From Octopus vulgaris (lineage: Eukaryota): a stretch of DNA of 64,000 nucleotides. A model generated the notes under the pieces. That model had not been told where the DNA came from and did not search any database. It saw only the letters and a list, made by a program, of their open reading frames with translations. Within the stretch, counting starts at the first letter, position 1; the number at the start of each line of letters is the position of its first letter. Both the position numbers and the translations under genes were made by a program. Below, in pieces: positions 1-64,000 of the stretch. Location: contig OX597830.1 of the NCBI GenBank assembly GCA_951406725.2, forward strand, positions 18,600,001-18,664,000. The letters are read 5' to 3'.

Positions 1-693
1 TCTTGCCTCTTTTACTGATGTATATTGGCAAAAGAGATACACATACATACTTAGATATTTGTGAGTTTAAATGCCACTGGGCTTTATTACACCTCTTTTG
101 CTAACATGAGAAAAGAAATTTAAACATGCTTGATGTGTGTGTGTGTGCGTATCTATGCATGCGTGCGGGCAGGGTGGGCCAAAAGTCATGCACCAAAATA
201 TTTGGCCATTATGTACTTGTTGATATTTTGTAATTCGTGTGTGTATGTAAAACCCATTTGGCTTATGTACCGTGAAATGGAATCACAAACGAATAGGTGT
301 TAATCTCAGGAATGTAACAAAAAATAGCAAAATGAAATAACGATGGTTAATGTAACAATAATTATTTCTTCATGTACAATAACACGATGCCATAAAACTT
401 GAGGAGAGACTGTGGCAGGGTATTACATGTTTAATATAATTTGAAAAACTGAGGTTAATTTTTGTGTTGCATTGTTAAGAATGTATATTTCATAGAATCA
501 ATCTCAGTACTTTGGTGGTACCTATCAACTTTGGGAGGATGAAAGATAAAGTCAGCTTGGATAGGATTTGAACCACAAATATAATGTGATGTAACCAAAT
601 AATTATAAGGCATGATGAAGCAACAAGAGCCTCTAGGTGCCTGCTCGACCATTTATAGCAGTCAAATCCCATGCAAATGAAATTCCCACAATT

Positions 694-910
694 TTAACCC
701 TTTCGTTACCAACCCGGCTGACTCTGAGTGCAAATGTCTTGTTTTCACAATTTTTGAATTAAAATCTTCCCCAAAACTTTAATCACAGTTTATGTTCCTA
801 ACACTAGCTTAATGATAACTAAGTTATTTTACTAAATTCTTCGTTATATTTAAAATTAATTGAAAGAAACACAGAGCATCTCAAAATAAATACAGTAATG
901 AAAGGGTTAA
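694..910. mobile_element. piggyBac-type MITE, family A
   Basis: TTAA-CCCTTTCGTTAC ... GTAATGAAAGGG-TTAA termini; internal sequence shared with copies at 26.6, 30.8, 38.5, 40.6 and 48.9 kb. Confidence 0.85.
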
Positions 911-1119
911 ACAAGAACACATTGAATGATGCAGTGCTAGATATACCTGAAAATAAGATGGGCTTATTATCGGAAGGTCTTTGATCATAGGTTTGCTCAA
1001 TTAAGGTTGAGGTGGGGGTTAAACAACAACAGTTAGATGTTCAGTATCATGTGAACATTTCTGTCCCCCATTGCCCTACACCAGGTAAGAAAAAATAATA
1101 ATAAATTCAAGAGTAAGTA

Positions 1120-1460
1120 TAAAGGCCCCCTTCAGTCACAAATGACCGTGGGATTGCACCATGAAAGTTCCCTACTGATGCAAAAGCCCGGGCAAGGTTG
1201 TCTTGTGGAAGATCAACAGTCGCCCCAGTATAGAAGACTCCTCTTGCTATGCCACTGGTGTTGTCTGAGGGAAAGGCAAAGGCCAATACAGCTTGGCACT
1301 AATGACATCACAACTCATTTCAACAGCTGAATGAACTGGAGCAACACAAAATAAAGTATCTTGCTCAAGAACACAATACATGGCCCGTTCTGAGAATCAA
1401 GCTCACAATCTCGCAATTGTAAGCCCAACTCTCTAACCACTGAGTTATGTGTCTTCACTA
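1120..1460 (-). mobile_element. tRNA-derived CORE-like SINE, diverged
   Basis: Minus strand: tRNA-like head (TAACTCAGTGGTTAGAG ... GAGCTTGATTCTC), then TGTGTTCTTGAGCAAGATACTT...GCTCCAGTTCATTCAGCTG, shared with 41.6 and 42.3 kb. Confidence 0.6.
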
Positions 1461-1671
1461 ACAATTACAAAGTAATGCTTTCTAATACTGGCACAGAGTC
1501 ATAGATTTTTCTTTTTTTAAAGTATAATCAATAAAAATAAAACTGACTGCACAATGACTGGTTTTTATTTTAATGACTATGGAAGGATGAAAAACAAAAC
1601 AGAACATATAGTGAGAGGGGATTTGGACTTAAAATGTAAGGTGTTGAAATTAAATACTACAAGGCATTTTG

Positions 1672-2081
1672 GGATCTTTTAGGTTTGAACAGCAGTTTTT
1701 TCTAGCGGTGTCATATGAAATTGTCACCCATAATTATGACCCTAGTATCGATCTATTGCATTTCAATCTGTTTTAGGGTTAGGGTTAGGGGGAAGGGTAT
1801 CTTTTTTTCTTCACAAATGTAAATAAACCCAATCTGTTTCTTAAACGAGGGACATATTCATACAGCACAAAATGTTTTCACCTCAATAGATGTCATTGAT
1901 TGGTTGAAATTGCAGAAATTGAAGAAAAAAAACAACAAATATCTTACAAACTATAGAATTTTCTCAATAAAGCCAAGAGAAAAGATGTTTTATAAACACA
2001 TTCTACCAGTATACGAAGTTTAAAAGTGTTTAATTACGTGGAAATTGTTTTAAAAAACTGCCGGTTAGACCGAAAAGATCT
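1672..2081 (+). mobile_element. Non-autonomous DNA transposon (MITE family C, MULE/hAT-like) with internal (TTAGGG)n
   Basis: TIR GGATCTTTT.GGTTTGAAC.GCAGTTTT / AAAACTGCC...ACCGAAAAGATC; 9-bp TSD GGCATTTTG at 1663-1671 and 2082-2090. Confidence 0.85.
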
Positions 2082-2764
2082 GGCATTTTGTCCAATGCTC
2101 TGCTGATTCAAACATTGCACCACCTTATACAAGGAATATCAATCTAGTGGTCTGGAATCCCGTCTTTTCCCAGGGAACCTCTACACAGTAACTCAACCTA
2201 CTACAAAAGCTGGCAAATCTCTGTTAAATATAGTCTATCATCTTAAAAGAAGGACAGATATATTGAATAGTGTAATCTGGGGTACACTTTGTGCTGAATA
2301 AAAAAATAGGATATTGCTTTTGATCATAGGTCAGCTTAATCAGGGATTAAACAGCAATAAAAGCAACAGTGATTTCTAACTCAGGTGCAAGGCCACAAAT
2401 ATGCTTATGTGTGGAAGGGAGGGATGGAGTATAGTCAATTAAACCAACCTCCTTCCCATTTTACCTTTAAACATTATAATCATCATAGCAACATCAGCTA
2501 CTTTATAGCTGTGTGGATGGAAAAAGTTATCAGGGAACCCATGACTTGACTTTATCCTTTTTCCTTTATCCTACTCCAACCTCACTGATATAAGGAATTG
2601 CAACTCCCACTATCATTTACACCTGGGTATCCTTCAATAAAGTGTGTGTGTGTGTGTGCATGAGTGTTTGTTTTTGTGTCTTCACTCAGACACCACTTAA
2701 GCAGTAGCAACATTTTGTTCCTGACCCTCAAATAGTATGTTCCTTAGTTCAGCAGTTTTGACAC

Positions 2765-2982
2765 TTAACCCTTTAGCATTTAAACCGCCAAAAGTATTCT
2801 GCCTGTTTTATGTTCAAACTGGCCAGATCTGGTCTCTCACACCAACCCTACAATATCGATAAAAAAATTAACAGCTACCTCATCAAAATCTCATAGCTAC
2901 AAGATAATGCATGATTAATTCAAAACAACGTGGATAAAAAAGGATTCATTTTGGCAGAATAATGCGAACACTAAAGGGTTAA
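2765..2982. mobile_element. piggyBac-type MITE, family B
   Basis: TTAA-CCCTTTAG ... CTAAAGGG-TTAA. Confidence 0.85.
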
Positions 2983-4230
2983 ATACCAGTGGAATAAAAA
3001 AAAATATCTTACTTGAAAAACAAGCATCAGCAACCGGAAGGGCATCCAGCCATAGAATACTGTCTTAATAAGTCTCGTCCAACCCATACCAGCATGGAAA
3101 AAGGGGGACAATGAAAATTATCATGAACAAACTGATGAAGAGCAATATTTTAAATCTTTAGTGACATTTTATGTCAATAAGATTAGGGTTATTTAAAAAA
3201 TAATGAGTCAAATTTTATTTGGTTTTAGTCTGCTAATAGAATTGTGTTGTGTAAACTGAAACTACCTTTTGAATTTGTCACAAGTCCTGTTGACTCTAGA
3301 AACTTCATCACATAATGGAAGATGGTTTGCCTCATTTCATGTATGTTTAAGCTATTTCTGGGTTTGTTATTCTTCATTAAAAAAAAATCATAAACAAACG
3401 AAAAAAAAAAAAAAAACTAGGGAGATTTTGGAAAAAAAACAAAATTCAAACAAAATTGACTGAAAATTTTTTTTGAATCCTGACGGCCAGAGAGAATAGT
3501 TTCTTCAGTATTCTGTCAGAAACCAATTTCCATAAATGCCATCTGCTAGCTGCTTTCCTAACCAGGAATCCCATCCATCAATCTACCAAGAAATTCATGT
3601 GCCAAGCTGCTCATAACAAGCCTTCTATTGTGGGCTTAGATTTCTGGCTAATTTCGAAAGAGAATTTGCAAAGTGAAGCAAGATTCATTTACATCTTAAT
3701 CACCACCAATATACACCACCCATCTCTAAAATGGAACTTTCTGTCTCAGAGCCTTGCTGATAAAGATTAAATCCAGACATGTGTTAAAGAATATAACAAT
3801 CTTTTAGTTTTGTTGTTCTCCTCTTCTCTAATACTGATTTAATACAAAGAATTGTGAAAATACATAACTGAATATGAACCACGTTTTATCATCCACATGT
3901 TATCCTCTTTCTACAAACTAAAAGATTATCTCACCAGCAATCAGTTCACTGATCTTACTTATATAAAAATTATTTGGAATGTCATGCAGTATGAACATCA
4001 GACAATTTTATATTTCAGCGCATATTATAAATATCATAAATTAACTACCAAGATGTTAATATAAATGATAATAGACCAACTGAGAATAAATTTGAGATAG
4101 ACAAAATGCAGCAAGCCTTCTGACAGATCTAGAACTACATATCTATCAATTGCCAGACAAATCATAACTGACTTTATGTGTGTTAGCAGAATAGCCTCTA
4201 CAACTGAAGTAAAAAGACCGACAAATTTAT

Positions 4231-4616
4231 CTTTACTCTTTTACTTGTTTCAGTTGTTTGACTGTGGCCATGCTGGAGCATCGCCTTTAGTCGAGCAAAT
4301 CAACCTCAGGACTTATTCTTTGTAAGCCTAGTACTTATTTTATCGGTCTCTTTTTGCTGAACCGCTATGTTACGGTGACGTAAACACACCAGCATCGGTT
4401 GTCAAGCGACGTTGGGGGGACAAACACAGACACACAAACATATACATACATACGACGGGCTTCTTTCAGTTTCTGTCTACCAAATCCACTCACAAGTCTT
4501 TGGTCGGTCCGAGGCTATAGCAGAAGACACTTGCCCAAGGTGCCATGCAGTGGGACTGAACCCGGAACCATGTGGTTCATAAGATAGCTACTTACCACAC
4601 AGCCACTCCTATGCCT
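4231..4616 (-). mobile_element. tRNA-derived SINE family A (full length)
   Basis: Head AGGAGTGGCTGTGTGGTAAG...GGTTCAGTCCC (A/B-box-like), internal TA/TG microsatellite, tail ...AACTGAAACAAGTAAAAGAG; more than 12 copies in the window. Confidence 0.9.
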
Positions 4617-4779
4617 ATCTTGAGAAAGGTAAATTAGTACAGTTAAAATATAAACAGATTATGGTATCTAATTTAACATAGAGTCCTGCAATGTCTGTAA
4701 TGTAATCAGTAAGGCAGTCACCCAACAAGCAAGAGATATGTGGTCTGAATCTTGTTGGTGGGTTTACTGCTACTTTTTT

Positions 4780-5365
4780 ATTCCTTTATTGCCCACAAGG
4801 GGCTAAACATAGAGGGGACAAACAAGGACAGACAAACGGATTAAGTCGATTACATCGACCCCAGTGTGTAACTGGTACTTATTTAATCGACTCCGAAAGG
4901 ATGAAAGGCAAAGTTGACCTCAGTGGAATTTGAACTCAGAATGTAGCGGCAGACGAAATGCCTATTTCTTTACTACCCACAAGGGGCTAAACACAGAGAG
5001 GACAAACAAGGACAGACAAAACGGATTAAATCAATTATATCGACCTCAGTGCGTAACTGGTACTTATTTAATTGATCCCGAAAGGATGAAAGGCAAAGTC
5101 GACCTTGGCGGAATTTGAACTCAGAACGTAGCGGCAGACGAAATGCCTATTTCTTTACTACACACAAGGGGCTAAACATAGAGGAGACAAACAAGGACAG
5201 ACAAACGGATTAAATCGATTACATCAACCCCAGTGCGTAACTGGTACTTAATTTATGGACCCCGAAAGGATGAAAGGCAAAGTCAACCTCGGCGGAATTT
5301 CAACTCAGAACGTAGCAGCCGACGAAATACGGCTAAGCATTTCACCGGCCGTGCTAATGTTTCTG
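4780..5365 (-). mobile_element. tRNA-derived SINE family B, 3' part tandemly triplicated
   Basis: Three ~184-bp units containing GCCTTTCATCCTTTCGGGGTCGAT-like/AAGTACCAG; matches monomers at 40.2, 47.1 and 54.3 kb. Confidence 0.9.
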
Positions 5366-5773
5366 TTTGAACGGCAGTTTTTAACATAATTTCTAGGTAA
5401 CTAAAAAATTTTAAACTTCGTATACTGGTAGAATATGTTTATAAAACATCTTTTTCTCTTGGCTTTATTGAGAAAATTCTATAGTTTGTAAGATATTTGT
5501 TGTTTTTTTTCTTCAATTTCTGCAATTTCAACCAATCACTGATGTCTATTGAGGTAAAAAAAAACATTCTGTGCCGTATGAATATGTCCCTCATTTAAGA
5601 AACAGATTGGGTTTATTTACATTTGTGCAGAAAAAAAGATACCCTTCCCCCCACCCCTAACCCTAATCCTAAAACAGATAGAAATGCGATAGATTGATAC
5701 TAGGGTCATAATTATGGGTGACAATTTCATATGACACCGCTAAAAAAAACTGCCGTTCAAACCGAAAAGATCC
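5365..5773 (-). mobile_element. MITE family C, left TIR truncated
   Basis: Reverse-complement homolog of 1672-2081; ends ...AAACCGAAAAGATCC; contains CCCTAACCCTAA. Confidence 0.85.
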
Positions 5774-5774
5774 T

Positions 5775-5973
5775 ACATTGCTTTAGTTCCAATTAGTTTT
5801 TTAAACTAAAGAAGAATTTATTAAGATAACTTTGTCAATTATTAAGCTGGGGTTTGGAAAATAAACTGATTAAGAAATTTTGATGGAAGTTTTTAATTTA
5901 AATAACTTCAAGCATGAAGTTTGTATCATTGATTCAGGGGCTGTCACAGGCAGGTTGGTATCAAAGGGGTTAA
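5775..5973. mobile_element. Diverged piggyBac-type MITE (family A relative), left end lost
   Basis: Ends GGTTGGTATCAAAGGGG-TTAA; similar to 33963-34194. Confidence 0.6.
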
Positions 5974-6534
5974 GAGGGCCTGCAATGATCATTTGGTGAC
6001 TAATAATCATAAGAAAAAAAAAAAAAAGAAAAGGAAAAAAAATCAATGTTTAGGTTAGAAAACCATGCTTCATGTTATTCCATGTAATTTTAGATTCTTA
6101 AAATCTATCATGTCTACATCTGTGACTACACAATATGGTTTATTTATGCTATCAGTGGTGAGTCATATGACAGAAATATTTCTACCTGACGTGAGGGCCA
6201 TTTAAGTCTTGAAATATGTTACGGGTGCTGACTTCCCAGCATTTGTTGAAACATTTGCAGTTATAACCCTAATAATCTTTTTTCAATCAGGCTAAACATG
6301 TTTTAAGCATATTAATATGTTGTAAACTAATATGTTGTATACAGTATGTGTGCTTTCACATTATGAGCTAACTGGTCTTACTGAGCCAATGAAGAACCTT
6401 TACCTGATAGCACAACCTGGTAGATATAGCAGCCAAATCACCAACAAATTACACTGTACCATCTCAAAATGGGAGGGATACGCAGCATAATATAGTCGTA
6501 GATGTGCAATAGTTGAGAAAATGACAGGATGTTC

Positions 6535-6850
6535 ATCATCATCATCATCATTTAACGCCCGCTTTCCATGCTAGCATGGGTTGGTCGATTTGACTGAGGT
6601 CTGGCAAACCAGATGGCTGCACGAGGCTCCAGTCTGATCTGGCAGAGTTTTTACAGCTGGATTCCCTTCCTAACGCCAATCACAGGAGTCAGTCCAGCGG
6701 CACTGGTAATGATCACACTCAAATGGTGCTTTTTACGTGCCACTGGCATGGAAGCCATACTGCTGCTCTGGCAGTGATCCCGCTCAGATGGAGATGTTAG
6801 CGCTCCACTGGTACAGGTGCCAGTCGTCAAATTTTGTTCAATTTCGATTT
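6535..6850 (-). mobile_element. RTE LINE 3' UTR fragment
   Basis: Homologous to the 3' UTR of the RTE at 60.7-61.6 kb, with (GAT)n tail. Confidence 0.75.
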
Positions 6851-6884
6851 CATGAGAACTAAAATATAGAACTATACATATATA

Positions 6885-7055
6885 AGTGTAGACATGGCTG
6901 TGTCATTAAGCAATTCCCTTCACAACCATGTGTGTTTGGGTTTAGATCCACTGTGTGGGTCTTTGGGTAAGCACATGACTCCCAAGCCAACCAATGCCTT
7001 AGGAGTAAATCCAGTAGAAAGAAATGGTACAGAGGCCTTGTTTTGTGTGTATGTA

Positions 7056-7107
<52 letters not shown>

Positions 7108-7400
7108 TGTGTGTGTGTGTGCCTCAGTACTTGATAAGTGGTTTGAGATTGTTTACATATCTGAAACTTAGTGATACAGAAACTGAGAGACGCCTGTCAT
7201 GTGTGTGCATCTGTGTTAGTCCCCCACCCATCGCTTGACAAGCGATTTTTGGTGTGTTTGCATCCCTGTAACTTAGCGGTTCAGCAAAAGAGACCGACAG
7301 AATGAGTACTAGGCTTACAGAATAAGTCTTAAAGAATAAGTCGTGAGGTCGGTTTGTTTGACTAAAGGTGGTGCTCCAGCATAGCCATATTCAAATGACT
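6885..7400 (+). mobile_element. SINE family A, diverged/composite, with (TG)n
   Basis: Family A head, internal microsatellite and tail. Confidence 0.75.
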
Positions 7401-7423
7401 GAAACAAATAAAAAAATAACAGA

Positions 7424-7478
<55 letters not shown>

Positions 7479-7775
7479 GATGTGTGTATTTTTCCCTTAT
7501 TAATAATTAACATGGAAAAATAAATAGTTACCAGGGTAGAAAAAAATCGCACAAGTAGAAAAGTTGTGACTCCATGGTTTTATTTAATATACATATAGTC
7601 ATATACTTCTCATTTATTTAGTTTTTCTTTCCTTTATCCCTCCCCTTTCTATAGGCTACCTCTGACATTATATCCTATAACGTTTTTTTGAAACAATCTT
7701 AATATCGTTCAGTTAATCACTATACATATCCATCATTTTCTGTTAAAATGTCTTATTGATGAGTTTCATTTCTTC

Positions 7776-7864
7776 ACTTCCCTGAAAAGAAGATTACATT
7801 ATTTTACACCATTTTATTCCTTTGGAATAATACCAGTGATATCTTCGAAACACGTGTTGGAAGT
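7776..7864 (+). ncRNA. Minimal type I hammerhead ribozyme motif (G8A, probably inactive)
   Basis: Stem I ACUUCC/GGAAGU; core CUGAAAA; stem II GAAGAU/AUCUUC with long insert; GAA + palindrome ACACGUGU + U. Confidence 0.65.
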
Positions 7865-7911
7865 AAAAGAATTTGAATAACACCTGCGTTTAACTCCAAT
7901 TTTTATTATTA

Positions 7912-8202
7912 TTTATTCACCATTACATGGGTTTCATTTGTTAATAAGAATTACAAAGTTTTACATGTTATATAGGCAGGTAAGGAATTTTCCTTTAGAA
8001 ATTCGTTATGCAAAGAAATTAAATCATACAAATTTTACATTTATATTTAGATAGTAACCAGGAGCAGCACAGACTGCTCTGGTGAGGGAAGAAAATTCTA
8101 TTCTCTGAAGAGTTTCTAATAGGAAATTCCTTACATGTCTATGTTACATGTGAAACTTAGTAATTCCTATTAGCAAGTGGAACAGGTGTAATGGTGAATA
8201 AA
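7912..8202. repeat. Imperfect inverted repeat, ~93-bp arms
   Basis: 7912-8004 is the reverse complement of 8110-8202. Confidence 0.75.
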
Positions 8203-8809
8203 CAAAACCAAAACATTTCAAATTTTCTGTTTTGTTACACAATAACTCTACAAATAATATTTCCATAATTCTCAGTTTTGATATATGATTTGAACCAACA
8301 TACAGTAGCAACTGAGATTACATATTGAATAATAATAATGGAGTAAGCAGATGTGCTTCAAGGGGAAACAGCTGGGATTTACCTTAATTATCTACGCTAT
8401 ATATGTGTCTTTGTTTCTAGTCAGTAGTATAATTGATATCTATATATATATACATGTGTGTGTGTGTGTGCAGGATTGGCTGTGTCGTAAGAAGCTGCTT
8501 CCCAACCACATGGTTCTAGGTTCAGAATTTGAACTCAGAACATAGTGGCGGACAAAATACTGCTAAGCATTTTATCCAGTGTGCTAACGCTTCTACCAGC
8601 TCGCCACCTTAAATAATAATAATAATAACAATAAAGATGATAATAATAACAACTATCCAGTCTTAACCAATTCAGAATATATACAGAGGTCTCTGTTGAT
8701 GCCAAGATACAATGCTGACATTTCTTATTGTGGAAACAATATCAGCATTTTGAAATAAGCAGAGAAAAAGATAGGTACAAATACATATAACGAAAGGGTT
8801 TTAGAGAAT

Positions 8810-9211
8810 TCTTTTACTCTTTTACTCTTTTACTTGTTTCAGTCATTTGACTGTGGCCATGCTGGAGCACCACCTTTAGTCGAGCAAATCGACCCCAGGA
8901 CTTATTCTTTGGAAGCCCAGTACTTATTCTATCGGTCTCTTTTTGCTGAACTGCTAAGTTACAGGGACGTAAACACACCAGCATCCGTTGTCAAGTGATG
9001 CTGGGGAGACAAACACAGATACACACACACATATACACACATATATATGATGGGCTTCTTCCAGTTTCCGTCTACCAAATCCACTTACAAGGCTTTGGTT
9101 GGCCCGAGGCTATAGTAGAAGACACTTGCCCAAGGTGCCACACGGTGGGACTGAACTGGGGACCATGTGGTTGGTAAGCAAGCTACTTACCACACAGCCA
9201 CTCCTACGCCT
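8810..9211 (-). mobile_element. SINE family A (full length)
   Basis: High similarity to 4231-4616. Confidence 0.9.
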
Positions 9212-9264
9212 ATATTGCTAAGTAATCATAATCTGTGGCAAGCCAATTCATGAAAACAGGGAAA

Positions 9265-9490
9265 TTAACCCTTTAGCATTCAGATTACTATGTCAAAAGT
9301 AATCCCTAGTTATTCATGCTGTTTTGAATCAATCCTGCATTATTTCATAGCTTTGAGGTTTTGATGATGTGATTGTATATTTTTAGAATGACATTGTAAG
9401 ATAGGTACAAGAGGCCAGCTCTTGACATTTTAAACAAAACAGGTAGAATATTTGGGCTAGATATGGCGGGTTTAAATGCTAAAGGGTTAA
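9265..9490. mobile_element. piggyBac-type MITE, family B
   Basis: TTAA-CCCTTTAGCATT ... AATGCTAAAGGG-TTAA. Confidence 0.85.
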
Positions 9491-9954
9491 GACAAATTAT
9501 CAAAATATTGAATCCATAACTGACTCCACACTATTTATTATTAAGTCCAGCATTTCCTCCCCAGCACTTGGCCCTTCTGAAATTCCCTGCAGTTGTCAGC
9601 AAACTTTTAAAGAGAAATGATAACTGCCTCATTCTCACTGGTATTGTAGTAGCCTTGAAGACCAGTGACACAGGCCAAAAAAGGAAAAAATAAACTACCC
9701 AGACAGGTGCAGACGTGGCTGAGCGACGAAGAAGCTTGTTTCCAAACTATGTGATCACAGGTTCAGTCTCATTCCATAGCAACATGGATAAGTGTTTTCT
9801 ACTGTGGCCAAGGCTTAGCCATAGCCTTCTGAGAGGCTTTGTTTGACAGAATCTAGAATAACCTGTTGTAGGCATGTGTGTGTGTGTGTATATATAGAGA
9901 GAGAGATAGATAGAAAGATAGATAGATAGGTAAGTAGATATAGACATCCTTTAA

Positions 9955-10088
9955 TGTACAGAGTATAGAGATATGAGCTACTAATAGCTTCTCGCTGTGA
10001 AGACACAGTGCATGTTATAGAAACCTGCATAGACACATGTCTTCACAGCAAGAAACTATTAGTAGCTTATATCTTTATACTGTGTACA
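9955..10088. repeat. Foldback / small MITE-like hairpin
   Basis: ~51-bp imperfect inverted arms (TGTACAGAGTATAGAGAT...GAAGACA / TGTCTTC...TATACTGTGTACA). Confidence 0.75.
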
Positions 10089-10157
10089 GTAAGTGATATT
10101 TATCTCTCACTGGATGGAGTAGCTTTTTTGTTGATCTTACCTTAACAGTAAAGTATA

Positions 10158-10188
<31 letters not shown>

Positions 10189-10218
10189 GTATATATATAC
10201 ATACACACACATACATAT

Positions 10219-11465
10219 AACTTTGATAGGTTTTGCCCAGTATCGGCCCAGGCATGTTTAACTTAATAGTACCACCTAGTGAAGTCTTTTAGTCATATAT
10301 GGGGCACCATAGCCCACTCTAGCAAAGAGTTATTATTGTTGGAGACATATTCAGGTGTAAGAGGTTTTTGAAGAAATTTGTCCAGTGAACATTTGAATTT
10401 TATGCGATCCGTTTCCGTTTTGACGTATTTTGGTATGGTATTAAAGAGAGCTGGGCCAGTTGGGGTAAAGTAATTGTGATGTAATGTTGCTATGTGTACC
10501 AAGTTCAATTTTTGTAGTGGGTGGATAGCACGGGGTCCAAGTCTTGGATGGATTTTAAAATTGATGCCAACATCATTTGTGCAATACTGATGGAATATTT
10601 TCCACGTCACACAAATGATGTAGCGCTCTCGACAGCATTGGAGAGAGTAGAGATTGAGTTTTTTAATCAACCCCAATAATCAATGCCTCTCATGCCATCT
10701 ATCTTTCTTGTTATTGACCTCTGGATTGCTTCTACTTTCATAATGAGTTGCTTCATATGGGAGGACCACAACGGGCAACAGTATTCAAGGTGGGGGTCAG
10801 GCAAAAGTAGAGTAGAGAAGGATGATGGCCTAGGCATCTCTAGACCAGAAAGTTCTCAGAATTCAGGAGCATATCTTGTGGGCTAAGTCAACCTTGCTGT
10901 TTAAATGGGGACTCCAGATTTTCAATGTAGAATGTTTGATGTCGTTGATGTAAATAATGAAGAGGAGTAGGCCCAACACAGTACCTTGTGGGACACCACT
11001 ACTGACTTTGGCTGAGCTGGATTGTATTCCTTCAAACACATGTTAGGCTCTGTTTGACAGGAAACACTTTATCCACTGCAGCAGCTTTCCATGGACTCCA
11101 ATGTTGGACAGTTTCTTCAGCAGGATTTTGTGGTCCATTCTGTCAAATGCCTTGCTGAAATCAAGGTATATGATGTCAGTGTTGGAGCCCTCTCCCAACG
11201 CTTTTAAGATGTCATCAAAATAGTGCAGAAGCTGCGACAGGCAGTCCCTGCCACCACGGAAATCGTGCTGGTTGGGGTCCAGCAGACTGTTGTCTTTGAG
11301 GAAGTGAGTTATTTGCAATCTCACCACCCTCTCACATACTTTAATGATATGAAAAGTGAGTGAAATCAGATGGTTGTTCACCGCAAGAGATTTGTTTCCC
11401 TTTTTGAAGACTGGAATGATAGACTGGGAAAGAAAATGATCAGCAATGTCTCCTGCATCAAGTGA
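10219..11465 (-). mobile_element. CR1/L2-clade LINE, 5'-truncated, decayed reverse transcriptase and 3' end
   Basis: [65 protein letters not shown] motifs; frameshifts; internal deletion near 10920 removes the YADD segment. Confidence 0.9.
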
Positions 11466-11744
11466 GTTTCACTTAGAGCTCAGCTAGAAGTTCCTCATCA
11501 TTAATATGTTCTCAGCATGACACTGATGGGTGAAACACTTAATAATGTTGAGGCATTCCTTGAAGCGTAGAAAAGAGCCCAACTACTATTAAATTGCTAT
11601 ATATATATATATATATATGCATACATATGTATATACATATATACAGGCAGTTTTTACATGCTAGAAGAAGCAGTCAAAACGACCAAAATCACATTTAAGA
11701 GCAATCTTCAAAAGGAATGAAAAATAAAAACTTTATATATATAT

Positions 11745-12190
11745 ATATAGGTAGACAGATCAGTAGGTAGATAGATAGGTAGACAGTTAGGTAGACAGAT
11801 AAATAGATAGACAGACAGGTAGGTAGACGGACAGACAGGTAGTTAGACAGACAGATAGGTAGACACACAGTTAGGGAAACAGACAGATAGGTAGACAGAC
11901 AGATAAGTAGACAGACAGTTAAGTAGAGAGACAGGCAGGTAGATAGGCAGACGAAGAGGCAGACAGATAGGCAGAGGGATAGGCAGACGGATAAGCAGAT
12001 GGATAGGCAGACGGATGGGAAGACGGATAGGAAGACGGATAAGCAGACGGATAGGCAGACGGATGGGAAGACGGATAGGAAGACGGATAAGCAGATGGAT
12101 AGGCAGACGGATAAGCAGACAGATAGGCAGATGAAGAGGAAGACGGATAAGCAGACGGATAGGCAGATGAATAGGTAGACGGATAGGTAG
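11745..12190. repeat. Compound tetranucleotide microsatellite (AGAC/AGAT/GGAT/AGGC)
   Basis: Direct reading; source of the spurious 205-aa and 140-aa ORFs. Confidence 0.9.
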
Positions 12191-12404
12191 ATGTGGTGGG
12201 GTATTTGTGTATACACTTTTATTGACATCACATGATAGTTGTAGGCAAGCATCACTGTCATACAAGCAACATTATTCATTTCCAGTCTTCTATAAAAAAC
12301 ATATCCAGCCATGGATGAATATTACCTCAACTAGAAAAAGGTGGATGGTTGGCAACAGGAACCACATATATTTTATGCAATACAAGAGAAATTGTAGCAA
12401 TTTA

Positions 12405-12851
12405 GAATCATGGAGGCAACATGTGGAAGAGGTAGACCCAGGGAGATGTGGGACAAAGTGGTGAGAAAAAATCTTCAGGCATTGGGCCCTACAGAGGGGA
12501 AGACAGGGGACCAAGACCCCTGGTTGTTGGGTGTGCTTGAGAAGATACATCAAGTTAAGTAAAATCGTGGTGTCCTTGCATACAGGCATGTCCCCTGCAT
12601 CCCTCTTCTGCTGAGTGCTTCTAATCTTGCAGGCCCGTGGGTGCTAGTGTCACATAAAAGCACCACTGCCGTTACTGTGTAAGAGCACCCAGTTTACTCT
12701 ATAAAGCAGTTCGTGTGAGGAAGGGCATCCAGCTGTAGAAACCATGCCAAAACAGGCATGGAGCTCAGGCAGCTCTTAAGCTGACCAGCTTCTCTCAAAC
12801 TGCCCAACCATGCCTGCATAGAAAACAGATGTTAAACGATGATGATGATGA
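12405..12851 (+). mobile_element. Decayed RTE LINE 3' end
   Basis: Translates as TCGRGRPREMWDKVVRKNLQALGPTE (cf. GTRGRGGPRKTWDEVVKHDLRTLGLTE at 60.9 kb), followed by RTE tail and (GAT)n. Confidence 0.7.
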
Positions 12852-12957
12852 ATAGAAAAATGCAGAAACAAAATAAAACTCAGCAGGTAACCAAAGCATA
12901 CAGAGTTCTGTTCAGGTATGCAGTGACAGTACACAATATAAATAAGGATACTTATTT

Positions 12958-13120
12958 ATAGTAGGAGTGGCTGTGTGGTAAGTAGCTTGCTTACAAACCA
13001 CATGGTTCTAGGTTCAGTCCCACTGCTTGGCACCTTGGGCAAGTGTCTTCTACCATAGCCTTGGGTCGACCAAAGCCTTGTGAGTGGATTTGGTAGACAG
13101 AAACTGAAAGAAGCCCGTCG

Positions 13121-13179
<59 letters not shown>

Positions 13180-13383
13180 TTGTGTGTCTGTGTTTATCCC
13201 CCCAACATCGCTTGACAACCGATGCTGGTGTGTTTACGTCCCCGTAACTTAGTGGTTCGGCAAAAGAGACCGATAGAATAAGTACTAGGCTTACAAAAGA
13301 ATAAGTCCTAGGGTCGATTTGCTCAACTAAAGGCGGTGCTCCAGCATGGCCACAGTCAAATGACTGAAACAAGTAAAAGAGTA
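12958..13383 (+). mobile_element. SINE family A (full length)
   Basis: Complete head, (TG)n and tail. Confidence 0.9.
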
Positions 13384-13939
13384 TACTGAGATATTAATAA
13401 CAGTTAATTAATAATTATGGTATTCTATTATGTCTACCTTCATCAGCATTTTTGCCTGCTCTTCCATCTTGGCATAGGTTAAGCAGTTTTTCTGAGGCAG
13501 CGTTTAATAGCCAGATGTCCCTTTTGTCACCAACCTTATGGCATTTTAGAATAGTTGTGTCTATTCTGGGACTGGGATACCTATGGTTATATTTATCATT
13601 ACTATTTAACATTCACTTTTCATGCTTGCATAGATTGGATGGGGTTTCTTTGAGGGAGTTTTCCTCCAACCAGATGCACCCCACTCCTGTTACCAACTCT
13701 CACATGCTTCTGAGAAAGGCAGTACTTCTCCATGGCCAGACATGTTCTCACAAACACTGGAAACGAAAGACTGTACCAGTACCACAGTGGCACTCATCCA
13801 CCACCATCATGTGAAGCGGAGACACAAGTGCACATGCACACACACACACATTTATAAATACCTCATGGGCCACTTTTAGCCTCCGCAGCAGAAGGCATTC
13901 ATCCAAGGCACCATGCAACAGAAGTGAACCCAGAACCAC

Positions 13940-14310
13940 ATGGTAAGAAGTTTGCTTCTCAACCTCATGGTTCTGGGCTCAGCTCTACCCCACAGCATCC
14001 TGGGTCTTCCACCACAGTTCTGGACCAACCAAAACTCCAAAAGTGGATCAGGCAAGCCAAAACTGATAGAAGCCCATCATGTGTGTGTGTGTGTGTGTGT
14101 GTCTTTGCATTTGTGTTTGTTCCCTCCACTGCTTGACAACTGGTATTGGTTTGTGTATATCCCCATAACATAGTAGTTCGGCTAAAAGAGATCAATAGAA
14201 TAAATACCATGTTTAACAAAAACAAAAACGTACTGGGATCAATGTATTCCATTAGGCCCTTTAAGGCATTACCCCAGCATGACCACAATCCAAGGACTGA
14301 AATAAGTAAC
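13940..14310 (+). mobile_element. SINE family A, diverged
   Basis: Recognisable head, (TG)n and tail. Confidence 0.65.
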
Positions 14311-15061
14311 AGATATATCATCATTATTTACTGTCCATGTTCTATATTTGGTAACTAAATTGCTCCATATTGGCTTGGTTTTGATGGTTTGAAAGGATCT
14401 GATGGGTCCAAAGACAATATTGTGCTCCAATGTCTGCTTTGGCAGGGTTTCTACAGCTGAATGCCTTTCATAATGCCAACCTCTCTACTGTAGCCCCAAT
14501 CAGCCGTAGGGGTCTTTTGCAAGACAAAGGTCCCCTTCGACTGATTGGGGCTTCAGTAGAGAGGGAGATGGCCTTAAGAAGAGCAGTTAAAACGAGAGAG
14601 AAGGGTCCAGAACAGGTTTCTTGCTGTAGAGAAGCTACACAGCTACTCACATTATAACAGAAAGGGTAGGAGAAGCTGGAGTGGAGCTGGGATAGAAGAC
14701 ATTTGTTCTTATACATGAAACATTTCAGAGATAGTGTGTATAAAAATTACTAGGTTCTTCTATAAAAATGAGATTTGAAACAGAGTAATGTAGTAAGGAA
14801 ACAAACTGATTGTCTCCATGCATGCATGCGCGTGTGTGTGTGTGTGTGTGCACTTATACAAACATAAGGCTAGATTAGTTAATACAGTATGTACAATTAA
14901 TAACAGCAATTAAAAAGTAAGATTTTATACTGTCTTCTTTTTATTTTACTCCAGGTTTCACGTTACCAATTTACATTACAATTAAATTTTAATAAAATTT
15001 TAGTCATAATGAACAGCAGTGACGCAAAATTTAAGTGTAATGTCAATGTAATAAATAAATA

Positions 15062-15215
15062 TGTGGTTGGCGTTAGGAAGGGCATCCAGCTGTAGAAACT
15101 CTGCCAGATCAAGATTGGAGCCTGGTGCAGCCATCTGGTTCGCCAGACCTCAGTCAAAATTGTCCAACCCATGCTAGCATGGAAAGCAGACATTAAACGA
15201 TGATGATGATGATGA
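15062..15215 (+). mobile_element. RTE 3' tail fragment
   Basis: GGTTGGCGTTAGGAAGGGCATCCAGCTGTAGAAAC...CATTAAACGATGATGATG, closely matching 61420-61579. Confidence 0.8.
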
Positions 15216-15237
15216 TATATATATATATATATATATA

Positions 15238-15395
15238 TAGGAGTGGCTGTGTGGTAAGTAGCTTGTTTACCAACCACATGGTTCCGGGTTCAGTCCCACT
15301 GCGTGACACCTTGGGAAAAGTGTCTTCTACTATAGCCTCGGGCCGACCAAAGTCTTGTGAGTGGATTTGCAGACGGAAACTGAAAGAAGCCCGTC

Positions 15396-15460
<65 letters not shown>

Positions 15461-15659
15461 TTTGTGTGTCTGTGTTTGTCCCCCTAGCATTGCTTGACAA
15501 CCGATGCTGGTGTGTTTATGTCCCCCGTTACTTAGCGGTTCGGCAAAAAGAGACCGATAGAATAAGTACTGGGCTTACAAAAGAATAAGTCCCGGGGTCG
15601 AGTTGCTCGATTAAAGGCGGTGCTCCAGCATGGCCGCAGTCAAATGACTGAAACAAGTA
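15238..15659 (+). mobile_element. SINE family A (full length)
   Basis: Complete head, (TA)n and tail. Confidence 0.9.
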
Positions 15660-17069
15660 TATATAGCAATATGTAGGAGATAAATGAGACCCACTCCTCC
15701 CATCTTACATCAAGGCGTCATGTAATGCTGTTCAGCTTTGGTGGTATAAGCCTGGTTTCTTCTCAGTTTGTAGTTAGTACAGATCAAATCTTTTACACTA
15801 CATTTGCTAGTGTATTAGATCTGTGTGTGTTTGTGTATGTGTAGGGGATACAAGGTGCTGTGTGTCTGTGCCATATGTGTATATGTGTGTGTGTGGTATT
15901 TGAGGATGTGTAGTGTAGATTCATGTGTGTAGTAAGTCTATGCTCCTGTGTGTTTGTGTGTGGTATGTGGGTGGTATGTGTGTGTGTGTGTGTGGTGTGT
16001 GTATGTGTGTGGCTTGTGTTTATGTATGTGTTTAAGAGACTTAGCTAGAGGACCACACAAAGATAAAATAGTTACTTGTTTTCTAGTGGCTGCATTAATA
16101 TTACAAACCCCTACCACAGTTTCTGGAAAGGTAGAGGAGGGGAGAGAGAGAGAGAGAGAGAGAAAGTGAATTAGAAAGAAGATAGTATGTGTTGATGAGA
16201 GTGGGTGGGGCTTTGCTACCTACCTACAGACCTACCTACCTACCAGCTCGACTTTCCTCCCTTTCTCTCTCATATTAAGTGAGTGATATCCTCTCTATTT
16301 GGATGCTTGACACCACTACCCTGTTAGTCCCCTTGAAATTCTAGATTCCCTAAGGGAATTCAACTCTGGACACACACACACAAACACACACACATTTTGA
16401 CACATATAGACATACACACTTAAAGGCCAGAGATTTAGAACCAGTGGTTGTATATAAGCTTGAGTGTATGTGAGAAGGGGGTAACAGTGATAGGTGGTGG
16501 TGGTGGGTTGGGGTTTGTTGTTATGTTTATTCATTTATTTATATTTAAAAGAACATTTCTGGGGACCAGACCCTACTGATACAGAAGGGGGAAAAAAAAC
16601 AAACCCACAAACACATACACACACACAATCAAAAGTGGGGTGGAAAGAGAAAAGCTTTCTTCAGAAGGGGATCCTTCTGAAATTGTCAAGGAATTTTTTT
16701 ACACTGCAGTGAAAGTTATGCTAAACCAAAACTATCAGTATCAGAATTTCTTCAGGAATAAGAAAGTGACTTACACAGAAATCTAGTGAAAACTTCAAAA
16801 CCAGCAAGTAAGGAATGGTACATGTAATAACCTGACAAAAGGCACTATAAACTCTCTCTCTCTCTCTCTCACACACAGACACACACACACTCTCTCTCTC
16901 TCTCTCTGAAAGAAAAAGGAACACAAGAGAAGACAAAAGAATTCTTGGTAAATATATTTCCTTGTAAGTTCCTTTTCTCTCACAGGAACAAGGTAGTAAG
17001 ATTGTCAGTTCAGATTTATAAATTATATAATTATTACCTTGACTGTACTTTATCATTTGTATATGCATA

Positions 17070-17608
17070 CACATAGATAGATAGATAAATAGATAGATAG
17101 ATAGATATCCATAAAAATGACACTCATATACATACACATAACTATGTACACTTATTTGCATACATAAATATATATATGTATGCATACATACATATACATA
17201 GATAGATACATACATACACATATATAGATAGATACATACACATATATAGATACATACATACATACACACACATATAAATAGATACATACATGCACATAAA
17301 GATAGATACATACATACATACACATCCACCCATATCTATACATACATATATATACACACAGATACATACATATATTACATAGATAGTTACATATATACAT
17401 ATATCTATACATATATGTAGATAGATAGATATATACATATATCTATACATACATACATATATATAGACATATATATATATATATATATATATAGACATAT
17501 ATATATATAAACACACACACATATATCTATACATACACATAGATACATATACATCCACACATATATCTGTACATACATCTATACAGAGAGAGAGAGAGAC
17601 AGATACAT

Positions 17609-17670
<62 letters not shown>

Positions 17671-17700
17671 TATATTTTATATATATATATTTTTATATAT
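17070..17700. repeat. Degenerate AT/AC/AGAT microsatellite field
   Basis: Direct reading. Confidence 0.9.
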
Positions 17701-19358
17701 ACTAAAGTTTGGGAAATCAAAACTCAGAGTAGCAAGTTTGAGCTTCCAATAAAATTATAAACTCTACTTTTAGTACTGAGTAACATCTCTTTTTCTTGTG
17801 CAAGCAAAAAAACAAATGTGTGTATAGTTATACAATTACACACACAGACACATACAGTTTATATATAAACAGCATATACATTCACACACTAATATATATG
17901 CACACACTGAACACAACACATAATTACACTCAACTAAAATCAAGCCAATCATTAATTGACATTGACACATATTCATATAAATGACATACACACATTTTGA
18001 CAGGTATATATAGTTTTTCAGTTTTTCTATTAGGAATCTTTACTTCTAAATCTCCAAAAAATATTACCGAATTTACGAATTCTTACAACATTCTGTTAAA
18101 TTTTAACTCAACACATACATAAGATTCCGCATTCTAAAACTATAGAACAGAGCATATACACATTCACATAACCATGAATTTACAAATACATACATACAAA
18201 TTGAAAAAGCAGAAATACTATATTTTACCACCACCCCTCTCTCTCCTTCTCCCTCACCCTCTCTTTCTTCTTTGAATCTTTGTGGGTGACCTGACTTTGC
18301 CTATTAAATAAAAAAAAGCCAGGACCACCCTGCTGCTAAAACCAAAGCTACTACTTGTGGAAGAAGCATGAAGAGAGAAGCAGAAGAAATCATATTCCAT
18401 TGGATCAACAATTTTGGAGAAAGAAAATGAAAATTTCCCTTCCATGTAACCAAAAGAGGAGAATGATGAATCTTATATAATTATATATAAAATGTGTATT
18501 TTTTGTCACATTTTCTCTCGAACTTGGCTAAACTTTACCATAAGTGCTTCCTAAATTTTAGATTAAAAAAAAATACAAGTTTTTAGAATGTAATCCACTG
18601 CATTAAGAAAATTCTGGATCACAAGAAAAGTAACAGAAGCAAAAACCAAAACAAAAAGGAACTACAGACAGGTGAAGATATATATATATATATATGTATA
18701 TATCCACACACACATAAGCACAATGCCAAAGAGAAATCAAAACAAACTAAAAAAAGAATTTGAAAATCAAACAAGGTAGAACGTACGTTTAATGAAGTAA
18801 AAAGAAAGAAAAAAAACAACGTTGCTTACATTTCAGGTTTTTACCTTCTGCAGGAATATATTCTACAAAAAAACTGGATATTTCTAAATAACTGGAATGA
18901 TCTCAAACTAATTAACTGTTGTTTTTTTTGTTTTTTATTTTGCTTGGTTTTCACTTTTGGTTTTTGTAACAACACATGAAGAATTGGCCATAACAACAAC
19001 AACAATCATATCATCACAGTCATAAAAATAACCATACCCACACTAGCATTATTAAATAATAATAATAATAAACAATGAGGATTGAAAAACAATAATATAT
19101 ACTATAATACTAATCACAGCTTATAATAATAATAACAGCAATAATAATGAAAATGATGATGATAATGATGTCTAAGTTTGGCACAGGTCCACAGATTTCA
19201 CTGGATGGATATAGTCGAATAGATCAACCCCAGTATTCAACTGGTACTTATTTTATGAACAATAATACAAAGAGCAAATGTTTCCTATAAAAAAAAAAAC
19301 CCATTCATGTGTGTATGTATATGTGATTCATATGCATACATAGATACACACACATTCA

Positions 19359-19395
<37 letters not shown>

Positions 19396-20209
19396 ATAAA
19401 GAGTGTGTGTGTGTATCTAAGTTTGAAAATGTTTCGAAGTTTCCTTTTCTTTTCACACTTGGGGAATAAATTAAATCAAGAATTTTCCAGTTGAAAAGAT
19501 GAAGATGAAGGAGAAATTTGGGGGTTTTTTTTCTTCTTCTTCCTTGATTATTAAAAGAGAGAAAGAGAGGAAAAAGCAAGCCTATATCTAACTGCATCTT
19601 CTGGTATTTCCATTAAACAAGTTCTTAATAGTAATGAGATAATCTTTACTGCCTTGTAATCTTAATTTTCTTTTTTGTTTTTCTTTTTATTGTTTCCCCC
19701 CCTTTTTTTTTTCGTAAAATTCTATGTGTGTGGCTTCCTTTACACAATGTCTGTACATGCTTGTGTGCCTATGTGCGTAGATGTGTGTCTAGCGACGTGT
19801 TTATGTATGTGTTGTAGAAACTAGCTTAGCAGTTATAGGACTGGCTACTGTTTGCAAAGTCAAAATTTTTGCCTTCACTTTTCGAATTCTACAAGAATAG
19901 CCATAGTGAGTCATTTTGTGATGGTGATGCCTGTTGAATGAAAAAAAAAAAGAAACAAAGCTAAACAAAACAAAAAAAACAAACAAACCAAAACAAACAA
20001 TCTCTATCCCCACCCCTACTGTTCTTCTGCTCTACCCTACAACCCCACTGCCAAAGGAAAAGAAACTCAGTAACTGAATGTTTTAGCACAGGAGAGAGAG
20101 AGAGAGATCTGTAGGATCTATCTACTAGGGTGGGCTTGAGGTACTTATTTCTAGTGAACCAAGGACTTTTGCCATGCCTTGTCAACACTGACTGACAAAG
20201 TGCATTGGA

Positions 20210-21033
20210 TTAGAGAGAGAGAAAGTGAGAGACAGAGAGAGAAAGAGGGAGAGAGAGAGAGTCATTCGCTCACACAAGAGACCCACCACCAGGAGCTAAA
20301 CACTGCACTCTTGCTTTGATCCCATCCTTCTCAGCTTATCATCAAATACTTTTTTTTTTATATTTTGTTTGTTTTGTTACGGGTTCTCCTTTTCTTCTTC
20401 TGCTTCAGCCCACCCACACCTAGCTTCAAATCTCTTATTTATCTCTTCCCCACCTTCACCAACTTCTCGATCTCCCCCACCTTTAGTCTTGTAATAAGAA
20501 GTTTCTACTAAGCATTTATTTTCACTCAGCTGTAGGAATTTACAAGTTATAATATATTGATTGAAAACAAAACAAAAACAACCACAATACAGCATGCCAT
20601 AAAAATTTCTTTTAAATATTTTACCAACCATTTTTGATTCATAATGGTTGAGCTTGTTACAAAAGTCCGGAATATTCTTTTAGTTTCTCACAGTGCCTTA
20701 CCGGATGCCAAATAATCGATGATTCTTGGGATATTTACCACATATTTTTCCGATAGATGGATATCAATATTCCTGTCATAATTTTTGAAAATTTGTAAAG
20801 AATAAGGAATACAAAAAAAAGGGGGGAAAAAAATCAAAGAAAACAGGAAAAATAACCATATATTTTCCCATTATATATAATCTCTATTATCAATTTTATA
20901 ATTCTTGTGAAATTCTTACGAAATCTTTGGGTGGATTAAAATTATTGGATTACAATTATCTCTGTTCTACCGTCATTTTTACTGGAGTTCTTACTTTCTC
21001 ATGGAGGTATTTACCATATAGTAAAAGGTAAGC
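20210..21033 (+). promoter_or_regulatory. Candidate promoter and non-coding first exon (~20264-21027)
   Basis: (GA)n tract, Inr-like TCATTCG at 20262-20268, ~760 bp of TE-free sequence, consensus donor AAG|GTAAGC at 21027/21028; no convincing ORF. Confidence 0.35.
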
Positions 21034-21304
21034 ATATTTTCTTTTTGGTTCTTGAAATCACGCAATTCTTATTTATACAATATATATGTTTTATCTAATG
21101 TAATCAATTTAACAAATTTTATTCATTTCCAATAATTAAAATACGATGAGTCCATCACTTCAATTCAATATCACATTTAATTACGTATGGTGAAAGCCAT
21201 TTTAACTAACTTAACAGCAAATAACCTAATTAAGATATTTATTTTTATTTACATACTTATTCATTTATTTGCCCTCGATATCATTTCATTTTGAAAACTC
21301 CATC

Positions 21305-21472
21305 GTGTTGGTGTGTTTACGTCTATAACTTAGCAGTTCAGCAAAAGATACAGCTAGAATATGTACCAGGCTTCAAAAAAGAATAAGGTCTTGGGATTGA
21401 TTTCTTTGACTAAAAACCCTTTGAGGTGGTGCCCCACCATGGCCACAGTCAAATGACTGAAACAAGTAAAAA
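21305..21472 (+). mobile_element. SINE family A 3' fragment
   Basis: Tail CATGGCCACAGTCAAATGACTGAAACAAGTAAAA. Confidence 0.75.
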
Positions 21473-21634
21473 ATAATATACTATCCCTTCCCCATCATAA
21501 GGTATTGTGTCATTGAATTTCACTGAAGACATCTTTATATAACAATCTAGGGTAGGGAGGGGTTCTTAGGGTTGGTTTCCATTTGGCTTCTTTTGACATA
21601 TAAGAATCTCTTTGACCCCAATACTACAAGCCAT

Positions 21635-22053
21635 CTGTAAACTCATCAACTGAAGTGCCCCAACTCCATCTGACTGTAACCTGTATCACTTCTCTCCATG
21701 TTAACTATTTACAACCGAGTAGACTGAGCCATCAGTGATGGGTTACGAACATCAACTTTTCCACTGTGAGAAAATAAGATATTCCTAGACAATTAACTAG
21801 GACTCTATAGGGAAAAAAATCATTAACATCAATGACATTCATCTTAAAACAAAAGAAAAAAAACAATGACTAAGTCCCGAAATAGTCACATATCTTGCTA
21901 GAAATAGCAACCAAATCTCCTTCAAATCACACCCTTCTGGTTTATAAAAAGAATGACTCTCTGAATAATATAGTTCTAGAGACACTATATATGAAAATAG
22001 GACAGAATGGTCACAGCTGGAATGACTTAGATCATAGATTTACTGGATATATG
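21635..22053 (+). repeat. Local direct duplication, copy 1 (copy 2 at 25366-25794)
   Basis: ~420 bp near-identical. Confidence 0.9.
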
Positions 22054-22490
22054 ATTAAAGTCATTGGCTAAACAATAACCAATAACATCACCAGTGTTGC
22101 TCTGCTTGGTTACCAAACCTGCTAGAAACAACAGCTAAATCCCCCTCAATCAATAATGATTGAATAGTCAGAAGAGAATAGGTTTCTTCTCAAAGTCCTT
22201 GCCATTCAGTAGTTCAATATGTCTTTTTCACAATTTATCCTCTATTATTTTGCTCTCCTCTACGAATCCCTGATAAATGAATTTATATGCCATCAGCATT
22301 TAACCGACAATCTATTTTATATAGTTATTTAACCAACTATATAAACTAAGAATCCATTGAAATAAAACAACTGAATACAAATGGACTTGTGATGGTCTTT
22401 CATTGCCAAACGGTTAAATACAAGAAGTTTACAGGGCGATCTAAGTTTATGAAGTAACAGAATCCAAAGAAAGTAGAAATGCTTTACATC

Positions 22491-22882
22491 AGACAAATAG
22501 AAATAGTTTAAATCAGGGGTCAAGAAAATTTTTTAACAAATACCCCCAAAATATATTTATTTACTCCAATGATACTCCCTTGGTTTGAAAGGAAGAAAAT
22601 CATTGATTCTTTGAATTCAAAAGGTTTGTTGAATCTATTTATATGGAGAATACAATTATAAATATAAAAATTATAAAAGAAATGCGAGACAAATAGAAAT
22701 AGTTTAAATCAGGGGTCAAGAAACCTTTTTAACAAATACCCCCAAAATATATTTATCTACTCCAATGTTACTCCCTTAGTTTGAAAGGAAGAAAATCATT
22801 GATTCTTTGAATTCAAAAGGTTTGTTGAATTTATTTATATGGAAAATACAATTATAAATATAAAAATTATAAAGGAAATGTG
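22491..22882 (+). repeat. Tandem duplication, 196-bp period x2
   Basis: AGACAAATAGAAATAG... starts at 22491 and 22687. Confidence 0.9.
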
Positions 22883-23061
22883 ATAAAATAAATTAATATT
22901 CTCATTATGAAACAAAAGGATTTTTCTAGAAACTTTTCCACTTCGCGTTTTGGAGAAATGATGTTTCATTTTTGTTACAGTTACGTCAAAATTGGGGCAT
23001 TTTGATGCTAGAACAATTTGGATACAGTCTTCAGGGTCCAATCAATGACTCTGCTTTGTTT

Positions 23062-23290
23062 TTAACCCTTTAGCATTTAATCCGGCCATAACCGGCCCAA
23101 ATATTCCACCTGTTTTATGTTAAAACTGTCTGGATCCAACCTCTCACACCTACCCTACAATGTCATTTTAAAAATATACAGCCACACCATTTAAATTTTG
23201 AGGTTGCAAAATAATATATGATTAATTCAAAACAGTATGAATTAAATAAGCAATAAATTTCACAAAGAAATCTGAATGCTAAAGGGTAAA
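23062..23290. mobile_element. piggyBac-type MITE, family B
   Basis: TTAA-CCCTTTAGCATT ... AATGCTAAAGGG-TAAA. Confidence 0.8.
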
Positions 23291-23510
23291 TGTTCAGTTG
23301 AGTGGAAAATCCTTGTTTGCAAAGGTAGGTTGTTGCAAAAGGCAGCGACTTTTTGACTGCCTCCTCAAGCCAGAACAAAAATTTCTGTCATAACAAGGAA
23401 CAAATTTTTTTCATATAATTTTACTTATGTCTAACAAGCCCTCATTACCTCCAAAAATTTGAGTTTTGTCCCTGGTTTAAACAATCTAATATATTTTATG
23501 TTATGAGTAA

Positions 23511-23555
23511 GAAAGAAGTCAGACGTTTCGGATACAATCCTTTATCAGCTTTCAA
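23511..23555 (-). ncRNA. Degenerate minimal hammerhead motif
   Basis: Minus: CUGAUAA-A-GGAU(UGU)AUCC-GAAACGUC; stem I disrupted. Confidence 0.4.
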
Positions 23556-24039
23556 TAAATAGCTGACATGAGGCCTAAGAGAGGAATCTAATGTTTTAGG
23601 AAAAACTATTTATCAGAGAGAAAAGAGAAAGTTATCAATAGTTGACATTTCTTCCTTTCTCTGGCAAATGCTGAACTTTTTTATTGTCAAAGCATGAAAT
23701 TTATTCCAGTTTGGGTTAATGACATAGTTTGTCTTGAGGAAAAGGAGAGATGTGATGGTTCAGGTAGAGTCCTAACAGATCTTTCTGCTCTAACTGATAT
23801 CATTTTCTGAACTTTTTATAGTTATATTCCATCTACTTTACTTTTGCTTTCTAATAACCATTTGTTATCCTAGGTATTAATATATAATCAACTATGAGCA
23901 TGCACTGTCGTTCTAAGTTGGTACAATTCTTATCACCATCCAAGGGCCAGATGAAGGAAGATTATGACACCATGGAGATCCAAAGGGCAAACACCATCAC
24001 TCTCCAGATGCCAAGTCTAAAATATAGAGACACAATAAT

Positions 24040-24049
24040 ATATATATAT

Positions 24050-24102
<53 letters not shown>

Positions 24103-24138
24103 TACATACACATATATATATATACATACATATATATA

Positions 24139-24170
<32 letters not shown>

Positions 24171-24172
24171 CG

Positions 24173-24222
<50 letters not shown>
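24040..24222. repeat. (TA)n/(CA)n microsatellite
   Basis: Direct reading. Confidence 0.95.
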
Positions 24223-24229
<7 letters not shown>

Positions 24230-24339
24230 AAATAATCCTGGTTTCAAAAAACCAAAGCAAATGTTATGTTACAGCTGACAGTACCACACAGACACACCAC
24301 ACACACACACAATGTTATACCTCAACTCCCCTGAGAGGG

Positions 24340-24445
24340 TATAATACCTACCTCATGGCATTATAATACCTACCTCATGGTGCTTTAATACCTACATCAT
24401 AGTGCCACAATACCTACATCATAGAACTACAGTACCTACTCATGC
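24340..24445 (+). repeat. 22-bp minisatellite, ~4.5 units
   Basis: TATAATACCTACCTCATGGCAT-like units. Confidence 0.8.
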
Positions 24446-25365
24446 TTTACTACTAATTCTCTCTCTCATGCATGTACACCACTCAACTACATTGCTGCGA
24501 AGATATATACTTACCTAGAGTCCATAGGCCCATATACGTACATATATACATATGGCCACACACATGCACAAAAATATAAATATATGACATGCTAGAGAGA
24601 TAAATATGACTAACTGATTGATCTCTCTAAGTAAGAGAACAAAATTTCAGGCATTACTGCATTTCACAAGAGCATAAAAATTATTATTACCCTCCATTCT
24701 TCTGCACTATCAACACCCATTACTACATTTTTATGTCCTCTATCTACCATTCTATGCTATTTATTACAATCACTATGCTACCCTATGTATATATCACCAT
24801 TAAATCACACATTACAAATAAAATGGCATTGCTTTGATTGAAGATAAACTGGAGGGGAGGATAAAGGTAGATGAAGAAAGAGGTTAATAAGGATGTATAG
24901 GAATGGAGAGAGAGAACAAGCATGTGTTGTTTGTGTATGCATGCATGTGCATCATTAATGAATACATATATGCTTGCAGATTTGTATCAGGGAGTGGATA
25001 TATCTGTCTATGCATATATACATCATATATACATACTCATATACAGAGAAGCAATTTACTAAACTAAATAACCAATAAAAAAAGAATGCTAGTTAAAAAT
25101 GACACACTTAAGTGTAAATTATAAAAATATGAATTACTAACTCTGATGTGAGGCCACACTAAATCTCACTGCAAAAGGATGAAAGGCAAAGTTGATCGCA
25201 ACAGGATTTGAACTCAGATGCTTTGTACTGTTATATTTACACACACACACACACACACAGCTACACACACATATAATGTGTGGACAAATGAAAAAAAATG
25301 GTACTCAATACATTCAGTAAGAGTTACATATATTATTTAAAACAGCTTGATTCAGCCCCATGCAA

Positions 25366-25794
25366 CTGTAAACTCATCAACTGAAGTGCCCCAACTCCAT
25401 CTGACTGTAACCTGTATCACTTCTCTCCATGTTAACTATTTTCAACCGAGTAGACTGAGCCATCAGTGATGGGTTATGAACATCAACTTTTCCACTGTGA
25501 GAAAATAAGATATTCTTAGACAATTAACTAGGACTCTATAGCAAAAAAAAAAAAAAAAATCATTAACATCAATGACATTCATCTTAAAACAAAATATTAA
25601 AAAATGACTAAGTCCCTAAGTAGTCACATATCTTGCTAGAAATAGCAACCAAATCTCCTTCAAATCACACCCTTCTGGTTTATAAAAACCAGAATGGCTC
25701 TCTGAATAATATAGTTCTAGAGACACTATATATGAAAATAAGACAGAATGGTCACAGCTGGAATTACTTAGATCAAAGATTTACTGGATATATG
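25366..25794 (+). repeat. Local direct duplication, copy 2
   Basis: Matches 21635-22053. Confidence 0.9.
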
Positions 25795-26203
25795 CAAAGT
25801 TTCGGAGGGTTTTTTAAAGACATTTTTTGTTGGAGCAGTTATTGTTGTTTAGCTTCAGTAGACTTGTGACCAAAGGCATTCTGGTTGTGACCATCCTGCC
25901 TTTTTGTATATCTATGACTATAATGTCAAATGCATCCTTTTTATTTTCGTTAGTGTACCTAACAACTGGTTTCAATATTCCAGCTTCACTATGGGTTAAG
26001 GGATTACCAGTAAAGTAATCTAGCTGTAAAACATATGCTCCATGTGCCATGTGGTCACTTAAACTGCTGAAATTAGAAAGAAAATTTCCTTCAAATGGAA
26101 TGGTCACGGCTGGAATGCCTTTGATTGTAGGTCTGCTGAATCATAGGATGGTCGACTAAATCCATTACCTGGTACCATCTTAAAAAAAAAAAAAGGATAT
26201 ATC

Positions 26204-26273
26204 TGACCATCCAGCCTTTTTTGTATATTTATGACTATAATAGTCATAAATATACAAAAAGGCTGGATGGTCA
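26204..26273. repeat. Near-perfect 70-bp palindrome
   Basis: TGACCATCCAGCC...GACTAT-A-ATAGTC...GGCTGGATGGTCA. Confidence 0.9.
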
Positions 26274-26577
26274 CAACCAGAATGCCTTTGGTCACAAGTC
26301 TACAGAAGCTAAACAACAATAACTTCAACAAAAGATGTCTTACCAAAGTTAGCATGAACAAAAAGGATGTAAAAAACAACACAAATGTACTTAGACACTT
26401 ATATATCTAGGCCTGTTGTAGCAAGCTATGGTAATAGATTTGTTTGGGCCTGAAAAATGCATAATACATATTGTTGTGTTTGATTAAACTGATTATCTTT
26501 ATGAAAAAAGAAAACTTCAATTTTCTTTTCTTTTGCAACTTTGTTTCTGCACTGCAAATTTTCAATGACAATTACAA

Positions 26578-26913
26578 CCCTTTCGTTACCGTATTTATTT
26601 TGAAATGTTCTGTGTTTCTTTCAATTATTTTAAATATAACAAAGAATTTAGTAAAATAGCTTAGTTATCATTAAGCTAGTGTTAGGAACATAAATTGTGA
26701 CTAAGGTTTGGTGGAAGATTTCAATTATTCCATCAATTATTTTAAATATAACAAAGAATTTAGTAAAATAACTTAGTTATCATTAAGCTAGTGTTAGGAA
26801 CATAAATTGTAACTAAAGTTTGGTGGAAGATTTTAATTCAAAACTTATGAAAACAAGACATTTGTACTACAGAGCCAAGGTGGTTTTGGCCAGGTTGGTA
26901 TCAAAAGGGTTAA
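26578..26913. mobile_element. piggyBac-type MITE family A with internal ~110-bp tandem duplication
   Basis: CCCTTTCGTTACC ... AAAAGGG-TTAA; segment TCAATTATTTTAAATATAAC...GGAAGATTT present twice. Confidence 0.85.
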
Positions 26914-27207
26914 GATTTGCAATCATACAGAACAAACATAGCCTTCTTATATATAGTTCAAACCTGACTTTAATAGCTGCTTTCTGCTACAAAACATCTT
27001 TTAAACATCATTAAATTTAGATTTAAAAAGAAAATAATGTCTAAATTAAATATGTCATCTGTACAACAACATATGGTAGTAGTATTGGTTGCAATATTAA
27101 GAATGGTTGGCTGGTTGGTTGGTCTTATTTCAAGAAAATCCAATCCATCGACAGGGACATAGGGAAGATATCACAATCAATATAAAAGTGAAGATAGGCA
27201 AAAACTA

Positions 27208-27535
27208 CGTCTTCTACTATAGCCTCGGGCTGACCAAAGCCTTGTGAGTGGATTTGGTTGACAGAAACTGAAAGAAGCCCGCTGTGTATATGTATATATA
27301 TATGTGTGTGTGTGTATGTTTGTGTGTCTGTGTTTGTGTCCCCCAACATCGCTTGACAACCGATGTTGGTGTGTTTATGTCCCCGTAACTTAGCGGTTCG
27401 GCAAAAGAGGCCAGTAGAATAAGTACTAGGCTTCCAAAGAGTAAGTCCTGGGGTCGATTTGCTCGACTAAAGGCGGTGCTCCAGCATGGCCTCAGTCAAA
27501 TGACTGAAACAAGTAAAAGAGTAAAAGAATAAAAA
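27208..27535 (+). mobile_element. SINE family A, 5'-truncated
   Basis: Body and tail match the family. Confidence 0.85.
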
Positions 27536-28779
27536 GAAAAGAATTAACATTTGATTGAAATTATTGCTGTCAAAGTAGAAAGAAAATTGTTTTGCCTGTT
27601 AAGAAAACTTGCAAAATTGATGGAAACTATGATATAATAGAAGACACTCTCCTGTTAGAAATAATAGCCAAAACACCCTCTCATCTTACAACAAAGACAC
27701 ACTGGACAGCATAGTACTAGATATACAAGATGGAATGGTCATGGTTGGAATGCCTTTGATCGTAGGTCTGCCGAATCATAGAATGGTCGACTGAATCCAT
27801 TACCTGGTACCTTGAGTGTATCAAGCAGAGATCTCGGTTTTAAACATTTGGGCCATATCTCTGGTTTAAAACAACTTTCCTCCTTCCTTTCCTTGGAGGC
27901 CCTGTAAAGGGTCATGGGCACTGTCTTTCCACCTGACTAAAAGATAAAGAAAATGGCCTATTTGGGGACCTCCATGTGGTCGCTCATACTGCTAGAAATA
28001 TCAGTCAATTCACCCTCAAAGTATACCATAACATCTTGAAAGGCAAAGGACATATTAAATAATGTAGTCTTGGATATGCAATACCTGGGAAATAGACTGG
28101 ATGGTCATGGCCTGAACACTGTCGATCCAAGATGGGTTCTACATGGACTATACAACTAATCTGAGTCAATGAGGGAGGCATTTACATGACTGCTTGATAA
28201 ATTGGACAAAGTAACCCTGACTTCATCTGAAAAATAGGTGGAATAGTTACAAACGGAATGCTTCTAATAAGACTGGGTCAGTCAGGGTTGACCTAGGTCT
28301 ACCCAACAACAACAACAGCAACAACTTCAGTTTCTTTCCCAGTTGAAGACCTCCAAGTAAAGCTTCTATCAAAGGGGGCTATATCTCTTCCCAGAAAACA
28401 TTGGTGGAAGTAATGCTGATGATACCTTTGGCACCAACAAAGTCTTCAGCCAAGAAACAGGAAAACTTGCCCACCTCTTGCTCCATCTCACTCTTTCTCT
28501 CCAAGCCCCACCCAGCTCATGAAGATACTTCTATTTGGCTAGAAATGGCAGCCAACTCACTTTTCAAATTGCACCCTGTCATGTTAAAAAATGGGAGGTT
28601 ACATAGGACAATAAAGTCTCAGATACACTATGCTTGAAAACGAGATTGAATGTTGACTGTTGATCAGTGCCTTTGATCATAGATCAGGGTTGCCCTGAGG
28701 AGAAAAAAAAAACCCCAAAAAAACAACCTGTTTCCCAATGTTTCAATCAGAAATTTCCTGTCAAACAAATCCGCAACAG

Positions 28780-28990
28780 CATGTGTCAGTGCTGTTCTCC
28801 TCAACTCGTGTTCTATCAAACTTCTGTATGCCTAAGGGTTCAGGTTTATCTCCCACAGTTTTCCTTCTCTCCATTAACAAGCTTCTTCTAAACAAAACCC
28901 ACGCCTACACAGCTGATGCCACCCTTCACCACTCCTATCCTTACTGTTTTCTCACACAGGCATCATCCTCAGCCACATGCAACCTAAACA
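28780..28990 (+). pseudogene. Highly decayed non-LTR RT fragment (Jockey/CR1-like)
   Basis: MPKGSGLSPTVFLLSINKLL...HAYTADATL resembles GVPQGSVLSPTLFLLFINDL...HAYADD. Confidence 0.55.
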
Positions 28991-29375
28991 ATTCATGCCA
29001 GACTAGCATTAACATTTATGAACAAAAACCTAAAACTAAATAAATAAATAAAAACATCCTGCATTAAGGACAAGACAACCTAGATTCAGTCAAAGATACC
29101 CAAGATGCAGTCACTACGCATAACGAAACACAACACTTAACTCAGAGACAAACGCATTAAGAAAACTTCTACATATACTTAGGCCACGATTTAATAAAAC
29201 ACACACATATTTGGAGCCACCCCTTATAAAAGCAATTTTAAGTGTAACCCACTTTATAACATAAAAACATACAAGTTCTCTCAGATTCATTGAGATGCTT
29301 ATATAGCAACATGGACTGGTGCTTTGGGTTTCACTGCATTAAGGAAATAAAATCTTTCTCTGGATAATTACAGAC

Positions 29376-29409
<34 letters not shown>

Positions 29410-29419
29410 GTCTTTTTCT

Positions 29420-29790
29420 TCTTAAGCTAGCAGAATGGTTAGCACGCTTGGCAAAATGCATGGCGGTATATTGTCTGTCTTCACATTCTGAGTTAAAATT
29501 CTGTCGAGGTCAACTTTGCCTTTCATCCTTTCGGGTTCATAAAATAAGTAACAGTTGAACACTGGGGTTGATGTAATCACTTTATCCCCTCCCCTGAAAT
29601 TGCTGGCCTTGTGCCAAAATTTGAGATCATTATTATTATTATCATTATTATTATTATTCAAATGTTGACAAGGTCAACTTTGCTTTTCATCCTTTCTGGG
29701 TCGATAAAATAAATACTGAGGTTGAGGTAATCGACGTCTCGCTCCCCTTAACATTTCAAGCCTTGTGCCCATAGTAAGAAGGATTATTAT
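29420..29790 (+). mobile_element. SINE family B variant plus second partial copy
   Basis: GGTCAACTTTGC.TTTCATCCTTTC.GG domain twice, (ATT)n tails. Confidence 0.75.
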
Positions 29791-29867
29791 CATTTCATGT
29801 CGATATCAAATCTTTCCATTTAGGCAATTATATATCTTGTCAATTATATGATAATTATATTCCCATG

Positions 29868-29980
29868 GGCATATGGCGTAGTGGTTAAGGGCGCGGGCTA
29901 CTAACCCCAAGATTCCGAGTTCGATTCCAAGCTGAACAATAACAATAATAATAACATCGAAAAGTACCTTACAAATGAAA
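29868..29980 (+). mobile_element. tRNA-like head of the hammerhead retroposon family (see 43.3 kb), 3'-truncated
   Basis: GGCATATGGCGTAGTGGTTAAG...GAGTTCGATTCC...TGAACAATAA, matching the minus strand of 43440-43554. Confidence 0.75.
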
Positions 29981-30655
29981 AATATGAAATATTGAAAAGA
30001 ATGTTAGCAGAATTTGCAGAAAATTTCTGACGGGGGGGGGGGGTCGCAATGAGAATGTTTGTATTCAAAACATTATAACGGATATTCCTAAAAAAAATCT
30101 GATATTAATTCTCTCATAGTTAACTGAAGTAAAAGTATGTAAAAAAAAGAAATTCTTCAGGGATGCAATCTACATGGAAAAAACAGTAGTCAAGTTAGTG
30201 TTACCATATTTAACTCAGCAAGTATTAAAATGTTAATTAGAAATAACTGTGTAATGAGAAAAAGACAATATTATTCAATGACTATCTAAATTATTTTGGT
30301 TAGTGCAAGCAACAGCTTGTAGATTTATTTCATCAGTGTTATTAGACCTCCTCAGTAAAACAGACTTGCTGAAGTAGTGACGAAAGCCTCTTGAAATAAA
30401 TGTACAATATTGTACACTAGTCAGCATAGTAAGTTAGTATATTTTGGAGAATGATTTGCCATGTAAAGTCCATGTATAATACACTATCATATGTAATACA
30501 CACCTTGATCCTTGCGTTTTAATTTTGTAACAAACCTCATAACACTATACAGGTGACATAGAGTATTGTACAACTGCTTCAAGAGTAGATAGTCAACTAT
30601 AAACCAATATATTAAGGGTTTTTTTCCTCTCCTCATCTGTGTTCTCTCCTCATTC

Positions 30656-30691
30656 CTTTCTGTAGAAGAGCATAAGCTCGAAATGTCAAAG
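30656..30691 (+). ncRNA. Minimal hammerhead-like motif (A6U core variant)
   Basis: Stem I CUUU/AAAG; CUGUAGA-A; stem II GAGC-AUAA-GCUC; GAAAUGUC. Confidence 0.5.
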
Positions 30692-30793
30692 ACTTCTTTC
30701 ATTTTTCCTGAGCGTCAAATTAATACACTCTGTTTATTGTTCCTTCACCTGTCTCTAACTCTTGCTTTTTGTTTCATTTTGAACCATATTAGT

Positions 30794-31024
30794 TTAACCC
30801 TTTTGTTACCGTATTTATTTTGAGATGCTCATGTGTTTCAGTCAATTAATTTTAAATATAACAAAGAATTTAGTAAAAGAACTTAGTTATTATTATGCTT
30901 GTGTTAGGAACTTAAATTGTGACTAAAGTTTGGTGGAAGATTTTAATTCAGAACTTATGAAAACAAGACATTTATGCTACAGAGCCAGAGGCGGTTTCAG
31001 CCGGGTTGGTATCGAAAGGGTTAA
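30794..31024. mobile_element. piggyBac-type MITE, family A
   Basis: TTAA-CCCTTTTGTTACC ... GGTATCGAAAGGG-TTAA. Confidence 0.85.
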
Positions 31025-31310
31025 GATACCTTATTTGGCAGCATAAAAGACACACAGGCAAATTAAGCAGGCTCTAATTTTAGTAGTATATCTTCAGTAA
31101 AAAGTGAGCACTAGAAACAAAATTAGCTCATAGGAGGCCCAACTTTGCATATAGAACATGGGGGAATTCTTTGAGAAATTTTTTTGAAAAAGATCCATCT
31201 TAAATGCCATCAAATAAATTGATGTATAATAAATTCTTTAAAAAATTGAGAAAATAATAAATCCTTTTTACATTATTGTGTTTTTACCTCTTAAAAGTCA
31301 GTGGGGAAAT

Positions 31311-31690
31311 AGGCACAGGTGTGGCTGTGTGGTACGAAGTTAGCTTTGCAACCACATGGTTCTGGGTTTAGTCCCACTATGTGGCACCTTGAATAAATGT
31401 CTTCTGCTATATCCTTGGGCCAACCAAAGCCTTGTGGGTAGATTTAGTAGACAGAAACTGAAAGAAGCCTATTGTGTGTGTGTGTGTATATATCTATATA
31501 TATATGTCTGTGTGTGTCTTTGTCCCCCACCATCATTTGACAACCAATGTTGGTGTGTTTATCTCCTCATAACTTAGTGCTTCGTCAAGAGAGACCAATA
31601 GAGTAAGTACCAGGTTTAATAAAACAATAAGTACTGGGGTCGATTTATTGGCTGCAGTCTAATAACTGAAACAGGTAAAAGATAAAAGAA
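31311..31690 (+). mobile_element. SINE family A, diverged
   Basis: Head, microsatellite and tail. Confidence 0.8.
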
Positions 31691-32265
31691 ATCCTTTGCA
31701 TGTATTACATGCACCCCTAATTTTAATATTGATGTTGGTAAAAGAAAGAAAAAAACAGAGTGCATTGTACATGGAATTTCTAAGATATTTGGAGAAATTA
31801 CTCGTGGATGCCATTTGCATGAAATTTTGTGCAGTAACTATTATTATGTTAGAGCAAGTCTGTAAATAAATTTTCATACTTTGAAATTAAGTTTGTGTGA
31901 AATAAAGTATGTTGATCTAAGAAGAAGTGAAACAACTGAACTGAGTTTGATCTCAAGTCCTTCGTGTTGATGGTAGTTTCATGTTATATCCACTAGTCAT
32001 TTTCTCCACACATTAAGATACGAAAGTTTTCAGAATTTATTTCATTTTTGTACTTGTGGATGTATGTACTTGGCAGTTTCGCAAAAAAAAAAAAAGTCCT
32101 TGTAGAAAAAGTACCTGACTTTCCCCAAAAAGTACTAAACTCAACTAAAAAAAATTCTTCGTTGGTGTCCCACCATAGCCACAGTCTAATAACTATCAAG
32201 TAAATGGTAAAAGATATACATGTGTATGTATGTATGTATGTATATATATATATATATACACACAC

Positions 32266-32297
<32 letters not shown>

Positions 32298-32414
32298 GTA
32301 TGTATATATATATATATATATACATCATATATGCTTTCTGCTTTTCTCATTATGCAATGCAGCTTAAGCTCTGAATTTTAGCCTATCCTCAGATGAAACG
32401 ATTTGATCTATATT

Positions 32415-32473
<59 letters not shown>

Positions 32474-32747
32474 AATTTAGTCCTCAATAAATTAAAGCAT
32501 TAAAAAGTATAAATATAGTAAATAAAAAAGGATTAGGTGATGTTGACTGAAATGGTTATTATCAAAGGTTTCAGTGAAATTGATCTGGTACTAAGCAATT
32601 ACATTTTAAACCTGTCATAGTTTCATCTTCCAAACATGCTTACAACTACAAACACAGAGAAATATTTCAGGAAACCCTAGCAACAACCCTCTAAAAATCA
32701 CTTGTTTTCTCATCTAATTTTGACAAATAAAATGCATTACATTCTCT

Positions 32748-32969
32748 TGTACTTGTGGCGACATTCACCCTGGGCGGGTTGAGTCGGCTTCTTCCACCAC
32801 CCTCGAGGCATCTCGAACCATGGCAGCCCACGCACGACGGTCCTGCGCCAGTTCACTAGAGATAGGGAGCCAGTCACGGTTCCATTGGTGCAGGCCGACC
32901 ACCTGTGGTCCCGTGAGCACGGAGAGGTCCTCCTTGATCGTCGTAACCCAGGTCTTCAGCTGCCCGCCC
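32748..32969 (-). mobile_element. 5'-truncated RTE-clade LINE 3' end (second family)
   Basis: Minus frame GGQLKTWVTTIKEDLSVLTGPQVVGLHQWNRDWLPISSELAQDRRAWAAMVRDA; 8-bp TSD CATTCTCT (32740-32747 / 32970-32977). Confidence 0.8.
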
Positions 32970-33548
32970 CATTCTCTGGTTTACAACTACATTTTAGTAG
33001 CAACCCCTACATTACTGGAACTATGTAGAACCATACAATATGGTTCCAGTTCTTTTAAAAGAACATCAGTAGAAACTTGAACAATTAAGGAAACCTCAAT
33101 GCAGTCACTCAACCTGTGATAAATAACAGCTACCTTTCCCTCAGAATCATACCCTATACAGACTTAAAATAAAGAGATGTAAGTACACAACGGGCAATTT
33201 CCTAAATACACTTGTGTCTGATGTAAATGAAAAAAATTAATGGACAGAGTGAGTGTTGATGGATTTCTTTTGATAATAGTTCCATTTGATTATATAACTA
33301 AATAATAACAATGCAGCAATCTTCAGAATGAGATGATGAGGTGCAGCTGTATGGACACTGGTGATTTAGCATGGTTTGATCGGACATTCAACTTGTTTTG
33401 GCACTGGAAGTAAACACACACACATGAAGAAATATATGTTATATATATATATATATATATCCTCCTTCTTTCCTGAGCGTCCAATAATACTTTATTTGTT
33501 CCACATCCTTGCGTTGTTGTCTTTTTGTTTTCTTGTTTGGATTAACTT

Positions 33549-33611
<63 letters not shown>

Positions 33612-33617
33612 GAGGAG

Positions 33618-33651
<34 letters not shown>

Positions 33652-33962
33652 GAGAGAGAGAAACAGTAAAACATCTGATGTCAAATAAGTCAGTATCGAA
33701 TAAGCGATGGGTGGAGCTATAAGGCAGCTGTGCCAAACTATCTAAATACGTAGCAATCCTCAAGAAATATAGAGCTGTGGAGTTGATACATAAAACTTTC
33801 AAATTTAACTCTGGTTCCTCTATTTGTAATTAGATTAATCTTTTTTTTTACATTGATTGAAAGCACATAACACATGCATTACTAATGTGAATCTTTATAG
33901 CACCCAAATATGTCAGAGTTTGTGTTTTAAGGGAATAGCTTTGCCTTTATACAAATGCCATT

Positions 33963-34194
33963 TTAACTATTTTGTTACAGTTTTTCTGCTGAAATACACT
34001 GCCTTTTGTTTCAATTAATTATGAAATTTATGATGATTTTAGTAAAACAACTCTGTCATAATTAAGCTGGGGGTTTGGAACATAAATTAACATAAAATTT
34101 TGAAGGAAGGTTTTAATTTAGACCACTTTAAAATAGGAACCTTGCATCATGGAATCAGGGGCAGTTTTGAGTGGGTTGGTATCAAAAGGGTTAA
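33963..34194. mobile_element. Diverged piggyBac-type MITE (family A relative)
   Basis: TTAA at both ends, right TIR GGTATCAAAAGGG. Confidence 0.7.
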
Positions 34195-34219
34195 AAGAAA
34201 TAAATTCAATTTATTTTAG

Positions 34220-34532
34220 ACGATGCCATGCTGGGGCACTGCCTTGAAGAGTATTTTAGTTAAATGAACTGACTCCAGTTCTTAACTTTTTTTTCAAGCC
34301 TGGTACTTGTTCTATTAGTCTCTTTTGCCAAACCGCTAAGTTGCAGGGACATAAACATACCTAGTCTAGCTGTTAAGCCGTGGTGGGTGCACATTCACAC
34401 ACACACACACACGATAGGCTTTGATTGGCCTGAGGTTATAGTTTAAGACACTTGCCCAATATGCCATACAGTGAGACTGAACCTGGAACCATGTGGTTGG
34501 GAAGCAAATTTCTTACCACACAGCCATACCTG
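34220..34532 (-). mobile_element. SINE family A, diverged
   Basis: Homology to the family. Confidence 0.7.
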
Positions 34533-35990
34533 AGATACATAACTTTTGCTGTCTGAGATCAAAGCATTTTATGGGTTTAAAGTTTACATTAACATAACGA
34601 AAGATTAGATTAAATTAAATAAAAACTACTTTGCAAAGATTTGAAAAGTTTATCATCCCAACACAAAATTTATTAAACATTGTATCTATGGAATAGAGCA
34701 TTATATTACAAATATATTTAGTCAAAGTCAGTACATTTTTACCAACTCCATTTCCAATAGTCCAATAATTTGCTCTGACATGGACTACATCTTCACAGCT
34801 CTGTTGAAATAGCAGCCAAGTCTTCTTTGAATTACACTTTACAGAGTAAATAAGTGAGGTTACATTAAATAATGTAGTTTTTAACACACTGACATGGAAG
34901 AAAAAAAATAGACCAAGTGGTCATGATTGGATTGCTTTTGATTATAAGGTCTGCTTAACTGCAGCTGACACAAGGTGAAAAAAAACAGTGGCAGAAACTT
35001 AATTGCTACATAAAAAAAAAAAAAAGTGAGTTCCTCATAAACCATTATTTCTTAAGGCCAGAGATTTAGTCTCGATTGTTGAAGATCATAAAAGATGTGT
35101 TTTGAAGACACATGTGACTGCTGCATTAGCAGATCATGGGATTGACATTTTGTATTAATTTCAGAAGCCTCTTTATTAAGACACATGCAAACCCCCCATC
35201 CAATGGACGGTGCTGAGTTGTCAAACATTTAAACTAAATTTTCTCAAAGCAACTTGTCCGACCGTCCCATAGGCCTCCCCTTTGAGAAACACTGATTTAA
35301 CTTAAATTTGAGACACCAGCAAAAGAAGAAATAAAGATAGACTTTTTTTCTATTCCAAAGAAAAACGATTTTATTCACACAAATATGCAACCGAAGAGTT
35401 TATCGATCGTATTCTCACCTGGAATCGATTTTTGTAATTTTTTCAAGACTTATACACACCCTGATACTGTCAGTATCTACATATCAAATTTGAGCGCAAT
35501 AGGATGGAGGATGCCCGAGATCCTAGGAGACACACACACAGACAGACAGAATGGATTTTATATAATAGATTAACTGCTATTGCCCATTACTGGTTATTGT
35601 GTGAGTTAAGTAATGAACCACCAGTGATACATGTGGCAGTTAACGTGTTAATTCATCAGAAGAGGAATTTACAAGCTGTTCATTAAAGTTCAGATGAATC
35701 TTTAACTTTTAACCATCAACAAATCAATGTTATGCGAACTCATAAATCCATTCTCACAAGCCTTAACAAGATAAGACAAAGGTGAAAAATTTCTCTTTTA
35801 TATATAAAACACTCTACCGTGTTTTTTTCCTGGAGAGAGGGAAGATTTTACCTGTCAACTAGAGAACCATTACACTGCCACTAGATCTGCTAGAAATAGC
35901 AGCCAAATTTTTCTCAAGTGACAGCCTACTATCTTAAAATAGGAACAGCACAATGGATAAGTTTCTGAAGATACAATATGTCTGAAAATA

Positions 35991-37150
35991 TGAGGATGAG
36001 TAAAAAGTAAGCAACATTTTGAAACATGAAATTCATCACAATATATTTCAATAATACGGAAATTTTATTCAGCAAAGTATATACCACTACAATCAACACA
36101 TTTTGCCATTCTGGTAACATAAAAAATCTGGAGTTCTGGAGCTGATGAACTCTTCGAACGCACTTTCAGCATCGGTTTCATTGTTGAATTCCTTCTCTCA
36201 CAGGAAACCATCAAGGTGCTTGAAAAAGAGGTAGTCTGTAGGAGAAAGGTCTGGAGATTAAGCTGGGTGGGAAAGAACTTCATATCCAAGTTCTCTCAAC
36301 TTTTGCAACATCATTAGTGAAACGTGTGGTTGAGTATTGTCATGGAGAATGATTAGCCATCTTCTGTTGACCAGTCTGGGATGGAGGAGTAGCAGTTTTT
36401 TGTTCATTTTGGCAATTTCATGACAATATGTTTCTGCAGTAATGATTTTTCCAGGTTTTAAGAAGTTATAGTGGATGAGTCCAGCAGTGCACCACCAGTT
36501 CCCATAACTTTCTTTTTGAAGAACTCGGGTTTAGGGAAGGGTTTTGGTTCTTCATTTTGGTCCAACCACTGCAGTTTTTATTATTGTACAGAATTCACTT
36601 TTCATTGCAAGTTACAACATGGTTGAGAAATGGATCGGTTTGGTTATGAAGAAGTGACAAGCATATTTCATATCTGCGCATTTTCTGATTTTCATTAAAA
36701 TCATGTGGTACCTATTTGTCAAGATCTTTCTCAGTGACAGTGTTTAATTGACTGTCATCGATGACAGATGAGTGTCCACTATGCTCACAGTCTTTAAGAC
36801 TCAGGTTTCCACTGTGAAATTGTTTAAACCATTTTCGAGCTGACCACTCACTGGTTATTTCCTCGCCAAACATTTCATTGATATGGCAAGTAGTTTTAGT
36901 TGCTTTATGTCCCGTTTTTAAGTTGAACAGCAAAATTGCTCAAATATCACGTTTTGACAGTTCCATTTCAGATGATTGTAACAATGGTGAAAAAAATATC
37001 AATGTTAATTTATTGATGCATTTGGGCAAGTCTATGTCTGTATTATCTGGCAACGGCAAAAAAAAATGTTTTAAAAAATTCAAAACTCTGCAAAAATCCA
37101 GTACAAATTCTTCATAGTTCAAAACGTTGCTTACTTTTCACTCAACCTGA
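35991..37150 (-). mobile_element. Decayed mariner (Tc1/mariner) transposon
   Basis: ~30-bp TIRs (TGAGGATGAGTAAAAAGTAAGCAAC / GTTGCTTACTTTTCACTCAACCTGA), TA TSD; HTH ORF GHKATKTTCHINEMFGEE..ARKWFKQFHSG; LHDNTQPH and SPDLSPTDYLFF motifs; frameshifted. Confidence 0.92.
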
Positions 37151-38522
37151 TAAAACAGGATGGTTACCATCTGAAGAGGGCTGGTAAGAGGGCTAAACAA
37201 CCATACCCTTCTATTACATGTAGCAATATATAAAATCTAGATTGTATTCCCTTCTTCCTGAACTAAGGAAAACTTAATGCAGGATCTGCCCTGAGATAGA
37301 AACATTTTACTTATAAAACCTAAAATGACTGGACTAAAACTATGATGGATCTCAAATCTTTTTGGCATTGTGTACCACAATCATTTGATCAATTAAATTA
37401 CTTACTAAATAAATTGGAGATCAATTGGCTGAGAACAAGCACTTGTATTTTTAAGTTAACAGTTGGATAGAGTCAAATATGATGCTGTATATACTGTGAC
37501 ACGGTTGGGCTATCAAATTAAAGATAGTCTTTCAGTTCCTGTCTATCTAGGGACACTCACAACACTCACACAGTGACCTCGAACTATGAGAGAGAGAGAG
37601 GTGCTGTATGGGGGATCAAACCTGGGGCCTCATAAAGTGATCTTAACCATTCAGACAAAATATAGTTGTCATCTATTTTTTAAAAGCTTAACATGAGAGG
37701 AAAGGCAATGCCCATGACCCTTTTTAGAGTCCATGTGCTTGGTGGGAGGGAGGAATATACTCACAAAGATAAACTTCTGGTAAGCTTAGTTTGCAATCTG
37801 ATTTCATTTTCCAGTTCAAGGAATTTCTCTTCACTTATGTGGCTAATGGCGTCAAGAGATGTACAAACTTGACATTCTTATTTCCTGTTCTCATACAAAA
37901 CTAAGCTCATATTTAAGGTATTAAGTATTTAAGATAGTTTATCATTTTTCATACTTTTCGCTGTACTAGCATAAGTAACTGCAAATTTGAGTATTTCATA
38001 TAATAGTTACAAATATTTTGATCTTTACTATGAAGCTTTTCAGGTGTGTTATAGAATTGCTATCTGTTTTAATACCAAGTAGACTGAGGCAAGTAGAGAA
38101 ATGTTTAGAAGTAGCACAAATATATAGTATCTATTATACTATAAAACCAATATGGAATAAAATTCTATTCTTTGTGAGAGGGGACTGAATTTTGGCCTTA
38201 AAGCAATATATCATTTGTATTCCAATAAGAAATTTGTTTCATCTGGTAATTAAATGGTGGACAAACATGATATGGCTGTGGTTTCTTCAGTTGAATTTTT
38301 AAAAGTAACCTGTATCCAAGGCTGGATTGAGACCCATAGAAGTCCTAAGCACTTACAAGATTTGAGACAAAACAAATAGTAAGATGGAAAATAATATTCA
38401 TTCTTGTATGCTTCCACTTTATTTATATTTGAAAAGTTTTCTGCTTTTTTTAATTGCAAATTCTTTGAGGAGATCCTCAAAACTGATAATCTGTAACACA
38501 TCTGCTTCTATACTTAGCAAGT

Positions 38523-38752
38523 TTAACCCTTTCGTTACCGTATTTATTTTGAGATGTTTTGTGTTTCTTTCAATTAATTTTAAATATAACAAAGAATCTA
38601 GTAAAAATACTTAGTAATCATTAAGCTAGTGTTAGGAACATAAATTGTGACTAAGGTTTGGTGGAAGATTTTCATTCAGAACATATGAAAACAAGACATT
38701 TATACTACAGAGCTAGAGGCGGTCTCAGCCGGTTTGGTATCGAAAGGGTTAA
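38523..38752. mobile_element. piggyBac-type MITE, family A
   Basis: TTAA-CCCTTTCGTTACC ... GGTATCGAAAGGG-TTAA. Confidence 0.88.
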
Positions 38753-39504
38753 AGTGACTTCTTTTGTGCCGTAAACCAAACCATTTCTGTGGTGCCCCAC
38801 TTCTCTTGACACTCTAAGCACATGCTTATTTTGCTTTACGGTTAATCCCACACTGCCTATATCACATGGCTACACAGGCAATGATGTATATATACAGAGA
38901 AAGGAAAAACTGCTCAGAGTAAAGAAAAGCAGCTCAAAGTAGAGGAAAGCAGCTCAAAGTCCATCAAACTATCATCTCATTAAAGAAGCTCTTTAATCAA
39001 TTTCCAATATTACAAGAGTTGATGGTAAGCAGATAGCCAGGTTTTGCTGGTAGCCATAAATACTCGACTAAGCAGCCTGTCATCATGACACTTCCGCTCC
39101 ACCCACTATAACAATTGCAATGAGAGGTTGCTACCAGATGGCCCCTGTCTAAAAAAGATTTGGAGGAAGATAAAAATAATACAAAAAAAATTTATTTTAC
39201 TTAAAAAAGCTTTCCCCTTAAGTTCTTATGTAAACTATGCTCAATGTATTCAGTATCAAATCTCTTGTTATTTCACCACTATTTCTTTCCTGTCCCTATT
39301 ACCGTTCCCTCTTTAATAAATCTTACTTTGAATGCAATCTTTCTCTTTAAACTCTTTTGGTATCAGCCCACCTAAGATTGGTTGTGATTCTATGAAACGA
39401 AACCTTTCATTTTAAAGACTCCATCATTATCATTTTACATCCACTTTTCCATACTTGCATGGGTCAGATGGTGACTTTGTTGAAACAGAATACAGATACA
39501 TAAG

Positions 39505-39670
39505 TGCAGGTGAGGATGGGTAGTACAAAGTTTGCTTCCCAACCACATGGTTCTTGGTTCAGTCCCACTGCATGAGAGACCTTTGGCAAGTGTCTTCTAC
39601 TATAGCCATGGTCTGACCAAAGCCCTGAGAGCAGATTTTGTAAGTGGAAACTGAAAGAAACCGGTCATAT
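39505..39670 (+). mobile_element. SINE family A 5' half
   Basis: Head and CORE-like segment. Confidence 0.7.
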
Positions 39671-40200
39671 AAACGTACTTTATTTGTGGACTAACGAAGC
39701 TATCAATGGTTTCATGTAGAAAGCATATCTGCAATTCTTCAAGCAGTCCATTTAAAAATACTAGTAATCATTGCCATTTTGAGTCCAAAATGGAGATGAT
39801 TATCAGTATTTTTTAATAGAAAGCTTAAAGAATGCTTTTTCATGAGGATGTTGGGCACTCATTCTCACTGTTTGATACATAGTAGTACATATATATATGC
39901 ATGAGTGTATGCATGTGAGGGAGGAGAAATGTGCTTGCATCTCTTTGTGTGATAGTTGTAACTGAGTGGTGTTGTCATATAAGCAGTGTCATTTATTTCC
40001 AACATTCTGCAAGAATATGTTTGACCATGGGAAAATATTACCTTGCTTGGAAACAGGTGAGGGTTGGAAAAAGAAGGGCATCTGGCCACAGAATATCTGT
40101 CCCAAACTAGACTCCTCTTCCAGTTACTGTCTACTAAATTTTACTTATAAGGCATGGACAATCTATGGCTATTGTGGAAGACATGAGGCAACAGTATTCA

Positions 40201-40435
40201 AGGCAGCGAGCTGGCAGAAACGTTAGCACGCCGGGCAAAATGCTTAGCGGTATTTCGTCTGCTGCTACATTCTGAGTTCAAATTTCGCCGAGGTCCACTT
40301 TACCTTTCATCCTTTCGGGGTCGATTAAATAAGTACCAGTCGTGCGCTGGGGTCGATGTAATTGACTTAATCCGTTTGTCTGTCCTTGTTTGTCACCTCT
40401 GTGTTTAGCCCCTTGTGGGTAGAAAAGAAATAAGT
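40201..40435 (+). mobile_element. SINE family B (full length)
   Basis: GGCAGCGAGCTGGCAGAAACGTTAGC head, B-box GAGTTCAAAT; AGTATTCA on both flanks as candidate TSD. Confidence 0.9.
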
Positions 40436-40583
40436 ATTCATATAGTGGTAATGAAACCTCAACTACATGATTTCAAAGTGAATTTCTCAGCCGTCCAGTC
40501 ATGCCTCGCACCAATTCATATTTAATTAAAAATCATCCATCAACCATGTATATAAGAATAATTTGTTGTGTTCCAAACACCAA

Positions 40584-40811
40584 TTAACCCTTTCATTACT
40601 GTATCTATTTTGAGATGCTCTGTGTTTCTTTCAATATTTTAAATATAATAAAGAATTTAGTAAATTAACTTCGTCATCATTAAGCTAGTGTTAGGAACAT
40701 AAATTTTAACTAACATTTGGTGGAAGATTTGAATTCAAAACTTATGAAAACAAGACATTTATACTAAAGAGCCAGAGCTGGTTTCAGCCGGGTTGGTAAC
40801 GAAATGGTTAA
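40584..40811. mobile_element. piggyBac-type MITE, family A
   Basis: TTAA termini, TIRs. Confidence 0.85.
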
Positions 40812-41231
40812 ATAAAAAAAAATATATATTGCTAAAACCATGGAAATTCTTGTTTATTTTCAAAATCAATTGAAGTACATTGGCAGAGTACTTCAGTAAA
40901 GCGCTTAAATTTAGTTTAGCAACTATCTCCTCAAAGTGATTCTGTGGGACTTGTAGAGACAACTCTTCTGTGGAACTTGTTCCAGACAAAATATAACAGA
41001 TTTAAACACTAATGTAATTAGTGATAATGGGTTATGTATTTATTATAGACATGTCTCAAGAAACTGAGAATCACAGGAGAGATGACAACAAAGGCTGGGG
41101 TACGTAATCCATGCAGTTTAGTAGACTGGCCAATCTATGAAAGCATTAAAAACATGTGGTAAAATGTTGCTGCTGATGATGATAACAGGTCTGTGTAAAT
41201 GAAAATACGATTCACGCAATCTATATTTTTT

Positions 41232-41520
41232 TCTTTTGTGCCCTTTTCAAGCCTAGCCAGGCTCATGGGTTTGGTTTCCCGGTTTCTGTGATGTGTTCCC
41301 CCCAGCTGGACGGGACTCCAGTCCATTGTAGTGTTACTCAAGAAACAGGAAGAGGGAGTGAAAGAAAGTTGGTGCAAAAGAGTACAATAGGGGTCGCTAC
41401 CACCCCCTTCCAGAGCCTCATGGAGCTTTAGGTGTTTTCGCTCAATAAACACATACAAAGCCCAGTCTGGGAATCGAAACCGCGAGTCCGCTGCCCTAAC
41501 CACTGGGCCATTGCGCCTCC
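41232..41520 (-). mobile_element. tRNA-derived SINE family D
   Basis: Head GGAGGCGCAATGGCCCAGTGGTTAGG...GGTTTCGATTCCC; copies at 56.2 and 63.3 kb. Confidence 0.85.
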
Positions 41521-41527
41521 ACAATAA

Positions 41528-41680
41528 ATGTGCCCTTTTAAAGCCTAGCCTGGCTCATGGGCCTGGTTTCAATGGCGTATGTATTCCTCAGCTGGACGGG
41601 ACGTCAGTCCATCGCAGTATTACTCATTTTTACCAGCTGAGTGGACTGGAGCAACGTGAAATGAAGTGTTTTGCTCAAGA
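41528..41680 (-). mobile_element. SINE fragment, CORE-like body with family D tail
   Basis: TTGAGCAAAACACTTC...GCTCCAGTCCACTCAGCTG + GCGATGGACTGACGTCCCGTCCAG + GAGCCAGGCTAGGCTT. Confidence 0.65.
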
Positions 41681-42259
41681 CATGCAGTCTATATAGATAA
41701 ATTAACACATACTTAGTTTTAGATGGTTTAATAACTTGCAAGGTTAAATAGAGGATATTCAATCCCATGGGAGACTGTTTTATAGACCCATCCATCTAAT
41801 TGCTTGCCAGGTGGAAGATGGGTTTGGTGATTATAAGGATTGATGGCAGCATTGAGATCTGAAAGTGTGTAAAACAAAATCTTATCTGCCCACAAAGAAG
41901 TCTTAAACTTCCTTGCCAAGCTACACTTGCTGACAGATGTAAAGACTAGTTGTTATATGTGGCAGATAATGAAAGGAGCTCTGGATATATCACACTACAT
42001 CCAGCTTTTAAAAAAACCCAGAAAAGATCAAGACAAACCATAGGCCTACTTTGTACACTTGATATTTATAAACCTGTCACAAATGAGAAATAAACTGCTG
42101 TGTAACACACACAGACTATCCCACAATAATTCTGCTTGTCACTCTGTTACTTAGCACATCTGTAACACACTTTCATGTGAATAGCTGAAGGGAAAGTTGA
42201 AGAGTGAGAGAGAAAAAATGGAGAGAGAAAAGACAGAGAGAGAAAAGATGGTCAGAGAA

Positions 42260-42535
42260 GTGTCGTTTAGGTGTTGCACTCATGTTTGCAAGATCATGGG
42301 TTCAATTTCCAGACCAAGTTGTGCATTGTGTTCTTGAGCAAAACCCTTCATTTTACATTGCTCCAGCCCACTCAGCTGCAAATGGGTAACCCTGTAATGG
42401 ACTAACTTTCTGATCAGGACGAATGTTGACCTGCCTGCATAGCTAGCAGGGTGGTATCATTCAAAAGCTAAAACAATGCGAAGCGCATTGTGACCAGCAA
42501 TGTATAACATCCAATGGTCTGGCCAGTCACATAAA
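42260..42535 (+). mobile_element. CORE-like SINE, diverged
   Basis: GGGTTCAATTTCC, TGTGTTCTTGAGCAAAACCC...GCTCCAGCCCACTCAGCTG. Confidence 0.6.
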
Positions 42536-43367
42536 CATAACGTAATGTAATTATAAAAATTAATTAATCACAAGTTATAGAGACCAACTAGTATTCACTA
42601 ACTGTATAATATATTTGTCCTTTAAAATAGTTTAAAGTTACACTGTTAAATGTGTTGTTGTTTTAAGATGTGTAGTGTAATATGAGGAAGAGTTGGTTGA
42701 TATTGTTAGAAGAACAAGCAGCCATCCAGAGGCTTCCTAGTAGCTTGAATATATTCATTTTGTTTGTTTTTAGCCCAAGGTCAACCCTGATCAAACTCAT
42801 GTAGGCTTATGATTAAAAGCTTTACAGCCATGACCTCTTATCTTCTCGCAAGGTGCAGTGCAGGCCAGACTATATATTCCAATGAGTCCTTGGATAAAAT
42901 GGTAGGGTGTGATTTGAGGGAAATTTGGCAGTTGTTTTTAGCAGGTTCAGTGATTATATCGAGATCTCCTCTTCAGCCCAAGTATATTTAAATATATAGA
43001 ATCGGTAGAGTGGTAAAAGCAATATGAGACTACCTTCTTTACAGTGTTTATTTTCTGACTTCTACGAACTTTACTCACTTCAAATCCCTGCAATATGTAC
43101 CAAAGTATGGTCAGTCATCAATCATCAATAACCCTGCCCTATAAATCAGAGGTCTTGAGGCAAAGTGAGAAATTATGTTTACGTACATGGTTGCAGCAAG
43201 TTGAATTTAGAAGGAACCAAAGGGTGCATGTTTCATATTTCATAACTGAAGATACTTCACATCAAAACATTCAGGACATACATATCTTCTGTTCTATATT
43301 TAAGAGATGAGGAATTATTTACATTATTTACATTCGATGGATATTTGTCCTCATCTTGTTTGTTGTT

Positions 43368-43413
43368 AACACAACATTTCAGCTGATATACCCTCCAGTC
43401 TTCTTCAGGTGTC
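43368..43413 (-). ncRNA. Minimal type I hammerhead ribozyme motif
   Basis: GACAC-CUGAAGA-A-GACUG(loop)CAGCU-GAAAUGUU-GUGUU. Confidence 0.7.
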
Positions 43414-43692
43414 TTGGGGAAATTTTGAACCTGGGTTCTCATTCCTAATGGTAATTTTCAATGTTATTATTATTATTGTTCAGGTCACTGCTGGGATTCA
43501 AACTCAGAATCTTGGGGTTAGTAGTTCATGCTCTTAACCACTACGCCATATGCCTGTTCTATATTTAAGAGATGAGGAATTATGTACATTATTTACATTC
43601 GATGGATATTAGTCCTCATCTTGTTTGTTGTTAATACAACATTTCGGCTGATATACCTTAGGAATGAGAACCCAGGTTCGAAATTTCCCCAA

Positions 43693-43735
43693 GACACCTG
43701 AAGAAGGCTGGAGGGTATGTCAGCTGAAACGTGTT
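43693..43735 (+). ncRNA. Minimal type I hammerhead motif (inverted copy, 3-nt deletion at cleavage site)
   Basis: GACAC-CUGAAGA-A-GGCUG(loop)CAGCU-GAAAC-GUGUU. Confidence 0.6.
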
Positions 43736-44358
43736 AACAACAAACAAGATGAGGACAAATATCTATCGAATGTAAATAATATTCATATCTTCTATTCAAT
43801 CCAATTAACTGTCAATTATAATTATGATGTTAGTTAGTTAGTTCTCTCAGTGCCACATAAGCCTGCAACATAATCTCTCTAACCAGCTCTGTCTAATGCC
43901 ATTGTTTTGACTTAATTCCAGCTTCACCCTTTCTGTCTCCTAGTCAATAGTCCTTTTCCGTGCGGTTTTTAGGGTGCTCTGTTGCTCCTTTCTCCTCAGG
44001 CATCAACATTAGTGCTACTATAAAATTACTTTCTTGATGGTGTACGTACAGTAAAAAAGTACTATAAAACCTGTAGCCCCCAGTACAGAAAATTAAATTG
44101 ATAGTGTACCAACTAATATAAAAAAAACAAACAATTTAAATATAGCAGAAAATTAATTGATTAATTAATTGACAGACATAAGAAGGGGTGAAGAATAGTC
44201 AATTTGATTAACTGGTACTTATTTAATTAATACTAGAGTGATAAAAAGCAAAGTTAATCCCATAGGATAGTTAACAGATAACATTGATTTCTGACGTAAG
44301 TAAAACGTCTCAGATTTTGATATTTGGGCAACTATTGATTAAATGATATTGGTTTTAT

Positions 44359-45487
44359 GGGGCTAGTGCAGTTTCGCACCTCTCCTTGAAAAATGCATTT
44401 TTTAAAAAAAATTTTTTCAGATACCTATGTTTTAGATGTCAGGATTATGAATATGCAAAAAAACATTTTATTTCACCCCACTACCTCTTTCACACCACCC
44501 CACTCCCCGCCCAATTAAAATTTTTGATTTTGTTTACTTTAAAGAGATCATAGCAAATTTACTAACATACGCAAATCGAAATTAAATACAGACAAAAACA
44601 TTAAAACAAAAAGAATTTGTGTTTTACTTGTGTTCGCCTTAAATAATCATAAATAATATTTTAATGTAAATTAAATATACACCATTTTTGAAAAACAAAC
44701 ATTAATGTTTAATAATTAATGTTATGAAGTTTAATAAGGAGCTCAAATTTCACCCTCTCCCCCAAGTTTAAATTTTGAACTTTTTCATCCATTTATTTAT
44801 TTGTCGATCTATTTATGGAAAGACTTCCGCCCATCCCTCCCCACATTTTCTCCCAAATTTGTTTATTTTTGTAATTTTTTTTGCCAAAAATCCCCATTTT
44901 CAGATATGGAGGTTCCGGAAAATTACCAAAATTCAGTATTGTGAAATCCCCACCCCCCTTTACAAAGATGTTTGAAATTTTTTTTTCAGAATCATAATCT
45001 CCATAATTTTCCACATATTTAAAAAAAAAAATTCTGGAAAAAGTTTAAAATAAAGGAAAAGAGGGTAGGTGGTAATTTAGAAATGTCGATTTTGGCCAAT
45101 TTTTTTGCAGATTCTTATTCCCCATAGCCGAAAAGTGAGGTTTGTGTTGAAAAAAAAAAATTTTTTTATTAAAGGGTGGTTTTTGAGGGGGATGGGCAGA
45201 AGTCTTTCCCTATTTATCCCTGTCTGTTTATTCATAAAATATATTTGTCAACTAAATGTGGCGGTCCTATACAAGACGGTGTTACTGTTGTTCTTACTAT
45301 TGTTTTTAGCCCCAAGAAGACATATCTATCTATCTCTTTATATATATGTCTGTATGCTTATTGAATTTAAAATTTTGAAAACATTTCTTGCATATTTGTA
45401 ATCTCCGACATCTAAAACATAGGGATACGAAAAAATTATTTTTAAAAAATGCATTTTTCAAGGAGCAGTGCAAAACTGCATTAGCCC
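44359..45487. mobile_element. Non-autonomous MULE/Mutator-like DNA transposon (~1.13 kb)
   Basis: ~110-bp TIRs (GGGCTAGTGCAGTTTCGCAC... / ...GTGCAAAACTGCATTAGCCC); 9-bp TSD TGGTTTTAT. Confidence 0.85.
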
Positions 45488-45999
45488 TGGTTTTATCAGC
45501 ACCCATGTATCTCAATCCTCAAGGATTAAAGGAAACGTCGATCTAGGTAGGATTTGGATGTAAAAAGCAGTAACTAAGTACTACAAAACAAATTGTCTGT
45601 GTCCTACTGATTTTACAAAAATTTATACCAATAACTAATACTGGTGATTTTCTTTTATTCTTTTACTGATTTGGTCCTTATATTCACTTTGGTATTTATT
45701 TTATCAATCCCCGTTTGTAAAGTTACAGAAGATGAATGACAATAACAAAACAAAAAAAAAAAACAACTCTGGTTTTTAGACCTGAGTACACACAAACACA
45801 CACATTAGTACATACACATACATAAATAGCAAACTTCTGCATAGTTTCTATTTATCAGCTTCCATTCACAAGGTATTTGTCAACTCAAAGCTATCATACA
45901 AGATTCCTATCCAACGTACTGTGCAGTGGAATCATACCTTGAGCCACATGGTTGCAAAACAGATTTCCCAATCACAGAGGCTTACCTGCATCTATGACC

Positions 46000-46392
46000 A
46001 ATTCTTTTGAATTCTGACTGTTTTTTAGCTTATTTCATACCATTATAGGAAGAATGTTTTATTTAACGGAGTCTAACCCTAAAACCTTAAAGCTAAAACC
46101 AGTACAAACGCACAAATGATGTCATAAATAACAGTGACAAACGAAAAATACACTGCTGATAGTTGTTGACAAACAGCGGCAGTAATTTTATTCTGCTGAA
46201 TACACGTCATTGATTGGTTGAAATTACCGAAATTCGACAACTTCAGCATGAAATAACTTTATAAACATAAACTTTTCTCGAAAATGCTAAGAGTAAAAGG
46301 TGTTTTATATGACACATTCTACCAGTGTCCAAAGTTTGAAAGCATTTAGTTACAAAAAATTATTTTTTAAATCTGTAGGTCAAAAGGTAACA
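46000..46392 (+). mobile_element. Relative of MITE family C
   Basis: Shares GTCATTGATTGGTTGAAATT and ACACATTCTACCAGT motifs; degenerate CTAACCCTAA. Confidence 0.5.
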
Positions 46393-46427
46393 ATCCATAC
46401 ATATATGTATGTATATATATATATATG

Positions 46428-46459
<32 letters not shown>

Positions 46460-46465
<6 letters not shown>

Positions 46466-46700
46466 TGGTGCATAATTATTGCAGCTTTTTTCAACAAATT
46501 TTATTCAACAAAAACATGTAACAAAAACATCTTTAAATGATTATTCCGGAGCATATTCACCATCTACTTCAATCACTGCCTCCCATTTGCTTGGCAGGCG
46601 ATTATACCGTCATTTAAAGATGTTGTTGTTAACTATTGTTATTGTTTTTGTTGAATAGAATTTGTTGAAAAAAAGCCACAATAATTATGCACCAACCCAA
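46460..46700. mobile_element. Mariner-derived MITE
   Basis: ~55-bp TIRs GGGTTGGTGCATAATTATTG in TA context; interior encodes mariner-like C-terminus RLPSKWEAVIEVDGEYAPE* on the minus strand. Confidence 0.85.
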
Positions 46701-47080
46701 TATATATACATTGACTATTGTGGCTGTTACATTCCCCAAACCCCGCAATAGGTGAAAATCCGCGAAGTAGAAACTATTGTATATTTTTTTTAATTATTTT
46801 TATATATATTTTTATATATATTTTTTAATTATTTGTATATATTTATTTTATCATAAATGCAAAACAACACTATGGAGGAATCGATGTAAGCTTGAATAAT
46901 AAACCGTGGTAGGTGAACCGCGGTATGGTGAGGGTTAGGGTTAGTAGCATGGTTAAGAATTTCACTTCACACCATATGGTTCCAATTCAGTACCACTGTG
47001 CAGCACTTTCAGCTATAGTTCTTGGAGCCAACCAATGCCTTCTGAATGAATTTGGTAGACAGAAACTATACAAAAACTGA

Positions 47081-47313
47081 AGGCGGCGAGCTGGCAGAAA
47101 CGTTAGCACACTGGGCGAAATGCTTAGCGATATTTTGTCCGTCATTACGTTCTGAGTTCAAATTCCGCCAAGGTCGATTTTGCTTATCATCCTTTTGTGG
47201 TCAATAAATTAAGTACCAGTTACACACTGGGGTCGATGTAATTGACTTAATCCCTTCATCTGTCCTTGTTTGTCCCTTCTATGTTTAGCCCCTTGTGGGC
47301 AATAAAGAAATAA
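47081..47313 (+). mobile_element. SINE family B nested in a family A SINE
   Basis: Full head and tail; flanked by degenerate duplication AGAAACTATA..AAA.CTG. Confidence 0.85.
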
Positions 47314-48934
47314 GAAACTATATGAAAGCTGCTGCACGCCTATGTGTTTGCCTCAGTGTGAATGGTTGCAAGAAAAATCACTAGGCTACAGGTGGTGTAG
47401 TTTGTTGCCATTTCCCTTTTAACAAATTGTGGCTCATTCTGTACTTTGGAATGTTTGTGGAATAAGAGATACCCTTACTTGAAAAGCAGATAAGGGTTAG
47501 CAACAGGAAAGGTCTCTAGCTGTAAAACAATGCATCAATAATATATATTTTATCAAACCCATACTAGCAGAGTAGAATGGACTTAAAAACAAGCAGGCTG
47601 ACACTTTTCCTATTACCAACCTCAGAACTTTATAGTGAGAGTGGAACCATATCAGAAAAACTTGTAGAAGCATAAGTTATATACCTTCTGAAGCACAACA
47701 CAATTGTTGTAGCATATAGAAAAACATAAGATAAATTAGTCAGAGATTAGTATTTATCACTGAGCTAACATAGTCTTTTCTTCACTGTATAAGTAATTCT
47801 AATTAGATTTTTGATGTTCTCTCCATGAAATATCTTAACACTAGCTTAACTATTATTTTGTTTTTTGTTTTGTTTTGTTTTATTTTTTTCCTCTACAGAT
47901 ATCATATCTGACTAATTAACCTTAGTAATTTATTTTTTTCTAAATATACTAACTTTCCACACTTACTTGCTTATAGTAAGGAATATCTCCTTAGTCATTC
48001 ACTCATCACAACCTCAACAAGTACAGTAAATTCGCATGCTTTGCAAGCAGAGCTCTATTAAAACAGAGATACATTTATAACTGCTTCTTTTACTTGTTGA
48101 AATGATTAAAATGATATTAGTTATTGAGCTAACAATATACTTTCCTCACCACATATTTTTCTTTTGTCATATTTGATAAGTTTGTGCTACAGTCAGAATA
48201 TCTGTTTTTGCTTTATAGAACTTACCAATCTACAGTTACGGTGGTTGAGAACAATCATCATTATCTTAGTTATTCTGGCTTGTTGCATCCTATCCCATAG
48301 GATACAACAAAAGCTTGACTCTCCAACGAATTAAGGAAGAGGTGGATTAAGAAGTGAATGTTTATTTCTGGGATATAAATAATAGTTTCAATATAGAATT
48401 TCATCGGGATATCAAATTCCAGATGTCCTATTTGAGTTATTTGGCATTCCCCCAAAGATCTAAAAGAAATGAACGTATATAGTCCAGTCCAGATCTCCAT
48501 ATAGATTTTGACTAAAGAATTTCGTTATATACATAATATGATACTAAATTCTTTTCTCAAAATTTATTTGATTATTGCTTGTTAACATGAATGTTGAGTA
48601 TGACAGAGAGGAGGAAGGGACAAAGAGAACAGAAACCACCTGGAAGGGTCTTGAAGAAAATTGTAATTTTAATGTATGTGTATGCATATCATACACACAC
48701 ATATAAGAAAAGAGACAGGTTATGCATTTGGATAAATTCATACGCTGTGAAGAGAAAGAAGTAGCAAAGTATTTAAAACTACCATTTCATCTAAGAGAAA
48801 AATAACTTTTTCGTAGATGAGTAGTCAGTCTCAGAGCAGCTTTCTCTCAATGGCATATGAATTTAATCTAAACTCAACTTTACGATAACTTGTGCCAATG
48901 CAGACCATCACAATTTTTGGCAACATACTATCAT

Positions 48935-49157
48935 TTAACCCTTTCATTACTGTATTTATTTTGAGATGCTCTATGTTTCATTCAATTATTTTAAATATAA
49001 CAAAGAATTTAGTAAAATAACTTAGTTATCATTCAGCTAGTGTTAGGAACATAAATTGTGACTAAGGTTTGGTAGAAGATTTTAATTCAAAACTTATGAA
49101 AACAAGACATTTGTACTAAAGAGCCGGTTTTGGCCGGGTTGGTAATGAAAGGGTTAA
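48935..49157. mobile_element. piggyBac-type MITE, family A
   Basis: TTAA-CCCTTTCATTAC ... GTAATGAAAGGG-TTAA. Confidence 0.88.
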
Positions 49158-50006
49158 AGTAAGTATTCAATAACATGTAGTATTGTTTATATGTGTGTTC
49201 CAGCAAGAGTGATAGTTCAACAACCTGAGTACAGTAAAGTACAGACTTTATTAATCAAACAGATAGATAGGAGGAACCAAAACCCCCACCTCACAGTCAA
49301 AAGTGACAATTTTTGAAAAACTAAACATGGATGTTTTTTAATATTTTCAGACATTTTTGATTTTATTGAAATTTTCTTATACAAATGTAGTTTTTCATGC
49401 CATTTATGAAAATCACAATACTTTCCGGAGACCTTAATGATAAAATAAGTTACAAAGGCTTAAAGACGGAAATTCTTTTGTAATTTTGACCAAACAGATT
49501 TGTCCGCATCTCAGGCCTTATAGTAACCAACAGAGGAAACCATCTTAGGTCTAGAGTTAGGATTTAAGGGATAGGGTTGGGTCAGAGTTGTAATTGTCAG
49601 AGGTATATTTGGGGGTGGGGGAAAAGAAAAAAGCATTTTCATAATATTGTTACTGTGTGTAGAGAAAGGATGAATTTGATTGGCTAAAATTACATAAGAA
49701 ATTCAGTGTTTAAATGTTCAAAACCTTATTAATTTCTCTGAATAAAGGCTTGTGATGTTCACATTCAGCATATAAACACAAAACTACAGTGTAGACATTT
49801 TCAATAAAGTCAGATATAGTGTGTCAAACCAAAAATATCAATGAGAGCTTATAGGTAAAGTGAAAGTGTTATGTTATTTTTGTTAAATTATACTGGGTAC
49901 AAATGACAATTTAATATCTATTTCTTAGTGGAATTACAATAATAAAAGAAAATTCAGTGGAATCACACCCAGAACTAATCTCTTTGTGCTTTTTGTTTTT
50001 TTAACA

Positions 50007-50407
50007 GGATCTTTTCGGTTTGAACGGCAGTTTTTTCTAGTGGTGTCATGAAATTGTCATCCATAATTATGACCCTAGAATTGATCTATTGCATTTCAAT
50101 CTGTTTTAGGGTTAGAGTTAAGGGAAAGGTATCTTTTTTTTCTTCACAAATGTATATAAACCCAATCTGTTTCTTAAATGAGGGACATATTCATACGGCA
50201 CAGAATGCTTTTTAACTCAATAGACGTCACTGATTGGTTGAAATTGAAGAAAAAAACAACAAATATCTTACAAACTATAGAATTTTCTCAATAAAGCCAA
50301 GAGAAAAAGATGTTTTATAAACACATTCTACCAGTATACAAAGTTTAAAATTTTTTTAGTTACCAAGAAATTATGTTAAAAACTGCCCGTTCAAACCGAA
50401 AAGATCC
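50007..50407 (+). mobile_element. MITE family C
   Basis: GGATCTTTTCGGTTTGAACGG ... CCGTTCAAACCGAAAAGATCC; TSD TTTTAACA. Confidence 0.88.
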
Positions 50408-51020
50408 TTTTAACATCAGATTTAGAATCTGCAAAAACGTTCATGTGTAAAGATTTTTTATTCAAAATGACTATTTCATAAATGGAAATATTCAACAAAT
50501 GAATGACAGTAATTTAGTATATCAATATTGTAGTGATATGTCTTCCACCAAAATCTTAAAAGTAATCCTAGCCAATCCTAATCACCCAATTAATAGTCTT
50601 AATATTCAAAAACAAGAGTCATGATGACAGATTTGTTACGTTTAAGATCAAACAGTGACATAATGTGGTTAAACAGAGATGAGATCTACAGCTGATAGTG
50701 ATTATTTATAACATATTTTCAAACCATATCGATATTTATGACCAAGGATTCATAATTTTTATATTGTATTTATTGGTATTTTTTAATTTTATTTGTCCCA
50801 TATAGACTGAAAATGAAAATCAGTCATAAAGCTTATACAATAATAAAAAAAAGAAAACCTTCAATATAATCTGAAAATAAATTTCACAAAATTATACAAT
50901 AAACCATACAGCAAACATTCATATATATGTTATCTTGACTGAGTAAGAAATGCTATTAGACATTGACTAACGAGAATCATTCCTTTTTTAATCAAAAGAA
51001 ATTTTTGAAAAATTAAAAAG

Positions 51021-51266
51021 ATTTTTGTCACTTTGAAACCACGACCTGTTCACTGACAAAATTCCGTGCTGCATCTCTTTTGTCAGTGAACGGGTCGTGG
51101 TCTCTAAGCGACAAAAATATTTTGACAAATTAAATTTAAATGTTGAAGTGATTCTAATGGTTTTTGTGTGTCTCTTAAATGGCTTATAAACACCTTCCAC
51201 GCTGCAATTGTTTTCATTCCAGCACACGATCTCAGATCAGGTCACGTGCTATGCAAGTACATCTCT
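51021..51266 (+). mobile_element. Hammerhead (G3-C8) retroposon family, decayed copy with inverted 5' segment
   Basis: Homologous to 62341-62545; 51021-51060 is an inverted copy of the ribozyme motif at 51079-51129. Confidence 0.75.
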
Positions 51267-51858
51267 GTAAAAAAAATTTGTTTTTGCATTTTTGTAATTA
51301 GTATGTTCAGACATATACATAACAAAAATCGGGGTTCGAATATATATATATATTTTTAAAGTTCGAGGGTGCATGATCTGTCTGCAGAAAATTATAGCAC
51401 TCTACATTTCTGAGTCACCTTAGTCATCTTTTCCATCACCAATTAATCTTGGATTTCAGTGTCCTAAATTGCCAAGACTGATTGTAATATTACGAGTGCT
51501 TTTACTTCCTGCTACATACAATAAATAGCATGAAACAGGAAACTGATACATGGTTTCTCATCTGTGATCCCAAAAGAGTTATAGGATGAGGCAGGAAGGA
51601 GCTCCTGTCACTCCAATAGGTATTTTTCAGGCTCCCTCAATGACACTGTCTAGGTCTGGGTATTTGCCTAACTTCCTATCTAGGATGGGTGGTTTTTTTC
51701 CTCGTCTAATGATGATTCATTATAGAGCCACCAAAATTAGTGGAAGAAGGTATCCTTAAACTGGAAATCCAGCCCAAATGCCTGTCACAATGTGAGACCT
51801 ACTAAAGTTACTGAAGGTACCATATAATAGTGTTAAACCAGGTGACAAATCTGTCACC

Positions 51859-52190
51859 TGTTATGTAAGGCTCAGAAAAAAATTAATTTACCTTTATTGA
51901 AGTAAATTACATTGGTTTCAAAATAAGGGGTTTCACGTCGTATAGTTTACGAACAGTTCTAGGCTTGTTTACAAACAACGCCTCTCATGGCTACCTGCTC
52001 CTTTTCTCTACTGGATCACCGCATGTAACCATGAGACTTACCTGAGAGCTTGATGCTCATTAGATAACATTAATAATACATAGCTTAAAGTTAATAAGTG
52101 GCACAACATTAAAATGAAGAATAATAAAGAACAATCTTAAGATACAAATCGGTAACTTAATGCAATTATTACATTATTCCTCCTCAAAAT
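51859..52190 (-). mobile_element. Possible 3' LTR with polypurine tract
   Basis: Minus: GAGGAGGAATAA then TGTGTAAT ... AATAAA ... TAACA. Confidence 0.25.
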
Positions 52191-52385
52191 GTATAGGCTT
52201 TCTACATCCTACTGAAATTCTAGCAATTTGCCTAAGTTGGGGATTTGATATAACTATTTTCAATGCACAGTAAAACAGGAATATATATGCATATTGCTTT
52301 CTATCAATTACAATTAAATAATTCTATTTTTAAACATGACAAATGCTTTAGTGATTAAATTGTTAAAGATCTTTTTTTCAAACAT

Positions 52386-52623
52386 ACTCTTACTCTTTTA
52401 CTTGTTTCAGTCATTTGACTGTGGCCATGCTGGAGCACCGCCTTTAGTCGAGTAAATCGACTCCCAGGACTTATTCTTTGTAAGCCTAGTACTTATTCTA
52501 TCGGTCTCTTTTGCCGAACCGCTAAGTTACGGGGGACGTAAACACACCAGCATCGGTTGTCAAATGATATTGGGAGGACAAACACAGACACACAAACATA
52601 TACACACACACACACAAACATAT

Positions 52624-52655
<32 letters not shown>

Positions 52656-52960
52656 GTCTCTTTGTTTTCTCTCCGTGTTGATATATGGACAATTAAAGTG
52701 GTTTTAGAGTCAGATTATGGCTGCTATTTCCAGCATGGTGGTATCTCGTAGATACCCTAATTTATAATTTTAATAATTATTACCTTTGGAGGTTATTTTT
52801 TCCATGCTGACCACTTGATAAAATCGTTATTTTATTTTTAAATTAACGATCTTATCCTTATATATATACGACGGGCTTCTTTCAGTTTCCATCTACCAAA
52901 TCCACTCACAAGGCTTTGGTCAGCTTGAGGCTATAATAGAAGACATTTGCCCAAGGTGAC
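52386..52960 (-). mobile_element. SINE family A split by a ~200-bp insertion in its TA tract
   Basis: Tail half 52386-52655, head-side half 52860-52960. Confidence 0.8.
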
Positions 52961-53525
52961 AAATTCCAAAATTAACATTTCGTTTTATAGCATTTCAAAA
53001 TTGAAAGTAGAATAAGCTAAAAAGTTACCTATTTAGGAAAAGTACATCATTCTTGGATTTTCTTTTTGTTTTTGTCATTTATAAAAAAAAAAACCCATTT
53101 ATTTTCAGTTGTTTTGAATTATCTCCTTGTCAAATATATCTCTGCTATTTCCTCATATAACTTCTGTTAAATCATTCTTAATGTTATAACAGGATGATTA
53201 CGGAGATTAATTACAACAAAGATTACGTTAGAAACATGAAGAGAACTTTGAAAACTCACTTGTGATAATAATGTCACAAAAGTCAAACATGTTTGTCGTT
53301 AGTTAATTCATCTTTCCTGTCCAGTTATCTTCGTGTCGACAATGTGTAGAAATTACAGAAATAGATATTATAATTAGAAATGATTGATTGAAGATGACAT
53401 ATCTTATCGTAAACAAACAAGCTCAAACAAACAAGTTCTATTGTTGACAGTTTCTACTGAAATATCATTAACAGAAGCTACGAAAGGGTGTGGCAAAAAA
53501 TGTTGGAAGCAGAAGACATATTCTG

Positions 53526-53906
53526 GGCACTACTCAAGAAGAGTGCTAGTCGTGACTAGTCGATCCTTACTTTGTGTTTTTGTGTTTTATTTACTTTGTT
53601 TAACAAAAATTATTTACTTCGTGTAAAAAATTATTTATTTTGTGTTTTATTTACTTTGCTAGGTAGTCGTAGGATCGACTAGTCACGATTAGCTAGCGCG
53701 AATGCGCGACTGAGTGTGCGCGCACCGGTACTACTAGCGAATACTGGTCCCGGTGCGCGCACACGCGCTAGCTAGTCGTAAGTAGTCGATCCTACAACGA
53801 CTACCTAGCAAAGTAAATAAAACACAAAAGCACAAAGTAAGGATCGACTAGTCACGACTAGCTAGCGCGAGTACGCGCACCAGGGCCACTGTTCTCAAGT
53901 AGTACC
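53526..53906. mobile_element. CpG-rich palindromic MITE, two oppositely oriented units
   Basis: ~65-bp TIR GGTACTACT...GCGCTAGCTAGTCG..TAGTCGATCCT recurring in alternating orientation. Confidence 0.7.
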
Positions 53907-53965
53907 AATTAAAACATTACAGAAAAGTTATCCCAACATTTTTTTTAATTCCTAATCTCCAATGC

Positions 53966-54189
53966 TTAACCTTTTAGCGTTCAGAATACTCTGCCAAATG
54001 TAATACTTATTTATTCATTGTTTTGAATTAATTATGCTTTATCTTATAGCTTCAAGATATTATGATGGTGTGATTGTTTTTAGAATGTCATTGTAGGGTG
54101 GGTAAGAAAGGTTGATTCTGTCCAGTTTCAACATAGAACAAATAGAATATCTGGGTCGGATTATAGACAGTTTAAATGCTAAAATGGTT
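53966..54189. mobile_element. piggyBac-type MITE family B, diverged
   Basis: Homologous to 9265-9490. Confidence 0.7.
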
Positions 54190-54278
54190 GGAACATACAA
54201 ATCCAAAGACGTTGGGGTGCGGGCTGGTGCACTAGGTATTTTCCGACTCTATTTCCCTAAGAATGTCATACTTGTTTG

Positions 54279-54515
54279 GGGCGGCAAGCTGGCAGAAACG
54301 TTAGCACGCCGGGCGAAATGCTTATCGGCATTTCGTCTGCCGTTACGTTCTGAGTTCAGATTCTGCCGAGGTCGACTTTGCCTTTCATCCTTTTGGGGTC
54401 GATTAAATAAGTACCAGTTACGCACTGGGGTCGATATAATCGACTTAATCCCTTTGTCTGTCCTTGTTTGTCCTCTCTGTGTTTAGCCCCTTGTGGGTAG
54501 TAAAGAAATAAGTAT
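54279..54515 (+). mobile_element. SINE family B (full length)
   Basis: Full head and tail; TSD-like TCATA.TTGTTTG. Confidence 0.9.
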
Positions 54516-54859
54516 TAATCATATTTGTTTGTAAGTTATTAACATGTTTTTCAAGACGCTCAACCATAAGTATGGATATTTTTGCACCCCCCCACCCTCC
54601 ACCCCGCCGAGAAAAAAAAAAAACATGATTTGAAAAAGTTATGAGGAGGGATTTATTTATTCATTTATTTATATGTCGAATTGTAATTTCCATTGTTTGG
54701 TTGTTAAAAATATAGGAATCTGAAGAAATATTTGAAATAATAAAAAAAAAAAGTAAAACCAAAAACGTGTGTGGTACTAAAATTGTGACTGTATTTTCAT
54801 TCACTGATCGGACAATAGATTTCGACATAATCTTTTCCCCCCCGTAACTTGTTTATTCA

Positions 54860-55047
54860 TTTTATTCTTTTACTCGTTTCAGTCATTTGACTTCGGCCAT
54901 GCAGGAGCACCGCCTTTTAGTCAATCGACCCCTAGTACTTATTCTATCGGTCTCTTTTGCCGAACTGCTAAGTTATGGGGATATAAGCATACCAGCACCA
55001 GTTGTCAAGCAATGTTGGGGGGGGGGGCAAACACAGACACACAAACT

Positions 55048-55080
<33 letters not shown>

Positions 55081-55207
55081 CACGACAGGCTTTGGTTGGC
55101 CTGAGGCTATAGTAGAAGACACTTGCCCAAGGTGCCACGCAGTGGGACTGAACCCAGGACCATGTGGTTGGTAAGCAAGCTAATTACTACACAGCCACTC
55201 TTGCACC
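54860..55207 (-). mobile_element. SINE family A with internal deletions
   Basis: Homology to the family. Confidence 0.8.
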
Positions 55208-56050
55208 TATTATTAATTATTTTGGTTATATGAAAAATTACTTGGTACCATATGTTTTAAGCGTTGCAAATTACTATTCTGAGCAAAGCTGTCTTAGCAA
55301 AACTTCAATTGTTTTCATCTCCCACTCACCTCAGAGTATGGTTGGACATTCGGAATGGTGAAATTTCTTAAGTTTTGGCCAGGATTTTTCAAATTGTTTC
55401 GCATGCGTATTTCTGAAACTATGATTAAGGGGAAATGAGATATATTTTGATCCCATTTTACTTTTCTCCAATTAAGTATTTTTTCTCTTTTTTCTGAATT
55501 TTAAATGACCGAAATTATCGTATCATAAATACTTTTGAAATTCCCATTTGCTTATCACACATCACTTAAGTTAGATTTTTTTTAAATTTTGAAAAGTACA
55601 ATGAAAAAGGAGTGGGTTAAGAATTTAATTTTTTAAAATTTGCGAATTACAAGTGTTTTCAGAATGTGAAATACAATAAAATAAAGTTAAAAGAAGAAAA
55701 ACATAATTTTATTGGTGATTGCTGTCCCAAAGGCATGATGAAGGAGAGAGCAGACGTTTAAAAGGCATGGATTAAATTCTCTCCTATACTTGAAATATAT
55801 ATATATATATATATAATCCTTTGTCTCTCAGTCTGTTCCCAATACATTCTCAAACACCTCAACCAAATCAAATCAACTTTTACATGGTAATACTATGAGA
55901 CCCCAGGAGTGTGTCAACATGTAACTTCTGGGGATTAAAACAATGCAACATTGGCACTGGTTCCGTATTGCGTTCCAAAACGCGAAGAATAAAAGTGAAA
56001 CTTTCGACGGAGTAAGAGTTATAAATAGTTTCACTTTTGTATTGTTTCAC

Positions 56051-56081
<31 letters not shown>

Positions 56082-56204
56082 ATATGGGTGTATGTATGTG
56101 TGTAATTTTTCCGTTTTTGACATTTTCCAAAGCTTTGTTTTAAAGATTACAATTCGGGCGGGGTGAGGGTAACACATTTCAATTATTAATTATTATTTTT
56201 ATTT

Positions 56205-56501
56205 ATGCACCCTTTTCAAGCCTAGCCAGGTTCATGGGCCCGGTTTCCCAGTTTCTATGGTGTATGTGTTCTCCACCAGCTGGACAGGACGCTAGTCCAT
56301 CACAGCGTTACTCAAGAAACAGGAAGAGTGAGTGAGAGAAAGTTGTGGCGAAAGAGTACATCAGGGGTCATCACCACCCCCTGCCGGAGCTCTCGTAGAG
56401 CTTTAAGTGTTTTTGCTCAATAAACACACACAACGCCTGGTCTGGGAATCGAAACCGCAATCCTCTGACCGCGAGTCTGCTGCCCTAACCATTGCGCCTC
56501 C
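56205..56501 (-). mobile_element. SINE family D
   Basis: Homologous to 41232-41520. Confidence 0.85.
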
Positions 56502-56624
56502 ACCAATCATTTAATAGTATTTTGAACTTTCTTTTGGAACTATTCTCTTTTCTTAATTTCTAAAAATATTTGAGCCAGATAATAATTAAATTAATACACA
56601 ATCGGCAGACGTCAGCGATAGGCA

Positions 56625-57940
56625 GCACACATGTTGGAATTTCTCCGTTTTGACGAATTTTTCAGATTTTTTTCATGGTGTCCTTGAAAATGATGGGGTT
56701 TTTAACAAAAAAAAATTTCGAAAAGTTTTTTTTTTTAAAAACACCCCACCCATCATACCGATTTCGGTCGATTTTGTGGGCACCACACACTTTAAAACGA
56801 TGGAAGAAACCTATCCGTTAAAAAATAAATTTTTCAGCCCCATATTTATAAATTTCTTAACCAGTAACTTACACACAAGTTGGAATTTCTCCGTTTTGAC
56901 GGATTTTTCAGATCTTTTTTTGTCCTTTGAAATAATGGGGAGCATCTTCTTATCAAAAAAATTTTTCGAAAAATGATTGCATGTGTGTTCTGACCGATTT
57001 TGGTTATTTTGTGGGCACTACGCACTTAAAAACGATGGCGGGGGGCGGCTACCTTTTCGTTAAAAAAAAAAATTGAACTCCATATTTATGGGTTTCTTAA
57101 CTTTATACATGGCATTTTTTTTTTATTAAACCTTTTTCCTTTACTCAATGAAGTGTGTTTATGGAGAGAAAAATATTAAATAAAGAAACAAGGGAAGTAT
57201 CAGATCATTGAAAGATGTGCTAAAAACAACAGCTAAATCATCTTTTTTTTTTGTCATAGTGAAACTATATTCAACAGCGTATTATGAATTTGTTTCTCTC
57301 ACCGTGATACAAGGAATCTTACATTTAAACTTTTTCTATTACTCAAAAAATAAATGAGTCTAAAAGATTTACTTTTAAGCTTCCTCCGTTGCACTTGTAT
57401 TAAGAAATTCATAAATATCGGGTTGAGTTTTTTTCTCTTTTTTTTTTAACGTAAACGTTTCTCCTATCATTTTAAAATACATTGTGCACACAAACTCAAC
57501 CAAAATCAGTTCGAAGGGGTGGGGAGTAAAAAGCATCATGCGTAGTGCCCACAAAATCAACCAAAATTGGACGGGGAGAAATTTTTTTTTGGTAAAAAGA
57601 TGCTTCGGCAAGACTTCCACCTGTCCCCCACTCCACCGCAAAAAAAAAACCACCCTTAAAAAACTTTTTTTTTCTCGACACAAACCCCACTTTTCAGCTA
57701 CGGGGAATACGAATCTGCAAAAAAATTGACAAAAATCGACATTTCTAAAATACCATGCCATCCCCGTTTCCTTCATTTTAAACTTTTTTCACAATTCTTT
57801 TTCAAAATAAGCGGAAAAATACGGAGATTATGATTCTGAAAAAAATTTCCAGAAATCTTTGTAAAATTATTTTTTAAGAATTTTTTTTTTTCTAAACATG
57901 CAGTAAAATACAGACATCATGATTCAGACAAAAATTTCAA
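56625..57940. mobile_element. DNA-transposon remnant with ~245-bp subrepeats (foldback-like)
   Basis: TTGGAATTTCTCCGTTTTGACG unit twice in tandem, inverted homolog at ~57390-57600; 57640-57870 matches the interior of 44359-45487 in reverse. Confidence 0.55.
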
Positions 57941-58469
57941 AGCATTTCTGCACTTATGGTTACAGATTTAAGGTTAGGGTTAGGGTTGGGGAAAACTCAG
58001 TTGACTGGATTATTATAAACTGACCACTAATCAAGAGAAAATGATTGATCCCAGTTATATGATGAGTGTTAACGTAAACTACTTTTGTCGATGATGTCAC
58101 TGAAAGTTGTAATCACACAAAATTGCTCAACCACCCTGCCAACACTATTGATCATTGTCGATTTAGATTCCATGGTAAAGGTCACCTTATGACATCCTGT
58201 CATGTAATAGTGTTGAGTCAAATGGCTCTTCTCAAAAAAAAAAAATGGGAATTGATCGTATAGTCCTAATAAATCCACAGAAATGATACCATTTCCCGTC
58301 CATTATTTCTTTAGTCCTCTATGTTGGTTATTCTGCATTGACATAGAGCCATCGAATTGCCTAGTCAGTAATGTTGGTTGCTGGTTATAGTATGATTGAA
58401 CAGTGTACCTCAGCTGCTATTTGTGAAATACTTAACACAATGTTAGAATTTACTATACATGAAGGTGTC

Positions 58470-58741
58470 TTAACCCTTTAGTGTTTAAATCGGCCACATC
58501 CAGCCCAAATATTCTACATGTTTGATATTTGAACTAGCCATATCCAGCCCAAATATTCTACATGTTTTATATTTGAACTAGCCATATCTAGCCTCTCACA
58601 CTTTACCTACATTGACATTCTAAAAATAAATATTCACATCATTGAGATTTCAAAGCTGTAAGATAATGTATGATTAATTCAAAACAATTTGAGTGAAAAA
58701 GCATTACATTTAACAGAATAATCAGAACACCAAAGGGTTAA
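58470..58741. mobile_element. piggyBac-type MITE family B with 44-bp internal tandem duplication
   Basis: TTAA-CCCTTTAG ... CAAAGGG-TTAA; CAGCCCAAATATTCTACATG twice. Confidence 0.85.
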
Positions 58742-60418
58742 GGGAGTTTTTATTCTTTGCATAGAATTTTGGGACACTTCCGGTTTTTGAGGACATTTTT
58801 ACTTTCATGTTCTGTTTTTGGATTTTTTCTTACAACAGTAAGCTGCATGTTAATGCGGGTTTCATAAGTCTTCATGCCACTGAATTGCTGCTCCATTACT
58901 ATCTTTATTCAGTGACATAGAACAAGTCCTTGAAGCTTTCACGTAGTCAAAGACTATTTGAAATATGACAGATATTGTTGACTTTGATTTTTCTAGAAGT
59001 GTATTGCTTCTTTAGAAACTGTACCTTTTTTATACTTTGTGGAACTTTATATAACGTCAAGACACCTTTGAGACTATTGCAGTGACATGTTCTGACTACA
59101 AACACACACAAACCCAGCAGTAGCTGCAGTTTGTTTGTAAAAACTACTCAGCTGAGTTGGGTATTAAGTCAGTGTTTCTCCAAACGTTTTTAATTATCGC
59201 TTCCTTTTTCTTATTTAGATTTTTCAATGCTTCTCTGCTTGCAATTTAGCAAAATTAAATACACCATATGCACATATCAGTAGGTATATATGCACTCAAG
59301 TAAAGACACTACCTAGCACTATAGGTGCAATGGCCCTCTTTATTTCATTAATTAGTCGTTAATTTATGGGATTAGTAAAAAAAATTATTTAATGTCTTTT
59401 GGGGGTTTTTTTGTTTATAATTTACATGCATAGGTGGCATATATTCATTTTTGTTTATTTAATTAACATTTTGAAATCTGTTATTACTTCTGTGATGTTG
59501 TTTTTGTGACTAGGGCTAACAGGCAGTTTATCATCATATGGGCTCACAAAACCATACTATGATTCCACCCATGCCAGCATGAAAGGTGGATGTTAAATGA
59601 TGATGATGATATCAACATAGTGCCATTATTGGTCAATTGTGTATTTGCATATATACATTTTCTTATCTTTACTGACATAAAATGTATATTTGTGTTGTTG
59701 CTTGGACCAATGCCAACCTAATTCAAGTAAACAGGCCTATCATTAAAAGGTGCTGTAGCCATGACATCCTATCATCCTAAAAAAATCAAGATTGATGCAT
59801 TAGAGAATGTAATCATAGAGGTAGATAGATACAAACAAAACGACTAGATGGTCACAGTTGGAATGCCTTTTCACTAATTGATCAGGACTAGCTTGAGGTT
59901 ACTACATGAATAAGAGAGCCATTATTGCTAGGAAATAGCAATAAATGTCCCTCAAACTATGTTCTACCATCTTAAAGAGAATACATTGGTCAATGTATTC
60001 TTCTCCCTCAGCTGTCAGTTCTGATCATCAAAAGGCATTCCAACCATGACCATCTTGTTTTGTTTTTCCGACATCATGTATCTATGGTAACATTCTCTTG
60101 TGCTTCCATCTTGATTTTAAGGTGATAGAATATAATTTGGAAGAAGCTTGCTGCTATTTCTCACAGCTTGAGTTGTCACTTGTAAAAGCTCTCCTCATTC
60201 ATGTTAAATTACTATACGGACCCGGCCATGAGATCTGTTTCAATGGCACTCCTACAACTCCATGAAGAGTTGAGGCTTAAGGAAGGAATATGTAGACATC
60301 TTTGCAAATGGCTAAAATTTAGTGTTAATGTGTTAATAAATTACTTGTGCTGGAACCATATAATTAGAGTAAATCCATTAATGATACTGCCTCCAGCTCT
60401 AAACTATCAACTCTAAAA

Positions 60419-60600
60419 CAGTGTTCTGCAATCTCATGCCATGGCACACTGGTGTGTCACGAGATGATGCTAGGTGTACATTGGTGTAACCTGAATAGAA
60501 TTTTTTCCCCTTTACTTTTAGTTATATTTTAGTTCTGGTGCACCACTGAATTTTGAAAAGAATAAGTGTACCGCAAGTGAAAAAAGGTTGTGGACCACTG
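60419..60600. mobile_element. hAT-type MITE
   Basis: CAGTG...CACTG termini, 8-bp TSD CTCTAAAA/CTCTAAAT. Confidence 0.75.
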
Positions 60601-60703
60601 CTCTAAATTGATAGAATCACACTTCATAATTAGTTGTTGTGTAGTTTCCCAGTTGAACCTTGACTGATCAAAGAAATTCTAGCTGTTTCTTTATTTTTGG
60701 GCC

Positions 60704-61579
60704 GTGACTGCTGAGGACATGCGTAAGCTCATGAGGAATGAAGCCAGTATGCTCCGATGGATGTGTAATGTCAGTGTACATACTCGACAGAGCGTTAGTA
60801 CCTTGAGAGAAATGTTGTACCTAAGAGGCATCAGTTGTGGTGTGCAAGAAAGACGATTGCGCTGGTATGGTCATGTGGCGAGAATGGATGAAGATAGATG
60901 TATGAGAAAGTGCCAATCCCTAGCAGTTGAGGGAACCCGTGGAAGAGGTGGACCCAGGAAAACCTGGGACGAGGTGGTGAAGCACGACCTTCGAACTTTA
61001 GGCCTCACTGAGGAAATGACCAGCGACCGAGACCTTTGGAAATATGCTGTACGTGAGAAGACCAGGCAGGACAAGTGAGCCCAGCCCACTTATGCATGCC
61101 TTTCCTCCCTTGGACACAAAGACCTGTTGAGGCAAGCGAAGTCAATATAGAACCTCATCCGACGACAGGCACCCATGCCAACCCCCTTTGCTTGTGAAGA
61201 CATGTTGGGGCAAGCGAAATCGAAATCGAATTGAACCAGCCAGGACACCTGGACTGGTGGTACGTAAAAAGCACTATCCGACTCGTGGCCGATGCCAGCG
61301 CCGCCTCGACTGGCTTCCGTGCCGGTGGCACATAAAATGCACCAATCCGACCGTGGCCGTTGCCAGCCTCGCCTGGCACCTGTGCAGGTGGCACGTAAAA
61401 AGCATCCACTACACTCATGGAGTGGTTGGCGTTAGGAAGGGCATCCAGCTGTAGAAACACTGCCAGATCAGACTGGAGCCTGGTGCAGCCTTCTGGCTTC
61501 CCAGATCCCCGGTCGAACCGTCCAACCCATGCTAGCATGGAGAACGGACATTAAACGATGATGATGATGATGATGATGA
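60704..61579 (+). mobile_element. 5'-truncated RTE-clade LINE (ORF C-terminus + 3' UTR + (GAT)n tail)
   Basis: MLRWMCNV...ERRLRWYGHVARMD...GTRGRGGPRKTWDEVV...DRDLWK is a typical RTE RT C-terminal region. Confidence 0.92.
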
Positions 61580-62259
61580 ATGCGACCTTCTTTTTGAAGA
61601 CTTTGAGGGAATAATTTGAAGGAGACTTAGCTGCTATTTCTCACAGGTTAAATCACCATGTAGAGGCACCTTTATTGGCTTGTAATCACTGTTGTTTATA
61701 GAAGTTGACCAGGGGTGGGGAAACTTTTTAGTGTGGTGGGCAAAAATTTCCAATGATAAAGGTCTGCGGGTGGATCACAAGTTCTAACCCTTATATTTGT
61801 GTAAATCTTGTATATACCTATGTATAATTCAATATACAGTAATAAAGGTAGATTTAACACATTAAATTAACACATAACATCTTCATTAACGCCACCACTG
61901 AATTTAGGATGTTTATATTATTTAGGAGGAGGTATACCCTATTTTTCAGCTAGAGTATAGTTGGGTCTCAAGGGGGTGGTACAAACTTAGCAATATGTGT
62001 TTTATAGTGAAAACAAAATTTCCATTCAAATGGCAATTACCAGAATATTTTTGATTATAGTTAGCTTGTATATATATATACACACATATAAATACACACA
62101 CATGAAGATGCCAACTTGACATCTTTATATTGATTTGTTGCTTTGACATCAGATCATCTTTTTATAGGATAGGATCAATGCAATCAGTTGAGTTGATTTA
62201 GCATACATCTTGTGTCAAGTTTTATTGACTCGGATTTGAAGGGAAACAATTTAATATTC

Positions 62260-62549
62260 AACAATTGCAGCGTGGAAGGTGTTTATAAGCCATTTAAGAA
62301 ACACACAAAAGCCGTTCGATTCACTTCAACATTTAAGTTTAAATCCGTGCTGCACGATTTTTGTCAGTGAACAGGTCGCGGTCTTAAAGCGACGAAAATA
62401 TTTTGACAAATTAAACTTAAATGTTGAAGTGAATCGAACAGCTTTTGTGTGTTTCTTAAATGGCTTATAAACACCTTCCACGCTGCAATTGTTTTCGTTT
62501 CAGCACACGATCTCAGATAAAATTACTTGCTATGCAAGTACATTTCCAT
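62260..62549 (+). mobile_element. Hammerhead (G3-C8) retroposon with inverted 5' segment
   Basis: 12-bp TSD AATTTAATATTC (62248-62259 / 62550-62561); 62260-62342 is the reverse complement of 62411-62493. Confidence 0.82.
62360..62410 (+). ncRNA. Minimal type I hammerhead with G3-C8 compensatory core
   Basis: Stem I UUUGUCA/UGACAAA; core GUGAACA-G; stem II GUCGC/GCGAC; GAA + palindrome AAUAUU + U. Confidence 0.7.
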
Positions 62550-62574
62550 AATTTAATATTCTATTGGTTTAGAC

Positions 62575-62837
62575 TGGTATTTCTCAACCATTCTTTACCT
62601 ATGGATCCCCATTGATTCCTATTTCATGCAGGTGGACCCTTGTAGTCATTCAATAATAATTTTTAAAATCTTATGTTTTCATAATTAACTATTATTAGAA
62701 ATTCTATAGAAAAGATTATTAGAATATTTTTTGTTTGTAAAAGTATAACCAGTTTATTGCAGATAAATTTTAACAACAAAACCTTATAGTGGACCCACCC
62801 CTCCAAGGGCCACATGGACCCCAACTGAGAATCCCTG
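62575..62837. mobile_element. hAT-type MITE, diverged
   Basis: TTTCTCAAC / TGAGAATCCCTG termini, TSD GTTTAGAC/GTATAGAC. Confidence 0.6.
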
Positions 62838-62922
62838 GTATAGACACAGCCACCTGTACTCTGAATTGATTCAATGTTTAGTCCTTAGTTCTGCTCAAAC
62901 ATATTTTTGGCATTATGTAGTT

Positions 62923-63048
62923 TTCTTCTTCTTCTTCTTCTTCTTCTTCTTCTTCTTCTTCTTCTTCTTCTTCTTCTTCTTCTTCTTCTTCTTCTTCTTC
63001 TTCTTCTTCTTCTTCTTCTTCTTCTTCTTCTTCTTCTTCTTCTTCTTC
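62923..63048. repeat. (TTC)n microsatellite
   Basis: Pure triplet run of about 42 units. Confidence 0.97.
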
Positions 63049-63259
63049 CAATCAGGACTCACGCCATTAGCCACAGAGAATAATCTCTAATTTGAGCAGA
63101 CTCTAAGCTACATTGTTATCCTCATTCTGTAAACAGTGGCTTTTAACAGGTGGAGAGCTGAACCATCCTGGGGTTCAGAGGATTCTCAATCTAGACTAGG
63201 GTCTGAAAGTTTACCACACCATAGTGGGTTACACCATGGTTCCTCTCCTTTGTGGCAGA

Positions 63260-63444
63260 AGTAGGAAGAAAGAGTGAGAGAAAGTTGTGGTGAAAGAGTA
63301 CAGTGCCCCCCCCTCCCGACTGGAGCCTCATGGAGCTTAGGTATTTTTGCTCAATAAACATTCACAATGACCGGTCTGGGAATCAAAACCACGTTCTTAT
63401 GACCGCAAGTCCGCTGCCCTAACTACTGGGCCATTGCGCATCCA
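63260..63444 (-). mobile_element. SINE family D 5' half
   Basis: Homologous to 41350-41520. Confidence 0.8.
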
Positions 63445-64000
63445 CTGTATATAGTTGTTGGTTGGTTGTTACTGTTGTTGTATAACCCCGTGTTGGCTCT
63501 TACTGAGCATGTCGTGAAGATCATACATTTGGCTAAGTTTGTTGTGGGTTGCAAAGAAATCTGTCATTTCAGGACTGGCCATTTGTGTGTGAGAGAAAAT
63601 TTTTTTTTTTTACATCTCAGATGAAGGGATTGTCTAGCAACATCAGATTCTTTCTCTCCCAACAACATATAAATTTATCCAGTCTCATGGATTTCACCAT
63701 GTTATTTTTGATGATGCAGACTACCACCACCCAGTCAACTGCCATCACCACCACCACTGCTATCACCATCTTCACTACCACCACCACCATCTCACTTCCG
63801 TTGCCATCACCATTTTTCTCAGACTCTGATGTTTTTTACCTAAGGCTTGTGTTGTTGTTTAGCCCTAATTTGGCTAACAAACATTAAAAACAAATTTCTT
63901 TTTTTTAGCATAATTGTACCCTTGGGTATTATTATCCAGTGTGTCTCCTTTTTTAACTGGCCAGAGTTTAATGTAAAAGAGATCTATCTGCTCTTTTAAG

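Follow-up and report, generated by a model that had tools for sequence, protein, structure and literature searches.

The insertion analysed here lies in a 64-kb stretch of Octopus vulgaris DNA, hereafter the window. Sequence comparison within the window revealed a 12-bp exact direct repeat, AATTTAATATTC, at 62248–62259 and 62550–62561, which flanks the insert as a target-site duplication (TSD); the first four bases of its right copy also agree with the 3' end of the inserted element (microhomology). The insert contains two arms of 83 nt each, 62260–62342 and 62411–62493, that are 99% complementary. Both the exact TSD and the 83-bp inverted copy at the 5' end had been described in a first-pass annotation of this DNA and were recovered here. 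The direct arm (62350–62549, forward strand) is 94% identical over 194 nt to a tandem copy at another locus, L107. It comprises a leader, a minimal type I hammerhead motif (62360–62410, forward strand) and the first 30 codons of a reverse transcriptase (RT)-endonuclease open reading frame (62460–62549, forward strand; MAYKHLPRC...), the frame of which runs on in tandem copies, and it terminates at the second of two fixed 3' ends (about +148, counted from the predicted cut). The inverted arm (62260–62342, reverse strand) is a copy of element positions +7 to +89 and ends at the first fixed 3' end; beside it, at 62344–62354 on the reverse strand, is an 11-nt stretch from the element's 5' end (–55 to –45), likewise inverted. 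Taken with the long arm, this stretch reads as an inverted copy from which the hammerhead stem-loop is missing. As a separate observation, the inverted arm (62260–62354, and likewise that of locus L017) omits this stem-loop almost exactly, as though copying had jumped the base of stem I.

Elsewhere in the window, a second and more decayed copy of the same family occupies 51016–51270 (forward strand), with a short inverted 5' arm; it too carries G3-C8, and its A9 is changed to G. No Penelope-like open reading frame was seen in the open reading frame list for the 64-kb window. Two fragments in that list, at 10293–11468 (reverse strand) and 60683–61078 (forward strand), are by resemblance what we take to be remnants of LINE reverse transcriptases. 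A 185-bp unit, present in three tandem copies at 4779–5328, resembles a common octopus SINE.

We assigned the hammerhead motif from its sequence, its predicted folds, family counts and cross-family pair counts. Stem I pairs 62360–62366 with 62404–62410, and stem II pairs 62375–62379 with 62389–62393. Between them lies the core GUGAACA (62367–62373), in which G3 is 62367, C8 is 62372 and A9 is 62373; one extra G (62374) follows A9 and precedes the G10.1-C11.1 pair. The remainder consists of GAAA (62394–62397), the palindrome AAUAUU (62397–62402) and U17 (62403). The minimal type I topology and the reversed G3-C8 core were thus read correctly in the first-pass annotation, and its predicted cut, between 62403 and 62404, is correctly placed relative to U17. 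U4, G5, A6, A9, G12, A13, A14, A15.1-U16.1 and H17 are all present, both in this sequence and in column counts over 248 arms. Stems I and II appear in the minimum-energy fold of the whole insert. The 55-nt motif alone gives the same stems at minimum energy (z –2.9; one of 200 shuffles was equally stable), and in the natural leader of L107 the energy model assigns the stem pairs probabilities of 0.7–1.0. The palindromic stem III is available for dimer pairing; a dimer is possible and is disfavoured in the energy model, where a hammerhead-shaped dimer reaches –27.0 kcal/mol as against –29.0 for two monomers and –32.0 for an alternative dimer.

The published consensus for minimal hammerheads of Penelope-like elements (PLEs) has C3 and G8 within a CUGANGA box. 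The octopus motif departs from this box and retains a Watson-Crick 3-8 pair; it is therefore a variant outside that consensus. An Rfam scan of the region returned eight matches at E <= 10, none of them a hammerhead. One of these, to MIR6140 (71 bits; gathering threshold 140), was set aside as a mere reflection of the long hairpin. Rfam was equally blind to sister motifs with canonical cores at loci L167, L187 and L483, so the earlier suggestion that the swap hides this family from CUGANGA searches accounts for only part of the matter.

To place the insert, three widely spaced copy pairs were examined for a parent element. The pair at L061, 2.5 kb apart, encloses a GIY-YIG endonuclease. The locus L070 was rejected as a tandem segmental duplication, and L071 and L072 were rejected because they hold no endonuclease reading frame. 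With the L061 endonuclease as query, we obtained 150 scored matches from 7,874 candidates, many of them 94–98% identical, and 29 of the top 30 loci (the query locus being one of the 29) carry the GUGAACAG core about 1 kb beyond the stop codon. The element's endonuclease was identified as PF01541 (GIY-YIG). A 1,025-aa open frame, P0002, combines a Cys-rich linker with a C-terminal PF01541 domain and RT motifs recognised by eye; Pfam returned no RT match for P0002, and its relatives carry RT-domain protein names. In the tandem copy at L107 the leader continues into the reading frame, with an ATG equivalent to window position 62460 and the motif 56 nt ahead of it. Along the leader and the opening codons, the insert follows the coding element colinearly, at 92–95% identity. 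It is therefore a short copy, consisting of the leader and 30 codons, of a Penelope-like element that is young and codes for a protein with RT and GIY-YIG domains. The element has the traits of endonuclease-bearing (EN+) PLEs: one reading frame that encodes RT and, at its C terminus, GIY-YIG; partial tandems; inverted copies truncated at the 5' side; a tail at one end; and AT-rich or microsatellite targets. A quick RT tree of 24 rows, including 22 of 120 listed homologues, holds none of the named clade references (Neptune, Nematis, Penelope/Poseidon); from the appearance of its Cys-rich linker, the element may be of the Neptune type. Scanning metagenomes with the reading frame retrieved two short contigs.

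We then asked how the core behaves across the 2.8-Gb genome. A pattern that left positions 3, 7 and 8 free found 5,024 exact matches, against none for its reversed control; the motif is thus not a product of chance. G3 is missing from 114 of the 5,024 and C8 from 277, so that about 92%, or some 4,600 copies, are G3-C8. The first-pass annotation had asked whether G3 and C8 are fixed together across copies, and to this extent they are. Among 100 listed matches without G3, ten have C3, and by eye all ten keep C8 and none has G8. The variants lacking G3 or C8 look like the outcome of independent decay after insertion. Independent variation of the two positions among copies, which the annotation took to speak against a covariant pair, is uninformative, because inserted copies decay separately at each position. 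In four public contig sets, bearing four organism labels, no alternative letter at position 3 or 8 reached the 5% level among the matches listed. The motif is also covered by contigs from presumed RNA runs, which carry no information on strand, level or ends.

One departure from uniform decay was noted. C8 is replaced by G in 5 of 186 arms (2.7%), on every subfamily background, whereas C/G transversions elsewhere in the arms amount to 0.38%. The G3-G8 copies were considered as an intermediate or source subfamily and this was ruled out: on a rough tree the 20 arms require ten changes, at least three of them forced. In one insertion, moreover, the two arms differ at this position (C8 and G8).

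Older relatives with G3-C8 also exist, some of them retrieved by a pattern that itself fixed G3-C8. They differ from the young family at N7, in loop II and in the length of stem III, from which it appears that the reversed pair has outlasted the turnover of its surroundings.

Related families were found by searching the genome with the N-terminus of the reading frame (35–45% identity), and hammerheads of the same build sit upstream of their reading frames. The RT of family B is 55% identical over 815 aa and is sister to that of the G3-C8 family in the quick tree (SH-aLRT 100). Family B has many open frames of 1,311 aa, and its protein is 98.9% identical to an NCBI protein named from Octopus vulgaris. 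Its motif (for example L141:1628-1679) gave 4,060 matches; among the first 100, C3 occurs in 97 and G8 in all 100. In 92 of these 100 matches C replaces A9, and six retain A9; the replacement was apparently carried along as the youngest subfamily expanded. Family C, 35–42% identical at the N-terminus and represented by 3,276 matches, is U3-A8 in 86 of the first 100 (for example L176:1494-1544). One of its subfamilies, with loop AAGAA, has G8 together with C3 or U3 (four loci, L483-L486), which is a possible path from C-G to U-A. Finally, an old family, D, has stems I and II in common with the G3-C8 family and carries a pyrimidine at 3 and a purine at 8; in its decayed copies position 3 is C or U and position 8 is G or A, and decayed copies of D and C also give U3-G8 and C3-A8.

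We aligned 12 motifs picked by hand as clean, leaving aside L194 and L175 as decayed or mis-cut copies, together with L484-L486, which are U3-G8. In this set the 3-8 pair is G-C in five, C-G in four and U-A in three, with no unpaired case, a pattern that amounts to three or four family-level events rather than 12 independent ones. At two pairs of stem II both partners vary among the 12, and sliding the partners abolishes the signal. U4, G5, A6, G10.1, C11.1 and G12-A15.1 are invariant, and the flanks diverge. Between related families, then, these alignments indicate that a change at position 3 is matched by one at position 8, and stem II shows compensatory substitutions as well. The covariant family proposed in the first-pass annotation is accordingly to be relocated: pairwise change is seen between families, and within the G3-C8 family the pair is fixed rather than covarying.

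To examine how copies are made, we sampled 85 insertions with 134 arms by way of a motif that lies downstream of the hammerhead. The loci come from the first 100 of its 6,747 matches, and these 100 are confined to contig 1. Nearly all arm 3' ends, 125 of 134, fall at +83 to +92 or +143 to +149 from the predicted cut. At the other end, 76 of the 134 arms start at –62 to –42 and five extend further upstream. The predicted cut itself leaves no footprint in this sample, since only one of 134 arms starts exactly there and four start within 3 nt, where about 3.5 are expected from the local background; the templates were therefore mostly uncut. Two aligned pieces, nearly always inverted, make up 49 of the 85 insertions, and the inverted arm is absent from the other 36; where present, its length differs between copies. 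Most sampled copies are short and share one fixed start. (TA)n adjoins 53 of 84 insertions; of the 31 that lie elsewhere, 21 are flanked by TSDs of 9–14 bp. TSDs, an inverted arm and two fixed 3' ends are described as usual for PLE insertions (bioRxiv 10.1101/2021.04.23.441226; PMC11167929), and the two 3' ends agree with the two internal RT start sites described for the anole element (PMC11167929).

On the 5' side, the fixed end lies at AGATG. In 14 of 41 arms it is preceded by a G missing from the template, some instances of which may be microhomology, and this combination suggests a capped transcription start. A spliced template as the source of the fixed end was unsupported, since the 41 arms have no common upstream exon. 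No splice joint at this end was found in the four contig sets, whose contigs could miss it. Just before the fixed 5' end, L107:5200-5222 resembles a 3' splice site, with a branch-point-like CTAAC, a pyrimidine run and AG. In the Penelope element of Drosophila virilis an intron terminates at helix I. For the octopus element, a transcription start at the AG of L107 fits the copy ends better than splicing does.

These observations appear to suggest the following sequence of events. Transcription would begin about 58 nt upstream of the cut site, and the element's protein would nick AT-rich DNA. Reverse transcription would initiate within the RNA at two sites, +88 and +148, and copying would proceed through the uncut hammerhead to the RNA 5' end; use of both start sites would leave a direct and an inverted arm between TSDs. 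Over longer times, selection would have preserved a Watson-Crick 3-8 pair while its bases changed, which points to a need for the catalytic fold at some step.

Roughly every second insertion in the sample forms a near-perfect inverted repeat of 50–150 bp. Inside transcripts, such insertions would yield double-stranded RNA and so be possible substrates for A-to-I editing.

The octopus motif has much in common with the minimal hammerheads described from PLEs (PMC4209133). The portions of that work drawn on here describe the same type I layout, extra nucleotide between 9 and 10.1, G10.1-C11.1 pair, palindromic stem III and common U17, as well as the position in flanking repeats and thousands of mostly solo copies with some inverted pairs. 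It differs in its core, GUGANCA as against the CUGA or UUGA starts in the Fig. S3 rows of PMC4209133, and in its extra nucleotide, a G where the consensus there has H; U3-A8 is the sole core covariation named in those portions. Poseidon of Anolis carolinensis, in the relevant sections of PMC11167929, likewise has a hammerhead beside the start of its reading frame, two internal RT start sites by which the tail is delimited, AT-rich targets and uncut RNA as its main template. The octopus element is distinguished from it by a tail of about 60 nt, an ATG 56 nt past the cut site and a Cys-rich linker before the endonuclease. Moreover, G3-C8 is natural in the octopus, whereas in Poseidon it is a laboratory mutant (C3G/G8C) that partly restores cleavage (PMC11167929). 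In the same account, cutting of the anole motif required protein, catalytic mutants inserted normally in vitro, and no RNA ends were found at the site. Naiad elements are reported, in the sections concerned, to have spread without a hammerhead (bioRxiv 10.1101/2021.04.23.441226).

Natural hammerheads with U3-A8 have been described, and family C is of that kind (PMC3088659). They display the same 3-8 covariation; U3-A8 preserves the pyrimidine-purine order, whereas G3-C8 reverses it and goes unmentioned as a natural state in the passages of PMC3088659 that treat this pair. The Watson-Crick 3-8 pair is described there as a trait of the active conformation. In pairwise mutagenesis, as summarised in part of PMC9901934, the swap was the sole rescue in the CUGA region. 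G3-C8 with C17 is stated to be less active than with G17 in a remark of PMC3884650, which does not give the data. The U17 of the octopus motif may reduce a competing 3-17 pair. Literature searches, including one combining octopus, Penelope and hammerhead, returned no natural G3-C8, and published surveys could still contain examples; in the printed passages retrieved, we found G3-C8 only as an engineered partial rescue and U3-A8 as a natural state.

Taken together, the sequence comparisons make it likely that these leaders carry a natural G3-C8 hammerhead variant, present in about 4,600 copies, with putative cutting activity. We consider it probable, with reasonable confidence, that the insert is a truncated copy of a coding PLE whose G3-C8 leader hammerhead is likely a weak ribozyme, cutting only as a dimer or with its own protein. 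Predicted cleavage is in any case likely to be weak or conditional. The lack of a pile-up of arm 5' ends at the predicted cut, the A9C change of family B, a hammerhead-shaped dimer modelled as 2 kcal/mol less stable than two monomers, the behaviour of the anole mutants and the spread of Naiad elements all count against a cut that is needed.

Several of these points lend some weight to a different account, in which the motif descends from a hammerhead whose fold, including the 3-8 pair, has been kept for a role in the leader, such as protein binding, RNA dimer formation or translation, and the cut has become dispensable. Copies derive mostly from uncut RNA. Family B has spread despite A9C; strict conservation of the core is thus not a rule in this group of elements. 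The anole catalytic mutants insert normally in vitro with cut-site RNA ends absent (PMC11167929), and hammerheads in viral 5' UTRs have been linked to translation (PMC13725137). A purely structural role would, however, leave unexplained why G12, G5, A6, A13, A14 and H17 are kept across families along with a 3-8 pair that belongs to the active conformation (PMC3088659), and the anole motif does cut once protein is added (PMC11167929). We therefore regard this account as unlikely, at roughly one chance in five.

A dead relic is far less likely still. Here G3 and C8 would have arisen by two unrelated changes in the source element and been amplified passively, the pairing being coincidental or a feature of a promoter (+24 to +36 of the inferred transcript). 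Separate decay of positions 3 and 8 within the family, G3-G8 copies on every subfamily background and a covariation of only three or four family-level events are what such a relic would leave. It must nevertheless accommodate three well-sampled families that each hold a different Watson-Crick 3-8 pair, and the two transversions that lead from C3-G8 to G3-C8. The persistence of G3-C8 in older relatives with changed loop, N7 and flanks also argues against it, as does the scatter of G3-G8 copies, which form no source clade.

The first-pass annotation had pictured a retroposon mobilised by Penelope-type machinery; the hammerhead is indeed of PLE type, but the element is not an independent one, as coding copies carry the same G3-C8 motif. 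A non-autonomous retroposon of about 290 bp, SINE- or retrozyme-like, with its own inverted repeat and mobilised in trans, would account for the short copies with one fixed start that predominate in the sample, and is scarcely credible given the colinearity and 92–95% identity with the coding element, inverted arms that vary in length and are absent from 36 of 85 insertions, and the lack of head-to-tail arrays of a short unit among the loci examined. A non-LTR retrozyme (non-coding head-to-tail repeats of 170–400 nt with a canonical type I hammerhead) was likewise rejected, the inserts being single, dispersed and colinear with the coding element.

Returning to the weak or conditional ribozyme in a PLE leader, a bolder version can be put forward tentatively, at somewhat less than even chances. 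An active natural G3-C8 hammerhead, previously unpublished, would exist in thousands of animal retrotransposon copies; one genome would hold three 3-8 states (C-G, U-A and G-C); GUGANCA would be an overlooked class across PLEs and phages; and the cut would have been retained for a step that comes late or is gated by protein, because the RNAs that give rise to new copies are uncut. Structures and mutants were the original basis for the 3-8 pair. That related families within one genome each carry a different Watson-Crick pair there, the reversed one included, is natural evidence for selection on the active-site geometry of these weak ribozymes. The G3-C8, U3-A8 and C3-G8/A9C families, two of which have long open reading frames, also constitute matched material for separating cutting from fold alone, and descriptor searches for hammerheads should admit G3-C8.

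Viral contigs were searched as well. In raw counts G3-C8 (about 140) was no more frequent than G3-G8, which served as an unpaired control (about 210). Filtering by structure left 2 of 94 distinct viral G3-C8 matches and 0 of 84 controls. The only viral match resembling a full type I hammerhead is L292:101-134, on a 170-kb viral contig (IMGVR_UViG_3300019776_000919), in which G3-C8 occurs together with UA at the cleavage site and a long stem III.
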